Shown here in pieces: positions 1-19,194 of a stretch of 19,194 nt of DNA. Below the pieces are notes generated by a model. That model was given only the letters and a program-made list of their open reading frames with translations, searched no databases and was not told the origin of the DNA. Source of the DNA: a bacterium. GTDB taxonomy: Bacteria; Arandabacterota; Arandabacteria; Arandabacterales; JALGWA01. The stretch is taken from assembly GCA_050125095.1 (NCBI GenBank), contig JASFEA010000054.1:1-19194 (forward strand), in the 5' to 3' direction. Position numbers and translations under genes: made by a program. Every line of letters begins with the position of its first letter. The stretch's first letter is position 1.

Positions 1-1
1 G

Positions 2-1252
2 CGGAGCGCACTTCCCTTCCCCGGCATATTCGGCGAGGTCGTCTCCCAGGCCGTGGACGACATCAAATCGACCAAGCTGAGGTCGATGCTGACCGCGTTC
101 GGCGTGTTCTGGGGAGTCGCCGCCGTCGCCCTCTTGAGCGGCTGGGGAATCGGCATGAAAGAGGCCTTTCTGGAGGACATAAATCAGCTGGGCGGCCGCC
201 GCACTACGATTTACGCAAGACGAATCGAAAGCGAGATAAGCGGGCTCCGGTCCGCGCGCGTATTGCGATTCACGGAGCAGGACGTAGAGGACCTGCGGCA
301 GAACGCCTGGTTCATCGAATACTTCGCCCCCGAACTCTGGATGGGATTCCCCGTGGTGGAGTACAGGGGCGAGTCCAGGGCGGTTCACACGCTGGGCATC
401 GAGCCGGGAACCCGCATAATAAGGAATTTCGAGGTGGCCGACGGGCGGTTCATTAACGAGCGCGATCTCAAGGACAGAAGGAAGGTCGCCTTCCTGGGCC
501 ACCGCATAAAGGACAGGCTCTTCGGCCCCGCGCCTGCCGTCGGGGAAAATATCCGCATCAAGGGGTATGTGTTCAAAGTCGTCGGGGTAGCTGTTGAAAA
601 GGGAGAACAGACCTCGATACACACCTCTCTGGACGACGACAAAATACTGGTGCCCTATACCACCGCCGATGTCCTGATGGACCAGAATTACCCGGACTAC
701 CTCATGATGCACCCTTCGCTGACGCTGCCCTGGGAGGAGGTCGAAGACAGGCTCGTGGCCATATTGCTCGAGAACCACGATATCGAGAGCGAGGAAGCCG
801 TGGGCATTTTCTCCGCCCTCGAGATCAGGGAGGGCTTCACCAAGGCCATGGACGCCCTCAGCGTCTTCCTCGGCGCCGTCGGCGTGGTCACGCTGCTCAT
901 CGGGAGCATAGGCGTCGCCAATGTCATGTTCGTCTCGGTTTCGCAGCGCACCAGGGAAGTCGGCATAAGGCGCGCCATAGGCGCAAGGCAGATTCACATC
1001 TTCGTGCAGTTCCTCGCCGAGGCAGCAATTATATGCCTGGCCGGCGGACTGCTTGGAGTTCTCTTCGCCTTCCTGCTGTCAAACCTGCTGGGCGTGCTTC
1101 CCCTGCCCGAGTTCTTCGCGGCGCCCAGGATAAACCCGTTCCTGGCGCTGATCATACTGGGGTGCATCGTCGGAGCGGGCATACTCGCGGGATTCGCGCC
1201 GGCGAGGAAGGCCGCGAAGAGCAACGTGATAGAGAGCCTGCACTACGAATAA
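2..1252 (+). CDS. ABC transporter permease, MacB/FtsX family (5'-truncated)
   Basis: KLRSMLTAFGVFWG first TM segment, periplasmic GRFINERD motif, IGSIGVANVMFVSVSQRTREVGIRRAIGA and C-terminal PARKAA..ESLHYE are typical of MacB-type permeases. The frame is open from base 2 (RSALPFPGIFGEVVSQAV...), so the true start probably lies upstream of the window rather than at GTG 53. Confidence 0.93.
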   Translation, partial: RSALPFPGIFGEVVSQAVDDIKSTKLRSMLTAFGVFWGVAAVALLSGWGIGMKEAFLEDINQLGGRRTTIYARRIESEISGLRSARVLRFTEQDVEDLRQNAWFIEYFAPELWMGFPVVEYRGESRAVHTLGIEPGTRIIRNFEVADGRFINERDLKDRRKVAFLGHRIKDRLFGPAPAVGENIRIKGYVFKVVGVAVEKGEQTSIHTSLDDDKILVPYTTADVLMDQNYPDYLMMHPSLTLPWEEVEDRLVAILLENHDIESEEAVGIFSALEIREGFTKAMDALSVFLGAVGVVTLLIGSIGVANVMFVSVSQRTREVGIRRAIGARQIHIFVQFLAEAAIICLAGGLLGVLFAFLLSNLLGVLPLPEFFAAPRINPFLALIILGCIVGAGILAGFAPARKAAKSNVIESLHYE

Positions 1253-1286
1253 TGGGCATCGCTCGCGGATGAGGCGGGCACTCAAG

Positions 1287-1700
1287 TTATTCCACGATTC
1301 CCTCGTAGGTAATCGTCACCTTGTCTCTCAGCATCACGCCCACCGAGCAGTACTTGTCCACCGACAGCTTCATGGCCTTTTCAAGCTGCTCTTTGGTTAG
1401 ACCGTCGCCCGAGGCGGTGAAAGTCATCTTGATATCCTCGAAATAGGAAGGTTCCTTCTCGCGGCGCCTGGCGTCCACCTTTATGTCGAGTTTCGTAAGA
1501 TCAACTCTCATTTTCTTAAGGATCAGTACTATGTCCATACCCGAGCAACTCGCCAGCGCCATGGCAACCGTTTCCATGGGCGTTACATGGTCGCCCGAGC
1601 CGCCGTACTTGATCCCCGTATCAAATACCATGCCGGCCCCCGATTCGCTCTCGGCAGTGAACTTCATCTCCCCTGCCCACGCCAGTTTTACTTCCACCAT
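1287..1700 (-). CDS. OsmC/YhfA-family protein
   Basis: 137 aa; TPMETVAMALASCSGMD and KYCSV two-cysteine motifs; purine-rich RBS (GAGAGGGGG) upstream of ATG. Confidence 0.92.
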   Translation of the reverse strand: MVEVKLAWAGEMKFTAESESGAGMVFDTGIKYGGSGDHVTPMETVAMALASCSGMDIVLILKKMRVDLTKLDIKVDARRREKEPSYFEDIKMTFTASGDGLTKEQLEKAMKLSVDKYCSVGVMLRDKVTITYEGIVE

Positions 1701-1736
1701 TGACCCCCTCTCACTCCGATTGAACCGGTCATGTAC

Positions 1737-3221
1737 TCATCTCGAATCGGTCAGAATCTCAACCGGGTTGTTCCCGCGTCTCAACAGGTAATCCACCCAT
1801 CTCAAATTCACTTTTCTCATCACCTCCAGCATGTCCATGCGCGCCTGGAAGTGAGCTATCTCGGATTCCATCAGGTCGCTTTCCGACAGCAGCCCCTCTT
1901 CGAACTGGGCTTTTCTTTTGACAAGTCTGCGCTCGATAAGATTCACTTTCTGCGCATAAAGATCGAGCGTCGCCCGGAGCGCCAGTATCTCACGGGAAAG
2001 CTGGCCCATCATCCGCCGGGATACGACCACGGTGTTGTCGTAGCCGGCCTCGGCGGCCTTGAGATCGGCTCTTAAGAGGTCGATGTCATGGGCCCTTCCG
2101 GCCTCATAAAGCGGCACATCGAGTCTCAGGGAGCCGCCCCATCTGTTGTGGTCGAAGTTCCGGCCCGCCTCGGAGGCGTCGTCGCCTACCCCCTGCAATC
2201 CATACCACAGGGACACAGTCGGCAGTACATAACGCCACGCGGATTTCTCCTTGAGAGCGACGCGCGCTATCTCGACCTCGCATCGGACCTTGACCACTTC
2301 CGGGTTCTCCGCAACGGACGCGAGAGACGTGTCCACCACGGACGCGGCGCTGAGGTCTTCCGGGTAGACCGCTTCGGGATCGAAACCCTTGAGCCTCATT
2401 CGCTCCCTTGAAGCCGCGAGGGCCCCGGCGGCGTCTATCAGCGCGATTTCGGCGGCCCGGGCCTCTATCTTTGTGTCTATGAGTTCCTCTTCCGATATGA
2501 TGCCGTCTGCATAACTCCCCTCAGCCGCCAATGCGTCCGAACTCGCGAGCGCGTGCTCCCTACGGGCTATCTCATGCCTCAAGCGGCTCGTCATGAAGTC
2601 GAAGGCAAGGTCGATGGCGCTCCGCGCCGACTGCGCAGAGTCCATCAGGAACTGCACTTCCGCCTGGAGAAGTCTCAGCCGGGCCCTATCCCCCTCCCCA
2701 CCGCGCCGCCAGAGCTCCCTGAGGGGCTGGTCCAGCACAACCCCGACGTCGGTGAGGAACTGCTGGTCGCCGGTTTCGCGTGGAATAGTGACACCCGCTG
2801 GAAAACCGACATGCGCGAATTCCGACTCGTCGATGGAAGTCCTGCCGCTCAAGGTCAGGGTGCCGCCGGTCGGTAGGGGTTGCCTGAGGGATAGCGAGAA
2901 ATCGTAAGACTTCCATTTGTTCTCATACCAGCCCCGGTAGAGGACGCTGTCGAATTCAGCGTAGGCCACGTTCCTTACCCAGGACCTCCGCGGGGTGGTG
3001 ACGTCGAGGCTGAGGGTCGGGTACGGCAGCACTCCCCAGACTTCGCGGGTAAGGTCGCGCGCCGCCCTCAGCCTTATCTGAGCCGCCTCATAGGTCTCAT
3101 CGCCGCCCGTGTAAGCGGAGATGAAGTCATTGAGAGACCCGGCCCGGCACGTGCCGCATGACGCGGCCGCAATACATAGAGCCGGCACCAGGAGCAGGCA
3201 GATGTACTCCGAACTCTTCAT
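1737..3221 (-). CDS. TolC-family outer-membrane efflux protein
   Basis: 494 aa; N-terminal signal peptide; two repeats of the OEP pattern (PTLSL...LSLRQPL; PTVSL...LRLDVPLY) with helical segments ending SYADGIISEEEL and QFEEGLLSESDL; lies downstream of MFP and permease genes. Confidence 0.82.
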   Translation of the reverse strand: MKSSEYICLLLVPALCIAAASCGTCRAGSLNDFISAYTGGDETYEAAQIRLRAARDLTREVWGVLPYPTLSLDVTTPRRSWVRNVAYAEFDSVLYRGWYENKWKSYDFSLSLRQPLPTGGTLTLSGRTSIDESEFAHVGFPAGVTIPRETGDQQFLTDVGVVLDQPLRELWRRGGEGDRARLRLLQAEVQFLMDSAQSARSAIDLAFDFMTSRLRHEIARREHALASSDALAAEGSYADGIISEEELIDTKIEARAAEIALIDAAGALAASRERMRLKGFDPEAVYPEDLSAASVVDTSLASVAENPEVVKVRCEVEIARVALKEKSAWRYVLPTVSLWYGLQGVGDDASEAGRNFDHNRWGGSLRLDVPLYEAGRAHDIDLLRADLKAAEAGYDNTVVVSRRMMGQLSREILALRATLDLYAQKVNLIERRLVKRKAQFEEGLLSESDLMESEIAHFQARMDMLEVMRKVNLRWVDYLLRRGNNPVEILTDSR

Positions 3222-3233
3222 ACTCCCCTTGCC

Positions 3234-4469
3234 TCATTCATACCTGAGCGCCTCCACGGGGTCCAGGTGCGCGGCGCGGCGGGCCGGGTAATAGCCGGAC
3301 ACGATGCCCACGATACTCGCGACGCCGACCGATATGATCACATGCCAGACGTTTATGCCCGTCCTCCAACCGGCGAAATTCCCGACCGCAAACGACAGGC
3401 CCACTCCCAGCCCGATCCCCAGGACACAGCCCACGAGGCATATGGAAACCGCCTCTGTCAGGAACTGCAGCATAACTTCCCGGGAGGTCGCCCCGGCCGC
3501 TCTTCTTATGCCTATCTCATGCCTGCGCTCCAGCACGCTCGCCAGCATGATGTTCATTATGCCGATCCCGCCCACCAGCAGGCTGATGCCCGCAATGGTC
3601 GCCATTACTATATTGAATGTGCGCTGCGTCCGCCGGCTCTGCGCGAGAAGCGCCTGCGGCACGACGATCTTGTAGTCGCTCTCTCCGCTGTGCAGCCTCT
3701 CGAGCGCCCTCTCGATAACGCGCGCTGCGGCTTCGACGCGCCCGGCGGCCGGTATGGCGAGCACGATCTCATCCAGGCTCTCCTGGGGCCGCATCCCCCT
3801 GCTCGAGGGCGGGTCGAAGTAGGAAGCCACGCTGAGCGGCACGAATACCTCGACATTGTATTTTGGTATGCGGAGGCCCGTGACCCGTGACCTGCCGACT
3901 TTCTTGTACTCCGAGACGCCTATGACTGTAAACCAGGCGTCGCCGATCTTCACCTCTCTGCCGATGGGGTCCTCAAACGCGGCGAGCGCCTTCTTGAGCG
4001 ACGCGCCCAGCACGCACACCTTGGCCCGCGTTCCGTAATCGTGCCGGTCGAAATAGCGTCCGCCGTCCAGTCCCAGGTTCACTATGCCGGCGAACTCGGG
4101 TGTCGTCGCCACGACTTCCACCGAGTATTTCCTCGTACCCATCTGTATGACGGTGTTGGGAAACCTTCTTATGGCCGCCCACCGGCCGGCGCCCGATGCG
4201 GAAGCGAGCGACGGGCCGTCCCCCATAAGCAGGCCGTCCGTTACCCCTGCCGACCAGTCGGCCCATGAGTTCTCCACGAAGACCGTGTTTGCCCCCATCA
4301 GGCTGACCTGCTCGAGCATCTCGCGCTTGGCGCCTTCGCTAATGGAGAGCATGGCGATGACGGCGGCGACGCCGAACATCACGCCCAGGGCCGTAAGAAA
4401 TGCGCGCACTTTGTTGGATAGCATGGAGCGCAGCGAAACCGCGATGCTCTCGAGACGGTAGGGCGCCAA
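3234..4469 (-). CDS. ABC transporter permease, MacB family (no nucleotide-binding domain)
   Basis: NKVRAFLTALGVMFGVAAVIAM, GISLLVGGIGIMNIMLASVLERRHEIGIRRAAGA, YPARRAAHLDPVEALRYE; TTG start with GGGGAG RBS. Confidence 0.95.
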   Translation of the reverse strand: MAPYRLESIAVSLRSMLSNKVRAFLTALGVMFGVAAVIAMLSISEGAKREMLEQVSLMGANTVFVENSWADWSAGVTDGLLMGDGPSLASASGAGRWAAIRRFPNTVIQMGTRKYSVEVVATTPEFAGIVNLGLDGGRYFDRHDYGTRAKVCVLGASLKKALAAFEDPIGREVKIGDAWFTVIGVSEYKKVGRSRVTGLRIPKYNVEVFVPLSVASYFDPPSSRGMRPQESLDEIVLAIPAAGRVEAAARVIERALERLHSGESDYKIVVPQALLAQSRRTQRTFNIVMATIAGISLLVGGIGIMNIMLASVLERRHEIGIRRAAGATSREVMLQFLTEAVSICLVGCVLGIGLGVGLSFAVGNFAGWRTGINVWHVIISVGVASIVGIVSGYYPARRAAHLDPVEALRYE

Positions 4470-4471
4470 CT

Positions 4472-5644
4472 CTACTCCCCGCTTTCGGTGGGGTCCTCTA
4501 GCGCGACTTCATCGCCCTCACCCAGGCCCGATCGGATGATGATATGCGAGTCGTTCCTCGGGCCCACCTCGACCTCTCGCGGCCGGAAACCCCTTCCGCT
4601 CTTCACGTAGACGAGCGTGGCGCCTTCCTTCTCGAAAACGGATTCGATGGGCACGAATATCTCGTCGGGATAGACGTCGACTATGATCTCGACCCTGGCG
4701 ATCATGCCCGGCCGGAACCGCTCGTCCTTCTCGTCGAGCTCCACCGATATGTCGAACACATTGGGGCCCCGGCTCTGGTATTTGCTTCGGGCGAGATTCC
4801 CGACGGTGCCGATATGCCCGCCGAAGGAGGTATCCGGATAAGCCTCCAGGGTTATGCGGCAGAACTGGTCGACCCCCACCCTGCTGATATCGGTCTCGTC
4901 AATATCCGACGCCACGTACTGGGTCGAAAGGTCGGGCAGCGCCATTATTGGCTGTCCGGGCCAGGGCGAGTCTCCCTCCTGCACCTTGACCTGCTGGCCC
5001 CCGCGCCAGACCTTCTCATGGATCACGATGCCGTCGCCGGGTGCGGTAACGGTGAGCTTGGCGATATTCTTCTCGGCCGTCGTCACCCGCTCCTCGGCCC
5101 TGGCTATATTGACTTCTTCCTTGAGGGCCTCGGCTTCCATTACCTTGAGCTCGGTCTCGCGCCGGGCCACCGCCAGGTCGGCGTCTCGCTCGGCTTTCTC
5201 CAGGTCGGCCGCCGAACCGCCCTCGGCCTTTCTCAAGGCCAGTTGGCCCTCGGCGACACCCGCATCGAGTTCCTTTTTTCTCAGCTCATTCTTGGCCAGC
5301 ATTAGGTCGAGGTCGGCCCTGGCAGCCGTGAGCTCGCGCCTGGCGCTTTCCAGGCGTTCGGTAAACTCCATGTCGTCGAATTGCGCCAGGAAGTCGCCCT
5401 TCGCGACGTAGGTCCCCTCGGGAACGAGCCTTGTTATGAGGAGTTTGCTGCCGACGCTGGGGGCGGTTACGGTAAGCGACCTGCGGGCGGTGAGCACGCC
5501 GCTCCTCACGATCTTGATCGTGAACTCGCCGCGCTCCGCCGGCGTGGAGACCGTGCCGGCGTTCCGCGCCAGTGTCAGTATGAGTATGACGCCGACCACC
5601 ACTATGGCGCCGACAATGACACCTGTTTTAGTCCAGCGCGTCAA
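4472..5644 (-). CDS. Efflux membrane fusion protein (MacA/HlyD-like periplasmic adaptor)
   Basis: N-terminal TM anchor, lipoyl-like half motifs (VPEGTYVAKGD; VTAPGDGIV), long coiled hairpin, FRPGMIARV, and C-terminal SGLGEGDEV. TTG start. Confidence 0.92.
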   Translation of the reverse strand: MTRWTKTGVIVGAIVVVGVILILTLARNAGTVSTPAERGEFTIKIVRSGVLTARRSLTVTAPSVGSKLLITRLVPEGTYVAKGDFLAQFDDMEFTERLESARRELTAARADLDLMLAKNELRKKELDAGVAEGQLALRKAEGGSAADLEKAERDADLAVARRETELKVMEAEALKEEVNIARAEERVTTAEKNIAKLTVTAPGDGIVIHEKVWRGGQQVKVQEGDSPWPGQPIMALPDLSTQYVASDIDETDISRVGVDQFCRITLEAYPDTSFGGHIGTVGNLARSKYQSRGPNVFDISVELDEKDERFRPGMIARVEIIVDVYPDEIFVPIESVFEKEGATLVYVKSGRGFRPREVEVGPRNDSHIIIRSGLGEGDEVALEDPTESGE

Positions 5645-5691
5645 GACACTAACACCGGCCCCTTGCAGTCACAGTGGATGTGCAGACCCGA

Positions 5692-6114
5692 CTACTGCGT
5701 ACGCTTTATTATGTGATATCCGAACTTGGTCTCCACAACATCCGAGACCCCGCCCGGCTCGAGCGCAAACGTGGCGTCCTCGAAAGGCTTGACCATCCTC
5801 CCCTTCTTGAAAAAGCCCAGGTCCCCGCCCTTCTCCGCGGTGGGGCAGTCCGAATAGGCCCTGGCCAGCTCCCCGAAGTCCTCACCGGCCTTCGCTTTCT
5901 TGTCGATGTCCTGCGCCAGTTCGGACGCCTCCTGTTTACTCCTCGTGGACGTCGCCCTTTCGGCGCCTTCATATGATATGAGTATGTGGCTGGCCCTCAC
6001 GCTTCCCGGGGGCGCGGGCTGCACCGTCTTGGGAGCCTCTGCCTCCTGCTTCTCGCCGCCGCAGGCGAGCGAAAGTATCAGAACCGCCAGCAATACCATG
6101 AGAATTCTGTTCAT
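5692..6114 (-). CDS. Parvulin-type peptidyl-prolyl cis-trans isomerase, predicted lipoprotein
   Basis: VRASHILI, FGELARAYSDCPTAEKGGDLGFF, MVKPFEDATFAL and ETKFGYHII parvulin motifs; lipobox LSLAC; GGAGG RBS. Confidence 0.95.
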   Translation of the reverse strand: MNRILMVLLAVLILSLACGGEKQEAEAPKTVQPAPPGSVRASHILISYEGAERATSTRSKQEASELAQDIDKKAKAGEDFGELARAYSDCPTAEKGGDLGFFKKGRMVKPFEDATFALEPGGVSDVVETKFGYHIIKRTQ

Positions 6115-6149
6115 GTTATCCTCCCTCTCCGTGGCTGGGAATCAACTGC

Positions 6150-6178
6150 TTGATGGTTAATCGGTAGCAGGGTAACAT
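6150..6178 (+). promoter_or_regulatory. Candidate sigma70 promoter for the queG-like gene
   Basis: TTGATG (6150-6155), 17-bp spacer, TAACAT (6173-6178). Confidence 0.4.
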
Positions 6179-6197
6179 AGACGCGATTGGCGGTCAA
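6169..6197 (-). promoter_or_regulatory. Candidate sigma70 promoter for the PPIase-efflux operon
   Basis: Minus strand TTGACC (6197-6192), 17-bp spacer, TACCCT (6174-6169) preceded by a TGn extended -10. Confidence 0.45.
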
Positions 6198-6200
6198 TAG

Positions 6201-7334
6201 ATGGACGCAGCGAAACAACAGGAAGCGAAGAGAAGAATCCGGGAGCTCGCCCGGGCCGAGGGCATAGGTGCCGTGGGTTTCACCGACGCCGCGCCGCTCG
6301 AAGAGACGAGGCGCCACCTGGCGGAAGCTATCGCGGCCGGCTATATCCCGGCGGGGTCGATCCCGTCGGAAAAGACGCTTGAGAGAATCGTCGATCCCGG
6401 CCGCAGGCTGAAGACAGCCAGGACCGTCGTGACAGCCTGCCTGAGCTATAACACGGGCGAGACTCCGCCCGGCGACGCCGGCATGGGCATCATCGCGCCC
6501 TATACCCGGGCCAACTTCTACGGCGAAATCAAGTCCAGGCTCGCTAACGTCGCCTCCGCCATGGGAGAGGAGTTCGGGGCGACGAGCAAGGTTTCCTCCA
6601 ACTACGTCTCGCTCGCGGAAAAGCCGCTTGCCGCGAGATCCGGTCTCGGCTTCTACGGCAAGAACGGGATAATCATAAATCCCGGCTACGGCTCCTTTAT
6701 CGTGCTGGGCGAAATCGTCACCGACCTTGAAATCGAGCCGGACCCGCCTCTCGACATGGACTGCGGCGAGTGCACCGCCTGTATCAGGGCCTGCCCTACC
6801 GGCGCGATTGAAAAACCGGGCTGGGTGAATCGCAAGAAATGCATACAGTATATCAGCGAGAGGCGGGGCTCCATTCCCCATCAAATCCGGGACGTGTGGG
6901 GCAACAGGCTCTACGGCTGCTCGACCTGCCAGGACGTCTGCCCGTTCAACAGGGACATCCCGGCGGCGGCCCCCGAAGCGCCGTCGGCACACGTGGGAGG
7001 CGCCGTCCCGCTGGCGGAGGTCATCGGCATGGGCGAGGCCGACTTCACGCGCAAATTCGAAGGTAACCAGATCGGTATGAGGGACGCAAACGCGATCAGG
7101 AGAAACGCCATTGTGGCCGCCGGTAATTCCGGCGCCCGGGCGCTCGCCGGGCCCCTGACAGCCTGCCTGAATGATCTCGATCCCATGATAAGGGGGCATG
7201 CGGCGTGGGCGCTAGCGGCGCTTACGGGCGGGGACGCAAGGCCGGCTCTCGAGTCGTTGCTTAAGAGCGAATGGGAGCCCGAAGCGCGCAAGGAAACCCA
7301 GACAGCGCTTGACGCAACGGCACGGTTCTTTTAA
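6201..7334 (+). CDS. queG: Epoxyqueuosine reductase QueG-like protein (two 4Fe-4S clusters, C-terminal HEAT-like repeats)
   Basis: CGECTACIRACPTGA, KKCIQY and RLYGCSTCQDVCP Fe-S motifs; GLGFYGKN and GSFIVLGEIVTD; RRNAIVAAGN and IRGHAAWAL HEAT-like tail. Catalytic motifs diverge (see findings), so orthology is uncertain. Confidence 0.8.
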   Translation: MDAAKQQEAKRRIRELARAEGIGAVGFTDAAPLEETRRHLAEAIAAGYIPAGSIPSEKTLERIVDPGRRLKTARTVVTACLSYNTGETPPGDAGMGIIAPYTRANFYGEIKSRLANVASAMGEEFGATSKVSSNYVSLAEKPLAARSGLGFYGKNGIIINPGYGSFIVLGEIVTDLEIEPDPPLDMDCGECTACIRACPTGAIEKPGWVNRKKCIQYISERRGSIPHQIRDVWGNRLYGCSTCQDVCPFNRDIPAAAPEAPSAHVGGAVPLAEVIGMGEADFTRKFEGNQIGMRDANAIRRNAIVAAGNSGARALAGPLTACLNDLDPMIRGHAAWALAALTGGDARPALESLLKSEWEPEARKETQTALDATARFF

Positions 7335-7368
7335 CATGAATTGAAAGGACCGAGGTCGCGGATCGTCA

Positions 7369-7821
7369 ATGAACTTATCTAAATTAGTCCTTCCCAAGAA
7401 AATAAACCTCAACCTCGAGGCGACAACCAAAGAGGCCGTCATTGAGGAATTGGTCGAGATGCTGCGGCTCAGCGGACCCGCGAGCAAGACGCTGGTCGCG
7501 ACACTCCTCACCCGCGAATACCTCGGCTCCACCGGGGTCGGCAACGGCATCGCCATACCCCACTGCCGTTCGCTTGTAGTGAGCCGAGTTCGCGTCGCCA
7601 TAGGAAGATCAAGAAAAGGAATACCATATAAGTCGATAGACAAAAAGCGAGCGAAGATATTCTTTCTCATAGTCGCGCCTCCGGTCGGCGACCCGAGCGA
7701 TTACCTGATAGTGCTGGGCCAGGTCGCGCAGGTTGCCAAGAAGCTGGCCAAGGACAAGCGACTTCCGAAAATCAAGACAGGCCAGGAGCTCATAGACTTA
7801 ATAAAGGAATTCGAGAAATGA
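7369..7821 (+). CDS. PTS IIA domain protein (Ntr/fructose-mannitol type, PtsN-like)
   Basis: REYLGSTGVGNGIAIPHCR carries the phosphorylatable His motif; GIPYKSIDKKRAKIFFLIVAP; stand-alone, with no IIB/IIC gene nearby. Confidence 0.92.
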   Translation: MNLSKLVLPKKINLNLEATTKEAVIEELVEMLRLSGPASKTLVATLLTREYLGSTGVGNGIAIPHCRSLVVSRVRVAIGRSRKGIPYKSIDKKRAKIFFLIVAPPVGDPSDYLIVLGQVAQVAKKLAKDKRLPKIKTGQELIDLIKEFEK

Positions 7822-8186
7822 ATTCTCAACTTCAGGTCCTGATCGCGCTTCAGGACATACTCCTTCTCATCAGGGACGCGAAGGACCCGACGCGCAAGAA
7901 GAAGTACGGCCGGATCGGTTTCAAGATATCCAATTTGAAGTCGTTGGAGGATACGCAGGCCAAACTCGAGGAACAGCTCGACCCCGCCATCAGGAGCCAA
8001 TACGTACGCATGAAGCAGAGATACGGAAGGGTGGTGGCCCCCGTTATCAATGCTGTGTGCCACGGCTGCTTCGTCACCATCCCCTCTGCCATAAGAGGGG
8101 CCGAAGACCGGAACAAGAAGCTTTACCGCTGTGAGAACTGCGGCATGTTTCTCTACTGGGTCGAGGAGCAGCCCATTCTGCGGTAA
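7818..8186 (+). CDS. Short C4-type zinc-ribbon protein (CT398/zf-RING_7-like)
   Basis: MNSQLQVLIALQDI N-terminus; YVRMKQRYGRVVAPV; CHGCFVTIP...YRCENCGMFLY; ATGA overlap with the PTS IIA gene. Confidence 0.85.
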   Translation: MNSQLQVLIALQDILLLIRDAKDPTRKKKYGRIGFKISNLKSLEDTQAKLEEQLDPAIRSQYVRMKQRYGRVVAPVINAVCHGCFVTIPSAIRGAEDRNKKLYRCENCGMFLYWVEEQPILR

Positions 8187-8233
8187 TTGGCTTTAACAAA
8201 CCGGATTACACCGATTTTCCGCCCCTTTTTCCT

Positions 8234-8262
8234 TTGACAATGCTTGTATAAAATTGTAATAT
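8234..8262 (+). promoter_or_regulatory. Sigma70-type promoter of the ParA-CBM gene
   Basis: Perfect TTGACA (8234-8239), 17-bp spacer, TAATAT (8257-8262) in an AT-rich intergenic region; AGGAGG RBS at 8315-8320. Confidence 0.7.
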
Positions 8263-8329
8263 CTCTCAAAATTGCGTGTTTTCTGGAATATCTCAATTCG
8301 GGGCGAAGAACAATAGGAGGTTGTTCTAA

Positions 8330-9400
8330 ATGAGAAGGATTGCTGTAGTCAATCAGAAGGGCGGCTGCGGAAAGACGACAACGGCCGTGAGCCTGGCTCT
8401 CTGCCTTCAGGATATGAGCAACAGGGTTTTGCTTGTTGACATGGACCCCCAGGGGAGCAGCACCCAGTCACTGCATCCGGAAACGGACTCGCTTGAACAC
8501 ACGGTGTACGATCTCTTGATGGACTCCAACCAGCTGCCGGTGTCGAACGTCACGGTTAAGGCCGCCAGGAACCTCGACCTCCTCCCCGCCAGTGTCGTCC
8601 TCAGCACCGTCGAACAGAGACTCGCCGGCCGCGACGGCAGGGAACAGAAACTGAGGAGGGTAATCGACCGCGTATCTGGAGAATACGACTTCGTAATAAT
8701 CGACTCGCCTCCCAATATCGGCCTCCTGACTTTCAACGCGCTGCTGGCGGCCAAGGAGATCATCATCCCCGTGGACCCGTCCCTATTCTCGCTGCAGGGA
8801 GTGGGCCGCGTTATCGACGCGCTGGAGATTGTCCGCAACGTCAGCGGCCACACCGCCGACTTCCGCGTGCTGGCGACCATGTACGATTCGAGGACGAGAA
8901 TCAGCCGCGAGATCCTCTCGACCCTGAAGCGGCGGTTCGGGGACTCGTGTTTCCGCACCGTGATAAGAAGCAACGTCACCCTCAAGGAAGCGACGGGCTT
9001 CGGAGTGCCCATAACGCATTACCGCGGCTCGCGCGGATTCTATGATTACCGATCGGTGGCCAATGAGCTCCTGGGAAATGAACCGACCCAGAAGGACATC
9101 GAGGTGCAGGCGACGATAGACTTCCTGGCCCCACGGCGTATCGGAGGAGGCGTGCTCTTCTCCTACCTCGGCAGCGAGGCCGACGTCATCGCGGTGGAGG
9201 GAAGTTTCAATTCCTGGGACGCGTCGTCGGACATTCTCCTGGACGTGGACGGCCGCGGCCTGTGGCAGAGAGTCATTCCGCTGAGGCCCGGATCCTACAC
9301 CTATCGTCTCGTAGTCGACGGCAATCCGATCGTGGATCCCAACAATCCCGAGACACAACACGTTGAGGACAAGGGCCAGGTGTCGGTAATCAATCTCTGA
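8330..9400 (+). CDS. ParA/Soj-family ATPase fused to a C-terminal AMPK-beta/CBM48-like glycogen-binding domain
   Basis: Deviant Walker A NQKGGCGKTT, DMDPQGS, YDFVIIDSPP and TVIRSNVTLKEA; from about residue 275, VLFSY..ADVIAVEGSFNSW..GLWQRVIPLRPGSYTYRLVVDG..DPNNP matches the AMPK-beta-type CBM pattern. Confidence 0.9.
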   Translation: MRRIAVVNQKGGCGKTTTAVSLALCLQDMSNRVLLVDMDPQGSSTQSLHPETDSLEHTVYDLLMDSNQLPVSNVTVKAARNLDLLPASVVLSTVEQRLAGRDGREQKLRRVIDRVSGEYDFVIIDSPPNIGLLTFNALLAAKEIIIPVDPSLFSLQGVGRVIDALEIVRNVSGHTADFRVLATMYDSRTRISREILSTLKRRFGDSCFRTVIRSNVTLKEATGFGVPITHYRGSRGFYDYRSVANELLGNEPTQKDIEVQATIDFLAPRRIGGGVLFSYLGSEADVIAVEGSFNSWDASSDILLDVDGRGLWQRVIPLRPGSYTYRLVVDGNPIVDPNNPETQHVEDKGQVSVINL

Positions 9401-9443
9401 ACAGAGGGAGCCGCGTCAGGGGAACCGGCCCGCTGGAATCGGC

Positions 9444-10790
9444 TCAGTGGAGCTTGTAAATGCTCCCCCCTATGAATTCCCTGAGAAGAGAGTCATCGGG
9501 AATCACCGATTCGTCTTCGAATACCTCTATCTCGGAGAGAAGCCTGTAGATGCGTTCGGCCCTGATGAAGGCGTCCCGGCGCTTCCGCTCACCCCTCCAC
9601 TGGTCCATGACCTTGGGGAAGTATTCAAACTCATACTTCTTAAGTACGGGCAGCTCGTAGGGAAGCGCGCCGTTCAGTATGTAGTCCGCGTTCCTGATAA
9701 AAGGGATGATATGTTTCAGTTCGCTTCGCCTAACATAATGCCAGTGGCCCACGGTCTGCATGGGATCGTAGGCGCGCTGCGAGTGGTCCCGCACCATGCG
9801 CCTTAAGAGCCTCACGTCCGTCCATCTCACGAAGTTCCTCTCGCTGTCTCTGAGCATGGAGATGGTCTCGATGTAGACCTTGAACTTGAGGTCGTCATCC
9901 ACACTCGCCGTCAGGGGCGGGTGGAGGCCGTGGAGGGTGTCTATGAGGATTACCTTATCGGGATGGAACTTGACCTTACGGGTCTCTTTCGACCTCGTCC
10001 CGGTCTTGAAGTCGTACTGGGGCATATCCACCGTTTTCCCGTCGACCAGGTCGGCGAGGTGGTCGTTTATGAGCTGAAGGTCTAGGGCCTCAGGGGTCTC
10101 GAAGTCATAGTCCCCGTACTCGTCTTTAGGATGCAGCTCCAGGTTGAAGAAGTAGTGGTCCAGGTTAAGCGGTTCGGTGTCGATTCCGAGCTCCCTGAGG
10201 CGGGCCGCGAGTTTGGCCGTGGTGGTGGTCTTCCCTGACGATGACGGCCCGGCGACGATGATTATGCGGATCTGGGCCTTGAATCGGGCCACGGATTCGG
10301 CTGCCATCGCAATACTCTCCGTGTACCTCGCGTCCGAGTCACGTATGAGCTCCGGATAGGTTCCGTCCTTCACCCTCCTGTTGAGCTTCTCGGTGGTCTC
10401 GCAGTCATGGTCGATGTTCCAAAGGAACTGCTCGTACATAAGCTGGAAGGGAAGGGGCCTCTGGTGCCTCTTCGTCGCCCCCTTGCGTTCGCGCTCACGC
10501 CTGCGGGACTCGCGGTACAGTATATAGGCCTTCGCGGTCTTGGCGTGGCCGTTCTCTATCAGGACCTTCTCCACAATATCCTGGACTTCCTCAACTGTGG
10601 GCACATCCGGCGGCTCGAATGAGTGGCTGATGATTTCCACGGCTTCGTCGGAGAGCTTTTCGCTGAGCGCGCGGTCATGGCCTCCTACGGCCGCAGCTGC
10701 TTTGTAGATGGCTATCGTGACCTTCTCCTGGTCGAAGTCGACTATCGTCCCGTCGCGCTTCATCACCTTTTCGATTCTGTGTTCGACCAA
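9444..10790 (-). CDS. ATP-cone domain fused to a uridine kinase/PRK-family P-loop kinase
   Basis: N-terminal VMKRDGTIVDFDQEKV...TVEEVQDIVEKVLIENGHAKTAKAYILYR is an ATP-cone; AGPSSSGKTTT Walker A, LDHYF, DFETPEALD, PQYDFKTGTR and RLLRRMVRD match the uridine-kinase-like family. Start moved to TTG 10790, which has a GAGGTG RBS and avoids overlap with the upstream gene. Confidence 0.87.
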   Translation of the reverse strand: MVEHRIEKVMKRDGTIVDFDQEKVTIAIYKAAAAVGGHDRALSEKLSDEAVEIISHSFEPPDVPTVEEVQDIVEKVLIENGHAKTAKAYILYRESRRRERERKGATKRHQRPLPFQLMYEQFLWNIDHDCETTEKLNRRVKDGTYPELIRDSDARYTESIAMAAESVARFKAQIRIIIVAGPSSSGKTTTTAKLAARLRELGIDTEPLNLDHYFFNLELHPKDEYGDYDFETPEALDLQLINDHLADLVDGKTVDMPQYDFKTGTRSKETRKVKFHPDKVILIDTLHGLHPPLTASVDDDLKFKVYIETISMLRDSERNFVRWTDVRLLRRMVRDHSQRAYDPMQTVGHWHYVRRSELKHIIPFIRNADYILNGALPYELPVLKKYEFEYFPKVMDQWRGERKRRDAFIRAERIYRLLSEIEVFEDESVIPDDSLLREFIGGSIYKLH

Positions 10791-10812
10791 CTGAATCACC
10801 TCATGTATCGGC

Positions 10813-12285
10813 TCAGGGGACGTAGGGCGTGCCCTCTTCAATCCTCGCTTCTATGAACTCCGCGTAATGCGCGTTCAGGTCACCTGATTCTATAATGGCC
10901 GCCGTCTCGTTGTTCTCCTCTACCGCGTGATACGTCCAGTTCGTTGAACCGACGACGGCATAATCGTCGTCCACGATCATGAGCTTGGCGTGGACCGTCG
11001 TCTCCGGGGAGTCCACATAGACCCGGGCGCCGGCTTCACCCAGTCTCTCCAGGAGACGGTCCTCGCCCCGGGAAGGCGTACCGCTACCGCCGACGTCCAC
11101 CACCACCCTGACTTCCACCCCCCGCCGCGCCGCCGCCTCGAGCTTCTCGACAATCAGGTTGGTATAGCTCGCGACTTCGCCCTCTGCCCTCTCCCTTCTT
11201 GCCGTGCTCGGAGTCGACGTGTAATAGACCGCGTTGAGCATGGCCACCCATATTCTCTCCTCGGCCGACTCTATCAGGCGGTTGACTTCGCCCACGTAAT
11301 ATTCATTGGGAACGGGCAGAACCCGCTCGGCCTCATACCATGACAAATCCGGCTTCTCGCCGGTCATGGTCTTGACATAAGCCCTCTCCTCATCCAGCTT
11401 CTTCAGCATCGCCCCTGGCGTGTCGGTTCTCTCGATGTCGATTGCAGCGAGCTCGACGACGCCGTTTCGGCGGACCCTGGTCAATACCCTAAGGGTCTCA
11501 TCTGGGGCCTCTTCAAAGAATTCAGGGTACAGGGCAAGGACTCGCTCGAGATCGCTGTCCGAGACCGTAACCGTGGCGCCGTCGAATTCGATGAAGCCCA
11601 CCACGAGATCCTCGTCATAACTCACGTGCCTCGGCAGGTCTCTTATGAGCACATACCGGTCCTCGCTCTCCATCGCCTCGCGCGCGGATACCTGCTCGAC
11701 CGGGTCATGGTACTCCTCGCTGCTCTCCCTGATGACGCCCTCGAAAAACTCGCCGAACCGTTCCGCGACTTCCTTTGAGTTGATCACGACATTGGCCTCA
11801 TGGTTCTGGTCGAGCGAGTAATAACTCCAGTTGGAAGACCCGACGACGGCGTACCGCCCGTCGATTATGATGAGCTTGGAGTGGCTCGTCTTATCTGCGG
11901 GGTCGTAATAGACCTCCACGCCGCTGTCCCTGAGAACGGTCCAGACGTCCCGGTTGGCCTCGCTGTTCTCGACGTTCCAGGCGGCGAGCTCAAGCACCGC
12001 CCTCACCCTGACGCCCCGCTCGCTCGCGTCCGCCAGGTCGGCGATGAGGACATTGCTCTTGCTGTTAGGGTAGTTTATGTAGAAGCGGCTCTGGTAGAGC
12101 ACTACGTCCACGCTCTCTTCGGCATTGCTTAGGAGTTCATGCACGACGGTGAAGAAACTCCGGTCATCGGCGGCGAGCACGGCCGCACGCATGACTGGCG
12201 GCCCGGTGATCCGCAGAAACACCACTGCCGCCACCACGATAGCCGCCACTACGACGAAACCCGCTATGATACCCCTTTTGTCCAT
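10813..12285 (-). CDS. Membrane-anchored phospholipase D-superfamily protein with two Nuc-like HKD domains
   Basis: N-terminal TM/signal segment; HSKLIIIDGRYAVVGSSN and HAKLMIVDDDYAVVGSTN motifs, each followed by an NxE motif (NHEAN, NNETA); AGGAG RBS. Confidence 0.9.
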   Translation of the reverse strand: MDKRGIIAGFVVVAAIVVAAVVFLRITGPPVMRAAVLAADDRSFFTVVHELLSNAEESVDVVLYQSRFYINYPNSKSNVLIADLADASERGVRVRAVLELAAWNVENSEANRDVWTVLRDSGVEVYYDPADKTSHSKLIIIDGRYAVVGSSNWSYYSLDQNHEANVVINSKEVAERFGEFFEGVIRESSEEYHDPVEQVSAREAMESEDRYVLIRDLPRHVSYDEDLVVGFIEFDGATVTVSDSDLERVLALYPEFFEEAPDETLRVLTRVRRNGVVELAAIDIERTDTPGAMLKKLDEERAYVKTMTGEKPDLSWYEAERVLPVPNEYYVGEVNRLIESAEERIWVAMLNAVYYTSTPSTARRERAEGEVASYTNLIVEKLEAAARRGVEVRVVVDVGGSGTPSRGEDRLLERLGEAGARVYVDSPETTVHAKLMIVDDDYAVVGSTNWTYHAVEENNETAAIIESGDLNAHYAEFIEARIEEGTPYVP

Positions 12286-12310
12286 ACCCGCTTCTCCTCT
12301 TACATTGCAG

Positions 12311-12339
12311 TTGATACCCGGGTTCCAATCCTATATTAT
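12311..12339 (+). promoter_or_regulatory. Candidate sigma70 promoter of the metal ABC operon
   Basis: TTGATA (12311-12316), 17-bp spacer, TATTAT (12334-12339). Confidence 0.55.
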
Positions 12340-12380
12340 TGCCTCGGAAGCTACAAGACGTTAATCCTTCGGATAAAGAC

Positions 12381-13271
12381 ATGAAGCTGTCCATTCTGCT
12401 TATCGCGGTCTCGCTGGTCCTAGCCGCCCTCTCCATGCCGCCGGGGGCGGGGGAAGGCAACGCCGCCGAGCCGGGGCACCTCAGGATCGCGACCAGCATC
12501 TACCCCATAACAATGCTGGTTGAGGAGATCGGAGGGGACAGGGTGGACGTGACCACCGTGGTGCCGCCCGGGGCGGACCCCCACCATTTCGAGCTCACCC
12601 CGTCCAGCGCCAGAGCCATACATGAAGCCGATGCGGTCCTGATGATAGGCGGGGATTTCGACACGTGGATGATGGGAGACGGTCATCGGGCGAATAAGGT
12701 ATGCGGGACGTTTAACCAGGTCTTCGCCGACTCGCTCATCGAGCTGGGAAGCACCTTCAATCCCCATTTCTGGCTGGATCCCCTATTCGCATGCAAGATG
12801 GGCGAATACATATGCATCACCATGGTCACGATCGACCCCCGGAACGCATCATATTATGAGAAGCGCCTGGCGGAATTCCGCGCGCGCATGGACTCGCTTC
12901 ACGCCGGGATCAGGGCGAGAATCGCAGAGAGCGGGCTTGCGGGCTTTGTCTCATTCCACCCCGCCTGGACTTATTTCGCGAGGCGCTACGGCCTTCTCGA
13001 GGCGGGAGTCGTGGAGAAGTTCCCCGAATACGAACCGTCGGCCAGGTGGGTGGCGGACCTCATTCGCAGGATAGAAAGCGAACACGTCCCCATCATGATC
13101 GTGGAGGAAACCTCGGACCCGGGGATTGTCGAGGGGATCGTCAATGACACGGACATTGAAGTGGTCGTCCTGGATCCCGTCGGGGACCCGGCCGTCCCGG
13201 GTCGCGATACCTACTCCGGGCTCATGAACCACAACGTCAGCCTGTTAGAGCGAGCGGCGAGGAGGGACTGA
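12381..13271 (+). CDS. znuA: Zn/Mn ABC transporter substrate-binding protein (cluster A-I)
   Basis: Signal peptide from ATG 12381 (MKLSILLIAV); PPGADPHHFELTP, NPHFWLDP and SFHPAWTYFARRYGL His ligands; LDP motif. Metal specificity is not established. Confidence 0.88.
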   Translation: MKLSILLIAVSLVLAALSMPPGAGEGNAAEPGHLRIATSIYPITMLVEEIGGDRVDVTTVVPPGADPHHFELTPSSARAIHEADAVLMIGGDFDTWMMGDGHRANKVCGTFNQVFADSLIELGSTFNPHFWLDPLFACKMGEYICITMVTIDPRNASYYEKRLAEFRARMDSLHAGIRARIAESGLAGFVSFHPAWTYFARRYGLLEAGVVEKFPEYEPSARWVADLIRRIESEHVPIMIVEETSDPGIVEGIVNDTDIEVVVLDPVGDPAVPGRDTYSGLMNHNVSLLERAARRD

Positions 13272-13277
13272 GGCGAC

Positions 13278-14096
13278 ATGACCGATATGGTGAAGCCCGC
13301 TGAGACGGAAGATCCCATAGTCCGGGTTTCCCATGTCTGGGTGTATATGGGAGAAGCCCTGGCGCTCAAGGACGTATCTCTCGTCATAGAGAGAGGCAAG
13401 TTCATAGGCCTGATGGGGCCCAACGGCGGTGGCAAGACCACGCTCATAAAGACGATTGTCGGTCTCATAAAGCCCGACCGAGGCGAGGTCGTAGTCAGGT
13501 GCCCGGCCGGAAAGGCAATCGGTTACGTGCCGCAGGAGGAATACATCGACCCGGACTTCCCCGTAACGGCGGCCGACGTGGTTGAAATGGGGCTCTACGG
13601 TTCAATGGGAGCCTTCCCCAGAACGACAGGCGAACACCGGGCCCGCATATTCGAGGCGCTGGACATGGTGGGCATGAAGAAGCACGCCGCAAGAAGCATC
13701 GGCTCTCTCTCGGGCGGCGAGAAGCAGCGCGTATCCATTGCTCGGGCCATCGTGGGCAGACCCAGCCTGCTGCTTCTGGACGAGCCGACCACGGGCGTCG
13801 ACGCGGATGCGCGGGACGCCTTCTTCCAAATACTGCGGGACCTTCGTGGGGGCCTGGCGCTCACTATAGTGCTGGCTTCGCATGATATCGAGGTTGTGCC
13901 CGCGCAGGTCGATGAGGTGGTCTGCATCAACCAGAGGGTCTTCGTGCACGCGGCGCCTGAGGAGATAGAGGACGTCGCGGATTTCAGAAGCGCTTACGGC
14001 TGCGAGTTCGAGTTCCTTGCCCATGGCAAGATCCCCCACCGGATCATCGGGCACCACAGGGTGGACGAGGCCGGAGAAGGCGGTGACGATGCTTGA
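13278..14096 (+). CDS. znuC: Zn/Mn ABC transporter ATP-binding protein
   Basis: GPNGGGKTT, IGYVPQ, LSGGEKQR, LLLLDEPTTGVD, ASHD; C-terminal YGCEFEFLAHGKIPHRIIGHH. Confidence 0.92.
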   Translation: MTDMVKPAETEDPIVRVSHVWVYMGEALALKDVSLVIERGKFIGLMGPNGGGKTTLIKTIVGLIKPDRGEVVVRCPAGKAIGYVPQEEYIDPDFPVTAADVVEMGLYGSMGAFPRTTGEHRARIFEALDMVGMKKHAARSIGSLSGGEKQRVSIARAIVGRPSLLLLDEPTTGVDADARDAFFQILRDLRGGLALTIVLASHDIEVVPAQVDEVVCINQRVFVHAAPEEIEDVADFRSAYGCEFEFLAHGKIPHRIIGHHRVDEAGEGGDDA

Positions 14097-14916
14097 GGAC
14101 ATGCTGAGTCTCCCGTTCTTCCAGAGGGCGCTGATCGGCGGCATACTGGTCACGGTAACCCTCTCTCTTCTCTCCTTCTTCGTGGTGCTCCGCAGAATAG
14201 CCTTCATGGGAGCGGGCATTTCGCATTCCGCCCTGGCCGGCGTTGCCATAGGCCTGGTGTTCGGAATGAACACCACCCTGACTGCGACCGTGTTCTGCGC
14301 GATCATAGCTTTACTCGTGGGCTATATCTCCCGAAGGGGCCGGGTCCGCGAGGACGTGGCCATAGGAATTACGTTCTCGGGCACGATGGCGCTCGGCGTA
14401 ACGCTCATCGCCGTTTCGGGGAAGTATATGTCGAACCTCTTCTCCTATCTCTTCGGCAGCATATTGACCATCACCACCGGGGACATAGTGCTCATGGCCT
14501 TCTATTGCCTCGCCACGGTCGCGCTTATCGCGCTCTTCTTCAAGCACCTGCTGCTCATCAGCTTCAATGAGAGCATAGCGCGCGTCTCCGGGCTGCCCGT
14601 CGACTTCCTGCACTACCTGCTGCTGGTGCTTATCGCCATGGTCATCGTGGCTTCCATCAAGCTCGTCGGGATCGTGCTGGTGTCTGCGCTGCTGGTGCTG
14701 CCGGCCGCCACGGCCCGGCAGATCAAGGGCGAATACCGGCCCATATTGCTCGTCTCGATCCTCGTGGGCCTGATTTCGCTGTTTACCGGATTAGCGCTTT
14801 CCTATACATTTGACCTGCCGTCCGGCGCCACCATAGTCCTATGCGCCTGCGCGCTCTTCTTTATCTGCTTTTCGCTGTCACCCATGCGCCGGCGGAAGCC
14901 CGTAAAAGGAGGTTAG
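14089..14916 (+). CDS. znuB: Zn/Mn ABC transporter permease
   Basis: FFQRALIGG, FVVLRRIAFMGAGISHSALAG, SYLFGSIL, VGIVLVSALLVLPAATA and DLPSGATIV; start taken at ATG 14089, overlapping the end of znuC. Confidence 0.92.
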   Translation: MLEDMLSLPFFQRALIGGILVTVTLSLLSFFVVLRRIAFMGAGISHSALAGVAIGLVFGMNTTLTATVFCAIIALLVGYISRRGRVREDVAIGITFSGTMALGVTLIAVSGKYMSNLFSYLFGSILTITTGDIVLMAFYCLATVALIALFFKHLLLISFNESIARVSGLPVDFLHYLLLVLIAMVIVASIKLVGIVLVSALLVLPAATARQIKGEYRPILLVSILVGLISLFTGLALSYTFDLPSGATIVLCACALFFICFSLSPMRRRKPVKGG

Positions 14917-14917
14917 C

Positions 14918-16345
14918 ATGCTGAGGAAGCTCCTGGTAATCGCTCTTCTCTCGGCGCTCGCATGTGGAGGAGGTCAGCAGAGGCCGGCCACGCAAAGCAC
15001 CTCAATCGGTACAACACGCGTGTCCAGCGGCGACATCGCTCAGGTTGTCTTCTACGCCAGGCTGATGCACGAAATCACACCGGGAATCCGATGGGAGCTG
15101 CGAAAGGTATCGCTCGAGACGGCCGGCGGGTCCCAGGTCGACCTGGCTACGGAGACCCGCATCATCGATACCGACCATCTGGCAGGAGCGCAGAGACTCC
15201 TCAGGGCCGCGGAGGTGCCGCCGGGAGACTATACCGGCATAACCTTCTTCACGGAGGCGGCGTACGTCAAACCCGACAATACGCCCATGGTCATCGAGAC
15301 CAGCATAATAACCGTGGACCACGCCTTCTCGCTGGCCGCCGGAAGCGCCAGGACGCTGATATTCGTATTGAGCCACCCGCCCGCAGGGGGCCGGGCCGAG
15401 CCGGTTTTCAGTCCCGTAATAGAAATAGAGGACGAGAACCAGAGTCCGACGTCGAAACTCCTATATGTCTCGAACGAGAATTCCGCGAACATCTCGGTTG
15501 TGGACAAGAGCATGAAGCGCGTCGTCTATAATGCATATCTGGGGGCACGGCCCACCGCGATCGGGGCCGACAACCGCAGGGGCCGGCTCTATATAGCAGA
15601 CGAGCGCACGGGCACCGTTTTCGAAATGGACATGAACAGCAATCACCTCAGCAACGTGGCGGAGCTGGACTTCGTCGACGAACCTGTGTTTGTACTTCCC
15701 ATACCGGAGAAAGACCTCATAGTAGTCGTCAACTACGGCACCGACACCGTCCACCTGCTGGACTCATTCAGCCTTCAGCCCGTCAGTACCGTAGAGGTGG
15801 GGCGCAGACCGACCAAGGCCATTTATTCGAATGTGTGGGAGCGCGCTTTTATAATAAACAGCCTGCATGGCACGCTGTCCGTGCTCAATCTGCAGTCCAC
15901 ACCGAGCGCGCCCGACACCACGCTGCAGGCGGAGCTCAGGCCCTCAGGCCTCGCCATAAACGAGGCCGACGACTGGCTCTATGTGTCAAATGAGGGTTCA
16001 ACCGACATCACGGTCATCAGGATGGAGACCCTTGCCATAGAAAGGTCGCTTACGGTCGGGACCGGCGTGACCGACATCGCCTTCGATCCCTTCGGCAGAC
16101 GGCTGTACGTAGCGTTCGGGTTTTCGCAAGAGGTCAAGTGCATAGACCCGTATAACGGCGTGGAGATATTCACAGTGAACGTAGGGAGCAGTCCCGCGCA
16201 GCTCATGTTCGATCCGGATCAAAAGAAGCTCTACGCGCTTCTCCCCGCCGTAAACGCGATCGCCCTCATAGACCCCAACTTGAGATCGCTGGAGACCATT
16301 ATAGAGACGGGCGAGAGCCCTTCCGGCATGGCCCTGCGCCTGTAA
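14918..16345 (+). CDS. Lipoprotein with N-terminal beta-rich domain and YVTN/YncE-like beta-propeller
   Basis: Lipobox LSALAC; repeated blades (LYVSNENSANISVVD, LYIADE, VVNYGTDTVHLLD, LYVSNEGSTDITVI, VGxxP turns); AAGGAGG RBS; starts 1 bp after the znuB stop. Confidence 0.85.
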   Translation: MLRKLLVIALLSALACGGGQQRPATQSTSIGTTRVSSGDIAQVVFYARLMHEITPGIRWELRKVSLETAGGSQVDLATETRIIDTDHLAGAQRLLRAAEVPPGDYTGITFFTEAAYVKPDNTPMVIETSIITVDHAFSLAAGSARTLIFVLSHPPAGGRAEPVFSPVIEIEDENQSPTSKLLYVSNENSANISVVDKSMKRVVYNAYLGARPTAIGADNRRGRLYIADERTGTVFEMDMNSNHLSNVAELDFVDEPVFVLPIPEKDLIVVVNYGTDTVHLLDSFSLQPVSTVEVGRRPTKAIYSNVWERAFIINSLHGTLSVLNLQSTPSAPDTTLQAELRPSGLAINEADDWLYVSNEGSTDITVIRMETLAIERSLTVGTGVTDIAFDPFGRRLYVAFGFSQEVKCIDPYNGVEIFTVNVGSSPAQLMFDPDQKKLYALLPAVNAIALIDPNLRSLETIIETGESPSGMALRL

Positions 16346-16350
16346 AAGGT

Positions 16351-16402
16351 GGGGTCAGGTCTTAAATTGCACATCAACCGGGGTCAGGTCTTAAATTGCA
16401 CA
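16351..16402. repeat. Two perfect 23-bp direct repeats GGGGTCAGGTCTTAAATTGCACA (REP-like)
   Basis: Copies at 16351-16373 and 16380-16402, separated by 6 bp (TCAACC), between convergent genes. Confidence 0.9.
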
Positions 16403-16433
16403 ATCGGGCGCGGGGACACCGCCGGGTACGCTC

Positions 16434-17789
16434 CTAGGCAGAGATCATGCGCCTTGCTGCTTCGTTTGCCCTCTTCACCACTTCCGCCTCGTCCACCTGC
16501 GTCAGCTCTCCGTCTCTCACCACGACCTTGCCGTTCACTATGGAAAAGCGCACCGGGCGGCCGCCTCCGCAGATCACGGTGGAGGCGACGTAGTCGTGAA
16601 GAGCGCCGGCATGTGATATATCGCTCACATCTATACCTATGACGTCCGCGGCCTTGCCCTCTTCGATAGCGCCGATGTCGTCCCGCGCCAGAAGCGACGC
16701 TCCGCCCCGCGTGGCGATATCTATTACCTGGCGGGCTGTGATCGCCCCTCCCCCGGCGACGAGGCGCTGGAGCAGGAAGCAGTTCCTCAGTTCCGCCAGC
16801 ATGTCCGAGGAGTCGTTGCTGGCGCTCCCGTCGACACCGAGGCCCACCCGGATTCCCATCTCTATCATCTCGGGGACCCGGGCCGCCCCGGAGCCCAGGC
16901 GCATGTTGGAGGTCGGGCAATGGCAGATACCGGTCCCGCTGCTTTTAAGGATCTCCAGCTCCTCATCATTGAAGTGGATGCCATGCGCGTACCATACATC
17001 CTCCCCCAGCCATCCACAGTCCTTCATCAGCTCGAGAGGGCGCATCCCGTAAGCTTCCAGGCAGTACTCCTCTTCATCCTTTGTCTCGGCGATATGAGTG
17101 TGAAGCAGCGCGCCCGTCCTGTCGGCGAGGTCCCGGGTCTTGACCAGAAGGTCTCTTGTAACCGAAAACGGGGAGCACGGGCCCAGCGCGATTCTCACCA
17201 TGGCTCCGAAGCCGGGGTCATGGTATTCCTCGATCAGCCTCTCCGAGTCCGCCAGGATTTCGTCCTCTGTCTGCACGACTTCATCAGGCGGAAGCCCGCC
17301 CTGGCTTTTCCCCAGGGACATGCTGCCGCGCGCGGGCTGGAACCTCATGCCGATTGCCGATGCCGCTTCAATCTCGATATCGATGAACCTGCCGCTCGTT
17401 CCCCTCGGGAAGACGTAGAACTGGTCGATGGATGTCGTGCAGCCCGTCTTCAGCAGCTCGCCGCATGCCACGAGCGTGCTCCAGTGTACGGCATCATCGT
17501 CGAGGTGTTTCCATATCTGATACAGCTTGGTCAACCACTTGAAAAGCGGTTCATTCTGGACCTGCGGGACACAGCGCTGCAGCGTCTGGTAGAAATGGTG
17601 ATGGGTGTTGACGAGACCCGGCATTACCACCATGCCGCTGCAGTCGATTGTCTCGAGGTCGCCGCCCGCAGCCGCCGATTCCAGACTCTTGCCGATGCTC
17701 TTTATCCGGTTTCCCTCAATCAGAACATCGGCTCCGGACTCCTCGCCGTCGCCCGTATAGAGGGCGCAGATGTCCTTAAGGAGGATCAA
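16434..17789 (-). CDS. 8-oxoguanine deaminase-like amidohydrolase (ATZ/TRZ family)
   Basis: PGLVNTHHHFYQTL, RGSMSLGKSQGGLPPD, GPCSPFSVT, HTHIAET, WYAHGIH, CPTSNMRLGSG, GLGVDGSASND. TTG start at 17789 with AAGGAGG RBS, overlapping the upstream TGA (TTGA). Confidence 0.9.
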   Translation of the reverse strand: MILLKDICALYTGDGEESGADVLIEGNRIKSIGKSLESAAAGGDLETIDCSGMVVMPGLVNTHHHFYQTLQRCVPQVQNEPLFKWLTKLYQIWKHLDDDAVHWSTLVACGELLKTGCTTSIDQFYVFPRGTSGRFIDIEIEAASAIGMRFQPARGSMSLGKSQGGLPPDEVVQTEDEILADSERLIEEYHDPGFGAMVRIALGPCSPFSVTRDLLVKTRDLADRTGALLHTHIAETKDEEEYCLEAYGMRPLELMKDCGWLGEDVWYAHGIHFNDEELEILKSSGTGICHCPTSNMRLGSGAARVPEMIEMGIRVGLGVDGSASNDSSDMLAELRNCFLLQRLVAGGGAITARQVIDIATRGGASLLARDDIGAIEEGKAADVIGIDVSDISHAGALHDYVASTVICGGGRPVRFSIVNGKVVVRDGELTQVDEAEVVKRANEAARRMISA

Positions 17790-19192
17790 ATGCCGGCCTC
17801 CTTGAGCGCATTCAGCACCCGCTCCGGTGTCAGGGGCAGCTCCCTGATCCTCACGCCGGTAGCGTCGAATACCGCGTTCACGATTGCCGGGGCGATGGGA
17901 TCCATGCTTACCTCGCCGACGCTCTTGACGCCGTAAGGTCCCGAAGGCTCCACGGTCTCGACAATGAATCCCTTGATATCGGGAAGGTCGAGCGAAGTTG
18001 CGATCTTGTAATCGAGAAGCGAAGCGTTGAGCGTCCTCCCCTCCGCCGAGAACAGCATCTCCTCGGTGAGGGCATAGCCGACTCCCATGGCGGCGCATCC
18101 CACGATCTGCCCCTCGCAGAGGTCCGGATTGATGGCCCTGCCCACGTCCACGGCGTTCGCGATGTCGGTGACGCGCACCATCCCCGTGTCGAGATCGACC
18201 TCCACTTCCGCAAAACAGGCGGCGAACGGCGGCGGGCAGTCGAGGTTAAGGTGCGACGCCGTCTCAGAGATCTGCTGCTTGTTCTTCCCGTAGAAGGACT
18301 TCAGCGCGACCTCCTTGACGTGAAGCGAGTCGCCCCCCGGCGCCTGGAACCTGCCGTCCTGGAAAGTAAGCGAACCGGCGCCCACGCCGAGCAACTCCGC
18401 CGCGACCTCTCTCAGCCTCTCGCGCACCTTCTCCGCGGCCTTGACGACCGCGGTGCCCGACACATAGGTCGTGCTGGACGCATACGCACCGACGTCGAAA
18501 GGCGTAACATCCGTATCCGATGAATAGACGATCATGTCGTCCAGCGAAACCCCGAGGACCTCCGCGGCCATCTGGCCGAGAACCGTGTCGCTGCCAGTTC
18601 CCAGGTCCGCCGCGCCTATGAGCAGATTGAATGACCCGTCCTCATTCACCTTGACCGTGGCCCCGGCCACGTCGTCTCCGGGAATGCCGGTGCCGTGCAT
18701 GCAGAGCGCGAAGCCCACCCCGCGCCTCATCCGCTTGAACGGCCCATCGCCGGCGGGGGCCACGTCCGCGCGCTTATCGATGGCGCCACGGGCAAGATCA
18801 ATGCACTCTTCAAGTCCGCATGTCCTGATCTCCCGCTTGAATCCCTCCTTGCCCTCTCCCAGCTTCGCGGCTATCGGGTCCAGGTCGCCGACGCGGATGT
18901 GGTTCTTGCGCTTGAACTCGAGTGGGTCCATGCCTATCTTGCGGGCCACTTCGTCCATGTGGCACTCCAGGGCGAAGTAACCCTGTACAGCCCCGTATCC
19001 GCGGAACGCGCCGGCCACCGGCAGATTGGTGTATGCCACCTCTGCGGCATAGCGTATGGCCCTGGACCGGTAAAGAGGCATGGTCTTGCTTCCCGTATTG
19101 GATGGAACCGTCAGGCCGTGGCTTCCATAAGACCCGGTATTCGCGATGACCCGCACCTCATTGGCCACAATGGTGCCGTCCTTCATGACGCC
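17786..19192 (-). CDS. Xanthine dehydrogenase-family molybdopterin-binding subunit (5'-truncated)
   Basis: GAFRGYGAVQ, DLGTGSDTVLGQMAAE, GAYASSTT, EVEVDLDTG, DVGRAINP..EGQ and GPYGVKSVGE (catalytic Glu motif); frame is open to the window edge. Confidence 0.93.
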   Translation of the reverse strand, partial: GVMKDGTIVANEVRVIANTGSYGSHGLTVPSNTGSKTMPLYRSRAIRYAAEVAYTNLPVAGAFRGYGAVQGYFALECHMDEVARKIGMDPLEFKRKNHIRVGDLDPIAAKLGEGKEGFKREIRTCGLEECIDLARGAIDKRADVAPAGDGPFKRMRRGVGFALCMHGTGIPGDDVAGATVKVNEDGSFNLLIGAADLGTGSDTVLGQMAAEVLGVSLDDMIVYSSDTDVTPFDVGAYASSTTYVSGTAVVKAAEKVRERLREVAAELLGVGAGSLTFQDGRFQAPGGDSLHVKEVALKSFYGKNKQQISETASHLNLDCPPPFAACFAEVEVDLDTGMVRVTDIANAVDVGRAINPDLCEGQIVGCAAMGVGYALTEEMLFSAEGRTLNASLLDYKIATSLDLPDIKGFIVETVEPSGPYGVKSVGEVSMDPIAPAIVNAVFDATGVRIRELPLTPERVLNALKEAGI

Positions 19193-19194
19193 CG

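Follow-up and report, generated by a model that had tools for sequence, protein, structure and literature searches.

The stretch of DNA analysed here (19,194 nucleotides, hereafter the window) contains an open reading frame at positions 8330..9400 of the forward strand, on which the other features given below with coordinates also lie, that begins with ATG and encodes a fusion of a ParA-type ATPase to a glycogen-binding-type domain (356 aa plus stop). Profile and homologue comparison assign it to a derived clade, T1, of the widespread ParA-CBM family, and its own genome encodes a second ParA-CBM (T2) within a complete module on contig C51. A plausible reading, to which we give somewhat less than even credence, is that the T1 protein serves as an auxiliary, glycogen-linked tether. 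Its ATP-bound dimer would bind the nucleoid, probably via R188, K200, R213 and K219; its C-terminal module would hold alpha-glucan (glycogen) particles or a component, with altered or weaker specificity; and it would act alongside the complete C51 module, whose ParB-like activator may release it in trans. ParA/MinD ATPases position DNA, carboxysomes, chemoreceptor arrays and division sites, and we know of no system that positions a storage polysaccharide. With a glycogen-type module built into a ParA, active organisation of glycogen by bacteria becomes directly testable.

Residues 1-250 (8330..9079) form a Soj/ParA-type ATPase domain by profile match and predicted structure. Pfam AAA_31 matches residues 1-170 (E 2.8e-49) and CbiA also matches (E 3.2e-19); together with the AMPK1_CBM match described below, these profiles bear out the fusion, and the full-length Soj-like ATPase within it, that the initial annotation had proposed from the letters. 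No NCBIfam model, the ParA equivalogs included, passes its cut-off on the window protein. The AlphaFold2 model of the full-length protein (pLDDT 85.8) falls below 50 only at residues 260-262, within a flexible linker of about 20 residues (residues 251-272, 9080..9145) that is visible as a dip in pLDDT and is the least conserved segment relative to more distant homologues. Foldseek aligned this ATPase with the structures of B. subtilis Soj 9a6n (E 3.6e-25, TMt 0.91, 39% identity), ParA 8ray and Thermus Soj 1wcv. With the chromosomal Soj/ParA proteins as a group (9a6n, 8ray, 1wcv/2bek, 6iub; TMt 0.86-0.91, 32-40% identity) it shares the fold, the deviant Walker A with its signature Lys, and an Asp at the position of Thermus D44, whereas the window protein adds a C-terminal CBM48-type domain and its gene adjoins no parB. 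The Walker A sequence KGGCGKT (8357-8377, K10 being the signature Lys) is accompanied in the domain by the Asp residues of Walker A' and Walker B, D39 and D125. In the family alignment of 105 sequences (54 of T1, 7 of a Tyr-bearing sister clade and 44 others), NQKGGCGKTT (K10, K15), D39 and D125 are invariant, and by these motifs the ATPase is predicted to be catalytically intact.

The DNA-binding residues given in excerpts of the HpSoj paper (PMC6393308) are R182, R194, R208 and R211 of Thermus Soj and R189, K201, R215 and R218 of B. subtilis Soj. These positions align to R188 (equivalent to B. subtilis Soj R189), K200, S214 and T217 of the window protein; two of the four are basic, and the other two, unlike those of chromosomal Soj/ParA, are Ser and Thr. 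R188 is kept in all 105 family sequences and the K200 position is basic in 49/54 T1 members, while flanking basic residues are found at R213 (54/54 T1) and K/R219 (105/105 of the family). The conserved basic residues speak for binding of the nucleoid by this surface, the non-basic S214 and T217 against it.

The C-terminal residues 273-356 (9146..9397) form a CBM48/AMPK-beta-like beta-sandwich according to Pfam, the predicted model and Foldseek, much as had been supposed, and the boundary drawn earlier at about 9149-9397 (residues 274-356) was right. AMPK1_CBM (PF16561) matches residues 283-343 with 32.9 bits, above its gathering threshold of 26.8; CBM_48 (PF02922), at 19.1 bits on the same tail, stays under its own threshold (22.4). 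When residues 261-356 were modelled separately (pLDDT 91.7), the first Foldseek matches were AMPK beta2/beta1 CBMs (4yee_B, E 1.4e-6, TMt 0.82), and 4yef_D gave TMt 0.86 with an rmsd of 1.7; the same beta-sandwich is shared with the AMPK beta CBMs (1z0m, 4yee, 4yef) at TMt ~0.8-0.86 and 21-25% identity, although here it is attached to a ParA ATPase instead of a kinase scaffold. Branching enzymes and feruloyl esterases also had CBM48 modules among the matches, and those of the feruloyl esterases, one of them solved with xylobiose (8bf3), reached TMq 0.81-0.82, equal to or better than the AMPK matches. Alpha-glucans are not the only ligands of the CBM48 fold.

At the canonical sugar site, the window copy keeps the first two positions of the carbohydrate-contact set W100, K126 and W133 of AMPK, but not the third. 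By HMMER alignment to 2f15/4y0g, W296 (9215..9217) is the equivalent of AMPK beta1 W100, the Trp of the FN.W sequence common to both, and this position is W in 105/105 family sequences; R326 stands at the K126 equivalent, where 104/105 family sequences have K or R (53/54 in T1). In the same alignment the W133 position is occupied by P333 (9326..9328), the second platform Trp having been lost: W is found there in 0/54 T1 sequences, as against Y in 7/7 of the sister clade and W in 44/44 of the other members. Within T1 this residue is P in 22, A in 15, S, T or E in 5 each, and Q or V in 1 each, and because it varies in this way, relaxed constraint at the canonical site is suggested for the clade. 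V351 (9380..9382) occupies, in the family alignment, a position that is V (50) or I (4) in the 54 T1 sequences and N (42) or D (2) in 44 members elsewhere; aligned by eye, it would correspond to AMPK N150. The loop bearing AMPK L146 and T148 is not confidently alignable to the window tail. The residue roles at the AMPK site are those given in parts of PMC2642990 and PMC6274970, and single W133 mutations (W133A) are described in the former as markedly reducing glycogen binding by AMPK. Because the window copy has P333 and V351, and because W133 mutants of AMPK bind less, its binding of alpha-glucans is in doubt.

These losses lead to a different reading, a real possibility if a rather unlikely one, in which the T1 tail has given up sugar binding and become a protein-interaction or regulatory domain. 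The ATPase would then work without regard to glycogen, either positioning or regulating a different cargo or linking cell-cycle or division events to another signal. This reading would account for the loss of the W133 and Asn equivalents in 54/54 T1 sequences and the free variation of position 333 in a domain that is otherwise under purifying selection and carries motifs of the clade's own such as LLDVDGRGLWQR; the service of the CBM48 fold to other ligands agrees with it, as does the lack in cis of a glycogen gene or a partner gene. It accords less well with the strict retention of the W100 and K126 equivalents (54/54 and 53/54), with the nesting of T1 in a family in which the full platform is otherwise retained, or with the company that T1 keeps, since 9/10 T1 genomes also hold the complete T2 module (the exception, G014, is 73% complete).

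The T2 protein of C51 matches AMPK1_CBM with 55.3 bits and has the canonical sugar-site residues. Its gene is followed in an operon by those of a CbiA-like protein and of a 266-aa protein, an arrangement conserved in 11/11 loci examined, and T2 is present in 15/16 genomes of the order. This is the typical ParA-CBM locus: a full-platform ParA-CBM, then a partner whose degenerate ParA-like body begins with a ParB-like LGRGL peptide, then a third protein. The partner's N-terminus (LGRGL..SH.F.SG) is invariant in 10/10 orthologues and resembles that of the lineage's own ParB, RKALGKGLDALIP; the motif LGRGL..SH.F occurs once in the genome, on C51. Because a partner with such a peptide follows most ParA-CBM members, it is doubtful that the family can be called one-component, as the initial annotation had called the window protein, and the description of the window gene as an orphan holds in cis only, a second ParA-CBM with its partner operon being present in the same genome.

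Binding of the partner peptide by the window ATPase was modelled with two copies of the ATPase domain, ATP and residues 1-50 of the C51 partner. The prediction scored 0.37, against 0.00 for the best of three controls; from run to run at least 68% of contacts recur, and the pLDDT of the partner is at least 42. The pass mark of this procedure is reached by 116/157 solved complexes and 2/215 mismatched pairs, but passes at a score of 0.60 or under comprise only 18/157 solved complexes, plus both of the passing mismatches. The pass may, moreover, reflect likeness only, because complexes of ParA with ParB peptides have already been solved. The prediction lends weak backing to a possible interaction between the window ATPase and the partner peptide.

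Orphan ParA/MinD systems such as McdA-McdB, for carboxysomes, and ParC/PpfA, for chemoreceptor arrays, likewise employ a ParA-family ATPase outside parABS, presumably with the nucleoid as matrix, and the window ATPase matches McdA (6nop/6non) at 22-24% identity in Foldseek. In those systems, according to sections of a review (PMC11407121), a separate adaptor stimulates the ATPase through its N-terminal region, whereas in the window protein the ATPase and the presumed cargo module form one chain, with no adaptor gene in cis. A more ambitious reading would make both ParA-CBM paralogues parts of one apparatus devoted to tethering and partitioning glycogen particles on the nucleoid, in which the complete module positions the particles and T1 supplies a second tether of different glucan specificity, released in trans by the same activator. 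In this extended form the proposal is unlikely; if true, it would constitute the first active positioning system for a bacterial storage polysaccharide, with a built-in natural 'binding-site variant'. The difference in specificity might concern, for example, another branch structure or granule state. The presence in one genome of a partnered copy with a canonical site and a derived copy with neither a partner nor two of the sugar-site residues provides ready-made controls for binding and localisation assays.

Within the family tree, T1 nests together with the Tyr-bearing sister clade (support 1.0), and by its sequence the window gene belongs to this derived clade, separate from the other ParA-CBM members. 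The genome set used includes 18 genomes of the phylum, 16 of them of the order, and 10 of these 16 have T1 as a single gene, present or absent at one syntenic slot. The orthologues in the 9 further genomes are of 356 aa with 65-84% identity. In three genomes that are 93-99% complete, an empty slot of ~20-110 nt lies between the same neighbours; thus, T1 is dispensable in the order. Among pairs with unsaturated dS, dN/dS is 0.05-0.21 for the CBM and 0.06-0.10 for the ATPase domain, and identity in the CBM is ~5-12 points below that of the ATPase domain in the order. T1 proteins have 65-68% identity to that of G000, compared with 65-70% for the neighbouring kinase gene, and the GC3 of the window gene (0.776) resembles that of most neighbours (0.76-0.78; ptsN, 0.67). 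By these sequence measures, T1 has been vertically inherited under purifying selection and has diverged as its neighbours have. There are also conserved motifs specific to the T1 clade, of which LLDVDGRGLWQR is an example.

We consider it very improbable that this gene is a duplicate in decay or without function. Such a fate would fit the loss of conserved sugar-site residues, the missing partner and the loss of the gene in several genera, but 9 T1 loci have an uninterrupted frame of exactly 356 aa (nearly all clade members listed have 354-357 aa), the catalytic residues are invariant, neither domain has a dN/dS anywhere near 1, and the gene has a promoter-like site of its own and a strong ribosome-binding site.

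No functional study of the ParA-CBM architecture was found in the literature, as the initial annotation had stated. The architecture itself is already described, with an immune reading, in a preprint (bioRxiv 10.64898/2026.10.19.760177, October 2026), the accessible part of which names the fusion "ParA-CBM", places it in a branch called ConB5 and predicts a role in immunity. The derived T1 clade, its residue losses, its partner-less slot and its co-occurrence with the complete T2 module are new here. In common with the fusions of the preprint's accessible part, the window protein has a ParA followed by a C-terminal AMPK1_CBM, and its C51 paralogue corresponds to the variant with a degenerate ParA and a third protein; however, the window copy has no upstream TM-CBM gene and no downstream partner genes, as is true of all 9 T1 loci, and, as in the rest of its clade, the second Trp and the conserved Asn have been lost.

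Applied to T1, the immune prediction would have the lectin domain detect an infection-linked carbohydrate and trigger ParA multimerisation that blocks a selfish element. We regard this as improbable for the window gene. The preprint, in the same accessible part, assigns ParA-CBM to a conflict-associated branch on the grounds of rapid CBM divergence and sporadic distribution, and the gene order of its second variant (ParA-CBM, second ParA, inactive REase) is that of the C51 operon; T1, for its part, varies between genomes as a single gene, present or absent between convergent neighbours. However, evolution of the window clade in the order is not 'rapidly diverging, sporadic': by the dN/dS given above the CBM does not evolve fast, T1 and its housekeeping neighbours have diverged at a similar pace, the GC3 of T1 is native, and T2 lies in a conserved operon in 15/16 genomes. 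The flanks are of housekeeping type, syntenic across the order, and devoid of defence genes save that of a generic PLD protein, which is also found where T1 is absent; PADLOC yields only a P-loop match of 21-24 bits (PDC-M28B, 21.2 bits). The contrast between T1 and T2 bears on whether the family is one of housekeeping, as its evolution here suggests, or of immunity, as in the preprint.

The wider distribution of the fusion was compared with that of glycogen genes. All 120 homologues listed carry the same fusion (PF16561). A search of genome contigs for related loci was swamped by ordinary ParA, with 14/80 loci kept reaching the CBM. The host genome has glgA, glgB, two glgC-like genes and phosphorylase-like genes. 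In other phyla, GT5 glycogen synthase (GlgA) is present in 13/14 carriers of the fusion, 1.3-Mb genomes among them, and phosphorylase in 10/14; the co-occurrence with GlgA that had been suggested as a check was found but does not discriminate, because 12/14 control genomes also have GT5 GlgA and the survey thus has no power. Glycogen-metabolism Pfam families were found within 5 genes of the fusion in 0/12 annotated loci of other phyla (at L023 and L027 the central ORF was unusable, and ORF calling at L026 and L028 was in error). A GH57 branching enzyme is encoded 4-5 genes upstream of T2 in 4/11 loci, which are not independent because all come from one family.

A separate canonical parAB, for which the initial annotation had suggested a check, was identified: a ParA of ~260 aa adjoining ParB is encoded in 14/16 genomes of the order, including G002 of the host's own genus (rsmG lies beside the pair in the one locus read, that of G012), so the window gene, encoded away from the true parAB, is not the only ParA of its lineage. 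The pair is missing only from G000 (91% complete) and G001 (83%), incomplete assemblies of the same genus. That the window gene might be the organism's chromosome-segregation ParA (Soj) with an accessory domain is hardly credible: its closest solved structures are indeed chromosomal Soj/ParA (36-40% identity) and neither ParB_N nor a canonical ParA was found in the G000 assembly, but this assembly is incomplete, no NCBIfam ParA equivalog scores over its cut-off, and three near-complete relatives have a clean slot without T1.

Upstream of the gene, in a gap of 143 nt 3' of a Zn-ribbon gene, there is a sigma-70-like promoter sequence (TTGACA-17 nt-TAATAT, 8234..8262) with 10/12 matches to the consensus, on which its identification rests, and a ribosome-binding site, GGAGG (8316..8320), can be read directly 9 nt before the ATG. 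The claim of a promoter and ribosome-binding site belonging to the gene itself holds for their placement; statistically the candidate promoter is weak, with 2 such sites observed in a 2.3-kb region versus 1.1 +/- 0.9 in shuffles. The neighbours of the gene are ptsN and the Zn-ribbon gene upstream and a convergent ATP-cone kinase gene, and no glycogen gene was found among the genes of the window by Pfam annotation. The absence of an adjoining parB was likewise confirmed among these neighbours, but the accompanying claim that no small gene adjoins needs qualification, for the small, conserved Zn-ribbon gene (7818..8186, 122 aa; Pfam Zn_ribbon_9, 26.7 bits, under the cut-off of 29.1) lies directly upstream. 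It was ruled out as a dedicated partner of ParA-CBM, because it persists beside ptsN and the convergent kinase gene in three relatives (G003, G005 and G009) from which the ParA-CBM gene is absent, and it is regarded as context. The Zn-ribbon gene overlaps ptsN by 4 nt and is translationally coupled to it.

The gene at 8330-9400 of the window (+ strand, ATG start, 356 aa), whose clade is designated T1, certainly encodes a member of the ParA-CBM family, in which a ParA-type ATPase bears a C-terminal AMPK1_CBM/CBM48-type domain. Pfam, structural models and Foldseek bear out the fusion of ParA to a glycogen-binding-type module proposed in the initial annotation, which also placed the boundary of the tail correctly: residues 1-170 match AAA_31 (E 2.8e-49) as well as further ParA/MinD models, and residues 283-343 match AMPK1_CBM (32.9 bits, cut-off 26.8), with CBM_48 below its cut-off (19.1 vs 22.4) and no NCBIfam equivalog above threshold. 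The full-length AlphaFold2 model (alignment of 21 sequences; pLDDT 85.8) falls below 50 solely at residues 260-262, which are therefore predicted to form a flexible linker between the two domains. By Foldseek, the ATPase domain groups with chromosomal Soj/ParA proteins (9a6n, TMt 0.91; 8ray; 1wcv; 36-40% identity), and residues 261-356, modelled separately (pLDDT 91.7), match first the CBMs of AMPK beta2 and beta1, with further matches to CBM48 modules from feruloyl esterases and branching enzymes. The promoter and ribosome-binding site noted initially precede the ATG as TTGACA-17-TAATAT (8234-8262) and GGAGG (8316-8320).

A protein search with T1 gave 5797 matches among 8000 candidates. PF16561 was present in all 120 matches listed, which were mostly 354-373 aa long and carried no name more specific than 'chromosome partitioning protein' or 'AAA family ATPase'; exclusion of the 15 outside 340-375 aa left 105 for alignment (54 T1, 44 canonical and 7 sister-clade sequences). 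A scan of a genome collection returned mostly ordinary ParA, with 14 of the 80 loci kept reaching into the CBM, in MAGs labelled Omnitrophota, Planctomycetota, Myxococcota and Vicinamibacterales. Residues K10, K15, D39 and D125 are kept in 105/105 aligned homologues. The available text of PMC6393308 gives four DNA-binding basic positions of Soj from Thermus and B. subtilis; two are basic in T1 (R188, which is invariant and corresponds to R189 of B. subtilis Soj, and K200), and the other two are S214 and T217, with conserved R213 and K219 adjacent. Judged from sequence, nucleoid binding by the T1 protein is plausible.

G000, the genome from which the window comes (91% complete), encodes a second ParA-CBM on contig C51 (clade T2; 361 aa, 42% identity to T1, AMPK1_CBM 55.3 bits) with canonical sugar-site residues, followed by a 312-aa CbiA-like partner and a 266-aa third protein with no Pfam match. 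This complete module (G000:C51:12649-15450, corresponding to locus L141:7950-10751) is an operon conserved across the order Arandabacterales. Among 16 genomes of the order, T1, counted at an identity of at least 65%, was found in 10 and T2 in 15, in one of them (G001) as two contig-end pieces; T1 occurs without T2 solely in G014 (73% complete), and the two genomes of a sister family have neither. The partner begins with a motif, LGRGL..SH.F.SG, that is invariant in 10/10 orthologues, is confined to C51 within G000, and resembles the N-terminus of the lineage's own ParB, RKALGKGLDALIP; its P-loop is without the signature Lys (TSG....GK[ST]). Kindred peptides were noted by eye at the start of the gene 3' of ParA-CBM at 3 of 12 loci from other phyla. 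A predicted complex of two copies of the window ATPase domain, ATP and partner residues 1-50 scored 0.37 (best of 3 controls, 0.00), with at least 68% of contacts agreeing between runs and partner pLDDT of at least 42. Of 157 solved complexes, 116 reach the mark that it passes, as do 2 of 215 mismatched pairs; with scores of 0.60 or lower, only 18 of the 157 reach it, together with both of those mismatches. The prediction lends weak support to a complex between the T1 ATPase domain and the T2 partner peptide, and its pass may reflect likeness only, because ParA-ParB-peptide complexes have been solved.

A separate canonical parAB, which the initial annotation had proposed to look for, occurs in 14 of the 16 genomes (ParA of about 260 aa adjoining ParB; rsmG-parA-parB in G012) and absent from G000 and G001 only. 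ParB_N was not found in G000, an absence therefore best explained by incomplete assembly. That T1 is itself the segregation ParA, as its grouping with chromosomal Soj might suggest, is thus extremely improbable given this distribution of parAB.

According to the available text of PMC2642990 and PMC6274970, the AMPK sugar contacts are W100, K126, W133, L146 and T148, and any single mutation of these markedly lowers glycogen binding. Compared with the AMPK beta CBM, the T1 tail retains equivalents of W100 (W296 in the window; Trp in 105/105 aligned homologues) and K126 (K or R in 104/105) but has lost that of W133, which is Trp in 44/44 canonical members, Tyr in 7/7 of the sister clade and aromatic in 0/54 of T1 (P22, A15, S5, T5, E5, Q1, V1; the window copy has Pro). 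At a further position, canonical members have Asn (42) or Asp (2) and T1 members have Val (50) or Ile (4); alignment by eye would make it AMPK N150. Another 27 sequences, collected independently from genomic loci, repeat the pattern of loss at both positions. T1 and the Tyr clade (support 1.0, FastTree) are nested inside the ParA-CBM family, apart from T2, and the sugar-site losses are therefore derived. The 'one-component' idea of the initial annotation is weakened, since ParA-CBM proteins usually come with a partner and the window copy is the one with an impaired canonical site. The reading that we tentatively favour is that the T1 ATPase would bind the nucleoid in an ATP-dependent manner and the C-terminal module would tether glycogen particles, or something on them, as an auxiliary to the complete module. 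The main rival, in which the altered tail has come to bind a different target, would suit the losses at two positions and sits less easily with the retained Trp and basic residue; we consider it rather unlikely.

The 5' neighbours of T1 are a QueG-like gene, ptsN (EIIA-2) and a gene for a 122-aa Zn-ribbon protein (Zn_ribbon_9 match below cut-off); the latter two (7369-8186, + strand) overlap by 4 nt (ATGA) and are conserved as a pair across the order, with or without a ParA-CBM gene. Convergent on the 3' side are genes for an ATP-cone plus PRK/uridine-kinase-type kinase (9444-10841, - strand, 465 aa) and a double-PLD protein (10813-12285, - strand, 490 aa, hydrophobic N-terminus), the 3' end of the latter overlapping the start of the former by 29 nt, and then znuABC-like genes. 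The kinase, 65-70% identical across the order, pairs an allosteric nucleotide sensor with a kinase, which is unusual. No glycogen, parB or defence gene was found among the window neighbours of T1, as the initial annotation had held for parB. The order QueG-ptsN-Zn-ribbon-[T1]-kinase-PLD-ZnuA is common to 9/9 T1 loci, and three genomes (G003, G005 and G009; 93-99% complete) have the same block with about 20-110 nt between the Zn-ribbon and kinase genes; thus, T1 is a clean single-gene presence/absence difference. The Zn-ribbon gene was rejected as a dedicated partner of T1, as the block persists without T1 in these three genomes.

Identity of T1 to the G000 copy is 65-68% across genera, equal to that of the kinase (65-70%) and Zn-ribbon (63-71%) genes, its GC3 (0.776) is native, and dN/dS, from pairs with unsaturated dS, lies at 0.06-0.10 in the ATPase domain and at 0.05-0.21 in the CBM. 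By these measures T1 behaves as a gene that is inherited vertically and kept under purifying selection, and not as a fast-evolving sensor. That T1 is a dead duplicate, which its impaired site might suggest, is very improbable at such dN/dS. The available text of an October 2026 preprint (10.64898/2026.10.19.760177) describes the 'ParA-CBM' architecture with two elaborations, one having a TM-CBM gene upstream and the other a second ParA and an inactive REase, and predicts immunity because the CBM diverges rapidly and the distribution is sporadic. The CBM of T1 is about 5-12 identity points under the ATPase domain when compared with closer homologues, and the 490-aa PLD protein has a generic match to many DrmC (DISARM) models (PADLOC, best E 2.3e-31), with no further DISARM genes nearby; an immune role is a poor fit in Arandabacterales and appears improbable for T1.

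The link of ParA-CBM to glycogen is suggestive at best. G000 has glgA, glgB, phosphorylase-like genes and a tandem pair of glgC-like genes, each scoring slightly below the curated cut-off. At 4 of 11 T2 loci, a GH57 branching enzyme and a GalT-like gene are found a few genes to the 5' side; these four belong to a single family, and the G000 locus is not one of them. Co-occurrence with glycogen synthesis, a proposed check, held in that a GT5 synthase is present in 13/14 ParA-CBM carriers of other phyla and failed to discriminate, with 12/14 controls also having one; no glycogen genes were found within 5 genes of ParA-CBM at 12 other-phyla loci. Apart from the preprint, literature searches found no paper connecting ParA with CBM48 or glycogen granules, and the word glycogen is absent from the available text of a 2024 review of ParA/MinD positioning (PMC11407121).

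Four Omnitrophota loci (L025, L033, L050 and L088) share genes for an Alginate_exp-type porin, a protein of about 190 aa with one hydrophobic segment, ParA-CBM, a membrane protein of about 105 aa and a Lys-rich protein, a recurring order unlike the complete module of Arandabacterales. Elsewhere in G000, a 745-aa protein of odd architecture (G000:C176:1797-4034, L148) joins bactofilin, AMPK1_CBM/CBM48 and an Omp85/DUF5686-like C-terminus. Contig C107 (G000:C107:6485-9886, L147) encodes a 767-aa CBM48 protein and then a predicted lipoprotein of 361 aa that contains three AMPK1_CBM/CBM48 domains in tandem, and contig C86 a secreted, CBM-bearing GH13 amylase; the C107 proteins and the amylase suggest that external alpha-glucans are also handled by the organism. 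In the window, amidohydrolase (16434-18098) and molybdopterin-binding (17786-19186) ORFs on the - strand overlap by 313 nt as called, and one start is probably mis-assigned.
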